From a virus, in the IMG/VR virus record IMGVR_UViG_3300005529_000002, positions 1 through 64,000 of that record: a DNA stretch of 64,000 nucleotides; one strand, written 5' to 3'. Position 1 is the stretch's first letter. The number at the start of each line of letters is the position of its first letter. A program made the translations under genes and the position numbers. Below are positions 1 through 64,000 of this stretch, one piece after another. The notes beneath the pieces are model-generated. The model was given only the letters and a program-made list of their open reading frames with translations, searched no databases and was not told where the DNA came from.

Positions 1-21
1 AACGATGAAGGTCCCAAAAGA

Positions 22-1659
22 CTATTCCTCCCCTGGTTCTTCCCAGACCGGTATCACCGCGATATCCGCGGGCTGCCTCGGCCCGGTGCGGGTCACCATG
101 ACAGCCCTGACGAGCGGTCTCAGCATCTCACGGAGCCGGGCAGCGGGAAGGAGGTCCCACGACTCGAGGACGCCCGCCACCGCGGGGAGGAACACGGCGG
201 TGTTCGCGTCCGCCGCAGCCCGCGCCGCCTTCAGCGACCGTTCCGCCGCGGCCCGGTCAGCGAGCATCCCCGCCCGCGCCGCCTCGTAGCTGGACGCCGG
301 CGTGGTCTCGTCCATCGCCTGCATCCGCACCGACTTGGCGAGCGCCTTGTCGATGCGCTCGATTTCCCGCTGGAGCCTGCCCGTGTCCGTCTTCGCCCGG
401 ATCACCGTCGTGCCCCTCGCCGCCTCTGCCTCGGCCGCGGCATCGATGTCAGCGGCCCACTTCGCGATCTCGGCCAGCACGGCCTCCTCGACGCGGCGGC
501 GCTGCACCCACACGCCGGGGCAGCCGCGGTGCTGCACCCAGTTCGGGCACCGGTACGCCCACCCGGTCCTGCCGCCGCCCGCGTTGGAGATGCTGAGCCG
601 CGCCTTGCACGTCCCGCACCGGACCAGGCCGGCCAGCGGGTAGACGGGATCCTGGTGACGCGGCGGGACCGTCCTGGTTTCCTCCCGGCGCCGCAGGTAC
701 TTCTCCCACAGTTCCGGGCCGATGACGGGCGGCTGCCCGCCGGGTATCCATGCCGCCCGGCCGCAGAAGTTGAGGTTCTTCCCGCACCGGCAGTCCGGGT
801 CGTGGATGCGGAGCAGCCCGGCGCCGAACCCGGAGTCGAGCACGAAGAACAGCGCCCGGCGGCCGAACGTCGCGCCGCGGGCCGTCCTGGCCCCGGTGCC
901 GTTGATCCAGCGCAGCAGCGCGGCGGCTCCCTCCCCGGCGACGTACCGCTCGTACGCCTCCGCCAGGACAGGGCCGGTCACCGGGTCGGTCTCGTACCGC
1001 TCCCCGGGGTCGTCCGGGTCAGCACGGTACAGCCTCGGGTTGTCCTCACGGCGGACCCGGCCCTTGCGGACGTAGCCGAACCGCGGGCCGCCGGTGCCGG
1101 GGAGCTTGCGGTCCCTGCGGGAGGCGTGCGCGGCCTTCCAGTTCTCGCCGATGATGTCCGACTGCATCTCCGCGAGCGCGAACGCGTTGGTCCGGGTGTA
1201 CTTGCCGATCGCGGTCTCCACGTCGAACGGCTCGGTGACTGACACGACCCGCCCGCCGGCCGCCTCGACGCGGAAGGCGTTGGCGAGGGATTCCATCGCG
1301 TTGCGGCCCCACCGGTCGAACCGGTAGACGAGGATCTCCGAGGCTTCCCGCTGCTCTATCCGGGCTATGGCCAGGGTCACCTTGCGCCTGAAGTTCCGCC
1401 CGCTGTTGTCGAGATCTTCCACCCAGCCGATGATACGGCGCCCGGTCTGGCGTGCCCGGCGGGAGATCGCGGCACGCTGGATCTGCGGGGAAATCATTTC
1501 CTCGCGTTTCATCGACACCCGCAGGTAGCCGATGGCGGGAACGGGGGTGCTCTGCCGGTCAGCGGCCACCGGGGACCGCCGGAGGGGCTTCCGCCTCGAC
1601 ACCGACATAAAGGAGCCGGCCCCCCTCATCGCGAAGGCGGTGGACCGCCTTCCTCTCAC
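22..1659 (-). CDS. Large serine recombinase (phage integrase)
   Basis: Catalytic GYLRVS motif, YRFDRWGR, recombinase domain, Zn-ribbon (GLVRCGTC..YRC..C) and coiled coil. The start could be later (e.g. MSVSRRKP). Confidence 0.93.
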   Translation of the reverse strand: MRGRRSTAFAMRGAGSFMSVSRRKPLRRSPVAADRQSTPVPAIGYLRVSMKREEMISPQIQRAAISRRARQTGRRIIGWVEDLDNSGRNFRRKVTLAIARIEQREASEILVYRFDRWGRNAMESLANAFRVEAAGGRVVSVTEPFDVETAIGKYTRTNAFALAEMQSDIIGENWKAAHASRRDRKLPGTGGPRFGYVRKGRVRREDNPRLYRADPDDPGERYETDPVTGPVLAEAYERYVAGEGAAALLRWINGTGARTARGATFGRRALFFVLDSGFGAGLLRIHDPDCRCGKNLNFCGRAAWIPGGQPPVIGPELWEKYLRRREETRTVPPRHQDPVYPLAGLVRCGTCKARLSISNAGGGRTGWAYRCPNWVQHRGCPGVWVQRRRVEEAVLAEIAKWAADIDAAAEAEAARGTTVIRAKTDTGRLQREIERIDKALAKSVRMQAMDETTPASSYEAARAGMLADRAAAERSLKAARAAADANTAVFLPAVAGVLESWDLLPAARLREMLRPLVRAVMVTRTGPRQPADIAVIPVWEEPGEE

Positions 1660-1847
1660 TCATCGGGCACCGCTTGCCTCAGAGCCGCAGCAAGGGCTGC
1701 GCGATGCCATTCGACGGGCACTATCACTGCTGCAGGAGTGTCGTACCGGAGGATCGTGATATGCGCGCCGCCGTGCTCGACCTGATCCAGCAGAACCCGG
1801 AAGTTGCGCCGTGCCTCATCGCTGCGGATCTGGCGGTCCTTGCTCAC
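1656..1847 (-). CDS. Phd/YefM-family antitoxin-like DNA-binding protein (no adjacent toxin)
   Basis: IRSDEARRNFRVLLDQVEHGGAHITILRYDTPAAVIVPVE fits the Phd pattern; GTGA overlap with the integrase start. Confidence 0.8.
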   Translation of the reverse strand: MSKDRQIRSDEARRNFRVLLDQVEHGGAHITILRYDTPAAVIVPVEWHRAALAAALRQAVPDE

Positions 1848-1862
1848 ATGGCGAGTCTACAG

Positions 1863-1874
1863 TGTCGTACGACA
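1863..1874. promoter_or_regulatory. Palindromic operator upstream of phd-int
   Basis: Perfect palindrome TGTCGTACGACA just upstream of the ATG at 1847. Confidence 0.55.
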
Positions 1875-1882
1875 TAACCCAA

Positions 1883-2170
1883 CTAACCGGCTTGGCGGAT
1901 GAGCGCTGTGAGCACTTTCCCGTACGCCAGCGCGTGCTCCAGCGTCGGCACCGCGGCTCCCGTTTCCCACGAGGAGACGGCCTGCCGGCTGACGCCGATC
2001 ACCCGCGCCATGTCGGCGGCTGTTACGCCGGCCGCTTCGCGGCGTTCCCGTGCCGCATCCGATGCGAGGTCGGCGCGGATCCGGACGGCGGCGGCGAGGT
2101 CGGCGGGGCGCACGGGATCAGGGTAGAGGCCTGGCGGGCGGTTGTCATGGGGTGGGCAAGCGAGCGTCAA
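1883..2170 (-). CDS. XRE-family HTH protein
   Basis: ARERREAAGVTAADMARVIGVSRQAVSSWETG. Start uncertain. Confidence 0.8.
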   Translation of the reverse strand: MTLACPPHDNRPPGLYPDPVRPADLAAAVRIRADLASDAARERREAAGVTAADMARVIGVSRQAVSSWETGAAVPTLEHALAYGKVLTALIRQAG

Positions 2171-2195
2171 GCACCCGTCATCCGCCCTTCAGGGG

Positions 2196-2223
2196 TACAG
2201 AGATAATCCCTGTTATCTTTGCA
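2196..2223. other. dif/res-like 28-bp tyrosine recombinase site
   Basis: TACAGAGATAA-TCCCTG-TTATCTTTGCA: 11-bp inverted arms (9/11 match) around a 6-bp spacer, with ATAA/TTAT inner cores. Confidence 0.7.
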
Positions 2224-2226
2224 TGC

Positions 2227-3285
2227 ATGCACGAGGTCGGGAGATACGAGCCGGTCCCCGCCGGAGACGGCGGCCGGCCGGCACCGGAACAGCTCATACT
2301 CCGCTGGCTGATCACCAAGCGATCCCCGCATACCCGGTTCGGCTACGGCCGGGATCTCGGTGTCCGGCTCCCGCGTCCCGGCGCGACCCGGATCGGCGAT
2401 CCGCGGCCAGCGGCGGCACCGGACTGGCTGGCATGGTGCCGCTCCGTCGGCATCGACCCGCTCGCCGGGGTGAGCCAGGAGCATATCGGGGCGTGGGCGC
2501 GCACCATGGAAGCCGCGGGCCTGTCCGGGGCGACCGTGGCCCGCAGGCTGGCGGCCGTGTCGTCCTGGTACGCCTGGATGAGAGAGCAGGGCCATGTCCC
2601 GGCGAACCCGGCCGAAGGGCTCGCCCGGCCGCAGCTCGACGCCGACACGTCCACCACACCCGGGCTGACGAAGGATCAGGCTCTCAGGATGCTCTCGGCA
2701 GCCGACTCGGCACGGTGGCCGCAGGCTGTGCGCAATGCCGCGCTCGCTGCGCTGCTGCTGTTCACCGGGGCCCGTGTGAGCGAGGCGTGCGGCGCGACCC
2801 TGGCCGATCTCAGCATGGACCGCGGGCACAGGGTGCTGCTGGTCAAGCGCAAGGGAGCCGGCAAGAAGCAGCCGCTCGCTCTCCCGGCGCCCGCGCTCGA
2901 GCGGCTGGACGCCTACCTCGCCGGTCGAGGCGACCTCGAGCGGCTGCCGGCCGTCGCCGGTACCGCAGGCCGCGAACGCCCGCTCATCGCCACGGCCTCG
3001 GGGCAGCCGATGCGCCCGGCCGACGTGTGGGCGCTCATGCGGCGGCTCGGCCGGGCGGCGAAGCTGCCCCCGGAACTGGTAGGGAAGATGGGCGCTCACT
3101 CGATGCGGCACAGCTTCGCCACGCTCTACCTCGACTCCGGCGGCAGCCTGCGGGATCTCCAGGACGCGATGGGCCACAAGGACCCGCGGACAACGCGCCG
3201 GTACGACAGGGCACGGGGCCTACTTGACCGCTCCCCCGGCTACAAGCTCGCCGAGTACTTGTCGGGTGGTGCGGGCGACGAGTAG
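2227..3285 (+). CDS. XerC/D-like tyrosine recombinase
   Basis: SAM-like N-domain (ATVARRLAAVSSWY) plus TGARVSE, HSMRH, MGH and TTRRY catalytic motifs. Confidence 0.93.
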   Translation: MHEVGRYEPVPAGDGGRPAPEQLILRWLITKRSPHTRFGYGRDLGVRLPRPGATRIGDPRPAAAPDWLAWCRSVGIDPLAGVSQEHIGAWARTMEAAGLSGATVARRLAAVSSWYAWMREQGHVPANPAEGLARPQLDADTSTTPGLTKDQALRMLSAADSARWPQAVRNAALAALLLFTGARVSEACGATLADLSMDRGHRVLLVKRKGAGKKQPLALPAPALERLDAYLAGRGDLERLPAVAGTAGRERPLIATASGQPMRPADVWALMRRLGRAAKLPPELVGKMGAHSMRHSFATLYLDSGGSLRDLQDAMGHKDPRTTRRYDRARGLLDRSPGYKLAEYLSGGAGDE

Positions 3286-3688
3286 GGCCTGGATCGAGGT
3301 CCCCCCGGACCAGGGATGGGGACCGGCCGCAGCGCTCAAGGGATGGCTCACCGGAGAATGCGGTTACCGCGTAGCGGAGCACCGCGGCACCGGGCTGGTG
3401 ATGATCGAGGTCCGCGGTGAGCCAGGGCCGGCGTGGGACCCGCCGGGATGGTCGCCGTGGTGGCTGGAGCCTCAGCTTGAGCAGGCAGCGCCGGGGAGCC
3501 TGCTGGAGGACACGGTCATCTGGGTTGACCAGCCGGCCGTGGTGGAGCTGAGGAACGGGGCCTGGGTACGGGTGAGAGCAGGACCGCAGTGGAGGGACGA
3601 CCGGCGGAGATGGTGCGTGAAGCTCCGGTTGGATAGCGGCGAGGGCGTGTACGTCTTCGATCCGGCGCATGTCCGGCGGGGATTATGA
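3224..3688 (+). CDS. Hypothetical protein
   Basis: Protein-like ORF following the recombinase; the true start is probably near 3268. Confidence 0.55.
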   Translation: MTAPPATSSPSTCRVVRATSRAWIEVPPDQGWGPAAALKGWLTGECGYRVAEHRGTGLVMIEVRGEPGPAWDPPGWSPWWLEPQLEQAAPGSLLEDTVIWVDQPAVVELRNGAWVRVRAGPQWRDDRRRWCVKLRLDSGEGVYVFDPAHVRRGL

Positions 3689-3699
3689 GCAGCAGCGAG

Positions 3700-3990
3700 G
3701 AGAGGGGGTCCGGCGCGGCGCTGGCCGGGAAGCCTGGGCGGGCCGTCCCAAGACAGGGTTCACTGCCAAGATCACCCGATGCGGACGGCCCGCCGCGAGT
3801 TAAACCTACAACCAGAGTGCAGGTTTGCTTGGACCTAGGCCCCGGATCTCCAACGGAACTTGCACCTTCAGCGGCGGGTGGAGGTTTGCCCCGTGGGTCA
3901 CGGTACGGGGCCAGACCGTCAGGTGACCTCGGGAGCCAGTCTCTGAGCACCGGCAAGCTCCCGGTTTCCCGGCAATGCCCCATCCCTCAG
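3700..3990. ncRNA. Candidate multi-stem structured RNA
   Basis: Nested complementary segments 3724-3734/3963-3973, 3737-3748/3783-3794, 3817-3825/3857-3865, 3888-3894/3905-3911 and 3931-3936/3957-3962; no convincing ORF. Confidence 0.45.
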
Positions 3991-4018
3991 ACGGTCACCC
4001 CAAACGGGGATCCTGGGG

Positions 4019-4120
4019 TCAGTTTAGCTGCTGCCGCATTAGCTGGAGTTGCATGATGCCGACTAGCAGGGATGCCGTCGAGATGATCACGCCGATGACG
4101 GCGATTGTCTTGTTGCTCAC
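4019..4120 (-). CDS. 33-aa hydrophobic peptide MSNKTIAVIGVIISTASLLVGIMQLQLMRQQLN (type I toxin-like or membrane peptide)
   Basis: GGAAGGAG Shine-Dalgarno 6 nt before GTG; one TM-like helix; below the ORF-track length cutoff. Confidence 0.65.
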   Translation of the reverse strand: MSNKTIAVIGVIISTASLLVGIMQLQLMRQQLN

Positions 4121-4178
4121 GGGACGCTCCTTCCGGATCGTTGGCCCTCGCCTTGACTGGCGAGGGCGCTTCGCCCGG

Positions 4179-4220
4179 AAAGTAGCACACAGAGTTACGC
4201 AAATTGCGGTGCCTTGTCAA
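4179..4220 (-). promoter_or_regulatory. Sigma70-type promoter for the peptide gene
   Basis: TTGACA at 4220-4215 with TAACTC 17 nt downstream; alternative extended -10 TGcTACTTT ending at 4179. Confidence 0.45.
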
Positions 4221-4753
4221 GCACCGACACGCGGTTTACCAGGAAGAACGTTCTCCCGGGCGACCCTGAACGCGTCAGACAGCAGGTCCAGCGCAGTCTG
4301 CGGGTCGGTGATCCCCCGGCGCTGCAACTTGTCGAGATGGGCCTGGACTTGACAGTCCATGCGCCTGAGTGCTTCGCCGTAGGCCGCGATTCCCCTGCTG
4401 TTCGGCAGATGGCGGCGCAACTGGGTGCCCACATCGCCCTCCTCGGTGTCGATGCGGACGACGGCCCAGCCCCAGCCTCTCACCGTCCGGTCGCGCTCAC
4501 CGTCGCGCTTGCGTACCGACTGGGCACCGTGGACCCAGCCGTCTGCCTCGATCGCAATACGCTCGACCGGGATGGCGAAGTCGAGCCGATAGGGGCCGAG
4601 GTTGAACTGGGTCTCCACATCGCGCGGGGTGTAACCGGGATGCCCGAGTTGAATCGCCACCAGGGCCTCGCTGACGTTCTTGACGGTCCACCCGCCACTG
4701 CGGGCGACCTCGAGCGCTGCGACGCCGACAGGATGCTTGGCGGATACGCTCAC
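4217..4753 (-). CDS. DUF559/Vsr-like PD-(D/E)XK endonuclease
   Basis: QFNLGPYRLDFA..RIAIEADGWVH..RDGERD..GWAVVRI. Confidence 0.85.
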   Translation of the reverse strand: MSVSAKHPVGVAALEVARSGGWTVKNVSEALVAIQLGHPGYTPRDVETQFNLGPYRLDFAIPVERIAIEADGWVHGAQSVRKRDGERDRTVRGWGWAVVRIDTEEGDVGTQLRRHLPNSRGIAAYGEALRRMDCQVQAHLDKLQRRGITDPQTALDLLSDAFRVARENVLPGKPRVGA

Positions 4754-5005
4754 CCCTGTACCTCCTCGCTGCAATCCTTCGCCTCGGTGTTCCAGACGTG
4801 GTAGCCGCCACCGGACATCTGGTGAGCGTACTCGGCTGCCAGCGTCACCGGCTCGGCGTGCGTTGCCAGGAACACATAGCGGAGCACTGATGCGGGTGAG
4901 ACATCCTGGCGTTCCGGCGAGGACAGCGGCATGCTCCTCGTCGCTGAGCCTCACGCCAACCATGTGCTGCCGCTGGCGGGACTTGCTGCCGCTCCGCTTA
5001 GTCAC
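4750..5005 (-). pseudogene. Frameshifted MobC/RHH-like DNA-binding protein
   Basis: RSGSKSRQRQHMVGVRLSDEEHAAVLA continues most plausibly in another frame as ERQDVSPASVLR; shift near 4914. Confidence 0.5.
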
Positions 5006-5324
5006 CGGTCACCACCTCCCATGGCCCGTAGGTCACCGTACGGCGGACCGCTACGGCGTCTGCGCGGGAAGCGACATACCGGGCTACCCCTTCGCCGCCG
5101 GCGCAGTAGTGAACATGGCCATCCGGGAACCGGTACCCCCACTCGGTCTCCGTGGAGCCGGTGCGGACGATGCTGTACCCGGCATCGGCGAGGATCTTCA
5201 CGACCGCACGGGCCTGCCAGGACTCGCGGGCCTCATCCGGGGAGATGCGAGCGATAGCGCTGCCCGGGTTGAACAGGGCATCCTTGATGATGCCTTCGAT
5301 GGCCCAGGCTTCACGATCGGGCAC
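4998..5324 (-). CDS. Hypothetical phage protein
   Basis: Coupled ORF in the leftward operon. Confidence 0.55.
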   Translation of the reverse strand: MPDREAWAIEGIIKDALFNPGSAIARISPDEARESWQARAVVKILADAGYSIVRTGSTETEWGYRFPDGHVHYCAGGEGVARYVASRADAVAVRRTVTYGPWEVVTGD

Positions 5325-5637
5325 CGGCTCCCCCTCCTCGCAGATCCTCCGGCCGCGGCAGCGTCTCGCCTCTCGCGAGCCTGCGCAGGCTGGTCCGCAT
5401 GTCACCGTACGGCCCCACGTTGCGGGCACCGGTCCGTTCCAGCGTCCCGTCCGCCTCGTCCAGGGCGAGGATTTCCCGGGCCATCCTGCGGCGGATTGAG
5501 CGCTCCAGGGCGGGCATGGCGGCGGCGAGGACATCAGCGGCGAGCCTCATGTCGTTGTCGTCGGGCGGTCCGCCGTGGCAGTCGTTCCCCAGTACGCGGG
5601 CAGCGGCCTTAACCGCTTCGGGCGGGAAGTCAGGCAT
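5311..5637 (-). CDS. Hypothetical phage protein
   Basis: Coupled ORF with GGAG RBS. Confidence 0.6.
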   Translation of the reverse strand: MPDFPPEAVKAAARVLGNDCHGGPPDDNDMRLAADVLAAAMPALERSIRRRMAREILALDEADGTLERTGARNVGPYGDMRTSLRRLARGETLPRPEDLRGGGAGARS

Positions 5638-5986
5638 CGGCGCTCTCCAGGTAACGCCATTCGATGCGGGTTACCTCTGTATCCGGCCGGCACCCCTTGT
5701 GCGAGCCGCAGAAGAACTCCGTGAACTCGGCCGGGGTCATGTCCTCGAACCCTTCGGCGGTCACGTCGTCCTCGGTGATGTCCCAGAGCGGCTCCCGGCG
5801 CACCGACACCACTTCGACGTCCACGATGCGCTCCAGCGGCTCGCCGGGCTTGCGGCCCATGACCTTGCGGCACAAGGTGAGCTTGTCGCCGGATTTGAGC
5901 ATGAGCCAGCCCATGCGGCGGGTGACGGTCTTGGACCGGGCGCGGACCTGGGGTTCGGTGAGCGACACCGACATGAGCCTAGGCAT
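5630..5986 (-). CDS. ASCH-domain protein
   Basis: SKTVTRRMGW..GD..VEVVSVRREPL..ITEDDV.AEGF. Confidence 0.75.
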   Translation of the reverse strand: MPRLMSVSLTEPQVRARSKTVTRRMGWLMLKSGDKLTLCRKVMGRKPGEPLERIVDVEVVSVRREPLWDITEDDVTAEGFEDMTPAEFTEFFCGSHKGCRPDTEVTRIEWRYLESADA

Positions 5987-6449
5987 CGGTGCTCCCCGGC
6001 AGTAGAGCGGGCATCGTGTTATGCGCGTAGACGGCGGCGAGCTGGGGGCTCAGCCAGTCGCCGACTGTCCGGCCGTCAGGCAAGGCGATGTGCGCGAGGA
6101 ACTCGTCTTCGACGGTGGAGATGCCCGCTTCGACGGCTTCGAGCTTGGCCTTGATCACCAGGGCCAGGGCGCGCCACCGCTGCCGGACGGCCTGCTCGTA
6201 AGCCTCTTCGGCTGCCGGCGCGGAGCGCTCGCGGCCGGTCGGGGTGAGGGTGAACTCCTCCGATGCAGGGTGGGGCAGCGGCAGCCTGAACCTGATGTGC
6301 CGGTCGCCGAGCTTGAACGCGACCTGCGCCTGGTTCCCTTCCCAGCTGTAGGCGAACGCGGTAGCACCGTACCTGCGGAGGGTCCGCTCAATCTCGGTGC
6401 GGCTCTTGTCGCTGCTGACCTCTGTACCGGCCGCGTACCTACCCGGCAT
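5979..6449 (-). CDS. Conserved phage hypothetical protein
   Basis: YAAGTEVSSDKSRTEIERTLRRYGA..QRWRAL.LVIKAKLEAVEAGIST.EDEFL, a recurrent phage family. Confidence 0.75.
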   Translation of the reverse strand: MPGRYAAGTEVSSDKSRTEIERTLRRYGATAFAYSWEGNQAQVAFKLGDRHIRFRLPLPHPASEEFTLTPTGRERSAPAAEEAYEQAVRQRWRALALVIKAKLEAVEAGISTVEDEFLAHIALPDGRTVGDWLSPQLAAVYAHNTMPALLPGSTDA

Positions 6450-6807
6450 CGCCAGCCCCCTCCCCTAGCAGGGCACGGGTGATGGCCCGGTACGTCGGGC
6501 ACGGCCAGGACCGCCACGCGCCCGAACTGAACGACTCCTCGTCCTCGTCGCTGAGATCGATGGCGCATCCGGTGCACATGCCGCGCCCGACGTACCGGTG
6601 GTCAGTCAGTATCGCCTCAAGGGCAGCGATGAGAGCCGGGGTGTACGCGTCCCGGAGCGCGATCAGGTGGCCGTGCTGGACAGGCTGGTGATAGCCGGTG
6701 CCGGGACCGGCCTCGCGCAGGCAGGTCCGGATCTCCTCCAGCATGGCGGACAGCTCGTCTGTTGTGCCCGCTGGCCGGTCTGCTGTGCCGTCAGTTGAGT
6801 CAGGCAT
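6439..6807 (-). CDS. Hypothetical protein (CxxC..WPCPT motif)
   Basis: Coupled ORF. Confidence 0.6.
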   Translation of the reverse strand: MPDSTDGTADRPAGTTDELSAMLEEIRTCLREAGPGTGYHQPVQHGHLIALRDAYTPALIAALEAILTDHRYVGRGMCTGCAIDLSDEDEESFSSGAWRSWPCPTYRAITRALLGEGAGDAG

Positions 6808-7255
6808 GATCACTCCTGAGCGGGTCCGCAACCGAGATCAGGCTGCCGCCTCTGCTCATCGGGATACTGTCCGCGTCAAGAGTGTCGTTCACGAACGAGG
6901 CGAGCCACTGCTCTTTCGTCCACCGGTCGCTGGCGAAGACGGTAGCGCCGTGCTCGCACCACGCAGCCAGCTCGTCCAGCGTCCGGAAGACAGGCGACAG
7001 CGGGGTGCCCTCGCTGGTGGTCTCGTACAGCTGGTAGCCGTACGGGGTGCCTTCGGGGATCGCCGGCATGTACCTGTCCGGGTCGATCTTGATGTAATCG
7101 TCCGGGTGCGGGTTCCCTGCGTTGCTCCTGACGTGGTCGCGGAGGGTTGCCCGCGAGTACAGCGGCACATAGCGCGGCGAGCCGTCGCTGTAGGTGCCGG
7201 GCCGGCGCGGATGCTCCCAGCCGAACGGGACGGGACGTACTTCCCGGTTGCCCAT
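6800..7255 (-). CDS. Conserved phage hypothetical protein
   Basis: MGNREVRPVPFGWEHP..GYQLYETTSEGTPLSPVF. Confidence 0.7.
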   Translation of the reverse strand: MGNREVRPVPFGWEHPRRPGTYSDGSPRYVPLYSRATLRDHVRSNAGNPHPDDYIKIDPDRYMPAIPEGTPYGYQLYETTSEGTPLSPVFRTLDELAAWCEHGATVFASDRWTKEQWLASFVNDTLDADSIPMSRGGSLISVADPLRSDHA

Positions 7256-7275
7256 GGTCAGAGTCCTCTCCCCGC

Positions 7276-7593
7276 CTAGAAAGGCGGCTCGTCGTCGTAA
7301 CCGTCAGGGTGGTATTTCGCCCGGTGATTCCAGCGCTTCCACCCGCTGATACGCCACCTGATCCGTTCTCGCAGCGAAGGGTGCCAATCCCACGGGTCCT
7401 CTGGCGGGTCCGGATCGCGCTGGCTGCCATCAGGGTTGATGTAGCCCATGGCCAGATCGTCTTTGTATTCGTCGTAGCGGTCGTCATCGTCGTAGTCGTC
7501 CGGGTCCGGGTCGTAGTCGTCGTACAGGTCGTCGGCGTAGGTCAACTCAGAACTCCCAGGTGTCCAGGCCTTCGCCGCCGTGCGGGTCAGCAC
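7276..7593 (-). CDS. Acidic hypothetical protein
   Basis: Asp/Tyr-rich ORF ending DDEPPF; start uncertain. Confidence 0.5.
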   Translation of the reverse strand: MLTRTAAKAWTPGSSELTYADDLYDDYDPDPDDYDDDDRYDEYKDDLAMGYINPDGSQRDPDPPEDPWDWHPSLRERIRWRISGWKRWNHRAKYHPDGYDDEPPF

Positions 7594-7744
7594 CTATTAC
7601 GTCCTCATCGGCGATGACGGGTGGCTCGTAGTCCACGTTTCCCGCAGCGTCTACGTAGAGACCGTTGTCCTGCGCCCAGGCCAGGTAGTCGGACTCCGGG
7701 TAGCACTCGGGGCTCAGGTCATGGTCGCGGTACCAGTCAGGCAC
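7547..7744 (-). CDS. Small acidic hypothetical protein
   Basis: Coupled ORF. Confidence 0.5.
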   Translation of the reverse strand: MPDWYRDHDLSPECYPESDYLAWAQDNGLYVDAAGNVDYEPPVIADEDVIGADPHGGEGLDTWEF

Positions 7745-8120
7745 TGGTTTGCTCCTCTCCCGCCGTAACGGCGGCTGTCTCGTCCTCTGCCGGGCTGGCC
7801 ACGGCGAACGCTTCCACGCTGTCCCGGATGTCGAAATGCTTCGTGAGCCCCAGCACCAGGAACAGCCTCAGTACCGGTTCCCGGTCGCAGGCCACGCCCA
7901 GGCGGCGGCCACGGGATTCCGCGAGCCGCTGTGCTGCGACCAGCACGCCGCAGCCGACGGCGTCGGTGAACTCCACCCCGGTCAGGTCGGCAATCACCAG
8001 ATCTGCGCTGCCGTGCTCAATGGCATCTCGCAGGATGCGCCGGAACCTTGGTACCTCGTAGATGTTCAGGTCAGCCGGGGCGGTGATCATGGTCGCTGGT
8101 GTCGTGGTGGTGCCGGTCAT
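7737..8120 (-). CDS. STAS-domain anti-sigma factor antagonist
   Basis: DLNIYEVPRFR..VIADLTGVEFTDAVGCGVLV..VLRLFLVLGLTKHFDI. Confidence 0.85.
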   Translation of the reverse strand: MTGTTTTPATMITAPADLNIYEVPRFRRILRDAIEHGSADLVIADLTGVEFTDAVGCGVLVAAQRLAESRGRRLGVACDREPVLRLFLVLGLTKHFDIRDSVEAFAVASPAEDETAAVTAGEEQTSA

Positions 8121-8389
8121 TGTCCTGTCTCCTGTTCCGGGAAGATCGCGCCGAGGGAGGAGACGAACCCGGCCAGCCATCGCTCAGCCTCGGCTTTCAG
8201 CTCTGCGGGACTGCCGGCATGGAAGCGCCTGCCCACGAAACCGGGGAGCATGGCGGCGGTCAGCATCCATTCCCCGCCCTCTTCCTCGGGCGCCCAGATG
8301 CGGAACACGGCCGGGTCCAGGGTGCCGACGCTGCCCATGGACTCGCCGGTCTCGGGCTCGTCGTGCCAGCGGATGCGGGGCTCGTTCAT
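8117..8389 (-). CDS. Hypothetical protein
   Basis: Coupled ORF. Confidence 0.55.
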   Translation of the reverse strand: MNEPRIRWHDEPETGESMGSVGTLDPAVFRIWAPEEEGGEWMLTAAMLPGFVGRRFHAGSPAELKAEAERWLAGFVSSLGAIFPEQETGQ

Positions 8390-8514
8390 CGTCCATCCTC
8401 CGGTTCTTGCACCAGCTCGCCGCCGCAGTTGTCGCACTCGCTTCCGGCTGGCGGCTTTCCCGCAAGCGGCCAGGGCCATCCGCAGTCTCCGCACTGCCAT
8501 TTGCCAGTTGTCAT
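8386..8514 (-). CDS. Small Zn-ribbon protein
   Basis: WQCGDCG..ECDNCGG; ATGA overlaps on both sides. Confidence 0.6.
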   Translation of the reverse strand: MTTGKWQCGDCGWPWPLAGKPPAGSECDNCGGELVQEPEDGR

Positions 8515-8714
8515 CGCTCCGGTACCTCCGCTCGCTCGGTCACATCCAGGTGGAGGTCGGACATCTCGGCGGAGGCGACGATCTGCGAGTACATCGCGCC
8601 GGGAGTGCCGGCAGGAATGTTGCAGAAGCGGCTGCATGCGCGGGCCAGTTTCCGGGCTAGCTCTGCCCGCTCTGCGCCAGACAGCGGGTCAGCCCAACAG
8701 ATGGTGGAGGTCAC
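8511..8714 (-). CDS. Hypothetical protein
   Basis: Coupled ORF. Confidence 0.5.
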   Translation of the reverse strand: MTSTICWADPLSGAERAELARKLARACSRFCNIPAGTPGAMYSQIVASAEMSDLHLDVTERAEVPER

Positions 8715-9268
8715 TGGTCAGCCTCCGGGTTCCGGTCGGTCTCCTCGCCATCCGCCGCGACCGGGTAGCCGGTCCAGCCTGCGTACATCTCGGGGTTGAG
8801 TGCCGCCTGGAGATCCTTCGTCCGGACGGTCGGGCGGCGCGGGTCAAGCAGCCCGGCGACCCGTGCGAGCCTTTGCCTGGCGTCCCGGTCCAGCGCCTCG
8901 GCCCCGGCCTTGGCGCGGCTCTGTCCGAGCTCGGCCTGCTGGCAGTTGAACGCCCATTTCCGCGCCTCGCCTAGGAGCTGGTCCCTGTCCATGAGCTCGA
9001 ACTCGCCCGCGCGCTCGGTGAACCAGCCGGCGTCGGTGATGTCAAGCGGCCGTTTGTCACCGCGACTGACGGGCTCAGCAGGCGGGCGGTTGCCGCGCAG
9101 GACGACCAGCACGCCGCGCCGTATGCGGTCCCGCTGGTCCTTGTCCGCCGCGCGCCAGACAGTGCGGATCTCGTTCAGGAACGCTGCGAGTTCCGCGAGA
9201 TTGCTGTGCTCGCATTCGGTGCCACTGGACTCGGGGGTGGACTGCTCGCGGACGATGTTCGTGGTCAC
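8711..9268 (-). CDS. Hypothetical protein
   Basis: Coupled ORF. Confidence 0.55.
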   Translation of the reverse strand: MTTNIVREQSTPESSGTECEHSNLAELAAFLNEIRTVWRAADKDQRDRIRRGVLVVLRGNRPPAEPVSRGDKRPLDITDAGWFTERAGEFELMDRDQLLGEARKWAFNCQQAELGQSRAKAGAEALDRDARQRLARVAGLLDPRRPTVRTKDLQAALNPEMYAGWTGYPVAADGEETDRNPEADQ

Positions 9269-9272
9269 CGGT

Positions 9273-9671
9273 TCAGCCCTCCCACTGCTTGCGGACGCGC
9301 CTAAGAGCCGCGTCCGAGCCGATGATCAGCTCGCCGTCGCCGAGCATCCGGTCGAAGTCGTGCTCGCCGAGGTAGAGGCTCCCAGCCCCGTCGCCCTTGA
9401 GCGCATTGGTGGCAACGACAAGGTGAGGGCGGACGATGACCTCGCCGACGATGAAGTGATGCGCCCAGTAGTGCTCGCCGCCGCGTTGCCGGTAGTGGCC
9501 GCCGCCGTAGACGAGCGGGTGCTCCTGGCCGTCCGGTACCCGGCTCGCGCCGACGAGGCCGACGACTCCCGGACCCTGATCCTGGACGTACATCCAGGCG
9601 GGGACGTGGCGGGCGTTCTGGCCGTACATGAGCCGGGCCATGTCATCGGCGCTGCCGTAGGGGCTGGTCAT
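9273..9671 (-). CDS. Hypothetical protein
   Basis: Coupled ORF. Confidence 0.55.
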   Translation of the reverse strand: MTSPYGSADDMARLMYGQNARHVPAWMYVQDQGPGVVGLVGASRVPDGQEHPLVYGGGHYRQRGGEHYWAHHFIVGEVIVRPHLVVATNALKGDGAGSLYLGEHDFDRMLGDGELIIGSDAALRRVRKQWEG

Positions 9672-10132
9672 CGCGTTGCGGCCTCTCGCGTCGTCGCGAA
9701 CTCTTGGCGGTGCGCGCGGGCACTAGATCGCGCCTCTTCCCTGGTAGCGCCAGCGGCGACCCAGCCGCACGAGCACAGTGCGAACGATCCCCGGTCGTAC
9801 ATCACCCGGCCGCGCTTGTCGAATCTGCGGATTCCGGCGTCGTCCTGCACATAGCCGGCCGGCTGGGTGGTGCGCGTCTTGTGAACCACGGGCGGCCCGG
9901 ACTCGGATGCCTGCTCAGGCTCGCCGCAGACGTGGAACAGCGCCTCGTAACCGTCGGCAGGCAGGTCCGCGAGGCAGTCAACGCAGAACTCCACGCCGGT
10001 TTCCTCGTCAAGCTGGGTCATCGACCGGCCCGTGATCAGCTCGCGGTCGGCGAGGGTCAGCGGCTTGCTGCCGTCGCAGCCCTTGCAGCACCAGTGGTTG
10101 TAGGGGCTGCGGGTTCCGGTTGCTGTGCTCAT
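9668..10132 (-). CDS. Cys-rich hypothetical protein
   Basis: First gene after a divergent AT-rich promoter; CxxC pairs and CSCGW. Confidence 0.6.
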   Translation of the reverse strand: MSTATGTRSPYNHWCCKGCDGSKPLTLADRELITGRSMTQLDEETGVEFCVDCLADLPADGYEALFHVCGEPEQASESGPPVVHKTRTTQPAGYVQDDAGIRRFDKRGRVMYDRGSFALCSCGWVAAGATREEARSSARAHRQEFATTREAATR

Positions 10133-10201
10133 GTGACAACACTAGCACTTAGTCCTGTGACAACACAAGCTATTGCTGTAAGATCAGTCACGTGACAACA
10201 C
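10133..10201. promoter_or_regulatory. Divergent promoter with three GTGACAACAC direct repeats
   Basis: Exact 10-mers at 10133, 10157 and 10192. Confidence 0.7.
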
Positions 10202-10446
10202 CGGAGACGCCCGGCGACGAACCTTCGCCTGATGAGACGCCTATCCAGCGCGTCCGCCTGCCGCTGGCCGCGTGGGCCGCGTTCGGGCAGATGTGCAAGC
10301 GCCGGAAGATGATCCGGGCGCGCCATCTCTTCGACCTCATGTGGGCCGACATCCGCAGGCACGGCACCGACGAGGAGAAGGCCGCCTTCGCCGCTGCTGA
10401 TCAGGAGCTTCGCCAGCGCCGGTCCCGCAAGCGCCCCGCCGGGTAG
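10192..10446 (+). CDS. Small RHH-like regulator
   Basis: TPIQRVRLPLAAWAAFGQMC..; lone divergent gene within the leftward operon. Confidence 0.6.
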   Translation: MTTPETPGDEPSPDETPIQRVRLPLAAWAAFGQMCKRRKMIRARHLFDLMWADIRRHGTDEEKAAFAAADQELRQRRSRKRPAG

Positions 10447-10493
10447 CCCGTCCCGGCAGTTCTCCGGGTACGAGCCCGGCAGATCCCCGGTCA

Positions 10494-10697
10494 TCACTGC
10501 CATTCCCTGATCCCGGACAGCTCCCGCCACTTCCTGACCTGGTGCGCGGGGACTCGCGCGATCCAGAGACCGGACCTGTACGGGTCGTCCTCGAACTGGC
10601 GCAGCACTTCGGCTAGCAGGTCCCGGTAGATCCGGGTCTCTGCCATGGCGGCGGCAAGCTCCGGGGCAGGACCGGGCTCGTTCTCAGGCGAGGCCAT
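10494..10697 (-). CDS. Hypothetical protein
   Basis: Coupled ORF. Confidence 0.5.
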   Translation of the reverse strand: MASPENEPGPAPELAAAMAETRIYRDLLAEVLRQFEDDPYRSGLWIARVPAHQVRKWRELSGIREWQ

Positions 10698-11257
10698 CAG
10701 TGATCGGCCCAGTCGTAATCCGGGTCGCCGTCCAGGCCGTCGTTCTGCCGGACCTCGTTCTGCCGGATCTCGCCAGTGGTCAGGGCGCGCTGCTCGTCCA
10801 TGCGCCGCCACTCGGCTTCGCGCCGTGCACGTTCCTCGGCCGCTCGCCGCTGCGCTTCCCACGCCCTGCGGACTGATTCCTCCCGTATCGGGCTCAGGCC
10901 GTACAGCGCCGAAGGGGCGTACTCTTCCCAGGCGTCAGGCTCCCCGCCGAAGATCTTTGCGGGCAGGTCGATGTGCAGCATGGCCGCGCCGGCAACAGTC
11001 ACCTCGGTGACGTAGCCGGTTCGCTGGCGGTGGCCGAGGAGTTCGAGCTCCAGCCAGCGTCCGCCCTCGGGCAGCGGCGGGCTGGCCTGCTCCGGCTCCT
11101 CGCCGATGCCGTGCGCGCCGTCGAATGCTTCCGCTACGCGGCCGAACGCGGCGAGGACCTCCGGGCCAGTATCGGCTGGCAGGTAGCTCGTGCATGCGGC
11201 GACGAGCATGTCCAGGTCGTCCTTGCGGACGGGTACGGTCTCGTTCTCAGGCTGCAT
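10697..11257 (-). CDS. Conserved phage hypothetical protein
   Basis: WLELELLGHRQRTGYVTEV..AGAAMLHIDLP..SALYGLSP. Confidence 0.65.
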   Translation of the reverse strand: MQPENETVPVRKDDLDMLVAACTSYLPADTGPEVLAAFGRVAEAFDGAHGIGEEPEQASPPLPEGGRWLELELLGHRQRTGYVTEVTVAGAAMLHIDLPAKIFGGEPDAWEEYAPSALYGLSPIREESVRRAWEAQRRAAEERARREAEWRRMDEQRALTTGEIRQNEVRQNDGLDGDPDYDWADH

Positions 11258-11573
11258 GGCGGCCTCCAGTCGTCTCTGCTGTCTCGTCGTTAAGTGCAGC
11301 GGCCAGCACGCCGATCAGGTCGGCGAGCAGCACCCTGGTCCGGTACAGCCGGGCCAGCTCGCCTCCGTAGCGCCGCTGCATGACCCGCTCGGCTTCCATC
11401 CGCCACACCCAGCGCAGGACCGCGTCAACGTTCTGCTCGCCGCTGACGTCGGCCGCCGCGCGGGTGATGACCGCTGCGGCTCCGGTTTCGTCCATGGCGT
11501 CCATGCAGCGGATCAGCGCTGCTGCGGCACGGCGCTGGCGCTCGGCGCGGGTCAGGCGGTACGGGGCGCTCAC
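11247..11573 (-). CDS. Hypothetical protein
   Basis: Coupled ORF. Confidence 0.5.
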   Translation of the reverse strand: MSAPYRLTRAERQRRAAAALIRCMDAMDETGAAAVITRAAADVSGEQNVDAVLRWVWRMEAERVMQRRYGGELARLYRTRVLLADLIGVLAAALNDETAETTGGRHAA

Positions 11574-11998
11574 GACGGCTCGCCGCCTTCCATGGCCGCC
11601 ACCCGGCACAGCAAGGCCATCGCGTCCCAGTAGACGAACTCGAGTTCCTCGCCGGCTGCGCCCTCCTCGATGCCCTGCTTGACGTACGCGCAGAAGTCGG
11701 CCAGCTCGTCGGTCGCATCCTTGCGCCAGGAGCGGTGGTTGCCGGCCTGGAGAAGCGTCTGGTACCGCTCCAGCCCGAGCTGCTTGCGGGCGAGCACCAG
11801 GGCCGCCGCTGCGGCCTTCTCCCGGTCGGGGGCCAGGACGAAGGCCAGGTCGCCGATGACGAGATCGTGGATCGACGGGTTGCCGTTAGGCACCGGGGGC
11901 GGCTGGTCGCCGGGCCGGAAACGCGGCGCGCCCCCGGCCGGGGCGGGCAGCTCCTGGTGCTGCTGCCCGCCCGCCGCCTGATCGTGTCGCGCGGTCAT
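11570..11998 (-). CDS. Conserved phage hypothetical protein
   Basis: DQPPPVPN..ARKQLGLERYQTLLQAGN.R..DATDELAD. Confidence 0.65.
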   Translation of the reverse strand: MTARHDQAAGGQQHQELPAPAGGAPRFRPGDQPPPVPNGNPSIHDLVIGDLAFVLAPDREKAAAAALVLARKQLGLERYQTLLQAGNHRSWRKDATDELADFCAYVKQGIEEGAAGEELEFVYWDAMALLCRVAAMEGGEPS

Positions 11999-12321
11999 GA
12001 CGCCTCCACGACCTCGCGGAACCAGATGCCGGCCCGCCCGGAGACGGGGTCATCCACCCAGCAGCGGCGGCCGGCCTCGTACCCGTCCCGCCACCAGCCG
12101 GCCAGCGGGTCGGCGGCGACGTAGCCCCCGTCAACCCACGCTGCGGCGCTGCTGTCCGCCAGCGGTTTCGCACGGCTGATGTCGCGGGTGCCGAGGACCA
12201 TGATCCCGCAGACCATGTCGTCCTCATCGGTGACAGGGTAGGCAGCCACTTTCCGGGACCTGTAGAGGCGCCCGTCCGGGCGGGTGACCGTGTCGCCGGC
12301 TGGCGGCCTGGGCTCGTTCAT
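11995..12321 (-). CDS. Hypothetical protein
   Basis: Coupled ORF. Confidence 0.55.
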   Translation of the reverse strand: MNEPRPPAGDTVTRPDGRLYRSRKVAAYPVTDEDDMVCGIMVLGTRDISRAKPLADSSAAAWVDGGYVAADPLAGWWRDGYEAGRRCWVDDPVSGRAGIWFREVVEAS

Positions 12322-12356
12322 GTCGCAATCTCTCATTCAGTGCTCGGGGGTTCAGT

Positions 12357-12392
12357 CCCTCCGGCCGCAGCGGGGTTTCACGGCCGGAGGGG
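12357..12392. terminator. Intergenic GC hairpin
   Basis: CCCTCCGGCCG..CGGCCGGAGGG. Confidence 0.45.
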
Positions 12393-12398
12393 GCGGGG

Positions 12399-12911
12399 TT
12401 ACCGGGCTTTGACGTCCGGGTTGACGAACGTCGCGTATGTGTCGGCCGCGCGCACTGAGCCTTCGAGGACCGCGCAGACCCAGAGCCAGCCGCCCTTGTC
12501 CGCGATCCGGGACCGGGCCACGTCCTCGGCTGCCTTGGCGCTGGACGCGTTCACCCAGTCGCCGTAGCGCTCGCCGGTGCGCCCGATATCGCCTGTCCTG
12601 GCATCAGGCGGCAGGGCGATGCCGAACACCGTCCAGTCAGGGTCCAGGCCGCGGAGCAGATCGGGCACGTCCGGCTCGATGCCGCCGGCGTCCTGGTTGC
12701 GCGGGTCCTCAGGGTCGGTGAACAGCGTGTACCGGTCCACCGCGGGGACCTCGCCGGCGACGACGCGGGCCACCAGCAGGGTCCCGCCGCGGTCGCTGGC
12801 GTCGAGCTGGGCCAGCGATTCGGCCAGCCGTGCCGACCCGGCCCGGTACACCTCAGCGAACCGCTCCTGCGTCTCCTGCCAGCAGCCGTAGACGCTGAAC
12901 GGGGTGATCAT
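12399..12911 (-). CDS. Hypothetical protein with internal duplication
   Basis: Two similar halves (FSVYG..ERFAEVY.A.SA..AE.LA and WTVFG..ERYGDWV.A.SA..AE.VA). Confidence 0.6.
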   Translation of the reverse strand: MITPFSVYGCWQETQERFAEVYRAGSARLAESLAQLDASDRGGTLLVARVVAGEVPAVDRYTLFTDPEDPRNQDAGGIEPDVPDLLRGLDPDWTVFGIALPPDARTGDIGRTGERYGDWVNASSAKAAEDVARSRIADKGGWLWVCAVLEGSVRAADTYATFVNPDVKAR

Positions 12912-13498
12912 CAGCGGTGCCCGCTGGAACCGCGCAGCGACCCGCTGCCGTACCGCGACGTGCTGGTGCGGCTGGTGCCGGTCCGGCTGCCCGAGCCGGA
13001 CCCTGAGCGGAGGCTTCCGGAGCCGTACTTCGACCCGGCGCAGGAGAACGAGCAGCCGGAGCCGAACCGGGTCTTCCCGGTGATCCCGGTGCCCTTGACG
13101 GTCCCCCCGGATGACGTGCGGTACGTGGCCGACTTCGACAGGGTGCTGATCTGGCTGCGGTAGGTCCGGCCGAACGTGGTCACGCGGGTGACGTACACCG
13201 TCCGGTACCGGACAGGGACGTACGTGTCGTAGTAGACCGGGCTGTCGTAGTAGTCGTAGTACTCCTCTTCCCAACTCAGCGGCATCGGGGCGGGCACCCA
13301 GGACCGGGGGCACAGCCCGGCGTTTTCCAGCGCCGTCACCTCGGCCGGGGAGTTCAGGTAGTAGCACTGCCCGTTCTGGCCGTAGGCGGCCGGCGCGTAG
13401 GTGAGGGGCTGCGCCGTGCCGCATCCCCCGGTCGCCAGGATGGCGGCGGCCATGGCCGTTGCCGTGGTCAGCGCTGCGAGTCTTGATTTCAGGTTCAA
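12911..13498 (-). CDS. Putative lipoprotein with Ser/Gly/Arg-rich tail
   Basis: Signal peptide ending ILATGG-C; Tyr-rich core; SGSLRSGS-type tail. Confidence 0.65.
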   Translation of the reverse strand: MNLKSRLAALTTATAMAAAILATGGCGTAQPLTYAPAAYGQNGQCYYLNSPAEVTALENAGLCPRSWVPAPMPLSWEEEYYDYYDSPVYYDTYVPVRYRTVYVTRVTTFGRTYRSQISTLSKSATYRTSSGGTVKGTGITGKTRFGSGCSFSCAGSKYGSGSLRSGSGSGSRTGTSRTSTSRYGSGSLRGSSGHR

Positions 13499-13521
13499 CT
13501 CGGGTCCTCTCTGGTTCCGTC

Positions 13522-13920
13522 TCATGTCGTTGCCTCTCGTTCGCTGTTCCGGTGCGGCCATCCGCATGACAGGTTCCGGACACCCTGCTCGTAGCCGTCG
13601 TCGCCGGGTTTGAGCAGGTGCCCGTGCTCGTACATCAGCTCGCGGTACCGCACGGGGTCGCCTCCGGCCCTCTCCCACAGTTCGTGCGGCGAAGGACGGG
13701 CGGCTTCCTCTGCCTCGGTGCGGGCTTTCTGCGCGGCACTGATCGCGGCGGCACATGCCGCGCTGTGCGCCTTGGTGCCGCGGCCTCTGCCGTGGTCCCA
13801 GGCGCGGTAGACGGCCTGCTGAAGCGGCTTGGGGACCCGTGCCCAGTCCTGACGGCAGAGCAGCCTGTCGTCGGGTACGTCCTTTACGTCGCAGGCCACG
13901 AGGGGGCACTGGTGGCTCAT
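13522..13920 (-). CDS. Hypothetical protein (Zn-binding N-terminus)
   Basis: HQCPLVAC..LLCRQDWARVP..LQQAVYRAW. Confidence 0.6.
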   Translation of the reverse strand: MSHQCPLVACDVKDVPDDRLLCRQDWARVPKPLQQAVYRAWDHGRGRGTKAHSAACAAAISAAQKARTEAEEAARPSPHELWERAGGDPVRYRELMYEHGHLLKPGDDGYEQGVRNLSCGWPHRNSEREATT

Positions 13921-14135
13921 GACTGCCTCAAGGCGAGTGACCGGTGGAACCTGGCCGCCGGGCACATGGCGTCCCGGTATTTCAGCGACGACCCCGAGCC
14001 GCCGTCCTTGGAGTAGTCCGTCACCACCCATGTGCAGGTGCAGCGGCCGTCGATCTCGCTCTGGGTGAGGACGATCCCGGGGGACGGCCACAACGGGCCT
14101 GTCCGGGTGCCCAGGGCTTCTTTCCTGCTGCTCAC
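13917..14135 (-). CDS. Hypothetical protein
   Basis: Coupled ORF. Confidence 0.45.
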   Translation of the reverse strand: MSSRKEALGTRTGPLWPSPGIVLTQSEIDGRCTCTWVVTDYSKDGGSGSSLKYRDAMCPAARFHRSLALRQS

Positions 14136-14572
14136 GGCTGGGTCCGCTCGTGGTCGTGCCTCGCCGAGTGCACACCGGGGACGGGGCACTCGCACGGGGC
14201 ACCGAGGCAGAGGACGTGCTGCCCGTCCCGGCACGACGGGTCCAGGAGGGGGCCGTTGCCTTCAGCGACCAGGTCGGGGATGCCGGGGGCCATCACCACC
14301 CGGCGTTCACCGCCCCCGATCAGGTCAGCGAAGAAACAGGACGTGCCCTCATCCCCGGTGCATACCGCCCCGGTGCGGATGGCGAGCTGGCGGATCCGCT
14401 CCTGCTCGGCTGCGGCGACGGCCTCCCCGATGCGCATGTCCGCCTCGCGCTGGCCGTCGTCCAGCTCGTCCCATCCGGCCAGCCAGGACGGTTTCGGGTC
14501 TGGCTGCTCGCCGGCCCACGCCACCCAGGTTTCGCGCACCAGGCGACCGAGCTGCTCGCGTTCGTCAGCCAC
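14132..14572 (-). CDS. Hypothetical protein
   Basis: LGRLVRETWVAWA.EQPDPKPSWL..WDEL..QREADMRIG. Confidence 0.6.
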   Translation of the reverse strand: MADEREQLGRLVRETWVAWAGEQPDPKPSWLAGWDELDDGQREADMRIGEAVAAAEQERIRQLAIRTGAVCTGDEGTSCFFADLIGGGERRVVMAPGIPDLVAEGNGPLLDPSCRDGQHVLCLGAPCECPVPGVHSARHDHERTQP

Positions 14573-14900
14573 CGGCCGGCTCCCCGCTGTCGCCGGCAAG
14601 CTCGTACAGGTGCCAGACGAACCCTTCCGGCGTCCGGGGGCAGGTGCCGACATACCGCGCACCGGGAGGCAGCGGATGGCCCGTGCCGAACACCTGGAAA
14701 CGGCGGGCGGTCCTCGGGGCACCTTCGGCGTACTCGGCCCAGAACTCGACCTCGTAGCGCGACGAGCTGGCCGCGACGTAGACCGGGTTGCCGGTCAGGT
14801 CAAACGTCCAGGCCAGGTCATCGATGGGGACCGCGTAACGGTACATCCGGCGTTCAGCGGCCAGCGGGTCACGGGCCGTAGTCCCGGTGGTGGTGGTCAT
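14565..14900 (-). CDS. Conserved phage protein (DUF7352-like)
   Basis: RRFQVFGTGHPLP..YVGT..FVWHLYE. Confidence 0.65.
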   Translation of the reverse strand: MTTTTGTTARDPLAAERRMYRYAVPIDDLAWTFDLTGNPVYVAASSSRYEVEFWAEYAEGAPRTARRFQVFGTGHPLPPGARYVGTCPRTPEGFVWHLYELAGDSGEPAGG

Positions 14901-15160
14901 GGCTGGGTCTCCTCTCCGAGCACGGCGCGGACCCAGTCCGGGTTACGCCGGATGAACTCGCGCATCTGCAGGGTCACGTCGTGCCGCCCGACTGCTGCGA
15001 ACAGGGCGGTCCCGTCCGGGTTCTCACGCACCAGCCGGCGGCGGGTCACGACGTACACGCGGTCGCTGATGTCCGCGAGGTAGATGCCTACCGGGTGCTT
15101 TCGGGTGCAGTCCGGTTCGCCGCAGCAGAGCGGGGCCGTGGTCCCGGTGGAGGCGGTCAT
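14897..15160 (-). CDS. Hypothetical protein
   Basis: Coupled ORF. Confidence 0.55.
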   Translation of the reverse strand: MTASTGTTAPLCCGEPDCTRKHPVGIYLADISDRVYVVTRRRLVRENPDGTALFAAVGRHDVTLQMREFIRRNPDWVRAVLGEETQP

Positions 15161-15648
15161 GACGGCTGTCCCAGACGCTCGATCGCAGCGGCGATGAGGG
15201 CGTTTGCCTCGGCATAGCTCGGGGCTGTCTCCGGCTCGGTGGCGTAGCCGTCTTCGTCGTAGCCGATCCCGGCCAGCCCCGCATCCGTCATGGCGTGATA
15301 GAGGATGTGCTGCCAGTCAGAGTTGCCTGTCGGGCTCCAGTTGCTCCCGTCCCTCCAGGCGACGCTGAGAGCCCCGGCGAGGAACTCCCGTACCGTTGAC
15401 GCCCCCGAGTCGTTCTCCGGCAGCGGGAGGGCCAGCAGGCGGGCCGCATGGTCCTCTCCTGGTGCGGGATGGAAGCGGGGCAGGCCCGCGAACATGAGCG
15501 CGCCGTCAGCGGCTGCTCGCCACGCCTCGCGGACTTCCGGCTGCTGCTCGTCCCATGCGGGCAGCTTCGCACCGGAGATGAGCGACCTGCCGTCGCTGGC
15601 GGCGGCGTACGCCTCGTAGGCGGCGCGGCCGGGCGAGATCTCAGCCAC
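15157..15648 (-). CDS. Hypothetical protein
   Basis: GRAAYEAY..LPAWDEQ..REAWRAAA. Confidence 0.6.
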   Translation of the reverse strand: MAEISPGRAAYEAYAAASDGRSLISGAKLPAWDEQQPEVREAWRAAADGALMFAGLPRFHPAPGEDHAARLLALPLPENDSGASTVREFLAGALSVAWRDGSNWSPTGNSDWQHILYHAMTDAGLAGIGYDEDGYATEPETAPSYAEANALIAAAIERLGQPS

Positions 15649-16066
15649 GGCGACCCTCCAGCACGGTGCGGCCGATCTCGCGGATGGCGGCAAGCGCTGC
15701 ACTTTCGGCGGTTCGCTGGCCAGGCTCAACGGCCAGGAGTTCTTCGGTCATCTGCGGGTCGTCGTCGAAGAGGGTCAGGATCTCCACGATGGCGTCCCGG
15801 TACTCGTTGACGTCAGGCGCGGGCTTGTCCTTGTCGCCGGTCAGCCACCCGGACCACAGCAGCGTCCCGTCATCCTCGGTGATCGTGATGTGCTCCTCGG
15901 GGCTGGTGTCCCGCACGCCGTCCGTGTTGTCGTAGATCGCCGACCGGACGGCCTCGTCGCGACTGGCGGGGTCCTTGAGCGCGAGCGCGGCGCGGATGTC
16001 CGGCTCGGTGAACTCGTCGTCAGCGGCGAACTCGGTGTCGCCTAGCTCGATGACCTTGATCTTCAC
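15641..16066 (-). CDS. Hypothetical protein
   Basis: Coupled ORF. Confidence 0.55.
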   Translation of the reverse strand: MKIKVIELGDTEFAADDEFTEPDIRAALALKDPASRDEAVRSAIYDNTDGVRDTSPEEHITITEDDGTLLWSGWLTGDKDKPAPDVNEYRDAIVEILTLFDDDPQMTEELLAVEPGQRTAESAALAAIREIGRTVLEGRRG

Positions 16067-16069
16067 GGG

Positions 16070-16858
16070 TCAGCCTCCGTTCCCGGCGGCCGTCCCGGCT
16101 CCGGCAGGCCATTCACCGGTGATCAGCACGTCGTACAAGGCGATCGCGGACGTCTGGAACTCGGCGACGGTCGGCGCGAGCTTCGCCCTGGCTGCGTCCC
16201 AGGCTGCGGCCCAGGCTGCGTCCCAGGCTGCGGCCCCGGCTGCGTCCCCGGCTGCGTCCCCGGCTGCGGCCCTGGCTGCGTCCCCGGCTGCGTCCCAGGC
16301 TGCGGCCCCGGCTGCGGCCCCGGCTGCGTCCCCGGCTGCGGCCCTGGCTGCGTCCCAGGCTGCGGCCCTGGCTGCGGCCCAGGCTGCGGCCGTGGCTGCG
16401 GCCCAGGCTGCGGCCGCTCTGCCTCGGGCGTCGCGGACGACCGGGCCGGCCGCCTGCGCGGCGACGAGATCGGCGATCCTGCGGAGGTCACGCAGCGCGG
16501 CGGCTTCGGCGGTGAGGCCCGCGAGGTCGAGCCACGCCGGGGTGTAGGTGCGGATCAGCCAGTCGAGGGCGATGTAGCCGCGGGTCTCGTCTTTTCCGTC
16601 GTTCTCGGTGCCGGCGAGGCGGTCTTGGCCATTCGGCAGGAACCCGGTCAGTTCCTGGCGGCGGTCGTCGGGAAGAGCGTCGTTCAGCCGCATCCCGAAC
16701 ACGTGCAGGACCGGGGAGACACCGGGCGGCTTGTCGTCGGTGTGCCGCTGGTGGACGAGCCAGTTGTACCACTCGAACAGGCACCGTTCGGGGTTGTCGC
16801 AGTCCGCTGGCGGCTCGTCGTGGCCGCCTCTGGCGAGGGTGATAGCAGTGTCATTCAC
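16070..16858 (-). CDS. Phage protein with (W/R/G)(D/A)AA tetrapeptide repeats
   Basis: Folded N-domain (HTDDKPPGVSPVL..LNDAL..ALDWLIRTYTPAWL) followed by an Ala-rich repeat. Confidence 0.75.
   Translation of the reverse strand: MNDTAITLARGGHDEPPADCDNPERCLFEWYNWLVHQRHTDDKPPGVSPVLHVFGMRLNDALPDDRRQELTGFLPNGQDRLAGTENDGKDETRGYIALDWLIRTYTPAWLDLAGLTAEAAALRDLRRIADLVAAQAAGPVVRDARGRAAAAWAAATAAAWAAARAAAWDAARAAAGDAAGAAAGAAAWDAAGDAARAAAGDAAGDAAGAAAWDAAWAAAWDAARAKLAPTVAEFQTSAIALYDVLITGEWPAGAGTAAGNGG
16190..16417. repeat. 19 x 12-bp tandem repeat (GGCTGCG core)
   Basis: GGCTGCG every 12 nt from 16190 to 16406; lies within the CDS. Confidence 0.9.
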
Positions 16859-16885
16859 GGTCAGTTCTCCGTTCTCGGGTATCGG

Positions 16886-17239
16886 TCAGGCGGCACTGTG
16901 GCCGCGGTGCTCCGGCAGGGGTTCCATCGCCTCGATAGCGGCTCTCGCTGCCAGGTACTCGGGATTGCGGGGCCTCCCCTTCGGTGCCGGTTCTTCGCGT
17001 TTCAACGGGTCTGCTGCGGCTCGTTTCAGGTCCCACGGCGACCCTTCAGGTGATCGGATCAGCCGGACCGTCTCGGCGAGGATCCGGTCCCAGGACCATC
17101 CGGCTATCTCCGCTGCCGTGATCGCGTCGGCGAGGACGTTGCAGTCCCAGTCCGGTCTTGAGACCTCGGCGAGGAGGAGAAGCTGGGGGACTGCCGGGCG
17201 GATCACCGGGGCGTCCGGCTCGTCCCTGGAGGAGTTCAC
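16886..17239 (-). CDS. Hypothetical protein
   Basis: Coupled ORF. Confidence 0.55.
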   Translation of the reverse strand: MNSSRDEPDAPVIRPAVPQLLLLAEVSRPDWDCNVLADAITAAEIAGWSWDRILAETVRLIRSPEGSPWDLKRAAADPLKREEPAPKGRPRNPEYLAARAAIEAMEPLPEHRGHSAA

Positions 17240-18276
17240 GACGCCTCGCCTGCGAGGTCGAATTCGAGCGCCGCCTGGACTGGCCGCTCGCTGTCCGCGA
17301 GAGCAGCCAGGTTCCGCACCGCCTGCCGGTAGTACGACGGCTTGAGCTCGGCCCCGACTCCCCTGCGCTCAAGCTCGACCGCGGCGTATACCTCGCTGCC
17401 GACCCCGGCGAACGGCGAGAACACCGTCTCGCCGGGATTGGTGCGCATGTCAACGAACCGGCGGCTTACGTCGAGCTGGAGCGGGTGGACGTGCTTCTCG
17501 TCCTCCTCGTCGCGCGCCTCGCGGTACGGCAGCACCGCGTCGACGCCGCGGCGGTCGAACTGGCCGAGGTTGCCGCGGATGTCATCCCACACGGCCGAGG
17601 CGTACTGGCGCCACACCCACTGCGAGTAGCGGTTCTCTATCTGGTTCCCGGTCCAGCCGCGGTAACGGAGCACGTCGGCGGGAGGGTGCGCGGCCCCGTG
17701 ATACCGGGTGAAACCGGCCGGGTGGGTGACGGGGACCGGGTTGGGGCCTTGCCTGCGGAACAGCAGCAGCCAGTCCGCTCCGGCGAGCCCGGCGTCCGCA
17801 CAGTCCTCGACGATCGTCTTGTGCGTGAGGTCTTTGACCATCGTCCGGTTGCGGACGGCCAGCGGTTCCTTCCAGATGGCGTGGCGGCCGACATAGTCGA
17901 ACCCGGCGCGCTGGTGCAGCCGGATCACGTCACCGGGGAAGTCCACCAGGGCGTCGCCGCCGGAATTGCCGGTGGGGGTATCCATGCAGTGCACCGCGTT
18001 GAACCGGCCCGGCATCGTCAGCCGGCGCAGCTCGGCGACGAAGTAGCCGTACATCTCGAAGAACTCGCCGTAGCCGCCGGCATTCGACAGGTCCCGCTCG
18101 CTCGAGCTGTACTTGTACAGGCCCGCCCCGCCCGGGCCTTCGTCGCCGTAGGCGAACGGCGGGGAGTAGATCACGCCGTGCATGCACCCGTCCGGGTAGG
18201 CGGCCATGACCTCCATCGCGTCGCCGTTGTGCAGCGCATACCGGTCAGTGATTACCTGGTCTGCTACGCGGCCCAT
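17236..18276 (-). CDS. N4/N6 amino DNA methyltransferase (beta-type motif order)
   Basis: YSPPF catalytic motif before SPFAGVGSE SAM motif; KHVHPLQLD. Confidence 0.88.
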   Translation of the reverse strand: MGRVADQVITDRYALHNGDAMEVMAAYPDGCMHGVIYSPPFAYGDEGPGGAGLYKYSSSERDLSNAGGYGEFFEMYGYFVAELRRLTMPGRFNAVHCMDTPTGNSGGDALVDFPGDVIRLHQRAGFDYVGRHAIWKEPLAVRNRTMVKDLTHKTIVEDCADAGLAGADWLLLFRRQGPNPVPVTHPAGFTRYHGAAHPPADVLRYRGWTGNQIENRYSQWVWRQYASAVWDDIRGNLGQFDRRGVDAVLPYREARDEEDEKHVHPLQLDVSRRFVDMRTNPGETVFSPFAGVGSEVYAAVELERRGVGAELKPSYYRQAVRNLAALADSERPVQAALEFDLAGEAS

Positions 18277-19637
18277 GAGGGCACCTCCACGTCCTTGCCG
18301 TAGCTGGCGCCGCGGGCGACCGCGAGCGCGTCGTGCATGTGCGCCACCAGGGCGGTGAACATCTCGCCGGCCTGAGCAGCCTTGCGCTCGAGGCTGGCCA
18401 GCGCCCGCGCGCCGCCCGGCGTGGTGATCAGGTCCACGGTCACCGGGTGCTGCTGGCCGAACCGCCAGCAGCGGCGCACTGCCTGGTAGGCCTGCTCGTA
18501 GCTGTGGGACGGGAAGTACGTCATCTGGTGGCAGTGCTGCCAGTTCAGGCCCCACGCGCCGAGCGAGGGTTTAGTGACCAGGACCCGGATCTCGCCGCGG
18601 CTGAACGCTGCCAGCCGTTCCTCTTTCACGTCCGGGTCATCGGACCCGGACACCTGCACAGAACCCGGGATCATCCGCTCGAGAAGATCCGCTTCGGCGT
18701 TGAGCTGGCACCAGGCGATCCCCGGGTCCGCGTGCTCGAGCAGAGCAGCCGCCATCTCGCACCGCTCGCGCAGTGACCGGCGCAGCTCGTCGCGTTCCTC
18801 GCGCAGGCCGGTTGCGGGAACATCGAACAGGGTCCCGTCGTCCGAGGGGATACCCGGCTCGGCGACATGCTGGCGGTATTCCAGCGGCGGGAGCTCGAAC
18901 CCGTCATCGCTGAACCCGTAGTCAGACGGCTTGCGCATCGCCCGGGACCAGGACGCGAGCCAGCACCAGAACGGCTCCGCGGCGTGCCCGCGGAACCGCC
19001 AGGTGCGGGTCTCCCCGAGGTACCCGCGCCCGGTGGCACCGGACTTCGCCTCGTTGACGAAGAACCTGCTCAGCATGTCGGTGTAGCCGAGGTAGCCGAG
19101 GGCCTCGCTTGAGGTGCCCAGCTCGGTGTAGTCGTTCGGCGCCGCGGTGGCGGTGGCCAGCAGCCGGTACGGCATCTTGCGCAGGAAGTCCGTGACGGCC
19201 GCGCGGCGTACTCCGTCGAAGGCCTTGATCGCGCTGGACTCGTCGCAGACGACGCCGCCGAAGTCGCCGCGGTCGAACCGGTGCAGCCGCTCGTAGTTCG
19301 CGACAGTGACGGGTGCGGTCACCCGCCCGTCCCGCGAGATGGCGGCCTCGACGCCGAACTTGGCGGCCTCAGCCTCCATCTGGAACGTAACTGCCAGCGG
19401 GGTCAGCAGCAGGACGGGCCTGCCGGTGTGCTGGTGCACGTTCTGCGCCCAGACAAGCTCCTGAGCCGACTTTCCCAGGCCGCAGTCCTCGAACAGCGCG
19501 CCGCGGCCCTGCCGGATGGCCCAGTCCGTCATCAGGCGCTGGAACGGGAACAGGAAGTCCGGCAGCCACAGCGGCTCGAAACCGGCCCGCTCGTCAGCCT
19601 GCGCGCGGTGCTCGAGAAACTCGGCGTAGCTGGTCAC
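18264..19637 (-). CDS. SNF2-like SF2 helicase
   Basis: DCGLGKS, CDESS, TATAAPND and QAVRRCWRFGQ. Confidence 0.88.
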   Translation of the reverse strand: MTSYAEFLEHRAQADERAGFEPLWLPDFLFPFQRLMTDWAIRQGRGALFEDCGLGKSAQELVWAQNVHQHTGRPVLLLTPLAVTFQMEAEAAKFGVEAAISRDGRVTAPVTVANYERLHRFDRGDFGGVVCDESSAIKAFDGVRRAAVTDFLRKMPYRLLATATAAPNDYTELGTSSEALGYLGYTDMLSRFFVNEAKSGATGRGYLGETRTWRFRGHAAEPFWCWLASWSRAMRKPSDYGFSDDGFELPPLEYRQHVAEPGIPSDDGTLFDVPATGLREERDELRRSLRERCEMAAALLEHADPGIAWCQLNAEADLLERMIPGSVQVSGSDDPDVKEERLAAFSRGEIRVLVTKPSLGAWGLNWQHCHQMTYFPSHSYEQAYQAVRRCWRFGQQHPVTVDLITTPGGARALASLERKAAQAGEMFTALVAHMHDALAVARGASYGKDVEVPSWAA

Positions 19638-19719
19638 GACGCCTCCGCTTCGTCCTGCCGGGTCAGGCCCAGCAGGTCCCTTGCCTTAGCCGCTCCCCGG
19701 CGTGCCGTGTCCGGGCGGG

Positions 19720-19920
19720 TCATGCGGCACTCTCCTGCCGCGGCCAGTTCGCGGAGGCCGCGTCCCACCACGTCGTCCACCGGTGGCCCCGGCCGCAGTC
19801 GTAGTCGGCGCGGAGGCTTGATGCGCAGGCCGGGTCGGGCGCGACCGCGTGCGGGAGGCTGGCCGGGAAGTCGCCGATGCGGCAGCGAGGGCAGCAGTCG
19901 GCCAGGGCGGAGGCGGTCAT
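19720..19920 (-). CDS. Small Zn-ribbon hypothetical protein
   Basis: DCCPRC..YDCGRGHRWTTWW. Confidence 0.55.
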   Translation of the reverse strand: MTASALADCCPRCRIGDFPASLPHAVAPDPACASSLRADYDCGRGHRWTTWWDAASANWPRQESAA

Positions 19921-21275
19921 GCGACCTGCGCGGGGTAGGCCAGCTCGTCCTGCTCCGGGCGGTACATCTCGCCGCACATCGCATAATGGCCGCGGAACGC
20001 GAGCGTCGCCGTCCCGTTCGGCCCTGACCTGTTCTTGGCCACGATGAGGTCGATCTCGCCCGCGCGGGCTGTCTCCTGCTCGTAGGCGTCCTCGCGGTAG
20101 AGCAGGATCACGACATCAGAGTCCTGCTCGACCGAACCCGAGTCGCGGAGGTCGGCGGGCAGCGGCCGGTGGTCGGTGCGCATCTCGGGGCCGCGGTTGA
20201 GCTGGCTGCCGACGAGGATCGGCACCTTGAATTCCTTGGCCAGCAGCTTGAGCCCGCGGGAGATCTCCGATACTTCCCGTTCCCGGTTCGCCGCCTTGCC
20301 GGTCTTGCCCATCAGCCCGAGGTAGTCGACGACGACCAGTTCGGCGGGGTATCCGGCGCGGCTCATGGCGCGCAGGTCCGAGCGGATGGTCTGCACGCTC
20401 ATGTACGGGTCGTCGTCGATCATCAGGCTCCCCGCAGCCGTCAGCCGCGGGTACGCTCCGGCGATCCGGTCCCAGTCGCGGTCATCGAGCAGCCGGGCGC
20501 GGATTTTCCGCAGGTCGACGGTCGCCTCGTAGGCGAGGATGCGCTCGATGCACTCCGCGGCGGACATCTCCAGCGTGCACACCAGGACGGGCCGGCTGAA
20601 CGTCACCCCGATGCGGACTGCGATATTCAGCATCACCACGCTCTTGCCCATGCCGGGCCTCCCGCCGACTGTGATCATCTCGCCGGGGCGGAAGCCAGGC
20701 ACGAGATCGTCGAGGGCCGACCAGCCGGACGTGACCGCCCGGACCTGGTCCGGGCCTTTCTGGAGCGAGTCCAGGACCGGGCCGACCAGGTCCGCGACGC
20801 TCCGGGCACCTCCGGGGGCCACGGTCCCGGCCGCCCCGTCGAGGATCTTGTACGCGGCGTCCACCAGCTCGGCCAGGCCGGCGCCGCCCGTGAGAGCGGC
20901 CTGGCGGATGCGGGCGCCGGCCTCGGCGAGCTTCCACCTGACCGCGCACTCCCGGACACGCTCCGCATACCATCCGGCGCTGCCCGCGCTCGGGACGCAG
21001 GCCACGAGGGTATGGAGGTACTCGGCACGGCCGGTTTTCAGCAGCGTCCCGCGCTGCTCCAACTCGGCCTTGACGATGACCGGGTCAGCGGGCTCGCCGC
21101 GGTCGGCAATCGCCTTGAGGGCCGCGAAAATCTCCTGGTGGGCGGGCCGGGAGAAGTAATCCGGCTCGAGGATTTCCAGGCAGGATGCCAGCGCCCCCGC
21201 GGACAGCATCATCGACCCGAGGGCCGCCTGCTCAGCCGTGATGTCGCGCGGGATGCCAAGCTCGTCGTCGCTCAC
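19917..21275 (-). CDS. dnaB: Replicative DNA helicase
   Basis: AEQAALG N-domain, GGRPGMGKS, VDYLGL, SQLNR and DLRDSGSVEQD. Confidence 0.95.
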   Translation of the reverse strand: MSDDELGIPRDITAEQAALGSMMLSAGALASCLEILEPDYFSRPAHQEIFAALKAIADRGEPADPVIVKAELEQRGTLLKTGRAEYLHTLVACVPSAGSAGWYAERVRECAVRWKLAEAGARIRQAALTGGAGLAELVDAAYKILDGAAGTVAPGGARSVADLVGPVLDSLQKGPDQVRAVTSGWSALDDLVPGFRPGEMITVGGRPGMGKSVVMLNIAVRIGVTFSRPVLVCTLEMSAAECIERILAYEATVDLRKIRARLLDDRDWDRIAGAYPRLTAAGSLMIDDDPYMSVQTIRSDLRAMSRAGYPAELVVVDYLGLMGKTGKAANREREVSEISRGLKLLAKEFKVPILVGSQLNRGPEMRTDHRPLPADLRDSGSVEQDSDVVILLYREDAYEQETARAGEIDLIVAKNRSGPNGTATLAFRGHYAMCGEMYRPEQDELAYPAQVA

Positions 21276-22918
21276 CGCGATGGCCTCCGTAGCTTGCGGA
21301 TGTTCTTCGCGGCGTAGTGCGCGGTCATCATGTCCGAGGCGGCACCGCGGGTGATCCCGGCGAGCTTGCCCGCGTATCCCATCCGCTCCAGGGCGGACAC
21401 CTGGGACTCGCTCGGCGGCCGGTTCCGCCAGGCGGCGTCTGAGCGGGACAGGACGCCGCCCTGAGCCCTGGCGATCTCCTCGCCGACGCCGCGTGCCCAG
21501 TCGAGCGCCAGCGGCTTGCCCGATTCCCGGTACAGCGCCTGGCCTTTAGCCGACCGCCACACATCCCAGTTCCCGGCACCGTCATCGGCGGGTACCAGGA
21601 TCATCACCTGGTCGGGTCCGGCAGGCAGCACCCACGCGCCCTCGACCTCAAGCCATCGCAGCTCGCTGCGCCGCAGCAGCTCGATCTGCCGCGTGCGCGC
21701 CGCGGCGACGGCCATCTTCTGCTTATCGAACGCCGCCTGCTCCTCGGCGGCGTCGAGAAGCGACTTTCCCTTCTTGACCGAGCCGGGCGGCATCCCGGCG
21801 AGGTCGGCGATGGTGGCGAGGCCCGGTTCGGCGGACCCGGCCAGGTCCAGGATGAGCGCGCCGTCCTTGGTGTACGGCTTGCCGTCCAGCGTGCCGATGA
21901 AGGGCCGCAGGACCCGGCCGGCCATCTGGATGAACAGCGGCGCCGATTTGGTGGGCCGCAGCATCAGCGCGCAGGACACGGCCGGCTCGTCCCAGCCTTC
22001 GGTGAGGACCGCGCAGTTCGCGACGACGCGGGTCTCGCCGCGGTGCAGCCGGGCCAGGACGGCGCGGCGCTCGTCGCCCGGCATCTTCCCGTCGACCGCT
22101 TCGGCGGGGAGGCCCTTGGCGCTGAACGCCTTCGCCAGTGCGTGCGCGGTCGCGATGGTCGGCGTGAACGCGACGGCGAGACGCCCGTCCGCGTACTGCC
22201 GGTACGCCTTCACCGCAGCGTTGAGCGCGTCGGAGCGCTCCAGTTCGGCGCCGATCGAGGAATCGGTGTAGTCACCCGCGCGGACCTGGACGTTGCCGAG
22301 GTTGAAGTCCGTGCCGATCTGCATCGCGCGGACATCGCAGAGGTAGCCTTCGGCGATCATCTGGACGATGCCGCGCTGGTAGGTGATCTCCTGCCAGACC
22401 GCGCCGAGGCCGACCTTGTCGCTCCGTCCGGCTGTCGCCGTGAACCCGGCCGTCAGCGGGCCGGATGCGCCCATGCAGCCCAGGCGGTCCAGGACATCCA
22501 TGTAGGTGCTGGCGACCGCGTGATGGGCCTCGTCCACGATGACCGTCGAGAAGACGCCGAGCCGTTCCACCCGGCCGGGACGGCACAGTGTCTGGACGGA
22601 CGCGACGATGACCGGGGCGTCACAGTCATCCTGCTTCGCCTTCACGATGCCGATGTCCAGTGACCCGCTGACTTGCGCGAGCTTGGCCGCGGCCTGCTGG
22701 ATCAGCTCATCGCGGTGCGCCAGGATCAGCGCCCGGCCGCCGCGGCGGGTCACCAGGTGCGCGAATACCACCGTCTTGCCACCGCCTGTAGGAAGGACGA
22801 CGAGCTGGCGGTCCACGCCCCGCGCATAGGCAGCGGCGATGGCGTCAAGCGCCTGGACCTGGTACTGGCGCGGCCGGAGCGCGGTGCCGGGCATCTCGAG
22901 TTCGAGCGTCGTCGTCAT
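21272..22918 (-). CDS. DEAH-box SF2 helicase
   Basis: LPTGGGKT, VDEAHH, GFTAT, LTEGWD and QMAGRVLR. Confidence 0.92.
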   Translation of the reverse strand: MTTTLELEMPGTALRPRQYQVQALDAIAAAYARGVDRQLVVLPTGGGKTVVFAHLVTRRGGRALILAHRDELIQQAAAKLAQVSGSLDIGIVKAKQDDCDAPVIVASVQTLCRPGRVERLGVFSTVIVDEAHHAVASTYMDVLDRLGCMGASGPLTAGFTATAGRSDKVGLGAVWQEITYQRGIVQMIAEGYLCDVRAMQIGTDFNLGNVQVRAGDYTDSSIGAELERSDALNAAVKAYRQYADGRLAVAFTPTIATAHALAKAFSAKGLPAEAVDGKMPGDERRAVLARLHRGETRVVANCAVLTEGWDEPAVSCALMLRPTKSAPLFIQMAGRVLRPFIGTLDGKPYTKDGALILDLAGSAEPGLATIADLAGMPPGSVKKGKSLLDAAEEQAAFDKQKMAVAAARTRQIELLRRSELRWLEVEGAWVLPAGPDQVMILVPADDGAGNWDVWRSAKGQALYRESGKPLALDWARGVGEEIARAQGGVLSRSDAAWRNRPPSESQVSALERMGYAGKLAGITRGAASDMMTAHYAAKNIRKLRRPSR

Positions 22919-23490
22919 CCTTCCGCCCTCCGCCTGTCGGGTCCGCGGAGGGTGACTTGCCGGCACATCTCGGCGAGGCGGGACGCGACACGGGCACCGA
23001 GGGTGCCGCGGAGTTCGGCTGCGGGGACGTTGGAGGTGAACAGGCCGGGCAGCATCGCCTCGTAGCGGTCGTTGACGAGCCGGTAGAGGATTTCCTCGGT
23101 CCATTCGCTGCCTTTTGCCGCGCCGAGGTCGTCGAGCAGCAGCAGCGGGACCGCGGAAATCTTGCGGTACTCGGCTTCGGCGTCGGTGCCTTCACGCGGG
23201 CGGAGGCTGGCGAACAGGCCGGGCGCGGTGTCCGCGTGCCAGGCGACCGTGGCACCTTCCGCGGCGAGGCTGCGGATAGCGCCGAACGCCTGGTAGGTCT
23301 TGCCGGTCCCGGTCGGCCCGAGGATCAGCAGCGACGAGGAGGACGGCCCGAACTCCTTGCACCATGCGGCGATGCCGGGATGGGTCGCGGTGGCGTGGCG
23401 GAACCGGGGCGGGATGCGCCGGTCGGTCATCTCAATGGCCCGCTGAAGGAATCCTTCGCGGGTCGAGACATCGTACGGCGGGGAGGTCAT
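22915..23490 (-). CDS. DnaC/IstB-like ATPase (helicase loader)
   Basis: GPTGTGKT, LLLDDLG, TSN and RVASRL. Confidence 0.9.
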   Translation of the reverse strand: MTSPPYDVSTREGFLQRAIEMTDRRIPPRFRHATATHPGIAAWCKEFGPSSSSLLILGPTGTGKTYQAFGAIRSLAAEGATVAWHADTAPGLFASLRPREGTDAEAEYRKISAVPLLLLDDLGAAKGSEWTEEILYRLVNDRYEAMLPGLFTSNVPAAELRGTLGARVASRLAEMCRQVTLRGPDRRRAEG

Positions 23491-24314
23491 CAGAGTTTCT
23501 CCTCGTAAGCCGAATCCGGGGGGTTCTGGTATGGCTGGTGACCGGGTTTGACGGCACCGGGCGCGGCGTCTTTGCGTACCTGGACGGCGAGGTCGTTCCA
23601 TTCGCCGGTCCCCATGCGGTAGGCGGACTTGATCAGCTCCTCGATGCCGAATCCGTCAGCGAGGAGGGCGCGGGCCTGCTTGCCGACCCTGGCCCGCAGG
23701 CTTGACGGGGGCGGGGGCTGGCCGGAGCTGACCGCTCCGTCGACGTAGGAGGCGACGACGTCGCCGACGTGCTTGGCGCGTTCAGGGTCCTCGGCTTGGC
23801 CGGAGCGACGCGGCTTGTCCGCGTCCGGCGTAGCCGGAACTCCTGTCTCCTGTCTCCTGTCTCCAACCGCCCGCGCGCGAGGATCGCGCTCGTCTGCGGA
23901 ATCGTTCCGCGCTCGTTCCGCGATTGAGTGCGGAATCGTTCCGCGATTGAGTGCGGAATCGTTCCGCGACTGTTCTTCGCTCGATGACGGCGACGGCAGG
24001 ATGCTCGCCTGGGGCTTGGAGATGCGCTGATGCTTGGACCAGTTGGGGAAGTAGGCGTATTCAACGCCGTTGACCTGGTAGATCACCGTAAATCCCGTCC
24101 TGGCGATCTCGTCGCGCCACTGGCGGACGGTGCCTGGCTTGAGATCATCGGCGGGGAAGACGTCACCGGCAAGCTTCGCGACAGACGCGAACAGGCGTCC
24201 CTCGTCGTCGGCATGGGAGATCATGCCGAGTGCCAGCAGGCGAGCGTCCCTGGACAGGGAAATGAACTTCTCGTCGGTCCATATCGACGGCTTGATGCTC
24301 CGGATCCGCGCCAT
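23490..24314 (-). CDS. Phage replication initiator
   Basis: MARIRSIKPSIWTDEK..ADDEGR..FPNWSKHQRI; directly upstream of the loader and helicase; internal repeats. Confidence 0.8.
   Translation of the reverse strand: MARIRSIKPSIWTDEKFISLSRDARLLALGMISHADDEGRLFASVAKLAGDVFPADDLKPGTVRQWRDEIARTGFTVIYQVNGVEYAYFPNWSKHQRISKPQASILPSPSSSEEQSRNDSALNRGTIPHSIAERARNDSADERDPRARAVGDRRQETGVPATPDADKPRRSGQAEDPERAKHVGDVVASYVDGAVSSGQPPPPSSLRARVGKQARALLADGFGIEELIKSAYRMGTGEWNDLAVQVRKDAAPGAVKPGHQPYQNPPDSAYEEKL
23841..23968. repeat. Iteron cluster, probable replication origin
   Basis: TGCGGAATCGTTCCGCG at 23895, 23929 and 23952 plus a half copy; (TCCTGTC)x3 at 23841. Confidence 0.7.
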
Positions 24315-24492
24315 AACGCACCCCGCCGCGCCCTTGAAACGAGCATCCGGCCGCTGCGTATTCGGCCGTGCATGCCCGCCTGCTCGCCGTTGACGCCGTT
24401 GCGGGGACGCCGGGGGACGGGCACTGGGCGCCTTCTTCCTGTGCTCGGTGCGGATGTTGTTCACGTGCTGTACCTGCTAAGTTCCGGACAGT

Positions 24493-24532
24493 CCCGGCGC
24501 GCTCATCGGCAACTGCCGATGAGCGCGCCGGG
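24493..24532. terminator. Perfect 18-bp-stem hairpin
   Basis: CCCGGCGCGCTCATCGGC-AACT-GCCGATGAGCGCGCCGGG. Confidence 0.6.
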
Positions 24533-24545
24533 GGAAGGGCTGATG

Positions 24546-25151
24546 TCAGGCGACTTCTTCGACGATGAGGCGACGGAGTGCGCCTGCCTTGCTGCCGTCC
24601 GTCCGGGTCTCGCCGAGGAGGCCGACGACCCACCAGCGCTCGCCATCCCATTGCGACGGCACCCATGAGGCGTGGAGGGCGTGCTGGGAGCACAGCCGCA
24701 GCGGGCCGGGGACTTCCTGGATGAGGCCGGGGCGGGCTGGATCGGCCATGGTGCGTCCGCCGTTAGCGGACTGGCCGTCCGTACCGGACCGCCACCATCC
24801 CAGGGAGACGGTCTCACCGGCCTCGACGGCTGCGGCCACCAGAGGGTGCGACAGGTAGGCCGACAAGGCGCCGTCGCCGTCGCCGTAGCCGTAGCCGTAG
24901 CCGTAGCCGGAGCCGGAGCCGGAGCCGTCGCCGGAGCCGGAGCCGGAGCCGGAGCCGTAGCCGTAGCCGTAGCCGTAGCCGTAGCCGTAGCCGTCGCCGG
25001 AGCCGGAGCCGTCGCCGTCGCCGGAGCCGGAGCCGGAGCCGGAGCCGTCGCCGTCGCCGTCGCCGTAGCCGGAGCCGTCGCCGGAGCCGGAGCCGGAGCC
25101 GGAGCCGTCGCCGTCGCCGTCGCCGGTTAGGACCAGGGCCTGCCCTGCCAC
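24546..25151 (-). CDS. Gly-X (GD/GS/GY) dipeptide-repeat protein
   Basis: About 42 GX repeats followed by a folded C-domain (PLRLCSQHALHAS..WWVVGL.GE). Confidence 0.75.
   Translation of the reverse strand: MAGQALVLTGDGDGDGSGSGSGSGDGSGYGDGDGDGSGSGSGSGDGDGSGSGDGYGYGYGYGYGYGSGSGSGSGDGSGSGSGYGYGYGYGDGDGALSAYLSHPLVAAAVEAGETVSLGWWRSGTDGQSANGGRTMADPARPGLIQEVPGPLRLCSQHALHASWVPSQWDGERWWVVGLLGETRTDGSKAGALRRLIVEEVA
24870..25124. repeat. Hexamer microsatellite (GCCGTC/GCCGGA/GCCGTA)
   Basis: About 42 units, within the CDS. Confidence 0.9.
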
Positions 25152-25417
25152 TGCTTCACCGCCTCCTCCGTCGCGTCGATGACGGAGGTCACGTCCTGCA
25201 ATGTGATCCGGGGCACGGGCCGGGTCACCTTGGATGTCCGCGACGGGCCGTCAGAGGCGAGCCCCAGCACGCCACGGACATCCGAGGACCAGTAGACGCA
25301 CATCTGCGCGTCGGCCAGCTCGACGGTCTTGCCCGCACGGTCCCCCGCGAGCAGGCCGAAGAACACCCCGCGGTGAGCAGTCGTCACCACGACCGGGGCG
25401 GCTTGATTAGCTGTCAT
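25127..25417 (-). CDS. DUF6948-like protein
   Basis: VVVTTAHRGVFFG..L.DAQMCVYWS..GVLGLASDGP; a family usually found next to GYG-repeat genes. Confidence 0.7.
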   Translation of the reverse strand: MTANQAAPVVVTTAHRGVFFGLLAGDRAGKTVELADAQMCVYWSSDVRGVLGLASDGPSRTSKVTRPVPRITLQDVTSVIDATEEAVKQWQGRPWS

Positions 25418-25472
25418 CGATACGTTTCCCTTCCAAGGTAGCTTTCTTACTTCACGAACTGAGTTCATGATA

Positions 25473-26117
25473 TCAGACCACGCACCTATCCCGTATAGTG
25501 GGTTCGTGACCGCAATGCTTGAACATGAGACACTGACTGACATGGCCATGGACGAAGAGACGCGGCAGGGCCTTGCCGAGGCGGCCGATAACGTGCTGCA
25601 CGGACCCGAACGGCTCAAGGCGTGGATTGTCAGGGCGGCCAGGGAGGGCGACAAGCCTGCGGACATCCACAAGGTGATCCATCCGGCCTACACCTACGAC
25701 TACGTTGCGGCGCTCGTGCGGACTGACCGCAAAGCCAATCCCGGCGAGTACCAGCGCGCAGCGAACCCGGGCACGCCAGAGCCGTCCGAGACCTCCCCGG
25801 ACGGCACCTGACGCCTCGCTCCGGCTCACCACGGCATCACCTCGGCCGCACGTACTGCACGTGAACCCGGCCGGGGGTACCTCGTCGCAGACTTCGCATG
25901 CAGGTGCGGTCAGGAGCACCGGCACCTGTATCCCGACAGCGTCAGCGATGCCGATGATCGAGCTGAGGGTGACGTTCCGGCCTGACTCGATCTGCCGCAC
26001 AGCCTCGCGGGAAATCCCGATCCGGCGGCCCATCTCATCAAGAGACCAGTTCCGCGCCTCGCGCTCGCGTCTTGCCCTCCGGCCGAACCAGGCGGGTACG
26101 TCCGGGCGGCCGGTCAC
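25473..26117 (-). CDS. XRE HTH + CxxC Zn-finger protein (ORF reads on antisense through the divergent gene)
   Basis: RREREARNWSLDEMGRRIGISREAVRQIESG..CEVC..CSTC; credible sequence ends near 25835. Confidence 0.6.
   Translation of the reverse strand: MTGRPDVPAWFGRRARREREARNWSLDEMGRRIGISREAVRQIESGRNVTLSSIIGIADAVGIQVPVLLTAPACEVCDEVPPAGFTCSTCGRGDAVVSRSEASGAVRGGLGRLWRARVRCALVLAGIGFAVSPHERRNVVVGVGRMDHLVDVRRLVALPGRPDNPRLEPFGSVQHVIGRLGKALPRLFVHGHVSQCLMFKHCGHEPTIRDRCVV
25515..25811 (+). CDS. Small divergent putative regulator
   Basis: RLKAWIVRAAREGDKPADIHKVI..YTYDYVAALVR (HTH-like); upstream near-palindrome at 25452-25470. Confidence 0.55.
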   Translation: MLEHETLTDMAMDEETRQGLAEAADNVLHGPERLKAWIVRAAREGDKPADIHKVIHPAYTYDYVAALVRTDRKANPGEYQRAANPGTPEPSETSPDGT

Positions 26118-26311
26118 GCTGTCTCTCCCCTCGCTGCGATCTCTGACGGCAGGAGCGTCTCGTCCAGCGGGTACAGCTCCATCTGGGTGAAGGACGGCAC
26201 CGGGCGGGGACGGAACAGCACGCACCCGCAGCCCGGCCGTGAGCACGGCTGCCAGCGTGCCCTGGCCATGTCATGGCGCTCCAGGGGATCGGTGCAGAGG
26301 CAGGTCGTCAC
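26114..26311 (-). CDS. Small Cys-rich hypothetical protein
   Basis: TCLC..H..PCSRPGCGC..F. Confidence 0.55.
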   Translation of the reverse strand: MTTCLCTDPLERHDMARARWQPCSRPGCGCVLFRPRPVPSFTQMELYPLDETLLPSEIAARGETA

Positions 26312-26364
26312 AGCACCTCCGCGATCGCGCGGCCGAGCCAGTTCGCCACGTTCGCACTGACCGC
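26308..26364 (-). pseudogene. Orphaned former C-terminus of the C5 methyltransferase
   Basis: Encodes AVSANVANWLGRAIAEVL*, paralogous to AVSCNVAHFLGKAIAAVL* at 26904-26960. Confidence 0.85.
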
Positions 26365-26870
26365 TACAGCGCCGCAAGCACCTCGTCGCGGTAGTGCTCG
26401 ACAATAAATGAGACGAGATCCTCGACGCGCTGGCCCGATGGCTGTTGGGTCATCCAGAGTTCGAGATTGTCCGGGCGGTTGTCCAGCGTCCTGCCATTTC
26501 GGTGATGAACTTGCTCCCATGGCCATAGGGCACGCCCGAGCACCTGGCTCATCACCCAGCGATGCTCTAGCATCGCTTTTCCGTTGACTAGAACCGTGCG
26601 GTATTTCGGAGTGCCTCGTGAGCGGGACGAGCAGGACCGTGAGCAGTATTTCTGCTGATGAAACCTGCCGGACGCCATGTTCGGCCCTCGGCCGAACGAC
26701 CTGCCGCAGTGCGCACAGGTTTTCTCGGTCAAGAAGGGGACTGCAGGGTCGCGACGAAAGCAAATCACCGAGCAAAATCGCTGCCGAGAAAACTGCTTTA
26801 GCGAGATCTTCGGGAGCTTCAGGAAGCTTTTCTGGCATCGCTCGCATTGCCGCATTGGCGGGGTGGTCAT
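26364..26870 (-). mobile_element. Free-standing HNH homing endonuclease
   Basis: Two CxxC..(F/Y)CS..C repeats, then LEHRWVM..EQVHHRNG..LDNRPDNLELW; lower GC than flanks. Confidence 0.88.
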
Positions 26871-26903
26871 AAATAAATTCTCGCAGATGGGTCTGACATT
26901 TCA

Positions 26904-28595
26904 TCACAGCACCGCCGCAATTGCCTTGCCGAGGAAATGGGCCACATTACATGACACCGCGTTCCCCGCCTGCATCGTCTGCTCGCCCTGGTTGCCCTTG
27001 ACGATGTAGGTGTCGGGGAACCGCTGGGCGCGCAGGTGCTCGCGGGGCTTGAGCATCCGCAGGCGGCACTCGGCGACGTCGGAGTCATCCGGCTGCACCA
27101 GGGCGGCGGAGTCGTGCGTGCCGAGCGTGTGGACCGGCTCAGCGGTCGTCGTGGCCCGTGACCGCCTGCCGCGGTAGGGCACGACGAGGGCGTGGCCGTC
27201 CCGCACGGTGACGGCGCTCACCGGGTCGGCGACCGATGTCACGTTGTGCTCCGGCGAGCAGTAGCCGCCGTAGTTCTTCACCAGGAACGGCGGCACGGTC
27301 AGCGCGTGGTTGCCGCCGCTCGCCACGACCGTGGCCAGCGGCTCGCTCACGCCGCGAGCAGAGTCGTCGCGGCCCCGGAGCATCGTCAGGAACGGCTGGG
27401 TGACCAGTGCGTCGGTGTCCCGCACTACGCGGGTCCGCAGCGGCTCCCCGGTCGAGGTCGGGTCCGATGTCCGGTTGTACCCGCCGAGCGGGAGGACCAG
27501 GCCGTGGTTCGACCCGCCGGCCATGATCGCCGCCAGGGGCTCGTCATCCACCCCGAGGTTGCGCACCCGGTTCGAGCGGAGCAGGGTCAGGAACGCGCCG
27601 TCCGGCGTGGCAAGTGCTTCGCCCGGCGTTCCGGTCCTCGTCCCCATAGGAAGCTCGCCGACCGGCCATGCGCGGACGTAGCCGGACCCCGGCCGCTCAT
27701 AGGTGTTGCCGCCGACAGCAACAGTGACCGGCTGGGCGAACAGCTCCAGGCCCGCGCGGATCCGCCGGATCGTGTTCGCCGCCAGCGGCCGTTTCCGTTC
27801 GCCGATCGGCGTTCCCAGGTCCGACCAGTCGATCGCCGAAGCGGCGGGCAGCACCAGCGGCTCCGCGACGGCGTGCCCGCACGCAGTCTCCGGGCAGCAG
27901 TAGACGTACTGCCGGCCGTACTTGCCGATCTTCGGCCGCTCCGGGCGCTTCCACGACTGGAACGCGCAGACCAGCGCCTCGCACACCGGGCACCACGCCA
28001 GCGGCCTGGGTGACACGTCCGGCAGCGGTATCCCGATGCGGGTGAACACGACGTACAGCCGGTCACGCCATTGCGGGGCGTAGGGATTGCCTTCGCCGCC
28101 GATGTGCGCCGAGGAGACGGAGACGAGCTGGTAGTTGTAGCCGAGCAGCACCATGCCGGACAGCCACCAGTCCCACAGCTCCCAGTCCGCGACCTCGGTG
28201 ACGTTCTCCACGATCACCGCCTTGTAGCGGTGAACCTCGGTGGCGCGGATCACGTCGTGGAAAGTCGCGCGGGTGCGTTCCATCCCGGCGCCCGGCACGT
28301 GGCCGGCCTCTTCGAGCAGGTCGAGCTGGCCTTTCGGGCGCCGCTTCCGGCCCCCGGCCGGCGAGTTCTCCGTGCAGATCGGGCTGGCCCACAGCACGTC
28401 GGTCTTGGGGAGCCGGCGCATGTCGTAGTTCGACACGTCGGCGCACAGGTGCTCGGCGTCGCGGAAGTTCGCCGAGTGGGTCTCGATCGCCCGGTCCCAG
28501 TGATTTGCCGCGAGCTGGAGTTCCAGACCTGCCTCGGTCAGGCCGATCGACGATCCGCCAGCGCCGCAGAAGATGTCCGTGTAGGTCAGGCTCAC
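26904..28595 (-). CDS. C5 cytosine DNA methyltransferase
   Basis: DIFCGAGG, WASPIC, VENV, QWRDRLY and QAGNAV. Confidence 0.92.
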   Translation of the reverse strand: MSLTYTDIFCGAGGSSIGLTEAGLELQLAANHWDRAIETHSANFRDAEHLCADVSNYDMRRLPKTDVLWASPICTENSPAGGRKRRPKGQLDLLEEAGHVPGAGMERTRATFHDVIRATEVHRYKAVIVENVTEVADWELWDWWLSGMVLLGYNYQLVSVSSAHIGGEGNPYAPQWRDRLYVVFTRIGIPLPDVSPRPLAWCPVCEALVCAFQSWKRPERPKIGKYGRQYVYCCPETACGHAVAEPLVLPAASAIDWSDLGTPIGERKRPLAANTIRRIRAGLELFAQPVTVAVGGNTYERPGSGYVRAWPVGELPMGTRTGTPGEALATPDGAFLTLLRSNRVRNLGVDDEPLAAIMAGGSNHGLVLPLGGYNRTSDPTSTGEPLRTRVVRDTDALVTQPFLTMLRGRDDSARGVSEPLATVVASGGNHALTVPPFLVKNYGGYCSPEHNVTSVADPVSAVTVRDGHALVVPYRGRRSRATTTAEPVHTLGTHDSAALVQPDDSDVAECRLRMLKPREHLRAQRFPDTYIVKGNQGEQTMQAGNAVSCNVAHFLGKAIAAVL

Positions 28596-29101
28596 CGAGA
28601 CGCGCCTCTGTTCATGCCAGGGCGGTAGCGCACCGGCTTGTCCGCCGCCTTCGTGTACCGGCCCCGTGCGGCCCGCTGGGCGGCGTGCAGCTTCGACAGC
28701 GCGGCTTTCCAGGCGTCTCTCCCGGCCTGGCCGGCGAGGGGCGGGGTTCCCTGGCTCCCGCTCCCCGCCGGATCATGGCCGGCTGCTGCCCGAGCGCTGA
28801 AAGCAGCAGCCGGAGCTTCTGGCTGACCGGCCCGGTCCCCGGCAGCAGCCTGACCGGAGGCTGAAAGGACGCTGCCAGGGACCGGGTCCGGCATCCCCGC
28901 TGCTGCTCTTGCCGCAACGGGCAGCCGCGTGGACGATGGGGTGACCGGCTCCGCACCGGGGGATACGGAGCCGGCCACGTGCGCACCTGCGGGGGGATCA
29001 GGTGCGCGATCAGTCCCGGCCGGGGGGGTGGCCGGGACGGCGCGGTCCGGGATAACGGGGGCAATCCCGTCCGCGCGTCCTTGGGGTGTTGCGGAGGTCA
29101 T
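28592..29101 (-). CDS. Pro/Ala-rich hypothetical protein
   Basis: Coupled ORF. Confidence 0.45.
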   Translation of the reverse strand: MTSATPQGRADGIAPVIPDRAVPATPPAGTDRAPDPPAGAHVAGSVSPGAEPVTPSSTRLPVAARAAAGMPDPVPGSVLSASGQAAAGDRAGQPEAPAAAFSARAAAGHDPAGSGSQGTPPLAGQAGRDAWKAALSKLHAAQRAARGRYTKAADKPVRYRPGMNRGASR

Positions 29102-29802
29102 GATGCCTTCGCCTCCCGCTGCATGTACTTGAGCCGCCGTGCAGCCCACCCGGCGCACAGGTCCGCTGGCGTGCCGTCAGCCTTGAACGGGCGGCCGTTG
29201 ACGAGGGGCGGCCGGTAGTCGCCGCCGTGGCCGGAGATCTCGGCGCCGGACGGATGCACCCACCGGATGACCCGCCGCACTCCCTGGTGGCACGCGAACA
29301 GCTCCCCGGTGATCACGATCTCGTCAAGGAACTCCCCGTCGCCCTGGTAGCTGGGGTCGCCGCTGCGCTCCGGCGAGCCGGGCCGGAACGCGCAGTCGCC
29401 GCACATCGAGCCGCGCAGCCCGAGGTCGCCCGGCTTAAGCGGCTGCTGCTCAAGGTCATAGACCGGCTGCCAGCAGGTGCACGCCTGCGGGCCGTTCATG
29501 ATCGCCCCGTAGCAGCACGCGCCTTCCCCTGCGTCAGGGAAGACCAGCGCCCTGCTCAGGCCGTGGCAGATGTCCGGCACGGCAGAGTGCTCGGGAGCAT
29601 CCGCGATGAACTGAGCCGCTTCCCGCTGCTCACTCCGCCGCCGTGCTTCGGCCCTGACTGCTGCCGCGATCTCGCGAGGGTCAGGCTCGGTGTCCCGGCC
29701 CGCATACCTGTACGGGGTGCGGTCCAGGACTGCGCGGGGATCAGGTGACCCGCTGGCTACCTGGACGGCGCGCTCGGCCAGGCGGCGGCGAGGCTCAGGC
29801 AC
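29098..29802 (-). CDS. Cys-rich hypothetical protein
   Basis: MCGDCAFRPGSPER..FACHQG..LCAGW. Confidence 0.65.
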   Translation of the reverse strand: MPEPRRRLAERAVQVASGSPDPRAVLDRTPYRYAGRDTEPDPREIAAAVRAEARRRSEQREAAQFIADAPEHSAVPDICHGLSRALVFPDAGEGACCYGAIMNGPQACTCWQPVYDLEQQPLKPGDLGLRGSMCGDCAFRPGSPERSGDPSYQGDGEFLDEIVITGELFACHQGVRRVIRWVHPSGAEISGHGGDYRPPLVNGRPFKADGTPADLCAGWAARRLKYMQREAKAS

Positions 29803-29962
29803 CGGGCACCTCCTCCTCGCTGCTGTCTGAGCGCTGCTGCGCTGTCTCCTGCTCGTGCTCGCGGATCTGGTGAGCCAGCCCGCCTGACCTCCGCGACCCG
29901 TTCACGGTCAGCACGATGGCGGCTAGGGCGAGGACAGCGGCGACGGCGATGAAGGGGGTCAC
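29795..29962 (-). CDS. Small membrane protein
   Basis: VTPFIAVAAVLALAAIVLTV..; overlaps both neighbours. Confidence 0.45.
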   Translation of the reverse strand: MTPFIAVAAVLALAAIVLTVNGSRRSGGLAHQIREHEQETAQQRSDSSEEEVPGA

Positions 29963-30858
29963 GACGGCACCACCTCAGCGGTGCGAGGGAACTCCCGGAC
30001 TCTCAGGTCTTCCGGCCAGGCGTCCCAGTCGCCGCCTTTGCGGCCAGCGCCCAGCTCGCGGCCGAGCACCGAACCGAGTTGCTTGCAGAAGAACGGGACC
30101 TCGTCGACGGCTGTCTGATCCCGCAGCGACTGAAGCCACTTCAGATCGCAAGGGCGCGCACCAGGACCCGACTCGCCACCCGCAATTACCCAGTCAAGCA
30201 GCGGATGCGGTGCACCCGTTCCGCCGCTTGGACCTCCGGCCCAGTCGGCCCGCAGGGTGTCAATGCCGTCGACGTTCTGGAGATCGACAGGGCCAAGCAA
30301 CGGTTCGGCTGAGACGAACCGGACAGCTGCCGGGGCGCCGAGCAGTGCCGGGATGCGGATGCCGGCCCAGTGCTGGTCTTCGGCCGAGACGCCGAGCCAG
30401 ACGTTGGGGAGCGGCCACTCGTCCAGGCTGGCGTGAGAGAACTCAGCCACGGCCTCCTCGACCATGTCGGGGAACCCTTCGGTGCCGAGAGCCCCGTGCG
30501 ACAGCAGCGAGCGCATCCGGCCGTGCCGCTTCGTCAGGACCTGGTAGGTGTGCAGCGGGGTTATCGCCATGATCGCGAAGGCTCGCGCGATGAACTCGTC
30601 CGGGACGGCTTCGTGGAACAGGTCGGTCATCGAGTTCACGAAGATCCGCCTGGGCCTGTGCCAGCGGAGGGGAAGCCTCAGCCTGTCGGGCCGGAGCCGG
30701 ACATCGAAGCCCTGCTCGAAATGGTGACCGGGGGTGCCGCGCCACCGCTCGGCGAAGGTCTTCGCGTAACAGTGATCGCATCCCGGCGAAACCTCGGTGC
30801 AGCCGGTCACGAAATTCCACGTGGCGTCGGTCCACTCGATGCTGCTCTTGTCGCTCAC
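29959..30858 (-). CDS. DUF5131 / phage gp37-gp68 family protein
   Basis: SSIEWTDATWN..GCTEVSPGCDHCYA..IFVNSMTDLFH..WVIAGGESG. Confidence 0.9.
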   Translation of the reverse strand: MSDKSSIEWTDATWNFVTGCTEVSPGCDHCYAKTFAERWRGTPGHHFEQGFDVRLRPDRLRLPLRWHRPRRIFVNSMTDLFHEAVPDEFIARAFAIMAITPLHTYQVLTKRHGRMRSLLSHGALGTEGFPDMVEEAVAEFSHASLDEWPLPNVWLGVSAEDQHWAGIRIPALLGAPAAVRFVSAEPLLGPVDLQNVDGIDTLRADWAGGPSGGTGAPHPLLDWVIAGGESGPGARPCDLKWLQSLRDQTAVDEVPFFCKQLGSVLGRELGAGRKGGDWDAWPEDLRVREFPRTAEVVPS

Positions 30859-31067
30859 GCGGCTTCCCTCCTCGGTGCTATCTCCTGAACCGGGGCAGCC
30901 GGTACGGTGGCGGCCGCGGCGGCGCAGCGGTGCCGCTTCGCCTTCGGGACCGTCCGGACGCTCACGGACACCGCTATCCACTCCCTGGCGACCGCGAGGC
31001 AGCCGAGCACGGCCAGCACGAACCCGGCCCCCAGCACTTCGGCCAGGATGATCTCCGGCCCGTTCAC
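30855..31067 (-). CDS. Small membrane protein
   Basis: One TM-like segment; coupled. Confidence 0.5.
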   Translation of the reverse strand: MNGPEIILAEVLGAGFVLAVLGCLAVAREWIAVSVSVRTVPKAKRHRCAAAAATVPAAPVQEIAPRREAA

Positions 31068-31258
31068 GTCCGCTCCCTCATCTGCCGGTCCCATTGCGCG
31101 AAGTGCGGAGCCGGGTAGCTGGCCACGTCGATGGCCTGGTCGGTATCCCGCATCCACCGCTGCCAGGCCAGTACCTCCCGGCGCTTCTCCACCTTCCGGC
31201 TCGTGACCCAGCCAGCTATCAGGCCGGCGATGACGGTCCAGGTGACTGCCGCGATCAC
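31064..31258 (-). CDS. Small membrane protein
   Basis: One TM-like segment; coupled. Confidence 0.5.
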   Translation of the reverse strand: MIAAVTWTVIAGLIAGWVTSRKVEKRREVLAWQRWMRDTDQAIDVASYPAPHFAQWDRQMRERT

Positions 31259-31926
31259 GACGCACCGCCAGCAGCGTCGTACCGGCTGATGCCCCACTGG
31301 ATCGCATGGAGGCACCACAGGAACTGCCAGTCCCAGTCGCGGAGGTCCCACTCCCACGAGTGGTCGAAGCGGAAACCCTCAGCGGATGCGGCCAGGCCGG
31401 ACGGCCGGTACTCGAAGTCGCGGAGCGCTTCCCGTGCCCCGTCCTCGAACTCGGTATTCCACTGGCTGTACGCGCCGAAGATGTCCCGCTCTACAGCCTG
31501 GGTAAGTCCCGGCCAGTCTTCCTCGGCCTCCTGGGCCGCCTCGGTGACGTGCTGGCGGAACTTATCATCGCTGTAGCAGCGGGTCCTCGTCTCGCCGCGC
31601 ACCTTCTCGGCCCAGTAGTCCGGGTTGATACGGCTGCCCCGGAAGAACCCGAACATGTCCTCGACGCGGGAGAACATGAAGCTCCCGCAGTCCCCGTTGA
31701 TCGCCAGGCAGTGCGGCCAGGTCACCAGGTCGAACCAGTAGAACGACGACAGGCTGGGCGCCAGGGGCGGGTGGACCGGGGCGAAGCGGAGGAAGCTCAG
31801 GTGCCGGTACAGGCCGTCGTCGCGCCGCACCTTCATGATGTGGTAAGCCGTGTCCCTGGCGAACCGCTCGGCCACCGGGTCGGCCGTCTCGGCAACCGGG
31901 CCTAGCGTCACCTTGATAGTGGTCAT
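31255..31926 (-). CDS. Conserved phage hypothetical protein
   Basis: DDGLYRHL..YWFDLVTWP..DMFGFFR..INPDYWAEKV. Confidence 0.75.
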   Translation of the reverse strand: MTTIKVTLGPVAETADPVAERFARDTAYHIMKVRRDDGLYRHLSFLRFAPVHPPLAPSLSSFYWFDLVTWPHCLAINGDCGSFMFSRVEDMFGFFRGSRINPDYWAEKVRGETRTRCYSDDKFRQHVTEAAQEAEEDWPGLTQAVERDIFGAYSQWNTEFEDGAREALRDFEYRPSGLAASAEGFRFDHSWEWDLRDWDWQFLWCLHAIQWGISRYDAAGGAS

Positions 31927-32000
31927 GCCGCCATCTCCCCAGGTGCCTTATCCCGGTACTGGCCGTCCTCGGACCTGTAGATCTCCCGGTCTGTGAACAG
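31923..32000 (-). pseudogene. Orphaned former C-terminus of the 32776-33309 gene
   Basis: LFTDREIYRSEDGQYRDKAPGEMAA* vs LYDGREVYRTEDGRYAKKPPVEAAA* (14/25 identical). Confidence 0.85.
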
Positions 32001-32008
32001 GTTGCCGA

Positions 32009-32779
32009 TCATGCGGCACCTGCCTGCGGCGGCTTAAGGGCTTTCGTCCGGGCGAGTCCGCGACGGTATGCCTCGGTGCCTATGTGGCCGCCGGAGTGAC
32101 CTTGAGGACGGCCGCAAGTGCTCGAATCACCGTGGCCGGGCTGAAGCTGGTGACCGCATCGCGGTTTCGGGTATACCGGCGCTGTCTCGCCATCCTGGGC
32201 TGGGCGCAGAGTCCGGAGTCGGGATTTGCGCTGCCAGGACTCGGCTGACTGGCACCAGCCCGGATGACCGGCAGGACGCCCGCAGATGGGTGGTGGTTCA
32301 TTCTCGCCGAGGCGTGCCAGCGTCCTGGCTGCACGTATCGGCTTCCCGCATCGGGGGACGGCGCTCAGGGTACCCTTTGCTTCGATCAGGACCGCGCAAT
32401 CGTGCTTCTTGTGACAGGACACGCACCGGGGCAGATAGTGATCCGGGTCAGCCGAGAAGGGGCGCCCGTCATCGGTTATGCGGGCATCCGGATCGGCGTG
32501 GTCGAACGACCAGTGCCTTGCCTGGGCGCCGCAGTCGACGCACGCATGGTCGGAGGCCGGCCCGTGCTTCGCCTTCACGCGCATGTGAGCGGCTTTGTAA
32601 CTGAGGTCGGTTCCAGTCCACGAATGGTGCGCTTCGCCGCGAGGCAAGTTGCGGTCTCTTTGATGGGTGACGGCGTGGGGGTCACCGTGCCTCCGGACTC
32701 TGGCGGCATGCATGCTGCACATGCCGCTCTCCTTGACAGGCTTCGCGCAGCCGCTGATCTTGCACTCACCCTTGCTCAT
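32009..32779 (-). mobile_element. Free-standing HNH-type homing endonuclease
   Basis: CKISGC..GMCSMH..R.RRHGDP; YKAAHMRV..CVDCG..HWS..YLPRCVSCHKKHD; C-terminal CG..CGRPxGH repeats. Confidence 0.8.
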
Positions 32780-33309
32780 GCTGCGGCCTCCACTGGCGGC
32801 TTCTTGGCGTAGCGCCCGTCTTCGGTCCGGTACACCTCGCGGCCGTCATAAAGGGTCATCGGGACCGTGCGAGGGTCGCGTCCGCCCTTGATGTAGAAGC
32901 CGCGGATCTCCAGCTGCGGATCACGCTTTTCGGCGGCCCCATGGCATCCCGAGCGAAGGACCGCAGACCCACACAGCAACCCGGAATTAGCGGGGCTATT
33001 GAGTACCGCCAGCGAAGTGCCCCCCATGCCTCTCGCTACGATGTGCTGAATCTCACCTAGGAGAGGCCCGCACCACACCCCGCACGCCTCGCAGAGGGCC
33101 TGCTCGATATCCCCGCCGCCTGCCCGCTGGCGGACCAGGATCTTCACGGCCCGGCTGAACCCGGTGTGCTCCGCAGGCTCCGCAAGATGCCACGACGGGC
33201 ACCGGGAGCACTTGTACGGGGTGCCGTCCGCGCCCTTGGCGACCGCCTTGAGCGCGGCCGTCTCGGTGCCGAGGCTCCGGCCATTGACGCAGCCGCGGTT
33301 AAGGCTCAT
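32776..33309 (-). CDS. HNH-fold nuclease
   Basis: CEACG..IQHIVARGMGG..NSPAN..LLCG..GCH. Confidence 0.75.
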   Translation of the reverse strand: MSLNRGCVNGRSLGTETAALKAVAKGADGTPYKCSRCPSWHLAEPAEHTGFSRAVKILVRQRAGGGDIEQALCEACGVWCGPLLGEIQHIVARGMGGTSLAVLNSPANSGLLCGSAVLRSGCHGAAEKRDPQLEIRGFYIKGGRDPRTVPMTLYDGREVYRTEDGRYAKKPPVEAAA

Positions 33310-33395
33310 GGCGCCCACCTCGCATCCCGCTGCCACTGGCGCAGCTTCCGGCGCTCGATCAGGCGCAGTACCAGGCGGGCTATAGCGGCGCTCAC
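33306..33395 (-). CDS. 29-aa peptide
   Basis: GTGA/ATGA overlaps with both neighbours. Confidence 0.4.
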   Translation of the reverse strand: MSAAIARLVLRLIERRKLRQWQRDARWAP

Positions 33396-34018
33396 GACGC
33401 ACCGCCGCTCATCACCGCGTCGTAGATCGCCTTTGCCCACCTGGCGTCACCGAGCGCGGTGTGACGGTCCTGCTCGCCGGGTGGCGCGATGTGAAGGGAT
33501 CGCGTCAGCTCGTCCGAGTTCCACGGCAGGCCGGGCAGGTCGTCCTCGCTTATACAGGGTCCTTCCAGGCACGCGGCGCTGCTGTGGCCGTGGCGGGAAA
33601 GGCCGTTCAGGTAGCCGACCGCGAGCGCTTCCACGTCGATCAGGTGGTAGTGCCACGACGGGCAGATGCCGTGCGCGCGCATCCTCGCCGCGAGCACGTC
33701 GGCGTCGAAGCTGACGACCGCGCCGACAAGATGGGCGCCGCGGGTAAACCGGTCGACCTCGTGGAGCACGTACGCCTCCGGATAAGCGCAATCCCCGTCC
33801 CATCCGGGTCCCCGGTAATCCGGGTGGCGGTCGTAGAACCGGCCGACCTGCAACGAGAACGGGTCTGCGTTGCCGAGGTCCAGGTCCTCGCTGCGGACGA
33901 ACCAGCGGTACGCGGTGTCGTCGCGGCCGGGGTCGCGCACGATCAGCCCGGCCTCCCAGACCCGGCGGTCGTGACGGAGCGAGGTGGTTTCCGTGTCCAG
34001 GATCACGATGCGGGTCAC
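33392..34018 (-). CDS. DEDD 3'-5' exonuclease
   Basis: ILDTETT, SFD and HTALGDA. Confidence 0.85.
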   Translation of the reverse strand: MTRIVILDTETTSLRHDRRVWEAGLIVRDPGRDDTAYRWFVRSEDLDLGNADPFSLQVGRFYDRHPDYRGPGWDGDCAYPEAYVLHEVDRFTRGAHLVGAVVSFDADVLAARMRAHGICPSWHYHLIDVEALAVGYLNGLSRHGHSSAACLEGPCISEDDLPGLPWNSDELTRSLHIAPPGEQDRHTALGDARWAKAIYDAVMSGGAS

Positions 34019-35154
34019 GATGCACCATCACCCTCTGCCGGAGGCGTGGTCAGGAACGCGACGAGCTGGTCGCGGTCCTGGAATCCCTCCAGGGTGTCGA
34101 TGAGCTTCCGCGCTTCCCGCTCCGACAGGTTGGCGTGCACCCGTCCCTCGCTGGGGCCGGTCAGGTCCCTGCCGATGATCTGCTCAGACGCGCCGACGGC
34201 AAGCCGATGCTCGGCGCGCTTGAAACCGAGGGCTGATGAATAGACGCTCTCCACCTTGCCGACCTGCTCAGGCCGTGCGCTGCCCGGCTCATCACTGGCC
34301 TCGGGCTGGGCGTCCTGCTCTGCTGCCGCGGGTGCCATCTCTGCGGCTGGCGTGGCGGGAGCCGCCGGCGGGGTCCCGGTGATCTCGTCGGCGGTGACGC
34401 GGGGCGGCGGGAACTCCTCGTCCTTGGTGACTTCGCCGCGCAGCAGCGACTGGCGGATCACGCGCAGGTTGGCGACGTCGTGATCCGTCCACTTCTCCGT
34501 CGCCGCCCCGATCTTGACCTCAAGCTGCGGGATGGTGATGCCGAGGTTCCCGAACACCTCGATCGCGTTGGCGATCCGCTGCGCGAGCGGAACCCCGCCG
34601 CCCTCCGCGATCGTCTTCGCGCAGATGTCCTTGGCTTCCTCCACGAACCACGTGGGGAGCGAGGCGAGGATCGCCTCGCGGACGCGGCGCGAGATCACGT
34701 TCGCGTTGTTCTCGTAGATCTGCCGCAGGTCGGTCAGGTCCCGGCCGCCCGTGTACCCCTTGTGCGGGTTGATCACCACCGAGGAGTTCCTGGTGTTGGT
34801 CTGCACGTCCCACGCGAACGCGAGCATCTCGGACTGGCCGTACTCGTCGTCGCGGCGCAGCTCAACCGCGCCGTACTGGAAGTTGCCCCATACCCGGGCC
34901 AGCTCGCGGGCCAGGTGGACGGACGGCCCGCTGACGATCTGGCCGCCCTGCGGGTAGCGGAAGAACGCCCGGTCGGCGAGTTCCTTGCGGCGGCAGGAGT
35001 CGCGCATGTCGGCGATGGCCTGCGGCACGTTGCGCGGGAACTGCCGGGCGACGATGATCGCCGCCTGCACCTCGGCGATGGCGCGGGTCTGCTCGACAGC
35101 GGTCGCCTGCCCCACCCGGCTGGGCGCGAGCATCTGCTGGACATCGGCGGTCAT
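34015..35154 (-). CDS. Putative single-strand annealing protein (RecT analogue)
   Basis: Directly follows the RecE-like exonuclease; AIAEVQAA..A.QFPRN..SGPSVHLARELARVWGN family. Function inferred from synteny. Confidence 0.6.
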   Translation of the reverse strand: MTADVQQMLAPSRVGQATAVEQTRAIAEVQAAIIVARQFPRNVPQAIADMRDSCRRKELADRAFFRYPQGGQIVSGPSVHLARELARVWGNFQYGAVELRRDDEYGQSEMLAFAWDVQTNTRNSSVVINPHKGYTGGRDLTDLRQIYENNANVISRRVREAILASLPTWFVEEAKDICAKTIAEGGGVPLAQRIANAIEVFGNLGITIPQLEVKIGAATEKWTDHDVANLRVIRQSLLRGEVTKDEEFPPPRVTADEITGTPPAAPATPAAEMAPAAAEQDAQPEASDEPGSARPEQVGKVESVYSSALGFKRAEHRLAVGASEQIIGRDLTGPSEGRVHANLSEREARKLIDTLEGFQDRDQLVAFLTTPPAEGDGAS

Positions 35155-36044
35155 CGGTACTCCTCAAGCTTGCGGAACGCCCACGGGGGCAGGGAGATGT
35201 GCTCAATGCCGGCCGGCCGGCCCGCGCGGATGGCCTCGGCCTCGTAGCCCGGCCAGTTCCCGGACGCGGTGCAGTCGCGGTAGACCTCGATCGCCAGCCG
35301 GTTCAGCTCGCGGCCCACGCTGACGGACTCGGGTTCCAGTTCCGCGATGGTGATCAGGTACGGCGGGTCCTTCTCCTGGAACACGAACACGAACGCGGGA
35401 TCGTCTGCCAGGCCGACTGCGCGGACGCCGTCGGTGTACCAGGGGTCCTGCTGGTGGTAGCCGAAGTTGGCGACCGACTTCGCGATAGCGGCGGGGCTCG
35501 CCGAGACGCAGCTCTTGTAGTCGGCCACGATGAGCCGCTCGCGGGCGCTGATGTCGGGCAGCCAGTCGAGCCGCGCCCGGCACTGCACACCGGTCGCCGG
35601 GTCCTGCCAGAACAGGGACTGCTCAGGCTTGCCCCGCTCGGGGTTGAACAGCGCCGACGCGACCGGGTGCCTGCGCAGCGCAGCGGCCATCGCCTTGACC
35701 TGCTCGTGCTCAGCGGCGAGAAGCGGCAGGAAACCCTCGGCGCGGGCCGCGTCACGTGCGTCCCTCGCCGCTTTGGTGCGCCAGTCATCCGCCTCAATGG
35801 TGACGATCTCCGCGCCCGCGCCGAGCACCAGCTTGTGCGCGGCACTGCCGAGCTCGAACATGTCTTTCGGCGGCGGCGGATTGTCGGCCTCGTAGCGGAA
35901 CCGGGCAGGGCAGGACGGCGGGAGGAGCTTGCGCGCCCCGGTGGATGACAGGGAACCGCCCGGTACCGGATCGGAGTGGTAGACGTCCTCCGGCATGCCG
36001 TCGTAGACCCCGGCCTCAGTGACCGTCGCGGTGGCGGTGGTCAC
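35151..36044 (-). CDS. RecE/exonuclease VIII-like PD-(D/E)XK nuclease (DUF3799-like)
   Basis: YHSDP..LSSTG..GSAAH..EQSLFW..CRARLDWL..DYKS..GYHQQ. Confidence 0.88.
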   Translation of the reverse strand: MTTATATVTEAGVYDGMPEDVYHSDPVPGGSLSSTGARKLLPPSCPARFRYEADNPPPPKDMFELGSAAHKLVLGAGAEIVTIEADDWRTKAARDARDAARAEGFLPLLAAEHEQVKAMAAALRRHPVASALFNPERGKPEQSLFWQDPATGVQCRARLDWLPDISARERLIVADYKSCVSASPAAIAKSVANFGYHQQDPWYTDGVRAVGLADDPAFVFVFQEKDPPYLITIAELEPESVSVGRELNRLAIEVYRDCTASGNWPGYEAEAIRAGRPAGIEHISLPPWAFRKLEEYR

Positions 36045-37039
36045 TGCGTACCGCCTTCCAGGCCGCGCACGAACTCCGCGGCCTCCTCGCCGCATTCGGC
36101 CAGTACCGTCCCGATCAGCCGCCCGGCCTCACCCGCTGCGCGCTCTGCTGCCAGCGCCTCCGCATCCCGGTGCGGGTGCTCGCATCCGGAGGCAAGCTCA
36201 GGGAAGGCCCTCTCGGGGGCGGTCAGCCCGTTCACCAGCCGGCCGTAGAGCCCCAGTGCCTCCTCCAGTTCGAGCGCGCCCGCCTGGACTGCGGGGCTTT
36301 CAGACACGGAGAGAGCGCGGCTCCATATCCCCCAGCAGTGCATGAGGACCGCGGTGTGCTCATCCGCCGGCGCGGCGGGCGCTGCCGCCGTGAACACCTG
36401 AGGCTCAGGTGCCGGCTGGCCGTGCAGCAGGGCGTCCCTGGCCTCTGTCGCGGCCTCGATCAGGTCATCGAGCCATTCAGTGCTCATCACGTCGGCGACG
36501 AACCAGTCGCCATCCGCCTCGGCACCGAGACGCAGCCCGGCCGCGGGGCATCCGCCGGCCCGCGTGATCCCCGCGAACGACGGCCGGCCGTGCAGCGCCT
36601 CGTGCCGGTAGAACAGGCTGGTCGCTCCCTCGACTGCGCGCAGGAACGCGCTCGGCTCGCTGCCCGGCTGCCCGTCCGGCGGACCGCTGTCCTGCGGCTC
36701 CTCGCTGATCACGGCGAACAGCTCGGTCTCCGGCTGGTCCGCCGGCTCGGGCCTTCCCTCGGGGATGGGCCGGATGTTCCTGATGCCGTCGCGGACCCGC
36801 TCCAGCAGGTCCGCCGTGTCCCCGCCGGAGGTGTCCGGCAGTCCTGCTTGCGATGCCCCGGTGAATGCAAGGACCGGCGCCGGCTGCGCCTGCTCGCCGG
36901 GGCTGGCCGGGACCTCGCCGAAGGCCGGGCAGGCATCCGGCGTGACCGGTGCCTGAGGGCGGCGGCGGGGGAGCCGCAGCCGGCGCCTCGGCTTCGGCTC
37001 AGGCAGGAGGGCGTGCCTGCCCGCTGTCGCGGCGCTCAT
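36041..37039 (-). CDS. Hypothetical protein
   Basis: Coupled ORF. Confidence 0.55.
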   Translation of the reverse strand: MSAATAGRHALLPEPKPRRRLRLPRRRPQAPVTPDACPAFGEVPASPGEQAQPAPVLAFTGASQAGLPDTSGGDTADLLERVRDGIRNIRPIPEGRPEPADQPETELFAVISEEPQDSGPPDGQPGSEPSAFLRAVEGATSLFYRHEALHGRPSFAGITRAGGCPAAGLRLGAEADGDWFVADVMSTEWLDDLIEAATEARDALLHGQPAPEPQVFTAAAPAAPADEHTAVLMHCWGIWSRALSVSESPAVQAGALELEEALGLYGRLVNGLTAPERAFPELASGCEHPHRDAEALAAERAAGEAGRLIGTVLAECGEEAAEFVRGLEGGTQ

Positions 37040-37563
37040 GCGGCCACGTCCGTACCGGCCGGAGCCGTGACCGGCTCGCACACCCACTCGATGATCTCCA
37101 CCGGCTTGACGACCTTGCGCGTCACGGCAGGGGTGACGATCTCCTCGACCTCGCGGTCCTCGGTGCCGGCCACGACCCGCTTGCAGACCGCGTCACGGTG
37201 GGCGCTCAGCTTGACGTGCCAGCCTTCCCACGTCCCGGTCATCTCGAAGTAGGCATCTCCCTCGCGCTCCCAGGTCCGCTTGTCCCACTTGCAGCGGCGG
37301 AACGCCCGGATGGCCGCGGCGATCCCGGCGCGCTCGTCCGTCTCGCCGAAGAAGTAGATGCCGACGCTGCGGTCGCGGACGTGCGGCATCGGGATGTCCG
37401 GGTGCCCCGCGACGAAGGCGAACAGGTCCGCGACATCGGCGGCGTACTGCTCGCGGGCAGCCCGGCGCGGGTCCGGCGGGGAGACTCTCCTCGCCGCGTC
37501 CTCTTCGAGCGCCAGCGCGTGCGCGATGTCTCTCTCGGCTGGCGTGATTGCTGTGCGGTCCAC
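37036..37563 (-). CDS. Conserved actinophage hypothetical protein
   Basis: RDAVCKRVVAGTE..EIIEWVCEP. Confidence 0.65.
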   Translation of the reverse strand: MDRTAITPAERDIAHALALEEDAARRVSPPDPRRAAREQYAADVADLFAFVAGHPDIPMPHVRDRSVGIYFFGETDERAGIAAAIRAFRRCKWDKRTWEREGDAYFEMTGTWEGWHVKLSAHRDAVCKRVVAGTEDREVEEIVTPAVTRKVVKPVEIIEWVCEPVTAPAGTDVAA

Positions 37564-37652
37564 TGCGTATCCCTTTCCCTCGGTTACGATTGGCGGGTGG
37601 CGTATCCCGCCCGCCCCGCCCCGGCGATCTGACCCGCCGGGGCGAATCCTTC

Positions 37653-37889
37653 TCAGGCGGCTTTCCGCCGCCCCTGCCCGCGTGCCTGCTCGATCCGCTG
37701 CTGGATCTCCTCCACGCTGAGCGGGTGACCGGGGTAGCACGCCCGTTCCGCTGCTGCCCTGGTGCCGTGGACGGAGGCGTACTCGTGCAGGTCATCCCAC
37801 GCGGCCCGGTACGCCGCGCCTGCTGCTTTCACTGCCAGGTCGTAACGGTCCCGGGCAGCGGGAGGGAGAGTGCCGCGGAAGGCGGTCAT
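37653..37889 (-). CDS. Hypothetical protein
   Basis: AAERACYPGHP.SVEEI. Confidence 0.55.
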   Translation of the reverse strand: MTAFRGTLPPAARDRYDLAVKAAGAAYRAAWDDLHEYASVHGTRAAAERACYPGHPLSVEEIQQRIEQARGQGRRKAA

Positions 37890-38527
37890 GCGGCACCGTC
37901 CAGGGCGGCCTGCGCTTCTTCCCACGTCTTGCTCAGGTCGCCGTGCACGGCGGCGATGAGGCTGTCGAGGTAGGCGGCGCGCTCCCGGTCCTTGCGCGCG
38001 TACCGCTCAGTAAGCTCCGCCATCTCGTGGGCGTACTTCATCAGCTCGCCGAGAGTGGATAGCTCGGTGAACTTGTCATCGGGGAAGAAATCGAAGAGGG
38101 TGAGCTGCTCGCTGCCGCTCCCGTTTGCGTGGCGGGTAAACTCGCGCGCCGCGTCCCTGGCTCGCTCGCCGCTGTCACGCGGGTCGAACGGCAGCGTGTC
38201 CGGGGGCGCCTCGACGGGCGGGAAACCGGCGCGGGCAAGTGCGTCCCAGTTGGCGAAATCCGTGAGCGCCTCACGGATTTGGGCTTCGCTCGGATAGGTC
38301 CGGGCGGCGCGCAGGCGACGCTGGATCTCCTGTTCGGTGAGCTTGTATCCGCCCGCCGCAGCCCGCCCGATCAGCTCTGCTAGTACGCCGTGCTTGAGGT
38401 TGCCGGCAGGAGTCGTCTTGGCGGGGTCGGTGAGAAGATCGCGGCCGAACGCCCACCGTTCCAGGACGCCACCGGTGTCGCTAGCGGCGATGTTCTTCTC
38501 GCGCCGCAGGAGGCGGGCGTACCTCAT
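37886..38527 (-). CDS. Hypothetical protein
   Basis: Coupled to the cro-like gene. Confidence 0.65.
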   Translation of the reverse strand: MRYARLLRREKNIAASDTGGVLERWAFGRDLLTDPAKTTPAGNLKHGVLAELIGRAAAGGYKLTEQEIQRRLRAARTYPSEAQIREALTDFANWDALARAGFPPVEAPPDTLPFDPRDSGERARDAAREFTRHANGSGSEQLTLFDFFPDDKFTELSTLGELMKYAHEMAELTERYARKDRERAAYLDSLIAAVHGDLSKTWEEAQAALDGAA

Positions 38528-38976
38528 GCCGCCACGCTTTCCTTGGCGAGGCGGATGAGGGCGTCGGCGACAGTCTGCCCTTCGGTCATCAGAGGGCGCA
38601 CCGCCCGGTAGAGGTCCATGAAGGTGCTGCGCTCCCGCTCGGCCGCCGCCCGCGCCGCCTCGATGTCGCTCTGGGTCCTGGCGAACAGCGTGACCTTCGC
38701 GCAATCCAGTTCCACGCCGTCCATCAGCGCGACCTCGGACGTGCGCCAGCGGCCGCGCTCGAGCATCGCGGCCGGGCAGGCGAGGGCGGTGGCCATTTTC
38801 CCGAGCAACTCAGGACTGGCGTTTCGGGTGCCGCGTTCGATCTCGCTGATCAGGCTGACGGTCACGCCGACCCGCGCGGCCAGTTCCGTCTTCGTCAGTC
38901 CCGCCGTCTCGCGCGCCCGCGTGACCGCCTCAGGCTCGTGATCGAGGGGGAATTTTGCTTTAGATCGCTGGGCCAT
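38524..38976 (-). CDS. Cro-like XRE HTH regulator
   Basis: RARETAGLTKTELAARVGVTVSLISEIERGTRN; first gene of the leftward early operon. Confidence 0.85.
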   Translation of the reverse strand: MAQRSKAKFPLDHEPEAVTRARETAGLTKTELAARVGVTVSLISEIERGTRNASPELLGKMATALACPAAMLERGRWRTSEVALMDGVELDCAKVTLFARTQSDIEAARAAAERERSTFMDLYRAVRPLMTEGQTVADALIRLAKESVAA

Positions 38977-38980
38977 GAGG

Positions 38981-39092
38981 CGAACCTAGTGCGTAGTGGT
39001 GCGAAGGTCAAGCGAACTTCGCACCACTACGCGGATGATGCATACTTGTGACCGGGAGTGGGTCCTAGACGCGAGTGCGAAGTTATGCGAAG
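38981..39092. promoter_or_regulatory. Immunity switch operators
   Basis: Perfect 16-bp inverted repeat GCGTAGTGGTGCGAAG (38991)/CTTCGCACCACTACGC (39017); TGCGAAG again at 39076 and 39086. Confidence 0.75.
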
Positions 39093-39101
39093 GTGTGGCC
39101 C

Positions 39102-39674
39102 ATGGACGCGCGCCCGGAACCGCCGCCAGAGGGCGTGCTGATCGCCGCAGCCCTGAAAGACGCCCGGATCTCGGTACGCGAGGCAGCCCGGCGGGCAGGC
39201 ATCAGCGAAGGCTGGTGGCGGCAGGTCGTCAACGGCTACCAGAGCCTCAGCGGCGGCGCTTACGGAACCGTGCGGGCACCCGCCGAGACGCTCGCGCGCA
39301 TGGCGCAGGCCGCCGGGGTGACCGCTGATGACCTGACCGCTGCCGGGCGAGCGGACGCAGCGGCCGAGCTGGACAGGCTGGGCAGCGGCGCGTCCGCAGG
39401 GCCGCCCGCCGCGCCGCCAGCCCCCTACCTGCCGCCTCACGAGGACATGACCCGCGATGACGTGGAGTTCTACGAGGACCAGGTGCGGCGGGACCTGGTA
39501 CGGCACGGCACGGACGCCCCGCCGGAGGTGATCTTTCCCGGCAGCGAGCTGGAGCAGCGGATCTGGCGGGAACCGGGGATGCACCGGGAGACGAAGGTGC
39601 GGCTCATCGCGATCCGCCGGTTCGACCGGGCGCAGGCGGCGGCACTGGACCAGAGGGGGCGCACCGGGTCATGA
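39102..39674 (+). CDS. Immunity repressor (XRE HTH)
   Basis: ISVREAARRAGISEGWWRQVVNGY..TLARMAQAAGV; divergent from the cro-like gene. Confidence 0.8.
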   Translation: MDARPEPPPEGVLIAAALKDARISVREAARRAGISEGWWRQVVNGYQSLSGGAYGTVRAPAETLARMAQAAGVTADDLTAAGRADAAAELDRLGSGASAGPPAAPPAPYLPPHEDMTRDDVEFYEDQVRRDLVRHGTDAPPEVIFPGSELEQRIWREPGMHRETKVRLIAIRRFDRAQAAALDQRGRTGS

Positions 39675-39844
39675 CCCGTTTCCGGCTATATCGCACCTAG
39701 TTCGCATCGTAACGGTTCAGTCACGAACTGTTGGCAGTATTGCCCGGTTCCCATCATATGAGAAGAATCACAGCGTGGCTGGGGGGGAACCAGCCCGCTA
39801 GCGAGGCTGGAGGCGCGTCAGGGAACGCGCAGAGGGGACGGGCC

Positions 39845-40753
39845 ATGCAAGGCGCGGCGAAGCAGGATGAAGCAGCAGCGGGCACAGGCCGGGACCAGGG
39901 CGTCCTCGCCGAACTGGGGCGCTGCCTCCGCGACACCAGGACAGTCCTGGCAAGGATCGGCCGCGACCCCCGCAACAGCCTCGCCATCGCCGAGCTCATC
40001 CACTTCGGCCATCGCATCGCCGACCTCGACGGGCCGCTCCGGTCCGCGCCGCACCTGATCGCCATCGGCGAGGAACGCGAGCGGGACCGGGCCGCGGCGC
40101 AGGCCCGCCAGCGTGCCCGCCACGCGGCACCCGGCAAGCGCCTGCTCCGCGCCGTCCCGGTAGCGGCAGCGGCAGGCGCGGCACTCAAGACCGCGTTCAC
40201 CGCGGTCACCGCGCACCGGGCCGCTACCGCGTCGCTGGCTCTCGCCGCTTCCGTGGTGACCGCTGGGGGCCTCACCCTCGCAGTCCAGCCGTACCAGACG
40301 CAGACGGTGCCGCCGCAGCCTGCGGTCACCCAGGCCGCGGCCCTGGCCCCCGCCGCCGCGTTCCCGTCGGCTGTGCCCGCCGTGGTCACTCACAAGCGCA
40401 GGCACCGGCCGCGCCGCGCCGTGACCTCGCCGGCCCCGCAGCCCTCCACCGCGCCGCCGCCGAGTTCCCCGCCGCCGTCCCCGTCCGCCTCCCCCTCTCC
40501 CGGCGTCCTGGCTGTCTCATCCCCGGTGCTCCAGCTCGAGGGCGGCACCGGGGAGGTGGCCCTCACCGCGCAGGGGGGCCAGGTGTCGTGGGAGGCGTCC
40601 GCCCCTGGGTGGGTGTTCCTGTCGCCGGCCTCGGGATCCCTGGCGGACGGGGAGACGGTCACGGTCACGGTGACGTGCCACCGTGAGGGTCCTGGCAGCG
40701 CCGTGGTCACGTTCGCGCCGGGGGTCGCCGTGCAGGTCACGTGGGGCGGCTGA
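39845..40753 (+). CDS. Membrane protein with Pro-rich linker and BACON/Ig-like C-domain
   Basis: TM segment, P/S linker, LTAQGGQVSW..WVFLSPASGSLADGETVTVTVT. Confidence 0.65.
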   Translation: MQGAAKQDEAAAGTGRDQGVLAELGRCLRDTRTVLARIGRDPRNSLAIAELIHFGHRIADLDGPLRSAPHLIAIGEERERDRAAAQARQRARHAAPGKRLLRAVPVAAAAGAALKTAFTAVTAHRAATASLALAASVVTAGGLTLAVQPYQTQTVPPQPAVTQAAALAPAAAFPSAVPAVVTHKRRHRPRRAVTSPAPQPSTAPPPSSPPPSPSASPSPGVLAVSSPVLQLEGGTGEVALTAQGGQVSWEASAPGWVFLSPASGSLADGETVTVTVTCHREGPGSAVVTFAPGVAVQVTWGG

Positions 40754-40768
40754 CGGAAGGCGAGGCGT

Positions 40769-41617
40769 TCAGTAAGGCTTGACCGCGACCCCGCATAGCG
40801 CGTAGCTCGGCGCGTCAGACGGCGCGGACTCTCTCCACCCGGGCCGCCATCCCCGCGCGGGCACCACGCCCGGCTTGAGCACGTCCAGGCCGGAGAACCA
40901 CGTCTCCACCTCGCCGGCACTGTGGTTCCACACGCTCCCGGCTGTGTAGACGCCCTGGATCGCCTCCCACAGCTCCGGGTCATCGCACCGGGCGACGGAG
41001 ACGACCAGGACGCTGCCGGGCGCGAGCCGGGCCGTGATATCCCCGGTGATCCGCCGCGCCTCGGAAGCGCCGCAGAAGTGGAGCACCATGCCCAGCACCA
41101 CGCAGCACGGCTCCTCGAGGCCGATGACGGCGCCTACGGCCGGGTCCGCGAGGATCGCGCCGGGATCGCGGATGTCGCCGGGTACCGCCGTCACCCCGGT
41201 GCCGGACAGCAGCGCCTGGGCGTGGGAGACCGCGACCCGGTCGATGTCGGCATAGACGACGCGGGCATCCCCGATGACGGCCCGTGCCGCCGTGTGCGTG
41301 TCGGTGACCTGAGTGACCGTCCCGTCCGGCATGGGGACGGCGCCGCCTGCGGGGAGGCCGGAGCCGAGGTCGAGGTACTGGGCGATGCCCCGCTGGCGTG
41401 CGCACCAGGTGACGGCCCGTTCCAGGAACTGGCGGTTCCGCACGGCCATCTCGCGGGGCACCGGGAGATGGCCCGGCTGCGGCGGGCCGAACAGGGCTTC
41501 GACCTGCTGCGCCATTTCCCGGTCGGCGGCGAAGTTGTCTTTCCCGCCGAGCCAGTAGTCCCAGACCCTGGCGATGTTCGGCTTGCTGGTGTCGATGCCG
41601 GGTTCATGGGCGGGCAT
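40769..41617 (-). CDS. SAM-dependent methyltransferase, SCO2317-like family
   Basis: IDTSKPNIARVWDYWLGGKDNFAADRE, QYLDLGSGLP and VVYADID. Confidence 0.9.
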   Translation of the reverse strand: MPAHEPGIDTSKPNIARVWDYWLGGKDNFAADREMAQQVEALFGPPQPGHLPVPREMAVRNRQFLERAVTWCARQRGIAQYLDLGSGLPAGGAVPMPDGTVTQVTDTHTAARAVIGDARVVYADIDRVAVSHAQALLSGTGVTAVPGDIRDPGAILADPAVGAVIGLEEPCCVVLGMVLHFCGASEARRITGDITARLAPGSVLVVSVARCDDPELWEAIQGVYTAGSVWNHSAGEVETWFSGLDVLKPGVVPARGWRPGWRESAPSDAPSYALCGVAVKPY

Positions 41618-41929
41618 GATGCTCCTCTCGCTGGTGCCTGCGGCCCGTGCCGGGCGGAGGCTGGACCCGTGGCGGCCGGGGGGCATGCCGCCGTGTCCTT
41701 GCCGTCTCGCCCGGCACGGGGGGTCCCGCGCCGGGAGCGCTCCGGGACTAACGGCATCCCTCATGCAGCGCCCGGCGCGGGCTCAGCGCCGGCGCGGAAC
41801 CAGGTGCGGCAGGAGCGGCCGAGCCACCACCGCACCAGTCGCGTGCCGCCGGCGCCGTCCGGTTCGTGCCGCGTTCGCTCCGGCGCGGGCCGGGTCAGCC
41901 CGCGCCGCGCTGCACGCCCCCGGACGTCT

Positions 41930-42067
41930 TCACTTGTAGCCGGTCCCTCCGCAGTCCGGGCACGGGAGTGACACCGGCTCATCAGGCCTCTTCGACGACC
42001 AGTCCGGGTTCGCGATGATCCCGCCGCCGTGGCAGCGGGTGCAGTCGGGCTCACCGACCTTCGCCAT
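41930..42067 (-). CDS. 45-aa DnaJ-type CxxCxGxG Zn-finger protein
   Basis: CTRCHGGG..CPDCGGTG; AGGAG RBS. Confidence 0.65.
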   Translation of the reverse strand: MAKVGEPDCTRCHGGGIIANPDWSSKRPDEPVSLPCPDCGGTGYK

Positions 42068-42395
42068 GCTCCTGGTCCCTTCTTCTCGCTGCGGTCCTCT
42101 TGCGGCCGTGCCGGGCGGCCGGAGCCGCGCACCCCGTCCAGGCGCCCGTCCTTCCCTCCGGTACCCGGCACGGCCTGAGGCGGTACCGCAGGGGGCCCCG
42201 CAAAACAGGCCCGGTACCGCCTTTCTCACCTCCCGAATGAGCGACGGGAGGAAGTTTTGATGTGGCCGCGCTGGCGGCTGGGGACCGGGCTGGGAGCTGG
42301 AGCGTCTCGCTCCCGCCCGGAACCGCCAGCGCGGCGGCACGGCAGCGGCCCGGCACGCCCGCCAGGACATCGGGCCAGCCGCCGTGGTCCTCCCG

Positions 42396-42713
42396 CTACC
42401 GGTACGGCGGGGCCGTGTACCTCCGGTCAGCCGCGATCCTCGTGGCGCACGGGTCCTGCCGGCACGCTGCGCCGAGCCGCCCGCACCCGGAGCATCCGGC
42501 GGTTACCCCGACGTAATGGTCGAGGAGCACGCCGTCAGCCCCGCCTGCGCACGTCATCACGGGCGGCGGGTCATCCATCCCGCACCCCAGGCACCTCGGC
42601 GCGCCGCTGACCGTCACGGCGCGGATATCGAGCCTGCCGGCCGTGATCCGGGCACCGCCGAGCCGCCACGTGCGCCGCCACGCCCTGACGGCGACCAGGA
42701 CCCCGCCACTCAC
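42396..42713 (-). CDS. Cys-rich hypothetical protein
   Basis: Coupled ORF. Confidence 0.45.
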   Translation of the reverse strand: MSGGVLVAVRAWRRTWRLGGARITAGRLDIRAVTVSGAPRCLGCGMDDPPPVMTCAGGADGVLLDHYVGVTAGCSGCGRLGAACRQDPCATRIAADRRYTAPPYR

Positions 42714-42937
42714 TGCCCCGCCTCCGCTGCCTCGTACCCGGCCGTGACGCTCGTGGCGTACGCCTGCACTTCAGAGCGCAGGTAGCGGCGCTGGCCGCCC
42801 GGTGTGCGGTGCACGGTCAGGGGCAGGCCGCCGCGGAGCACACGGTGACCCAGCGTGTCCGTCTTGATGCCGAGCAGCCCTCCCGCATAGGCGGCGCATA
42901 TCGCCGGCTCGACGGCGGCAATCTGGCTGCTGGTCAT
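42710..42937 (-). CDS. BldC/Xis-like MerR-type HTH protein
   Basis: LLGIKTDTL..G.L..HRTPGGQRRYLRSEV. Confidence 0.65.
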   Translation of the reverse strand: MTSSQIAAVEPAICAAYAGGLLGIKTDTLGHRVLRGGLPLTVHRTPGGQRRYLRSEVQAYATSVTAGYEAAEAGQ

Positions 42938-42945
42938 GCGGGGGC

Positions 42946-43218
42946 TCACGCGGGCACCGCCACCGGGCCAGGCACAGCCGCGTCCCGCAGCCGCCGGGCA
43001 AGCGCCTCGATCGCGGCCCGCGACTTCGCGCCGAGCGGACGGCATGCGCGCTTCTTCCGCCGCCGCATGAGAAGCCACAGCACGATGCAGATCACGGCGG
43101 CAGCCCCGTTCGGGACGCCTGCCACGCCCCAGGTGCGCACGCTGACTGCCGCCAGCAGCGCCGACACGACCGCGTTCGCCACCGCGACCAGCAGCAGGCC
43201 GGCTTCGCCGCCTCTCAC
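42946..43218 (-). CDS. Two-TM membrane protein
   Basis: Two hydrophobic segments then RRRKKR..LGAKSRA. Confidence 0.55.
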   Translation of the reverse strand: MRGGEAGLLLVAVANAVVSALLAAVSVRTWGVAGVPNGAAAVICIVLWLLMRRRKKRACRPLGAKSRAAIEALARRLRDAAVPGPVAVPA

Positions 43219-43430
43219 TGCGCAGCCTCCCCCGGGTACCGGGCGTCCAGCTCGCCGCGCAGCTCGTGCAGGTCCCTGGCCCGGACCGGTCTCCCGCCGC
43301 TCAGCGGGTAGGCGACCGGGCACTGGGCTTTGGCCAGCACCACGACATCATCGTGGGTCTCGCGGAACCTGGCCAGCCATTCCAGGTCGTCCGCCGCGGC
43401 CTCGCCGCGGCTCACGGCGCGCGCGGTCAC
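43215..43430 (-). CDS. Hypothetical protein
   Basis: Coupled ORF. Confidence 0.5.
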   Translation of the reverse strand: MTARAVSRGEAAADDLEWLARFRETHDDVVVLAKAQCPVAYPLSGGRPVRARDLHELRGELDARYPGEAAQ

Positions 43431-43822
43431 AGCCGCTCCCGGCGGTCGAGAGCTTCGCGGAACAGCGCGTTGAGGCCGTCCGCCGACCAGGCCGTGAACT
43501 CGCACCCGTCGCCGCCGCGTTCCCGGCCTTTCCACAGCACGCCGTCCGGGGACATCTCGGTGCGGATGTCCTCGAACCAGTCGCCCCACGCCAGCCTCAG
43601 CGCGGCCAGCGCGTCCAGGTCCGCCTCGCGGCGGGCCTCCTCGGCTTCGAGGACGCGGAGCTGGCGGCCGATCAGGTCCCGCTGCCCCTCCGGTGCCTCC
43701 GCCATCTCCCGCAGGACCATGACGCGCTCATCCGCGAGCTGGCCGGCGGTCATCGTCTTGTAGTCGGCCGCGAGGCCCGACAGGGCCTCTGCGACGCTGT
43801 GCAGCCGGGCCGGGGGCGTCAT
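43427..43822 (-). CDS. Hypothetical protein
   Basis: Coupled ORF. Confidence 0.55.
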   Translation of the reverse strand: MTPPARLHSVAEALSGLAADYKTMTAGQLADERVMVLREMAEAPEGQRDLIGRQLRVLEAEEARREADLDALAALRLAWGDWFEDIRTEMSPDGVLWKGRERGGDGCEFTAWSADGLNALFREALDRRERL

Positions 43823-44022
43823 GATGCATCCCGCGGCGGCAGCCAGTCCAGCATCGCGTGCCTGCGTTCCGGCAGGCGCCCGCCGGGCCGGCCGACAGGT
43901 TCGCGGAGCGGCCCCGGCGGACTCTCTCCCAGCGCCTCCCGGACCCGGCGCAGAACCGCCAGGCCAGTTTCCCATCTGACTGCCTGCCCCCCGGCAGCAT
44001 CTCCCCAGGCTGCCCCTGCCAT
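43819..44022 (-). CDS. Hypothetical protein
   Basis: GAAGGGAG RBS; first gene divergent from GntR. Confidence 0.45.
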   Translation of the reverse strand: MAGAAWGDAAGGQAVRWETGLAVLRRVREALGESPPGPLREPVGRPGGRLPERRHAMLDWLPPRDAS

Positions 44023-44060
44023 CTGCGTCTCCCTTCTCAGCCAGCCGTGCCGGCGTGCTG

Positions 44061-44100
44061 TAGCCGTCTATAGCCTGCCCTGGCGATATGTAGCCTGCCC
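44061..44100. promoter_or_regulatory. Phased TAGCC(TGCCC) operator repeats
   Basis: TAGCC at 44061, 44071 and 44091. Confidence 0.55.
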
Positions 44101-44141
44101 CGGGCGTCTGTGCTGGTCAGCGGCTCTCTATCGTCTAGGGC

Positions 44142-44387
44142 ATGACTGAGCGTGACGGCCCTCGCTACGATCCGCACGGCGCGCGGCTGGTCTATGCCCA
44201 GATCGCGGACGACATCGCGGGCAAGATCGCCCGCGGCGTCTACACCGAGCGGATCCCCTCCCTCGACGGCATCGTCCAGGAATACGGATGCGCCAGGATG
44301 ACCGCCCGCCGCGCGGTGCGCGAGCTGCGGGACCGGGGCCTGGTCGAGACCGTCCAGGGGAAAGGCTCGTTCGTCATCAGCCGTTAA
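44142..44387 (+). CDS. Stand-alone GntR winged-helix regulator
   Basis: YAQIADDI..IPSL..YGCARMTARRAVREL..GLVETVQGKGSFV. Confidence 0.9.
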   Translation: MTERDGPRYDPHGARLVYAQIADDIAGKIARGVYTERIPSLDGIVQEYGCARMTARRAVRELRDRGLVETVQGKGSFVISR

Positions 44388-44540
44388 CACGATTCCCTCC
44401 CGCATCTGCTCGTGGTGATCCCGTCACGGAGACAGTTCACATCATGAGATTCGCATGCGATAGTGATCGGCATGGAGTAGACGGGAGCACATCGGAGCAC
44501 GGAATGCTCCGCCCCCTCTTGTGCTGCCGCTGGGACGCGA

Positions 44541-45980
44541 ATGGTGTGCGCGATGCCCGGGATAGACGGCGCTAGCCTGCGCGAATGGCGCAGGTCACGA
44601 GGCTGGGATGAGCCGAGGCTGGCGAGGGAGGTCCGCGAGGCTGCCCGCAGGCGCGGCGAGAGCTGCGCTGTCCAGCACGGCCTCGTCAAGATGATCAAGG
44701 CGTGGGAGCGGGGCGACCACCGCATCTCCGAGCGGTACGAGCTGCTGCTTCACGGGCTCGGGTACGGTAGCCCCCCGGAGGGCCCGGCCAGACGCGCCGT
44801 GCTCGCGGGAGGCGCGGGAGGCGCGATGCTGGCATTCGCTGACACGCTGCTGTTCGGCGGACCCGATGACAGCGGCGCGCGGGTGGCGCGTGCCGTCCGG
44901 CATCCGGCAGGGATCGACCAGGAATCGGTGGACTCGCTCGCGGGCGTCCTGGCCGCCCAGCGGCGCACCGAGGACTCGATAGGTGCCAGGGCCGTCACTG
45001 CGCCCGTGCTCGCCCAGCTCGCCGCCATCGAGGATCTCGTCAAGGACGCGCGCGGCCCGATGCGCCGGCCGCTGATCGGGGTCGCCCAGCAGTGGGCCCA
45101 GTTCAGCGCCTACCTGAAACGGGACGCGGGCGACCGGGCCGGGGACGCGGCCCTGCTGTCCCGTGCGCTGGAATGGGCAACCGAGGCGGGCGACGTGACG
45201 ATGATCGCGACCGCGCTGACCCAGCGCGCCGCGTTCGCCCTGGAAAGCGGGGAGCTGGGGACGGCCATCGGGCTGGCGCAGGCAGCCCGGAGCGACCGGA
45301 GGGCGGCCAGCGGGCAGCGGGCCTACGCCTGGGCCACCGAAGCGCGCGCCCACGCCATGGCAGGCGACGCAGGCGCGGCGGAGCGGGCCATCGGGCAGTC
45401 GCTGGAATGCGCCGGAGACCTCACGCCGCCCGGCTCGCGCAAACCATGGCTGTACTGGATGAGCCCGGAATATTTCCAGTGCGCCAGCGGCATCGCCCTG
45501 GTGCCCCTGGCCAGCGACCCGCGTCACCGCCGCCGGGCCGTCGCCGCACTGGAGGAAGGGCACGGGGCCCTTCCGGCGGACTACCGCGCTTCGGCGTGGA
45601 CGGCAGTGAACCTTGCTCACCTCGCTGCCGTGCACGTCCGCGGCGGGGACCTGGACGCGGCAGCGGACGCGGCGATGCGCGGGGCAGCGATAGCGCGCGC
45701 CACGGCATCAGCGCGGCTGGCAGTGATGCTGGAGTGCGTCAGGCGCAGGATGGAGGCGGCGGTACCGGGCCATCCCCTCGCGGACGAGCTGGGCCGTGCG
45801 CTGGAAGCCGTGCCCCTGTTACGATCCTGCTTACGCACACCGCGTCAAGACGCCCCCGCCGGTCCGCGACTGGCGGGGGCGTCTGCTGCCTCAGCCGCCG
45901 GCGGCGGGCACCTTCAGGCCGGCGGTCATAGCCGCGAGGCCCCTGCCTGCCCGCCCCCGCCACATTCAGGTAACGGATAG
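44541..45980 (+). CDS. XRE HTH regulator with helical (TPR-like) C-terminal domain
   Basis: LREWRRSRGW..MIKAWERG..; typical actinomycete XRE architecture; the last ~55 aa look like read-through. Confidence 0.75.
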   Translation: MVCAMPGIDGASLREWRRSRGWDEPRLAREVREAARRRGESCAVQHGLVKMIKAWERGDHRISERYELLLHGLGYGSPPEGPARRAVLAGGAGGAMLAFADTLLFGGPDDSGARVARAVRHPAGIDQESVDSLAGVLAAQRRTEDSIGARAVTAPVLAQLAAIEDLVKDARGPMRRPLIGVAQQWAQFSAYLKRDAGDRAGDAALLSRALEWATEAGDVTMIATALTQRAAFALESGELGTAIGLAQAARSDRRAASGQRAYAWATEARAHAMAGDAGAAERAIGQSLECAGDLTPPGSRKPWLYWMSPEYFQCASGIALVPLASDPRHRRRAVAALEEGHGALPADYRASAWTAVNLAHLAAVHVRGGDLDAAADAAMRGAAIARATASARLAVMLECVRRRMEAAVPGHPLADELGRALEAVPLLRSCLRTPRQDAPAGPRLAGASAASAAGGGHLQAGGHSREAPACPPPPHSGNG

Positions 45981-46060
45981 TGCGCGCCGGTATCACCGCC
46001 GCGTCCCGCCGCGTCTGGTTATGCGTATCCGCGCATAACTACGCCAGAGGGAGAACGGGA

Positions 46061-46417
46061 ATGCCGACGTGGAAGGTACCGGCCGTGATCGCCGTATGCG
46101 CGGGACTGGCCGGGTGCGCCAGCCTCGCCGGCTCCAGCACGCCCGCGAGCCAGGTGAGCGCCAGCGCGAGCGCCCCGCCGTGCACCACGGCGGCCTGCGT
46201 GATCACCGAGATACAGGACACCCTGGTGGGCACGGCAGCAAAGGACGGGGCGGCGTTCACCAAGTTCACCTGCTCTCCCTCCTCGCTCAAGGTTTCAGCC
46301 GGCCCCACCTACACGGTGAAGTGCACGGCCTACTACTCGGACGGCATGACCGCGAGAGGCACCGGGAACTGGCTGCTGAAGACCGGCGACGTGACGTTCG
46401 TCCCGTCGGGCGCCTAG
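46061..46417 (+). CDS. Putative lipoprotein
   Basis: Lipobox LAG-C; GAGGGAG RBS. Confidence 0.7.
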   Translation: MPTWKVPAVIAVCAGLAGCASLAGSSTPASQVSASASAPPCTTAACVITEIQDTLVGTAAKDGAAFTKFTCSPSSLKVSAGPTYTVKCTAYYSDGMTARGTGNWLLKTGDVTFVPSGA

Positions 46418-46457
46418 CCGGCCCGGCACAGCCCGCCGTCCGGTATATGTACCTTCC

Positions 46458-46766
46458 GTGACCCGGCGTGCAATCGTCCTGCTGATCGCGGTGCTCGGCA
46501 TCTGGCACCTGGCCTCCTCGCCGCGCCGCCCGCCGGAGCCTCCCGCCGCCGGGGTCACCGCAGAGGAGGACCCGCCGGCCGGGGCGGGCATCCTCAGGCT
46601 GGCTGCCGTGCCGGCCTGCTACATCGCGCTCCTCGCCGCAGCAGTCGCCGGCTGGAAACTGCTGCGCATCCCTGATCACGGGTCAGAGACACTCTGGTTC
46701 TGCGCCGGTTTCCTGGCACTGTCCGGGTACGCGACGGTGAAGGTCACGTCCTGGAGTGCCGGGTGA
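46458..46766 (+). CDS. Membrane protein
   Basis: Three hydrophobic segments. Confidence 0.55.
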   Translation: MTRRAIVLLIAVLGIWHLASSPRRPPEPPAAGVTAEEDPPAGAGILRLAAVPACYIALLAAAVAGWKLLRIPDHGSETLWFCAGFLALSGYATVKVTSWSAG

Positions 46767-46853
46767 GCCCCGGTTATGCGCTCCTGCCGCTCTCGCGCTC
46801 GCCGTCACCTGCGGGAGGTCCCAGGACCCGGGGGGTTCCGGAGTCCCGGGGAC

Positions 46854-47108
46854 TCAGGGGCGCGGGGGTTCGGCTTGGCCTGCTACGACTTCGGCGAGGT
46901 AGTTCGGCGTGTACCGATCGGGCCGCGTCCATCCGCTGACCTCGACGCCGAAGTCCTCGGCCATGGTGCCGGCTGCTGCCTTCTGCGCGCCGGCCACGTC
47001 GTCTGCGGCGACGGCCGGGTAGGAGCACACCAGGTCGGTCCCGGCGCGGAGGACCCACGCCTCAGCGTCCGCCGGGTCCTCCCAGCAGAGCCAGTATTCG
47101 GTGATCAT
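46854..47108 (-). CDS. Hypothetical protein
   Basis: AGGAG RBS. Confidence 0.55.
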   Translation of the reverse strand: MITEYWLCWEDPADAEAWVLRAGTDLVCSYPAVAADDVAGAQKAAAGTMAEDFGVEVSGWTRPDRYTPNYLAEVVAGQAEPPRP

Positions 47109-47439
47109 GACTTATCTCCTGTGCTCTGCACGGTCTGGATCCGGTCCGCCTGCTCGCGGTAGGCGGCGAGCGCCTCGTCGAGTAGTAACTACCGCAAGTC
47201 TCAGCCGCGAAGTAAGGCCACTGTCACCCCGGAGTAAGTGAGCTGTAGCCGAAATGGGCCAATCATCGCGGAACCGTGAATCCGTCACGCCAGCCCCGAG
47301 CCCCGCCAGCCACGCACCCCATCCGCGTCCCCAGCCTGCCGCCATGCCTGCCCAGGCCAGGACTGCCCCGGCCGGGACGCAGGCGGCCCCGCCGATGATG
47401 ACCGCATTCAGGTGGAAGGTGATGCTCACGACGGGGAGC

Positions 47440-47715
47440 CTAGTTCGAGATCCTGCACCGGGGGCAGGAATCCCCGCCCGGCGTGGCGGTCCACCCTGGC
47501 GGGAGCTGCGGCTCGCCGAAGTCCACCTCGGCCGCGTCCCCGCAGCCGTCGCAGCGGACAGCCGCCGCCGTGACCGCGCCGGGCTCGATCTCCGGCAGGC
47601 TCGCCTTGAGCTGGCGGAAGCGTTCTGCGGTGTCTGCTTCCCCGTCCGCTATCTCAGTGGTCAGGGTCGCGTCGCCGGTCGCCTTGTCGATCGTGAGACG
47701 CTGGATCTCCCTCAC
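47440..47715 (-). CDS. Zn-finger hypothetical protein
   Basis: RCDGCG..LPPGW..DSCPRC. Confidence 0.55.
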   Translation of the reverse strand: MREIQRLTIDKATGDATLTTEIADGEADTAERFRQLKASLPEIEPGAVTAAAVRCDGCGDAAEVDFGEPQLPPGWTATPGGDSCPRCRISN

Positions 47716-48134
47716 GGTTTCGAGCCCGGCTCTCCGCACAGCCGGGAGTCGTGAGCGCGCATCTGGACCCACTCCCACGTCTTGAGCGCTTCCTGCCGTA
47801 GCGTCTGCCCTGTGTCGTGGTTGTGATGGCCTTCGAGGCAGGCTACCGAGCCGAGCACGTTCCGCATCAGGCATTCCTTGTGGGCGTGCCGGATCGAGGA
47901 CCCTTCGAGGGTGTGGCACGGCGTCGCCTGCCCGCTGTCGCCTGCCGCCTCGTCGAACAGCTCGTCGCAAAGCAGGCAGGACTCACCGGACGGGAACGGC
48001 TTGCGCATCTCCTCGATCAGCCGGCCGGCCTCGTCGTAGCAGACGTAAGACCACCAGGGTTTGCCGAACCATCCCCAGTTGGCGCGGCGGACCTCAATCG
48101 GCATGTCGTCAACTGGCGTCTTAGGCTCACTCAT
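47712..48134 (-). CDS. Hypothetical protein
   Basis: CLLCDE..HKECLMR.VLGSVACLEG. Confidence 0.6.
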   Translation of the reverse strand: MSEPKTPVDDMPIEVRRANWGWFGKPWWSYVCYDEAGRLIEEMRKPFPSGESCLLCDELFDEAAGDSGQATPCHTLEGSSIRHAHKECLMRNVLGSVACLEGHHNHDTGQTLRQEALKTWEWVQMRAHDSRLCGEPGSKP

Positions 48135-48304
48135 GCCGGCCATTCTCCGCGTCCCTCCGCCCATCGCCGGAAATTCTCCTCGATCGTGCCTTCCGCCGGG
48201 TCCCTCATCGACGCGAGCGCCCTGACGGCCTTCTCCGGTGTGGGGTCATCCTCGGACCAGCCGGGACGGGGGTCCCACCCGCCGTGCTCGATCACGTACC
48301 TCAT
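48131..48304 (-). CDS. Small hypothetical protein
   Basis: ATGA overlaps on both sides. Confidence 0.5.
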   Translation of the reverse strand: MRYVIEHGGWDPRPGWSEDDPTPEKAVRALASMRDPAEGTIEENFRRWAEGRGEWPA

Positions 48305-48654
48305 GATGCGCCCCCGTTCTCGCGGGTCATCCTGCGTACCGCCTCGATGGCGTCATGCGCGCGCTGCACCGGTTCCTCCAGTTCAGCAGCCAGTTCCTCG
48401 GCGGTGAGCGTACTGCTCGCCGCCTCGTCCATCAGGTCCCCGAACGGCATCCTGGTCCGGATGGCCTCCGGCCGAAGCCACGTGCCGCGTGCCGCCGCGG
48501 TGAGCCTGGCGATCTCAGCCTCGTCGGCGACACCGTAGAGCGCGAGCATGGCCTGGACGTCGGTCACGCTGACCGTGTTCGTCCCGTTCTCGACCCGGAC
48601 GAACTTCGACGACGACCAGTCCAGGCCTGCGGCTGCCTGCTTCTGGGTCAGCCC
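48301..48654 (-). pseudogene. Truncated WhiJ/Scr1-type XRE regulator fragment
   Basis: GLTQKQAAAGLDWSSSKFVRVENG..SVTDVQAMLALYGV..; no in-frame start directly before the HTH and no DUF5753-like C-domain. Confidence 0.55.
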
Positions 48655-48848
48655 GGGACACGCCGGAAACCCGGCCGCCCGTTCTCCTCCCGCTCGATCC
48701 GCCGCCCCATCTCGACGAGCTGGTCCTCGCAGAACGCCCGTGCCGCCTGTACCTCCACGGCCTCGCGGAGCCGGGCGAGTTCGGCGAGGATGCCGGCGAG
48801 CTGCCCGGCCAGATTGTCCTCGGGCGGGCGCGTACGATCGCTTACCAC
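48648..48848 (-). CDS. Hypothetical protein
   Basis: RBS and upstream hairpin at ~48875-48918. Confidence 0.5.
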   Translation of the reverse strand: MVSDRTRPPEDNLAGQLAGILAELARLREAVEVQAARAFCEDQLVEMGRRIEREENGRPGFRRVPG

Positions 48849-49044
48849 GGTTCCGGGCCTCTCTCTGCGGGGTCGGGTTCCCAGGCCGGCCGGGGTGTTC
48901 TCAGCACCTCGGCCGGCTGCTTTTCACGTCAGGTCCAGCGCTCCTCGCGCGCCATCTGCTCGGCTTCGGGATCAAGCTGGCCGGGGGACTCAGCGGTCAC
49001 GCCCATGGCGATCAGCGCCTCGCGGAGTTCTGCGAGCGTCATCG

Positions 49045-49413
49045 TCACGCCGCCTTCCGCACCGCGTTGAGCACTCGCACGGCAGCCACGTGGTAGCACG
49101 GCCGCTCGTGCATCCCGGCGGGGCATGTGCACATGGCGCTGTGCACCAGGTAAGTCACGTCCCCGCTGCTGCTGCTCGCCCTGTAGACGCCGGGCCGGGA
49201 GGTGGGCACGAGGCCGCCGTCCGCGATCAGTTCCGCAGCCTTGCCGCGCTGAGCCAGGGTGAAGCCGGCGAACGCGGTCTCGATGGCGGCCTTGCGGATC
49301 CGCGCCAGGCAGCGCGGGCCGTAGCCTGCGGCTACCGAGGCCGGGGCGGTCAGCTTGCGCCCGCAGCCGGGCCGGAGGCACCTGGCGGTGCGGCATTCTG
49401 CGGTATTGCTCAT
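49045..49413 (-). CDS. DUF6011-like + SWIM Zn-finger protein
   Basis: CGRKLTAPASVAAGYGPRC..CTCPAG..CYH. Confidence 0.75.
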   Translation of the reverse strand: MSNTAECRTARCLRPGCGRKLTAPASVAAGYGPRCLARIRKAAIETAFAGFTLAQRGKAAELIADGGLVPTSRPGVYRASSSSGDVTYLVHSAMCTCPAGMHERPCYHVAAVRVLNAVRKAA

Positions 49414-49468
49414 GAGTCCACTGTAGGGCACACTGTAGCCACAGTCAATCCACATGAGAGGATATGCC

Positions 49469-49699
49469 GTGAGCGACAGAAAGGCTTACGCCGTGCCCCA
49501 AGAAGGAACCCCGATCCGGCGCATCCGCATGGATGACGACCTGTGGGAACGACTAGAGCAGGCAGCCAAGGCAGCCGACCCGGACTCGAACCGGACGGCC
49601 CTGCTGCGGAAGTTCGCGCGCTGGTACGTCGGCGACATCGACGACATGCCGCAGCGCCCAGCCGCCCCGAAGATCCGCGACGGCAAGACACGGGCATGA
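49469..49699 (+). CDS. Ribbon-helix-helix regulator
   Basis: TPIRRIRMDDDLWERLEQAA..NRTALLRKFARWYV. Confidence 0.75.
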   Translation: MSDRKAYAVPQEGTPIRRIRMDDDLWERLEQAAKAADPDSNRTALLRKFARWYVGDIDDMPQRPAAPKIRDGKTRA

Positions 49700-49727
49700 C
49701 CCCGCTGGCCGGAGTTACGATGCCCTC

Positions 49728-49976
49728 ATGACCGCCCAGCCCGAAGACGCCCACGAGATCATCCACCTAGGCGGCGAAGCAGCGGTGATCGTCCCGCTTG
49801 AGGAATACCGCACCCTGAAAGCACTCCGGGACAACGCCACCCCGGACGCGATCGAGCTGGCCGAGATGGACGCCGCCATCGCAGAGCACCAGGCATGGGA
49901 GGCGGCCGGGGCACCTGGCGGCTACCTCACCCACGAGGAAGTCATGGCCGAACTGCTGACTGAGCCTCAGCCGTGA
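49728..49976 (+). CDS. Phd-like antitoxin
   Basis: AAVIVPLEEY..LTHEEVMAEL; overlaps the toxin start. Confidence 0.75.
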   Translation: MTAQPEDAHEIIHLGGEAAVIVPLEEYRTLKALRDNATPDAIELAEMDAAIAEHQAWEAAGAPGGYLTHEEVMAELLTEPQP

Positions 49977-50203
49977 GAGTCCTGTGGCTCACCCGGGCAA
50001 AAGAGCAGGCCCGCGAGCACATGCACGACCAGGCCGCGCTCCGCGAGCTGAACGCCGCCGTCACCGCTTTAACACAGGACCCGGAACCGCCTGAGGCTTT
50101 CGTTCGCGGCGAGTACCGCAGGCTCCGCGCCGGAGACTGGCGCATCCTGTACGAGTTCCGGGGCGACCTGATTATCGTCGTCAGGGTAGACCGCGCCAGC
50201 TAA
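49973..50203 (+). CDS. RelE/ParE-family toxin
   Basis: L.QDPEPP..YRRLRAGDWRILYE..IIVVRV. Confidence 0.85.
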   Translation: MRVLWLTRAKEQAREHMHDQAALRELNAAVTALTQDPEPPEAFVRGEYRRLRAGDWRILYEFRGDLIIVVRVDRAS

Positions 50204-50231
50204 GCGGCCGGGCGGTCGGTTCCCGACTTCC

Positions 50232-50277
50232 GGACATCCCGGGACACGACTGGTCCTGACCCGGGGGTGTCCGTTTT
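50232..50277 (+). terminator. Intrinsic terminator after the TA operon
   Basis: GGACATCCCGGG..CCCGGGGGTGTCC followed by GTTTT. Confidence 0.55.
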
Positions 50278-50315
50278 GCCCGTTGGTCGGTTTCCGGCCT
50301 GCAATCGGTCCGCAG

Positions 50316-50513
50316 CTATTCGGGCCTGGGGTTCTCAGGCTCGCCGGGGCGGCGCGGAGGTTCGTTCGACTCTCCGGCCATCCACAGCAGCCATTGGGTG
50401 AATCGCTCCTCCATGGTGGAACCATCCCGGTGAACCGCTTCTTTGGCGCGCATGTAGAGGTCCCGGTCGGGCCGTAGCGGCGGCCGGAAAGTGCGCCTGT
50501 GTCGGTCTGCCAT
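50316..50513 (-). CDS. RHH-like regulator divergent from the transfer module
   Basis: RPDRDLYMRAKEAV..GSTMEE..TQWLLW.AGE..PPRRP. Confidence 0.6.
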   Translation of the reverse strand: MADRHRRTFRPPLRPDRDLYMRAKEAVHRDGSTMEERFTQWLLWMAGESNEPPRRPGEPENPRPE

Positions 50514-50698
50514 GTTGCCGACAATCATCGCATGATCCGCTTGCATGATGGCCCCGGCTGCCGTACCGTGAATGTGGGCATCCCACACGGAAGCCGCGAC
50601 CGTCCTGGTAACTCGACTACCAGGAACAAGGCGGGGCATGGCCAGCGACTCGACCGCGGCCATGCCCCTTGGCCCAGCCTGCTAAGGAGGCCGGACCC

Positions 50699-50998
50699 AT
50701 GGGTCATCATGCCATCACGCAGCTCTGGCTCAGCAGCCTCACCCGCCGCGCCGCTGCCTTCCTCGCCGCGGTCTTCAAAGGCCCGTGGTGCCTCGGATGC
50801 GACTGCTGCGGAACCACCCTGAAGAAGGGCCGCCGTACCCGCTGGTTCCTGACCCGTGAAGCAGCAGACCGCGCTGGTCTCGAAGCCGGCTGGCAGACCG
50901 CGGCGGGCAGGAGCGATTCCGAGATCTGCCCCGCCTGCCTGGAGCAGCGGGGCCAGGCGGTCACTTTCTCTCAGGACACCCCGGCCGGTGAGTCATGA
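50699..50998 (+). CDS. Zn-finger hypothetical protein
   Basis: CDCCG..AGW..ICPAC; AAGGAGG RBS. Confidence 0.6.
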   Translation: MGHHAITQLWLSSLTRRAAAFLAAVFKGPWCLGCDCCGTTLKKGRRTRWFLTREAADRAGLEAGWQTAAGRSDSEICPACLEQRGQAVTFSQDTPAGES

Positions 50999-51282
50999 GC
51001 CTCCCCGCCTGGAGCTGGGCAGACCGCGCCGCGTGCAAGGGCACCGACCCGGACGCGGCATTGTTCTTCGGGCTGGACGGCGAGCGCGGCCCCGAGCGGG
51101 ATAAGCGCGAAGCAGCGGCCCGGACAGTCTGCGCGCCGTGCCCGGTGCGCATCGCCTGCCTGGACTACGCCATCGCCAACGCCGAGCGGTACGGCACGTG
51201 GGGCGGATTCAGCGAGGACGAGCGTGCCGCTGAGCGCCGCCGCCAGATGCGCCGCGCCGCCAGGAAGCAGGCAGCGGCATGA
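50995..51282 (+). CDS. whiB: WhiB-family transcription factor
   Basis: WADRAAC..LFF..AARTVCAPCPVRIACLDYA..GTWGG.SEDER. Confidence 0.93.
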   Translation: MSLPAWSWADRAACKGTDPDAALFFGLDGERGPERDKREAAARTVCAPCPVRIACLDYAIANAERYGTWGGFSEDERAAERRRQMRRAARKQAAA

Positions 51283-51500
51283 TCCGCGTCCTGCTCGCCG
51301 CCATGCTGGCCGCAACCGGCCACGCAGGGGCATCGGTACTCGTCGCCGTCCTCGTGATCGCGGCCCGGCTGGCCAGGGTCCTGCTGCCGGTGCTGCCCCA
51401 GCTGGCCGTCGCCGTTCCCGCAGTCGCGATCGTCCTGACCGGCCTCCTGGCGTTCCGGGCCGTCAAGGGATGGCCTCACCTCGCGGCGGTGGCCGGATGA
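51279..51500 (+). CDS. Small membrane protein
   Basis: Highly hydrophobic; coupled to whiB and the translocase. Confidence 0.6.
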   Translation: MIRVLLAAMLAATGHAGASVLVAVLVIAARLARVLLPVLPQLAVAVPAVAIVLTGLLAFRAVKGWPHLAAVAG

Positions 51501-53668
51501 CCGCCAGCGGCCCGCAGAACCTGCCCGCCGTCCCTGGCGAGTCCGGCGCGGACGAGATCGTCGACGGGGTGATCGTCGACGAGCCGCCCGGCGTTGACGG
51601 GCCGGCGGCCGGCGTCGCCGCCGTCATCCGGGTTATCGTGCGGCCTGAGCACGCCAAGTCGGCCGGCCGTCACCTGGCCTACATCCCGCTCGGCTTCGCC
51701 GTCATGTGCCGTCGCCTGTGGGACAGCCGGACGACAGCCCGCTACGAGCGGTTCATCCGGGCAGCCGAAGCGGCCGGGAACCACGAGGCCGCGCTGGAGT
51801 GGGACGACCAGACGCAGACGTTCCGCCGCGACCGGCACCAGCGCCGCGTCGACATGATCGAAGTGCCCGTCCGGGTGCTGCTGATGCTCCCGAAGATCGG
51901 CATGGGCCTGCTCGGCGTTCTTCTCTGCCTCGGCATCATGCTGGCTGTCGCCACGGGGCACGTCTCCGAGGTCGCCGTCCCGGCCAGGGTGCTCGCACGG
52001 ATCGTGTTCTGGACGGGACTCGTGCTGTCGGTGTCCTGGGGTCCGCTCCTGCTCTCGCTGCCCTGGATAGCCCTCGGCGCGCTGTGGTGGACCGGCCGGG
52101 CGCACGCCAACGCGAACCTGACCGGCTGGCTGGTGCCGGATAAGGACGAGGAGGACGCCGGCATCGTGGTGACGGCGGACACGATCGTGCTGGCCCTCCA
52201 GAACCTGGACAAGATCCCCGCGCTGAAGAAAGCGTTCAAGGACGGCTGGCGGCCAACATTCCACACGCTGCCGGTCAAGGACGGCCGAGGCTACTTCACG
52301 GTGTTCAGCGTCCCGCTCGGCGTCACCGCCGGGATGGTCGCCGACCAGCGGCCGGTGCTCGCCCGCAACGTGCACCGCGCCGAACCGGAGGTGTGGCCGA
52401 CCGACGCCGAGAAATCCGGTCAGGGGCCGGCAGGCACCGTCGCCATGTGGATCGCCGACCCCGGCGTCCTGTCCAAGGCCGCGCCGGAGTACCCGCTCAT
52501 GCACGAAGGCACCGCCGACGTGTTCACGGGCGTGCCGGGCGGGGTGGTGGCGCGCGGCGACGGCCTCCTCATCCCGGTCGTTGGCAACAACTTCGTGGCC
52601 GGCGGCCAGATGGGCCAAGGGAAGTCCAACGCCTGCCGCGTGCTCATGCTCGGCTGCGCCCTGGATCCGCTCGCCGTGCTGGACGTTTTCGTGTTCGCGA
52701 ACAACGGCGACTTCGACGCGTACGCGCCCCGGCTGCACATCTACCGCAAAGGCGTCGAGGACGACGTGGTCCTGGCCGCCCTCGGCCGCCTGCACCAGCT
52801 GTATGGCGAAGTCGGCCGGCGCGAGCAGCGTCTCGCGGACCTCGGCGCGAAGAAGGTCACCCGCGGACTGGCGCAGGAGCACCCGGACCTGCGGCCGGTC
52901 ATCGCCCTGTTCAGCGAGTGCCATGAGCTGTTCGGCCACCCCGAGTACGGCGAGGAAGCCGCCGACGTGGCCACCAAGACAATCAAGCGGGCGCGGAAGA
53001 CCGCCGTCTCCCTGGGGTTCGACACCCAGAGCAGCCGCAAGGAAGCCATACCGCCGAAGCTGGTCGAGCTGGTCAGCGTCAACGCGTGCTTCTACGTCAA
53101 GACCTGGCGCTCCAATGACGGCTTCCTCGGCGACGGGTCGTTCGCCGCGGGCATCCGCGCGACCGAGCTGCGGCCCGGCCGCGACCGGGGCACGTCGGTA
53201 ATCACCGGCGTGTCCGAGGCGCAGTTCGAGCTGCTCCGCTGGTATTTCGTGGAGGTCAACGACGACACCGGCTATGACGCGGCGGCCGAGGTGATCGGCC
53301 GCGCCATGGCGAGCCTCGCGCCCGGCACGCGCCTGACATCAGGCGAGCCGCTGCCCGAGATCGAGCGCCGCGACCTCCTCGACGACCTGGACGAGGTGCT
53401 CGAATACGAGCGGGTCAAGCTGGCCGACTTGCCCGCGCTGCTCCGCGAGCTGGCCGGGGACTGGGGACCGTACCGGAACCTGACCGGCACCCAGCTCCGC
53501 GAGCTGCTTGATGACCTGGACGTGCGGACCACGAACGTCGGGAACGTGCCGAGGCTCGACCCGGCCGACCTGCGCCGTGCGCTGGCCGGAAGGGGTGAGT
53601 TAGATCGCGCCCCTCTACCCGGAACAGGCCCTGCGGGCACCTGCGGACGGGGACCTAACCCCGCCTAA
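51497..53668 (+). CDS. TraB-like FtsK/SpoIIIE DNA translocase
   Basis: N-terminal TM helices, Walker A GQMGQGKS, variant Walker B IALFSECHE, RARK..DTQ motif and a short C-terminal wHTH-like domain. Confidence 0.85.
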   Translation: MTASGPQNLPAVPGESGADEIVDGVIVDEPPGVDGPAAGVAAVIRVIVRPEHAKSAGRHLAYIPLGFAVMCRRLWDSRTTARYERFIRAAEAAGNHEAALEWDDQTQTFRRDRHQRRVDMIEVPVRVLLMLPKIGMGLLGVLLCLGIMLAVATGHVSEVAVPARVLARIVFWTGLVLSVSWGPLLLSLPWIALGALWWTGRAHANANLTGWLVPDKDEEDAGIVVTADTIVLALQNLDKIPALKKAFKDGWRPTFHTLPVKDGRGYFTVFSVPLGVTAGMVADQRPVLARNVHRAEPEVWPTDAEKSGQGPAGTVAMWIADPGVLSKAAPEYPLMHEGTADVFTGVPGGVVARGDGLLIPVVGNNFVAGGQMGQGKSNACRVLMLGCALDPLAVLDVFVFANNGDFDAYAPRLHIYRKGVEDDVVLAALGRLHQLYGEVGRREQRLADLGAKKVTRGLAQEHPDLRPVIALFSECHELFGHPEYGEEAADVATKTIKRARKTAVSLGFDTQSSRKEAIPPKLVELVSVNACFYVKTWRSNDGFLGDGSFAAGIRATELRPGRDRGTSVITGVSEAQFELLRWYFVEVNDDTGYDAAAEVIGRAMASLAPGTRLTSGEPLPEIERRDLLDDLDEVLEYERVKLADLPALLRELAGDWGPYRNLTGTQLRELLDDLDVRTTNVGNVPRLDPADLRRALAGRGELDRAPLPGTGPAGTCGRGPNPA

Positions 53669-53773
53669 CCCGTCTAACGCGACCTAACTTCTGCAGGTCA
53701 GGGACCTGCGGGCAGCGATCGCCCCCACCTAACGAGGGGGTTAGAAAACTAACCCCCGCACCCGTGAGCTAAC
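53599..53773. repeat. clt-like CTAAC repeat cluster
   Basis: CTAAC at 53655, 53665, 53674, 53684, 53729, 53749 and 53769; inverted GTTAG at 53599 and 53740. Confidence 0.7.
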
Positions 53774-53791
53774 CCGGGAGGATCACATCCG

Positions 53792-54127
53792 GTGCTGTCG
53801 AGGACCGTCAGGCGGGAAGCCCGCAAGCGGATCGGGAACCCTCTGCGCGAAGCGGTGCGCCGCGCCGCCGAGCAGTGGTGCCCTGAATGCCAGAAGCGCG
53901 TCCAGCCATTCCACCTGTGCATGGTCAGGACCGATTTCAGGCAGCGCAAGGCGGAAGCCGGACGGCAGGTCAGGCGCGGCGGAGGCCCGGAAACTGCCAG
54001 GGGCGGCCGGCGGGACGCGCGCACGGCGCACGACTACCAGACCTGTCCTGACCGCGGCTGCCCGCGCCCGCTGTGCCGGGCGTTCCGCGAAGGCCAGCTC
54101 GCCTGCCCGCTACCTCACCAGGGGTGA
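53792..54127 (+). CDS. Cys/His-rich hypothetical protein
   Basis: CPEC..HLC..HDYQTC..C..PLC..CPLPH. Confidence 0.55.
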   Translation: MLSRTVRREARKRIGNPLREAVRRAAEQWCPECQKRVQPFHLCMVRTDFRQRKAEAGRQVRRGGGPETARGGRRDARTAHDYQTCPDRGCPRPLCRAFREGQLACPLPHQG

Positions 54128-54160
54128 TGTCTTGAACCAGCACAGGAAGGAGCGCAGGTC

Positions 54161-54595
54161 ATGAGCTGTCCCGGCTTGCACTGCCCTGGCTGCTCAGAGG
54201 GCCAGTCGCTCGGCATCCTCGGCACAGTGGCGGTGGCCGTCATCATCGCCGATGAGACAGTCCGGTGGGCAGCCGACCGCATCTGGTGGATCGGCGGCAC
54301 GGCGGCGGCATGTTTCGCCCTGTCGGTGGCCGTGACCATGTGGCTCGAAAGACGCGCCGATGCCCGCGGAGTCCGGTACGCCGAGCTGCACGGCATCGCG
54401 TCGCGCGCCGACGTCGAGGAGCTGACCCCGGCCGGGGTCGCGTGGCTGGCGAGCCGCGAGCAGCCGCGCGCCGCACTCGGCGTCCGCGAGGTGCACTTTC
54501 ACTTCGGCGGCCTGAGCGCCGATGAGCAGGCCCACATCATCCGCACCACGCTCGCGGGGCACCCCGCTCCCGGCCCGGAGGAGATAACCAGATGA
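54161..54595 (+). CDS. Membrane protein (spread-protein-like position)
   Basis: Two TM segments; EVHFHF; GGAAGGAG RBS. Confidence 0.6.
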   Translation: MSCPGLHCPGCSEGQSLGILGTVAVAVIIADETVRWAADRIWWIGGTAAACFALSVAVTMWLERRADARGVRYAELHGIASRADVEELTPAGVAWLASREQPRAALGVREVHFHFGGLSADEQAHIIRTTLAGHPAPGPEEITR

Positions 54596-54846
54596 AGCTG
54601 TTCCGCAGGCGCGGCGTGCCTGCCAGGCCCGACTACATGACGCAGGCAGAGCACCTCCAGGAGGCCGGACGCCTGGCCTGGGTCATTGACGACGTGATGC
54701 AGTCCCGCGCGAAGCGCAGCCTCGGCGATGTGATCGCGCTCGCCCGGCTGCACCTGGAGCTCGCCCAGGTCGCGCGGCACAACGAGGGCACCCGCCTGGA
54801 TGCCCCGCTACCAGAAGGAGAAACCCCATGTCACTGCCGGAAATGA
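54592..54846 (+). CDS. Hypothetical protein
   Basis: Coupled ORF. Confidence 0.55.
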   Translation: MKLFRRRGVPARPDYMTQAEHLQEAGRLAWVIDDVMQSRAKRSLGDVIALARLHLELAQVARHNEGTRLDAPLPEGETPCHCRK

Positions 54847-55148
54847 CCCCGGAGCAGCGTGCCGAGGCGCTGCGGAAGGCCGCCGAGACGCGCAGGCTCC
54901 GCGCGGCCGAACTGGAGAAGGTCCGCAAGGGCCAGATCACTGTCACCGACGTGCTCGACAGCGGCGACTCGCTGCTGCTGCCGGTGCCCGTGCGCCGGCT
55001 GCTCCTCGCGGTTCCCGGCATCGGCCCGGCCAAGGCGGACGCCCTGCTCGACGCGATCGGCGTCAGCGCAGAGTTCCGCAAGAAGCGCCGCGTTCAGGGC
55101 CTCGGCGAGGTCCAGCGCAAGGCGCTCCGCGAGCGTCTCGCAGCCTGA
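54828..55148 (+). CDS. mihF: Actinobacterial integration host factor (mIHF/sIHF-like)
   Basis: LPEMTPEQRAEALRKAAETRR.RA..LL.AVPGIGPAKA..RRVQGLG..QRKAL. Confidence 0.9.
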   Translation: MSLPEMTPEQRAEALRKAAETRRLRAAELEKVRKGQITVTDVLDSGDSLLLPVPVRRLLLAVPGIGPAKADALLDAIGVSAEFRKKRRVQGLGEVQRKALRERLAA

Positions 55149-55158
55149 CCTGTCCCCC

Positions 55159-55200
55159 GTCCCGCATCCGCCCGGTCCCGCTTCCGGGCGGATGCGGGAC
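55159..55200. terminator. 17-bp-stem hairpin
   Basis: GTCCCGCATCCGCCCGG..CCGGGCGGATGCGGGAC. Confidence 0.55.
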
Positions 55201-55227
55201 CATCGCACCGAGAGAGGTAAGCCCAGC

Positions 55228-56115
55228 ATGACGCCCCCGGCCGCCGCCAACGGCACCCATGTCCTGACGCCGGAGTTCGTCGCGCTGCTGCGGCACCGGG
55301 AGCTTGCGGACGCCACTGCCGCAGCGACAGCGGACGCGCCGCAGCCGCGGCGGGAACCGCCATCGCTGTGGCGCCGGCAGCACCTTGACGGCGACACGGT
55401 GATCCGCATCGTGGCGGCTTCGGCAGTGCTCGGTGTCGCCGTCATCGCGGCAGTGGTCAGCTACTCGCATATCTACGACCTGGCCCGCCATCATGGCGAG
55501 TCGGGAACCGCCGCCAGGCTCCTGCCGGTGTCGGTTGACGGGCTGATCGCGTCCGCCAGCCTCGCGCTCTTGCATGCCGCCAGGAACCGCATCGACGCGC
55601 CGTGGATGGCGTACCTGATGCTGTGGCTCGGTGTCGGCGCCACGATCGCCGCCAATGTCGGGTTCGGGCTGCCTGCGGGCTGGCTGTCGGCCGTCATCGC
55701 CGCGTGGCCCGCCGCCGCGTTTGTCGGGTCGGTGGAGATGGCGCTGATGCTGGCCAGGAACAGGCGCCGGGCCGCCGCGGACTCTGGCGGGAACGGATGC
55801 CGCAAGCCGCGATGGCGGCGAAGATGGCGGGGACAGTGCGCCTGCCGCGCCGTGCCGGATGCGGACCCTCCGGCCGCCGCCCCTCAGCCGCCATCGCAGC
55901 CAGCCGCCGCCGCCCCTCAGCCGCCAGTCCGCGCCCGCAAGCCGGCACGCAAACCCGCCATGTCGGCTGCCGCCAAATCCGCCAGGGCGGATGCGGAACT
56001 GGCCGCCAGGCCGCACCTGACCAACGCTGAGATCGCCAAGCGCGCCGGAGTGTCGGAACGCACGGTGGAGCGCCGCCGCGAGGCGGCACGGAAAGCTGCG
56101 ACAATCGGATCGTGA
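55228..56115 (+). CDS. DUF2637 (SpdA-like) membrane protein with C-terminal HTH
   Basis: IAAVVSYSHI..ARLLPVSVDGLI..ATIAANV..IAAWPA; LTNAEIAKRAGVSERTVERRR. Confidence 0.85.
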   Translation: MTPPAAANGTHVLTPEFVALLRHRELADATAAATADAPQPRREPPSLWRRQHLDGDTVIRIVAASAVLGVAVIAAVVSYSHIYDLARHHGESGTAARLLPVSVDGLIASASLALLHAARNRIDAPWMAYLMLWLGVGATIAANVGFGLPAGWLSAVIAAWPAAAFVGSVEMALMLARNRRRAAADSGGNGCRKPRWRRRWRGQCACRAVPDADPPAAAPQPPSQPAAAAPQPPVRARKPARKPAMSAAAKSARADAELAARPHLTNAEIAKRAGVSERTVERRREAARKAATIGS

Positions 56116-56562
56116 ACCGGCACCATCAGACCGCGCTTGACTGGCACTGCCGCCTGTCGGTGGAGACGATGCACCCGAGGTTCTCGCGGCGGCTCTCCTC
56201 GGGCCTGTCTGTCGTGCTCACCGTGAACAGCGGCTACGAATGAATGCTCCTGGAGCTGGGCGGTCCTGTCTGGCATGCGAGCGTGGCGGGAAGCGTGATC
56301 CGGGCTGTCCTGGAACGGGAGGCTGAGCGCCAGCTCGCCGGCGTCGGCGACGCGTCCCTCGGCGAGTGGCGCGAGTGGACGGGCAAGGCGTTCCATATCC
56401 GCCGCAGGCTGACCGCGAGAGAGCAGCGGGCAGTCGGCACTGTCGTTTGACATCCGGGGCAGCGGAGAGGCCCGGATGCGGGCGGCGAGGCTCGGCCCGC
56501 TCCTCGCGCTAGCTCCGCCCGAAGTGCTCAGCGCAGAGATCGGCCCGGCTCCCGCAGCGTGA
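56112..56562 (+). pseudogene. Disrupted hypothetical gene
   Basis: In-frame TGA at 56241 and an apparent +1 frameshift at ~56448 in an otherwise continuous protein-like reading. Confidence 0.55.
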
Positions 56563-56794
56563 GCATGTCCCGGTAACCTAGACGCAGGCCATTCGGCCGC
56601 CAACTTCTCCCGCTGGACCCCTCCCCGATCGGTGCCGTTCCTTGCTGTCCCACCACGCCCATGTTCTCTTCAGCCTGCTCGCCGTCGTCGCAACCCCCCT
56701 CGTCACCGGAGTGATCCTGTGGCGCTCGGACCACCTCGACCACCCGCGCAGCCAGGATGATGAGCCGGGCACCGGAGAGGAGGAGGACCGGCCG

Positions 56795-57094
56795 CTACCG
56801 GCCGCGCGGCTCCCCGAGGTCTGCCCCGTCGATGACGAGCAGCCCGTCCGCGAGCCGTTCCGCTTCGGCGACTGCGGCGAGGATGCCCTCCGCGTCCAGG
56901 GTCACGGCTGCCTCCGGCTGGATCACCACGGTCCCGCCGCGGAGTCCGGCAGCGGACACGAGCCGGCGCACCGCCTCGGTGAAGTACTCGAGGTCATCTG
57001 ACCTGACCCCGCCCGGGAGCCTGAGGCGGACCACGACGGGGCGCGTGACCGCACCGGGGGCGGGGAACAGGGGCGCGGGCCCGTCAGTGCTCAT
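56795..57094 (-). CDS. Hypothetical protein
   Basis: Protein-like ORF. Confidence 0.45.
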   Translation of the reverse strand: MSTDGPAPLFPAPGAVTRPVVVRLRLPGGVRSDDLEYFTEAVRRLVSAAGLRGGTVVIQPEAAVTLDAEGILAAVAEAERLADGLLVIDGADLGEPRGR

Positions 57095-57173
57095 GGGTGC
57101 ACGGTAACGCCGGGGTCTGACATTCCCGCGCGGCGTGTTGGCAGCATCCGTCCCGGTCGGTGATCATGTGCGC

Positions 57174-58385
57174 ATGGCGCGCGGCAACTACTGGGAATAC
57201 TCGTTCCGGAGCAGCGAATCCCTCCGTGAGCAGGACCGGCGGCAGAATGGCGCGGCTCACGACCCGGCGCAGGCCGGCGCGGGTGACCACCGCTGCGAAC
57301 GCGGCGACTGGTGCGTCGCGAGGACACGCGGTGAGGACGGGATCTGGCGTCCCGCGCTCACCTATCAGGTGTTCTGCCAGTCTGACGAGAAAGTGATCAG
57401 CGAGCAGGCCGCCCAGATGCCTGGCATGTGGCTGGAACTGGCGGCGAGGATCGGCGACCCGCTGCGCACAGGCCGGCCCTCCGGGCGCCGGCCGCCGGGC
57501 TCCCGGGTGCTGATCTCCGGCGTGGTCGACGCGCTCCAGCAGGAGATCGCCGCGGTCCTCGGCGCCTGGGCGGCCAGGACACGTGCGATCCCCGGCCTGG
57601 ACCTGTCGGCCGCACGGCACGCGCCGGGGACGCTGCGGCGCATCGCGGAGGACTGCGCGGTACTGGCGAAGCACACCGGCCCCCTGCTGGCGCTCACCCC
57701 CGGCCCGGTAACCCGCATCTACGACCTGCCCGCGGCGGCGCGCGAAGACGGGCTGGACCGGGCGAAGGCTACATGCCGCCACTGCGGGCGCGTCATCACC
57801 CAGTCGCCGGTATCGAAATGGTGGTGGGCGCCTGCTGCCGGGATGCGGACTCACGCGACAGATTTCTGCGGCCACGACCCGCAGCCGGGAAGCCTCACCG
57901 CGCTCCCGCGGCACGGTCCTGTGCCCGATGACCTCGCGGAGGAGATCGGCGGCCAGGAAATCGTCACCGCCGGCGACGGCTGGGTGAAGGTGGTCCGCGA
58001 CCGCGCCGGCAAAGACGCAGGCGCGGAGATCCTGGACCTGCACTACCGGTCGCGCAGGCTCACCGGGCACACCCCGGCGCAGCGGGAAGCGTTCGACGGG
58101 GTGCCGTGCCGGCGCATCAGCTGCGAGGAGTTCGCCCTCGAACGGGCCGCGCCCCCGTCTGACCCGTCGGTCCCGGCGATGCATTCCCGCTGCTCGGCGT
58201 GCGGCGACGAGATGGACAAGCAGGAGTACGACCAGCAGGCGAAACGGTGGGCGTCCAGCCCCGGGGTGCAGGTGTGCAGGCGCTGCTCGGCCGCCGCCCC
58301 GGCGCATGATGACTGCCGGTGGACGGCGTGCGCATGCAGCGAGGCTCCGCACCCGCGCCGCCCGGCCGCCCGCCCAGCCGCGTGA
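57174..58385 (+). CDS. Multi-Zn-finger protein, putative late transcription activator/antiterminator
   Basis: Several CxxC motifs; immediately precedes a promoter-terminator element and the late genes. Confidence 0.6.
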   Translation: MARGNYWEYSFRSSESLREQDRRQNGAAHDPAQAGAGDHRCERGDWCVARTRGEDGIWRPALTYQVFCQSDEKVISEQAAQMPGMWLELAARIGDPLRTGRPSGRRPPGSRVLISGVVDALQQEIAAVLGAWAARTRAIPGLDLSAARHAPGTLRRIAEDCAVLAKHTGPLLALTPGPVTRIYDLPAAAREDGLDRAKATCRHCGRVITQSPVSKWWWAPAAGMRTHATDFCGHDPQPGSLTALPRHGPVPDDLAEEIGGQEIVTAGDGWVKVVRDRAGKDAGAEILDLHYRSRRLTGHTPAQREAFDGVPCRRISCEEFALERAAPPSDPSVPAMHSRCSACGDEMDKQEYDQQAKRWASSPGVQVCRRCSAAAPAHDDCRWTACACSEAPHPRRPAARPAA

Positions 58386-58397
58386 CCCGAGGGGTAT

Positions 58398-58476
58398 TTG
58401 ATTTTCCGGTGATGGGGTGCAACACTGAACGCGTCCCTGGTGGAGTGTCCCCGGAGCGCGGTGCGCCCGGGGTTTT
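58398..58476 (+). promoter_or_regulatory. Putative late promoter followed by a terminator hairpin
   Basis: TTGATT-17nt-AACACT, then CCCCGGAGCGC-GGT-GCGCCCGGGG-TTTT. Confidence 0.5.
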
Positions 58477-58496
58477 CTGCTGTTCCGGGGGTGGTC

Positions 58497-58760
58497 ATGC
58501 GGCCAGCCCGGGGCGACGGGATGCTCACCACCCCGCAAGCGGCCCGGCTCGTCGGCGTCTCCCCGGCCACGGTCCGCTCATGGCGTAACCGCGGGTATCT
58601 CGCCCCGCAGGGCCTTGACGAGCGCGGCAACCCGCTGCACACCCCCGAAGCGGTGCGCGCCGCCGAGCGGCTGGTCCGCGAGCACGGCATCAAGGCGTCG
58701 GGAATCGACCCGCGGCTGCTCCGCAAGTCCGCGCGGGGACCCCGCGACCTCGCCGCCTGA
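58497..58760 (+). CDS. MerR-type HTH protein
   Basis: LTTPQAARLVGVSPATVRSWRNRGYL.P.GLDERG.PL. Confidence 0.8.
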   Translation: MRPARGDGMLTTPQAARLVGVSPATVRSWRNRGYLAPQGLDERGNPLHTPEAVRAAERLVREHGIKASGIDPRLLRKSARGPRDLAA

Positions 58761-58786
58761 CCTGTGTTCCCGCCTGGAGGTGGCCG

Positions 58787-59299
58787 GTGACCGCCTCCGC
58801 TTCCCTTGAACCTGGCGACTACGTGGTGGTGCGGAGCAACGCTTTCGCCGGCCGGATCATCCGGGCATTTACCCGCAGCTGGGCGGACCACGCGTTCGTG
58901 TACGCGGGTGACGGCCAGATCCTGGAATCGACGCCGCGCCGTGGCGTCCGCCAGTCCCCTCTGAGCAGCTACGCCGGGCTGAAAGCCGCCGCGAACCTCG
59001 GAGACGTGCTGACCGGCACCGAACGCGCCGCTGTCGTCCTCGCCGCCCGCTCATACGTGGGCGATGACTACGGCTGGCGCGAGATAGTGCTGATCACGCT
59101 GCGCCGCCTGGGGTTCCGCTGGTCCTGGCTGGTACGGCCGGACAAGACCGAGCTCATCTGTTCCGAGCTGGTTGCGCTGGCCTATGGGATGGCGGGGCTG
59201 GAACTGCTGTGCGGGGAGCCGTCAGCGGCGTACGTGACCCCGGCGGACCTCGCTGACCGGGACGGCATGGAACCGGTGCAGATCGGAGAGACGGCATGA
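58787..59299 (+). CDS. Permuted papain-like NlpC/P60 (YiiX/YebB-like) protein
   Basis: PGD..DHAFVY..E..GV..YVG..Y..ICSELVA.AY..TPADL. Confidence 0.85.
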   Translation: MTASASLEPGDYVVVRSNAFAGRIIRAFTRSWADHAFVYAGDGQILESTPRRGVRQSPLSSYAGLKAAANLGDVLTGTERAAVVLAARSYVGDDYGWREIVLITLRRLGFRWSWLVRPDKTELICSELVALAYGMAGLELLCGEPSAAYVTPADLADRDGMEPVQIGETA

Positions 59300-59544
59300 C
59301 AGCTGACGAGCTGCTGCGGCGGGCCGCGGCTTGCCAGGCGTGCGGCAAGGAGCACAGGTACCGCGCGATCTCGTCGAATCAGGCGACCTGGGCATCTCCG
59401 GAGGACGGCCACGCATACAGGCCGGTCCTCGACGCTGACACTGTCGCGAAGCTCCGCTGCCTGGCGACGGGCGAGTATGTCAGCCCGTGGGCGAATCCGG
59501 TATCGCTCAAGAGGTCCCTCGCGGACCGGGTACTAAGGGTCTGA
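59296..59544 (+). CDS. Hypothetical protein
   Basis: Coupled ORF. Confidence 0.55.
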   Translation: MTADELLRRAAACQACGKEHRYRAISSNQATWASPEDGHAYRPVLDADTVAKLRCLATGEYVSPWANPVSLKRSLADRVLRV

Positions 59545-59779
59545 CCGGTGGCCCGTATCTGCTCGCAATGCAGGCAGCCAGTCGCCCCGGTGAACGAGTG
59601 CATCTGCCCCGACGACGAGGACGACGCGCAGGGCAGCGGGGACGAGCGCGACTGCGCCTGATGGACTCCTCCGATCCGGCGCGTGACGCGATACATCAGG
59701 CTCTCCAGCAGCACATGCCGAAAGGCTCCGAGGCGGTCCTGACCGGCTGGGTAGTGATCGCCGAGTGGATGGACGCGGG

Positions 59780-60100
59780 TCACGTCCCGAGCCATGAGGG
59801 ATCGCCGGCGTCGATCTCAAGCTGGCCGCCTCCGAACGGCGCGGTGATCTTGCGCCGGGGGCGGGGCTCGCGTTCAGCGGCGCGGCGCTCGAATGCCCGC
59901 CGCCGCTGTTCTTCGGCTTCAGCGAACGCCAGCCAGTCGTCGCAGTCAATGAGCCGCCCGTCCGGGAACTGGACGCCAGCCGGCGAAGCGGTTCCGTCAT
60001 AGGTCATGGCTACGGCGGTGCCGGCTGCTTCCTCCTCGCTGTCCCAGATGTCGTAGTGCATCTGGTGATGCCGCCAGAACCACAGCGCTACCTCGCTCAC
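59780..60100 (-). CDS. Hypothetical protein
   Basis: Part of a reverse-oriented three-gene cassette. Confidence 0.55.
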   Translation of the reverse strand: MSEVALWFWRHHQMHYDIWDSEEEAAGTAVAMTYDGTASPAGVQFPDGRLIDCDDWLAFAEAEEQRRRAFERRAAEREPRPRRKITAPFGGGQLEIDAGDPSWLGT

Positions 60101-60273
60101 AGCCACCCCTTCGACGCCCGTCCGACCTTGCGCCTGACCTGACGCGGGGCGAGCCTCTTCACCAGCCCTGCGACGCCGCCCCGCTGGAAGGCCAGGAGAT
60201 CACCCAGGGTCCTGTCTGTGAGGTAGAGGTTCCGTTCCGCCTTGCGGAGCCCGCCGGTCCTGCTGCGTGCCAT
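60097..60273 (-). CDS. Small basic hypothetical protein
   Basis: LY..RTLGDL.A..RGG..LVKRL..R.V.R. Confidence 0.55.
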   Translation of the reverse strand: MARSRTGGLRKAERNLYLTDRTLGDLLAFQRGGVAGLVKRLAPRQVRRKVGRASKGWL

Positions 60274-60464
60274 CACTGGCCTCCCGCTTTCGCTTGCCGG
60301 TCCCTGAGCGCCCGCTGCGCCATCACCTTCGCGCATGCCCTAGAGCAGTACACGGCGTCGGCGCGGCGGTTCCTGAACGGCTTGCTGCAGTCCTGGCGCG
60401 CGCATGTCCGCGCGACCGGTCTCGGGCGACCGCACTCCGGGCATGGCTCCGTGGCAACCTTCAC
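60273..60464 (-). CDS. CGNR-like Zn-finger protein
   Basis: CARQDCSKPF..RADAVYCSRAC..QRALRDR. Confidence 0.6.
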   Translation of the reverse strand: MKVATEPCPECGRPRPVARTCARQDCSKPFRNRRADAVYCSRACAKVMAQRALRDRQAKAGGQ

Positions 60465-60602
60465 AAAGTTATCGTACCACGGTGATACGGTTCTAGCGCG
60501 CTGAAATACCACGGACCTTTACCCGCCTGTCAAGCCCAGCCTGATACCCGGGCACGGCAGCCAGCGTGACCCCCATGCGATCAGCCCGGGGAGGCCAACC
60601 CG

Positions 60603-61190
60603 ATGCCAACCTCGGACGAGCCCGGACAGCGCGGCAAGTGGTGCGCCGAGCACCAGCGGTACGAGTGCGTCAGCCCCTGCAAGGACCGCACCCCCTGCCA
60701 CAGCCCCCGCATGGTGACCGGCACCGAAAAATGCCGGATGCACCTGGGGAAGAAAGCGCAGCCGGTCATCGCCGAAGCCAGGATCGAGCAGGCCGCACGG
60801 AAACTCCTCTACCAGCACGACGCCGCCCCCGTAGCTGACCCGCTCGAAGCACTCCAGCGGCTCGCCGGCCGTGCCCTCGCTCTCGAGGAGACCATCGGCA
60901 CGCTCGTCAACGATCTCCGCTCGCTCCGGTACGAGACCGAGGCGGGCGGGGAGCAGCTCCGCGGCGAAGTGGCCGTGCTCGAGCGGGCGATGGACCGTGC
61001 CGGGCGCCTGCTAGTGGATATCGCGAAGCTGAACATCGAGGAACGGCTCGCGAAAGTCACGATGCGGCAGGCGCAGATGGCGATGGACGCGCTCGCGGCG
61101 GCGATGGCAGGCATGGGGATGAGCGCGGATCAGCAGCAGGAGGCGCGGAGGCGTGTCGCCCGTCACCTCCGTCTTGTCCCCGCCGCTTAG
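60603..61190 (+). CDS. Terminase small subunit (putative)
   Basis: C..PC..G..CRMHLG; EQLRGEVAVLERAMDR..IAKLNIEERLA; precedes terL. Confidence 0.75.
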   Translation: MPTSDEPGQRGKWCAEHQRYECVSPCKDRTPCHSPRMVTGTEKCRMHLGKKAQPVIAEARIEQAARKLLYQHDAAPVADPLEALQRLAGRALALEETIGTLVNDLRSLRYETEAGGEQLRGEVAVLERAMDRAGRLLVDIAKLNIEERLAKVTMRQAQMAMDALAAAMAGMGMSADQQQEARRRVARHLRLVPAA

Positions 61191-62853
61191 CACGGACCCG
61201 TTCGCGGCAGCGCTGGCCGGCCGGCTCGACCCGCCGCCGCCCCGGATCCCGGAACGCCAGTGGGGGACGCCCGGCGAGCTTGCGCGGGCCGTGGATCCGT
61301 CCACGGTGCAGACACCGGCGCTGGACCTGATCGATGAGGCGCTCGTCTGGGCGTACTCCACGCCCGGTGCCAGGCTGATCGTGTCGATCGGGCCTCAGGA
61401 AGGCAAGTCGACCAGGATCTCCAAGGTCGGGGTGCTGTGGGCGCTGATCCGCAACCCCGAGACGCGGATCGGGATCGTCTCCTACGCGCAGCCTCTCGCG
61501 GAGTCTTTCGGCCGGGAGATCCGGAACTGGATCACCACGTTCAACGGCGATGACGGTGCGCTGGACCTGGGCTTGCGCATCGCCCCGGATTACGGGTCGG
61601 CGAAGCGCTGGCAGCTCGCGGGGCACCGGGGCGGCGTGCTGTGCGCGGGTCTCCAGGGCGGGATATCGGGGCGCCCGCTCGACACGCTCCTGATCGACGA
61701 CCCGTTCGCCGACCGCAAGCAGGCCGACTCGGCCTACTACCGCGAGCTTGTCTGGGAATGGTGGCGTTCGGTCGGTTCCCGGCGCCTGTCACCTGACGGC
61801 CCGGTGATCCAGGTGGCTACCCGCTGGCACGAGGATGACCTTGCCGGGCGGATGCTCGCGGCCGAGGACGGCCACCGCTGGCGGCTGGTCAACATCCCGG
61901 CGCTGGCTGACCATGACCCGGCGAAAGGGCAGTCTGACCCGCTCGGCCGGGAACCGGGGCAGTGGCTCAGGTCCGCCCGCGGGCGGACTGATGCGCAGTG
62001 GGAGCAGATCCGGATCGAATCCGGGTCGCGGAACTTCGCCGCCCTGTACCAGGGGCGCCCGTCTCCCGATGCGGGGAACGTGTGGAAGCGCCCGTGGTGG
62101 CGCAGGTACCGCGAGCCGCTGTGGTCCCAGCATCCCCAGGTCCCCGGCGCGTACCTGGTCCGCGACGTGGATGAGCTCGTCATGTCGTGGGACATGACGT
62201 TCAAGGACACTAAAGGCTCCGACTTTGTCGCCGGCGGCCTGCTGGCGCGCCGCGGCGCGGACGTGTTCCTGCTCGACGTGATCCGCAAGCGGCTGTCGTT
62301 CCCTGACACCCTGACCGCCTTCGCCGCGTTCTGTGCCCGGTGGCCCGGCGCTACCGCGAAATACGTCGAGGACAAGGCCAACGGGCCGGCGGTCATCTCG
62401 ACGCTGCGGTCGAAAATCCCCGGCATTGTCGCGGTCAACCCGAAGGACTCCAAGTACGGGCGGGCGACCGCGGTCGCGCCGTTCGTGGAAGCCGGGAACG
62501 TCCTGGTGCCGGACGCGGAGATCGCGCTTTTCGACCCTGAGGAACTGATCTCCGAAGCGGCGGCATTCCCTAACGGCTCGCATGACGACCTCGTGGACAT
62601 GATGAGCCAGGGACTCGCGGAGCTGCTGTTGGACGGGACCGGCGCTCAGGCGTGGATCGAGTGGGCGCGGAAGAAGGCCCTCGCCGCGCAGGGGACAGCG
62701 CCGGAGGCCGGCGCGCCGGAACCGGAACCGGAACCGGAACCGGAACCGGACCCTGAACCCGGTGTGCCGCTCACCCCGGAGCAGGCGAGGAAACAGGCAC
62801 GGGACGAGATGTACCGGCAGCAGCGGGAAAGGGCAGCTTCTTGGCAGAGGTAG
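61153..62853 (+). CDS. terL: Terminase large subunit
   Basis: GPQEGKS, LIDDP, TRWHEDDL, ALYQGRP, SWDMTFK, VEDKANG and FPNGSHDDLVD. Confidence 0.95.
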   Translation: MSPVTSVLSPPLSTDPFAAALAGRLDPPPPRIPERQWGTPGELARAVDPSTVQTPALDLIDEALVWAYSTPGARLIVSIGPQEGKSTRISKVGVLWALIRNPETRIGIVSYAQPLAESFGREIRNWITTFNGDDGALDLGLRIAPDYGSAKRWQLAGHRGGVLCAGLQGGISGRPLDTLLIDDPFADRKQADSAYYRELVWEWWRSVGSRRLSPDGPVIQVATRWHEDDLAGRMLAAEDGHRWRLVNIPALADHDPAKGQSDPLGREPGQWLRSARGRTDAQWEQIRIESGSRNFAALYQGRPSPDAGNVWKRPWWRRYREPLWSQHPQVPGAYLVRDVDELVMSWDMTFKDTKGSDFVAGGLLARRGADVFLLDVIRKRLSFPDTLTAFAAFCARWPGATAKYVEDKANGPAVISTLRSKIPGIVAVNPKDSKYGRATAVAPFVEAGNVLVPDAEIALFDPEELISEAAAFPNGSHDDLVDMMSQGLAELLLDGTGAQAWIEWARKKALAAQGTAPEAGAPEPEPEPEPEPDPEPGVPLTPEQARKQARDEMYRQQRERAASWQR

Positions 62854-63383
62854 CGCGGCAGCAGGCGACGTTCGAGTTCGAGACGGACGGGCCGCCATGG
62901 AAGGGCACTGTGGCCGTCAACGGGCACAGGGTCATGAACGCCGCGTCTTTCGACGTTCACCTGGACTGCGAGTCGGTCCCCGTCGTGACCTTGAACCTGC
63001 TCTGCGCTGATGCGCTGCGGCTCGCGTTCAAGGACGCGGCACTGGTCCGGCTCGGAGACGAGACGCGGGATGGGCTTGTTTCCCTGGGCTGGACGCCGCC
63101 ACCAGGAGAGGGTGGCCAGCGCCAGCGTATCGCCCTCCGTATCGCCTGGAGCGAGGACGGCACGGAACGCGCGGAGCTGTTCGGCCCGTGGGTATCCGGC
63201 GAGGACCAGGAAGACCTGTCGCACGTGCGGGCAGCGCTTGCTTTCGCCGCCAGATGGCGGGACGCTACCGGCCTGGAGCCTGCCGACGTGACTGCGATCG
63301 TGCTGAACGACCCGGACGGCTGGCTCGCGGAACAGGCCCCGGCCGCAGCGGCGCGCCCCTGCGGCACCGAGTGCGACTGCTGA
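62841..63383 (+). CDS. Hypothetical protein (paralog 1)
   Basis: N-domain similar to the next gene. Confidence 0.65.
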   Translation: MAEVARQQATFEFETDGPPWKGTVAVNGHRVMNAASFDVHLDCESVPVVTLNLLCADALRLAFKDAALVRLGDETRDGLVSLGWTPPPGEGGQRQRIALRIAWSEDGTERAELFGPWVSGEDQEDLSHVRAALAFAARWRDATGLEPADVTAIVLNDPDGWLAEQAPAAAARPCGTECDC

Positions 63384-63652
63384 TGGCGGACACGGACCCA
63401 CCCCCGGCATTCAGCTTCGACGGCTCGTGGCCGTTCACCGGGACCCCGGAGGTCTCAGGCCACCCGGTAGCTACCGTCACCGCGTTCACCGTCCAGGCCG
63501 CCCCCGACGGCATACCTGCGGTCACCCTGACTCTCGTCGGCCCGGACGCGCTGCGCCTGGCGCTGGCTCCCGGCGCGGCACGGGTGCAGGTCTCGGACCA
63601 GACCCGTGAGGCGCTGATCTCGCTCGGCTGGACGCCGCCGTCAGAACGGTGA
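63383..63652 (+). CDS. Hypothetical protein (paralog 2)
   Basis: ATG at 63383 overlaps the previous stop; ends LISLGWTPPSER. Confidence 0.65.
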   Translation: MADTDPPPAFSFDGSWPFTGTPEVSGHPVATVTAFTVQAAPDGIPAVTLTLVGPDALRLALAPGAARVQVSDQTREALISLGWTPPSER

Positions 63653-63665
63653 AGCGGGGGGATGG

Positions 63666-64000
63666 ATGAGCCTCCGGTCCCGCGCGGCACTCCTTGACCG
63701 GCCCGGCAGCACCGTGGCCGTCGCCAAGACGTTCGGTCCCGGTGTCCCGGAGTCGTTCCGGCAGGGCGAGCAGCAGTCCCAGATGACCCCGTCGTCCCCG
63801 TTCTCGCCGGGGACCCCGATCGGGCCGTACGACGGATACGACCGGGTACCGCGATCCCGCGATTTCGTCACCGGGTACAACATCGCGGCCCGGCCCCGGC
63901 TGCACGAACGGGTGTCGTTCGGCACGCTGAAGGGCCTCATCGAGGCGTACGACGTCGCTTCCTTGTGTATCTGGCACAGGATCGACTCCATCCGGTCCCT
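63666..64000 (+). CDS. Portal protein, N-terminus (truncated by window end)
   Basis: PFSPGTPIGP..PRSRDFVTGYNI..RPR..VSF..L..L..YDVASLCI.HR; follows terL. Confidence 0.75.
   Translation, partial: MSLRSRAALLDRPGSTVAVAKTFGPGVPESFRQGEQQSQMTPSSPFSPGTPIGPYDGYDRVPRSRDFVTGYNIAARPRLHERVSFGTLKGLIEAYDVASLCIWHRIDSIRS

Follow-up and report, generated by a model that had tools for sequence, protein, structure and literature searches.

A C5 cytosine DNA methyltransferase gene in the 64,000-nt stretch of phage DNA analysed here (the window) carries, close to its 3' end, a compact cassette that is probably a gene-end-replacing homing element, comparable to the mORFs of fungal mitochondria and the WHO elements of yeasts and built on a phage HNH endonuclease. 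Directly observed are the anatomy of the locus, the foreign composition of the cassette, a downstream remnant typical of the methyltransferase family, and the recurrence of the layout with related HNHs in other genes.

Anatomy of the locus and its two gene ends

The features of the locus, all on the minus strand, are as follows.

26904..28595 (-): C5 methyltransferase ORF, 563 aa, including the carried tail
26961..28595 (-): native body of the C5 cytosine DNA methyltransferase gene (PF00145), to the Gly-Asn of motif X
26904..26960 (-): live (carried) tail, 18 codons and TGA, in frame with the methyltransferase body and forming the translated gene end
26907..26960 (-): live-tail codons without the stop, directly after the GN of motif X
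26871..26903 (-): AT-rich spacer of 33 nt from the methyltransferase stop to the HNH start, opening with a second TGA
26364..26870 (-): free-standing HNH_3 endonuclease gene (PF13392), 168 aa, with two FCS-like zinc fingers followed by a predicted I-HmuI-like HNH domain
26308..26364 (-): remnant, read as the displaced native tail, 18 intact codons and TGA, in another frame
26114..26311 (-): next gene, 65 aa, Cys-rich, without a Pfam match, its GTG start overlapping the TGA of the remnant
26365..26960 (-): whole cassette of about 596 nt (replacement end, spacer and HNH gene), apparently inserted after the Gly-Asn of motif X

A check of open reading frames and composition found the methyltransferase end, the HNH gene, the second tail and the GTG overlap where a sequence-only reading had put them, and the live tail begins at motif X, as that reading had proposed for the insertion. 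The methyltransferase matches PF00145 with E=8.4e-28 and its stop codon is doubled (TGATGA), while the HNH gene ends in a TAG whose G is the first base of the remnant, itself in frame with the end of no called gene. That the tail keeps the enzyme intact, another claim of the same reading, agrees with a length of 563 aa against 556-569 aa in homologues, motif X being complete and followed by an 18-residue tail. All but 33 nt of the 596-nt insert are coding, and a consensus scan of the spacer revealed no sigma-70-like promoter.

The live tail and the remnant are identical at 13 of 18 residues and 38 of 57 nt (67% at the DNA level), with 9 of the 19 mismatches falling within the first 15 nt. When both peptides are forced to end at the stop codon, their match scores 59, compared with a maximum of 38 for 1500 control pairs, formed by mismatching the upstream and downstream sequences of 144 HNH loci. 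Tail and HNH are compositionally foreign to the methyltransferase gene: GC is 0.57 in the live tail, 0.59 in the HNH and 0.36 in the spacer, as against 0.70 in the remnant and 0.71 in the methyltransferase body, and GC3 is 0.67 and 0.71 in live tail and HNH versus 0.94 and 0.92 in remnant and body. A GC3 as low as that of the live tail occurs in just 1.1% of the 18-codon windows of the body, and the AT-richer codons listed earlier for this tail are indeed present. At tail positions 4, 9 and 12 the live tail has C, F and K, found in 1, 2 and 1 of 118 homologues, and the remnant has the family-typical A, W and R (70, 115 and 46 of 118). The tail of the HNH-less relative L003 is matched by the remnant at 47 of 54 nt and by the live tail at 41 of 54 nt, the last 17 nt of the live tail (stop and following ATG included) matching an L003-type gene end. 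Judged by its sequence, the live tail resembles the native end of a methyltransferase from a donor of lower GC, complete with the donor's stop/start overlap. The tail, called recoded in the earlier description, is not a deliberate synonymous recoding, 5 of the 18 residues being different. The two tails share a 5-nt microhomology, GCGGT, which is present at both junctions and is also compatible with a one-off microhomology-mediated join.

More than 40 metagenomic and phage homologues share 68-84% identity with the methyltransferase body. Of the tails of 118 homologous proteins, 93 resemble the remnant more and 7 the live tail more, and the remnant sequence is found exactly in three homologues. 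Three phage relatives lacking the HNH (L002, L003 and L028) have methyltransferase genes whose final bases are the same as those of the remnant and share with it the GTGA stop/start overlap onto the next gene, bearing out the expectation that HNH-less relatives end in the downstream type of tail. The distribution of the HNH is sporadic, since it is absent from L002, L003, L004 and L028 as well as from 33 other viral loci, and a second tail was seen in 0 of 37 other related viral loci. A megablast search of GenBank phages with the locus gave no match, and tblastn returned only methyltransferases at identities of 42% or less. No exact empty counterpart of this phage was found, because the 65-aa downstream gene has no match in viral contigs. 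One methyltransferase homologue, P0044, has an intein at its catalytic Cys.

The nuclease and the same layout in other phage genes

The HNH protein scores 34.4 bits against PF13392 (HNH_3), above the curated cut-off of 24.8 (E=1.7e-8), and a six-frame genome search identified it as the only HNH_3 gene of the 99.9-kb phage (36.6 bits). The residues HH..N..D-N..N-L-E-L-W are invariant in the alignment, and H122, H123, N125, D130, N131 and N135 are unchanged across 11 sequences, leaving the catalytic motif intact. The fold of the AlphaFold model (pLDDT 83) is I-HmuI-like: an exhaustive structural search with residues 88-142 gave I-HmuI (1u3e) as the best match (Z 5.2, rmsd 2.2, 53 aligned), the following row having a Z of 3.2, while neither a phmmer search of PDB sequences with the HNH nor Foldseek with the full model yielded anything useful. 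Only two close homologues exist among 5.8 billion proteins, one of which, P0122, is 79% identical and has a 9267-bp JGI contig as its recorded source. The methyltransferase P0021, whose tail is also atypical directly past the junction, is likewise recorded on a 9267-bp contig, an equal length that makes P0021 and P0122 possible neighbours and a candidate second occupied allele. A metagenome scan with the HNH did not recover that contig but just distant HNHs on short contigs, and the occupied methyltransferase alleles seen in DNA number one.

The layout recurs in other phage genes. An independent replicate is a related zinc-finger HNH in a 134-aa gene, inserted 8 codons ahead of that gene's stop in two phage backgrounds (L042 and L043), in which the HNHs are 64% and the 134-aa host genes 75% identical and the downstream genes differ. 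Both cassettes have the identical insertion point, and in both the HNH stop overlaps the first remnant codon, as it does at the methyltransferase locus; the same element is here found at the same site in different backgrounds. All 78 HNH-less relatives of the 134-aa gene have the remnant-type tail, and the two remnants each match the nearest empty allele at 24-25 of 27 nt. A survey of 144 HNH_3 relatives further detected stop-anchored tail duplications in L288 (score 57), whose host gene is an HK97-type capsid gene, L184 (56) and L219 (49), all exceeding the null maximum given above. The stop-anchored score was used in place of an unanchored local alignment, which was too noisy in high-GC DNA (99th percentile of the null, 70). 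Whether gene-end replacement is a regular lifestyle of the phage HNH_3 clade, especially of members with FCS-type zinc fingers, each bringing a cut-resistant substitute end and using the displaced end as a homology arm, is evenly balanced in our estimation. The targets of such a clade may be conserved codons near the 3' ends of genes, candidates being the methyltransferase, the major capsid protein and small structural-module genes.

Proposed mechanism and rival explanations

In the proposed mechanism, a mobile cassette of about 596 nt would have entered the methyltransferase gene right after the Gly-Asn codons of motif X, the replacement end keeping the methyltransferase at full length and the native end being pushed downstream, where it would no longer be the translated gene end. 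We infer nuclease activity, a target site and homing for this element. Alleles lacking the HNH would be cut by the nuclease within or close to the native sequence immediately 3' of the cassette's point of entry, a position that is a guess, and the break would be repaired from an occupied genome in a co-infected cell, copying the cassette in. The left homology arm would be the methyltransferase body, and the right arm the remnant tail with whatever comes after it; since relatives have different downstream genes, the right arm would often be only 57 nt long. Occupied alleles would be immune, their site being split by the insertion and the carried tail being unlike the native one at 19 of 57 nt. 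Support for a homing element comes from the same mechanism having been shown experimentally for WHO elements (PMC7282813) and described for mORFs (PMC3630166). The remnant shows no decay at all, in line with a recent event, but also no trace of having long served as a homology arm.

The locus could instead be the scar of a single transfer, in which a free-standing HNH gene located downstream of a lower-GC donor methyltransferase was brought in once, with a left crossover in the conserved motif X and an illegitimate, microhomology-mediated join on the right, leaving a remnant without a role and a site that is not the target of the HNH. The carried tail keeps the donor's GTGATG stop/start overlap (as in L003), as if the HNH had once followed a complete gene, the GCGGT repeat occurs at both junctions, and neither protein segments nor 90-nt DNA windows show a co-conversion tract upstream of the junction. 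The first origin of such elements was probably by this route. As an account of the present locus, however, a single transfer is unlikely: the same exact arrangement is seen with related HNHs in four or more further host genes, in which the HNH stop lies at, or a few bases from, the remnant start, and two diverged cassettes occupy the identical point of the 134-aa gene in two backgrounds, which demands repeated precise insertion and not a single accident. A purely local origin, by tandem duplication of the gene's own tail, landing of the HNH between the copies and divergence of the upstream copy, would explain why the tails are equal in length and still 67% identical in DNA, but is very improbable. 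The upstream copy has the low GC3 of the HNH (0.67 and 0.71, against 0.92-0.94 in body and remnant), its 3' end is of the L003 type (ending A-A-V-L) and belongs to another sub-lineage than that of the remnant, and divergence in place would not selectively cut the GC of 54 nt under gene-wide selection.

A group I intron or otherwise spliced cassette, with the mature methyltransferase ending in the downstream tail, is suggested by the frequent residence of HNH genes in introns and by the intact remnant, the frame of which is open across the whole cassette (ORF 26308..26907). Splicing is nonetheless extremely unlikely, as Rfam gives no match to an intron or ribozyme even with E allowed up to 10, just 33 of the 596 inserted nt are non-coding, and an in-frame double stop closes the methyltransferase ahead of the HNH. 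The long open frame itself arises in 2% of synonymous-codon shuffles, which is weak evidence, and was treated as a chance occurrence. An intein was likewise rejected, since the double stop precedes the HNH and neither protein contains a Hint domain. With no ribozyme and a stop codon separating methyltransferase from HNH, the arrangement is neither an intron nor an intein, in agreement with the sequence-only reading. Adjacency on the same strand might also suggest a restriction-modification pair with the HNH as restriction partner of the methyltransferase, an idea that is scarcely credible given more than 100 close methyltransferase homologues without the HNH, the membership of the latter in the homing-type HNH_3 / I-HmuI group, the position of its relatives beside unrelated genes, a capsid gene included, and the remnant tail, which is unexpected in a co-evolved pair. 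Conserved co-occurrence of this HNH clade with C5 methyltransferases was not seen.

Phage homing endonucleases are usually pictured between genes or within introns and inteins. As a gene-end-replacing element, this minimal cassette would invade coding sequence at a conserved motif and keep the gene working by means of a substitute end, which would explain how such elements target the most conserved, and hence most widespread, DNA without killing the phage. It would also account for the anomalous, compositionally foreign 3' ends of some phage genes and for short orphan gene-end fragments downstream of HNH genes, and would provide a signature for annotation, namely a stop-anchored duplicated gene tail flanking a nuclease gene. 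If gene-end replacement did hold across the clade, these nucleases would be driving 3'-end mosaicism and horizontal exchange among phage genes in a way not yet described.

Comparison with known systems

Free-standing nuclease genes of the T4 type are intergenic (or, in Aeh1, interrupt nrdA), flanking markers are co-converted as they spread, and to our knowledge their descriptions include no carried duplicate gene end combined with a displaced native end. The T4 genes SegF, SegG, SegB and MobE resemble the gene described here in being free-standing phage nuclease genes that are sporadic among relatives and expected to spread via double-strand-break repair in co-infection. Intronless homing by these endonucleases has been described (PMC2988022, PMC2790892), and a search of the phage literature found no paper describing gene-end-replacing homing. 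I-HmuI of Bacillus phage SPO1 (PDB 1u3e) has the same HNH_3-type catalytic core, but is intron-encoded and nicks DNA, whereas the present gene is free-standing, and the DNA-binding modules differ, being two N-terminal FCS-like zinc fingers here. Engineered home-and-rescue gene drives enter an essential gene and bring along a recoded version of its 3' part. They follow the same design logic of restoring the target gene with a cut-resistant replacement end, though they are synthetic, RNA-guided and intended for diploid animals.

The tail replacement suggested by the sequence-only reading is not new in principle, as it matches the mORFs (PMC3630166) and the WHO elements (PMC7282813), and the present case would extend that mechanism to bacterial viruses and the HNH family. 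mORFs create gene hybrids in fungal mitochondria, as in atp6 of Allomyces macrogynus and atp6, atp9, cox2 and nad3 of Glomus sp. (PMC3630166); Paquin et al. 1994 is cited for them by Beaudet et al. 2013 (PMC3630166), and further descriptive cases are available (PMC6279837). In mORFs, as in the methyltransferase gene, an endonuclease ORF lies in the 3' part of a gene with a foreign C-terminus in frame with the host gene, and the native C-terminus is displaced downstream, where it is nearer to ORF-less relatives than the carried one. mORFs differ in having LAGLIDADG or GIY-YIG nucleases instead of an HNH, in residing in eukaryotic organelle genomes and not a dsDNA phage, and in their often longer carried segments and sometimes in-frame fused ORF, compared with the compact 596-nt cassette, whose nuclease stop codon straddles the junction. 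WHO elements, which are HO relatives of Torulaspora and Lachancea yeasts (Coughlan et al. 2020, eLife, PMC7282813), home into the conserved FBA1 gene, which receives a new 3' end whenever one integrates while the former end stays downstream as a fragment that acts as a homology arm, and their allele-specific cleavage has been demonstrated (PMC7282813). The WHO nuclease is an intein-derived LAGLIDADG and zinc-finger protein, as opposed to HNH_3, and WHO elements are nuclear, meiotic and cluster-building, in contrast to the single HNH_3 cassette in a virus. WHO elements are nonetheless the best mechanistic model for the methyltransferase cassette.

The HNH locus and its two gene ends

The source virus record is complete (99,932 bp, 70% GC, direct terminal repeats), and the minus strand carries every gene of the HNH locus, in which a C5 methyltransferase gene ends in a live, translated tail and a second tail, the remnant, lies beyond the HNH gene.

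26904..28595, minus strand: C5 cytosine methyltransferase, 563 aa (PF00145, E=8.4e-28)
26907..26960, minus strand: live tail, 18 codons after the motif X Gly-Asn, ending in two consecutive TGA codons
Between the methyltransferase end and the HNH ORF, minus strand: spacer, 33 nt, 36% GC
26364..26870, minus strand: HNH ORF, 168 aa, Pfam HNH_3 match above cut-off
26308..26364, minus strand: remnant, a second 18-codon tail in a different frame, its first base being the G of the HNH TAG stop
26114..26311, minus strand: next ORF, its GTG overlapped by the TGA of the remnant

Rechecking of ORFs, tails and overlaps found the sequence-only reading's description of this locus correct in every detail. 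The remnant frame is open for 199 codons across the whole HNH cassette (26308..26907, minus strand), with a GTG start overlapping the methyltransferase stop; when the codons of the HNH gene are shuffled synonymously, 2% of the shuffles likewise have zero stops in this frame, so the ORF is probably due to chance. Elsewhere, at 24546..25151 (minus strand), a 201-aa ORF consists mostly of Gly/Asp/Ser/Tyr dipeptide repeats (GD, GS and GY runs), encoded by GC-rich DNA that repeats with a short period and reaches 81% GC.

The nuclease, the only HNH_3 gene product in the phage, consists of a pair of FCS-like zinc-finger repeats and, C-terminal to them, an HNH core, in which the His-His, Asn, Asp-Asn and Asn-Leu-Glu-Leu-Trp residues are invariant in the alignment. 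Its AlphaFold model (pLDDT 83) gave no match in a whole-chain Foldseek search; in an exhaustive structural search, the best match to the predicted fold of residues 88-142 was the homing endonuclease I-HmuI (1u3e; Z 5.2, rmsd 2.2 over 53 residues, the next row at Z 3.2), and the N-terminal parts matched FCS zinc fingers weakly. Among 5.8 billion proteins searched, the only close relatives were P0121 (82% identical) and P0122 (79% identical), both of which end at the same residue. P0122 has one contig on record, a JGI contig of 9267 bp. The methyltransferase P0021, 78% identical to the window enzyme, is likewise recorded on one of 9267 bp, and its tail departs from the norm at positions 4 and 8, shortly past the junction; together they are probably a second occupied allele. 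A metagenome scan did not include this contig.

Other architectures fit the locus poorly. An intron is rejected because an Rfam search of 25800..27500 (E up to 10) returned neither intron nor ribozyme and all but 33 of the ~596 inserted bases are coding, and an intein because a double stop separates methyltransferase from HNH and a Hint domain is absent. The HNH as restriction partner of the methyltransferase is rejected since more than 100 close methyltransferase homologues lack it and the HNH relatives adjoin unrelated genes; 37 other viral loci checked had neither an HNH nor a second tail. A 941-aa methyltransferase homologue, P0044, does contain a 416-residue intein (Pfam Hint_2 and LAGLIDADG_3) right before the catalytic Cys of motif IV, corresponding to the position after residue 73 of the window enzyme, so two different types of selfish element target this family, each at its own conserved motif.

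Which tail is native

The two tails match at 13 of their 18 amino-acid positions and at 38 of 57 nt. Since an unanchored local alignment of the flanks was unconvincing in 70%-GC DNA (observed 60, below the null 99th percentile of 70), a stop-anchored score was adopted, counting only peptide pairs that both terminate at a stop codon; the window tails score 59, against a maximum of 38 for 1500 mismatched pairs, one upstream and one downstream, drawn from 144 HNH loci.

In third-position GC, the remnant (0.94) resembles the methyltransferase body (0.92) and the live tail (0.67) the HNH (0.71), only 1.1% of 18-codon windows of the body being as low as the live tail. Of the 118 methyltransferase homologues with an alignable tail, 93 are nearer the remnant and 7 nearer the live tail, with 18 ties. 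Residues A, W and R, which the remnant has at tail positions 4, 9 and 12, are common (70, 115 and 46 homologues); C, F and K, their live-tail counterparts, are rare (1, 2 and 1). The full 18-residue remnant sequence occurs unchanged in three homologues (P0017, P0022, P0039). DNA comparison with three HNH-less viral relatives (L002, L003, L028) showed that their methyltransferase genes end in the remnant's final bases and share its GTGA stop/start overlap onto the next gene, and the empty allele therefore has the downstream-type tail, which bears out the prediction made from the sequence alone. The live tail, called recoded in that reading, is not a purpose-made synonymous recoding: five residues differ. 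Over its last 17 nt, which take in the stop and an ATG after it, it agrees with the L003 sub-lineage's gene end, and it resembles a tail native to some lower-GC donor methyltransferase, with three rare substitutions added on top.

Recurrence of the layout

Two viral contigs (L042 = L111 and L043 = L055; L047 is a metagenome copy) provide an independent replicate, in which a related zinc-finger HNH lies 17 nt past a 134-aa gene. Its identity to the window HNH is 35% across most of the protein and reaches 65% in the core. The gene's last eight codons and stop are repeated directly 3' of the HNH, whose TAA overlaps the first remnant codon as TAG does in the window. Comparison of 80 loci of this gene (2 occupied, 78 HNH-less) showed a remnant-type tail in 78/78 empty alleles and atypical live tails in both occupied ones, the first two residues past the junction being altered. 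Each remnant matches its nearest empty allele (L112 and L059) at 24-25 of 27 nt. The occupied host genes are 75% identical, their HNHs only 64%, and the downstream genes differ, yet the insertion point is identical; since diverged HNHs occupy one point in two backgrounds, this comparative evidence points to repeated precise insertion, i.e. homing. The 17-nt spacer between live-tail stop and HNH at L043:2531-2547 (also L055) forms a perfect hairpin of 6 bp about TAATC and includes a TATAAT, with a possible role in regulating HNH expression; in L042 the spacer is alike but pairs less well.

A survey of viral and prokaryotic contigs brought together another 160 HNH_3 relatives; 144 loci were usable.

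Survey loci with a stop-anchored tail duplication well above the null
L288: stop-anchored score 57; host gene HK97-type major capsid protein (PF05065)
L184: score 56; HNH end overlaps the remnant
L219: score 49; 231-aa host gene, remnant beginning ~4 nt past the HNH stop
L195: above null; same contig as L042

L157 has a longer, gapped duplication of the C-terminal region. In an unbiased sample the signature occurred in 3/28 HNHs with FCS-like fingers versus 1/113 without, and the gene-end layout is therefore recurrent in this nuclease group.

At L184:830-870 the final ~13 HNH codons overlap the displaced native tail in a different frame, so that the nuclease ORF runs across the junction into host-derived sequence, and at L157:1460-2600 the downstream copy is seemingly decaying. 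In a Streptomyces scabiei genome contig (L268:1640-2400), a short HNH_3 gene lies between two apparent gene-start copies resembling the first ~27 residues encoded by the gene downstream, which may represent gene-start (5') rather than tail replacement. A ~106-kb relative of the phage (L004, protein P0040) is deposited within a MAG labelled Trebonia sp., which hints at Streptosporangiales-type actinomycetes as hosts of the phage group.

Mechanism and known systems

The best-supported model for the window cassette is the one demonstrated for the yeast WHO elements, in which the nuclease cleaves the sensitive allele, the upstream gene body and the displaced downstream gene-end fragment provide repair homology, and the nuclease gene forms a functional unit with the gene end ahead of it, which confers resistance (PMC7282813). 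The window HNH is presumably active and would cut the empty allele, and the remnant would serve as the right-hand arm in repair. Live and native tails differ at 19 of 57 nt, and 9 of these differences fall within the first 15 nt past the junction. In both the methyltransferase and 134-aa-gene systems residue changes cluster close beside the point of insertion, the position expected of a difference that confers immunity. Upstream of the junction no co-conversion tract is visible. Because the 5-nt repeat GCGGT is present at both cassette junctions and the donor-type stop/start overlap is retained inside the cassette, the element may have originated from an HNH that sat just 3' of a complete methyltransferase gene and was copied into a cut recipient, rejoined by microhomology.

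In phage 'intronless homing' papers the nuclease genes are intergenic, and gene-end replacement was not found described for bacteriophages or HNH nucleases in the searchable literature. The principle itself is already known from WHO elements and from fungal mitochondrial mobile endonuclease ORFs (mORFs), the latter having the same anatomy as the window cassette (PMC3630166).
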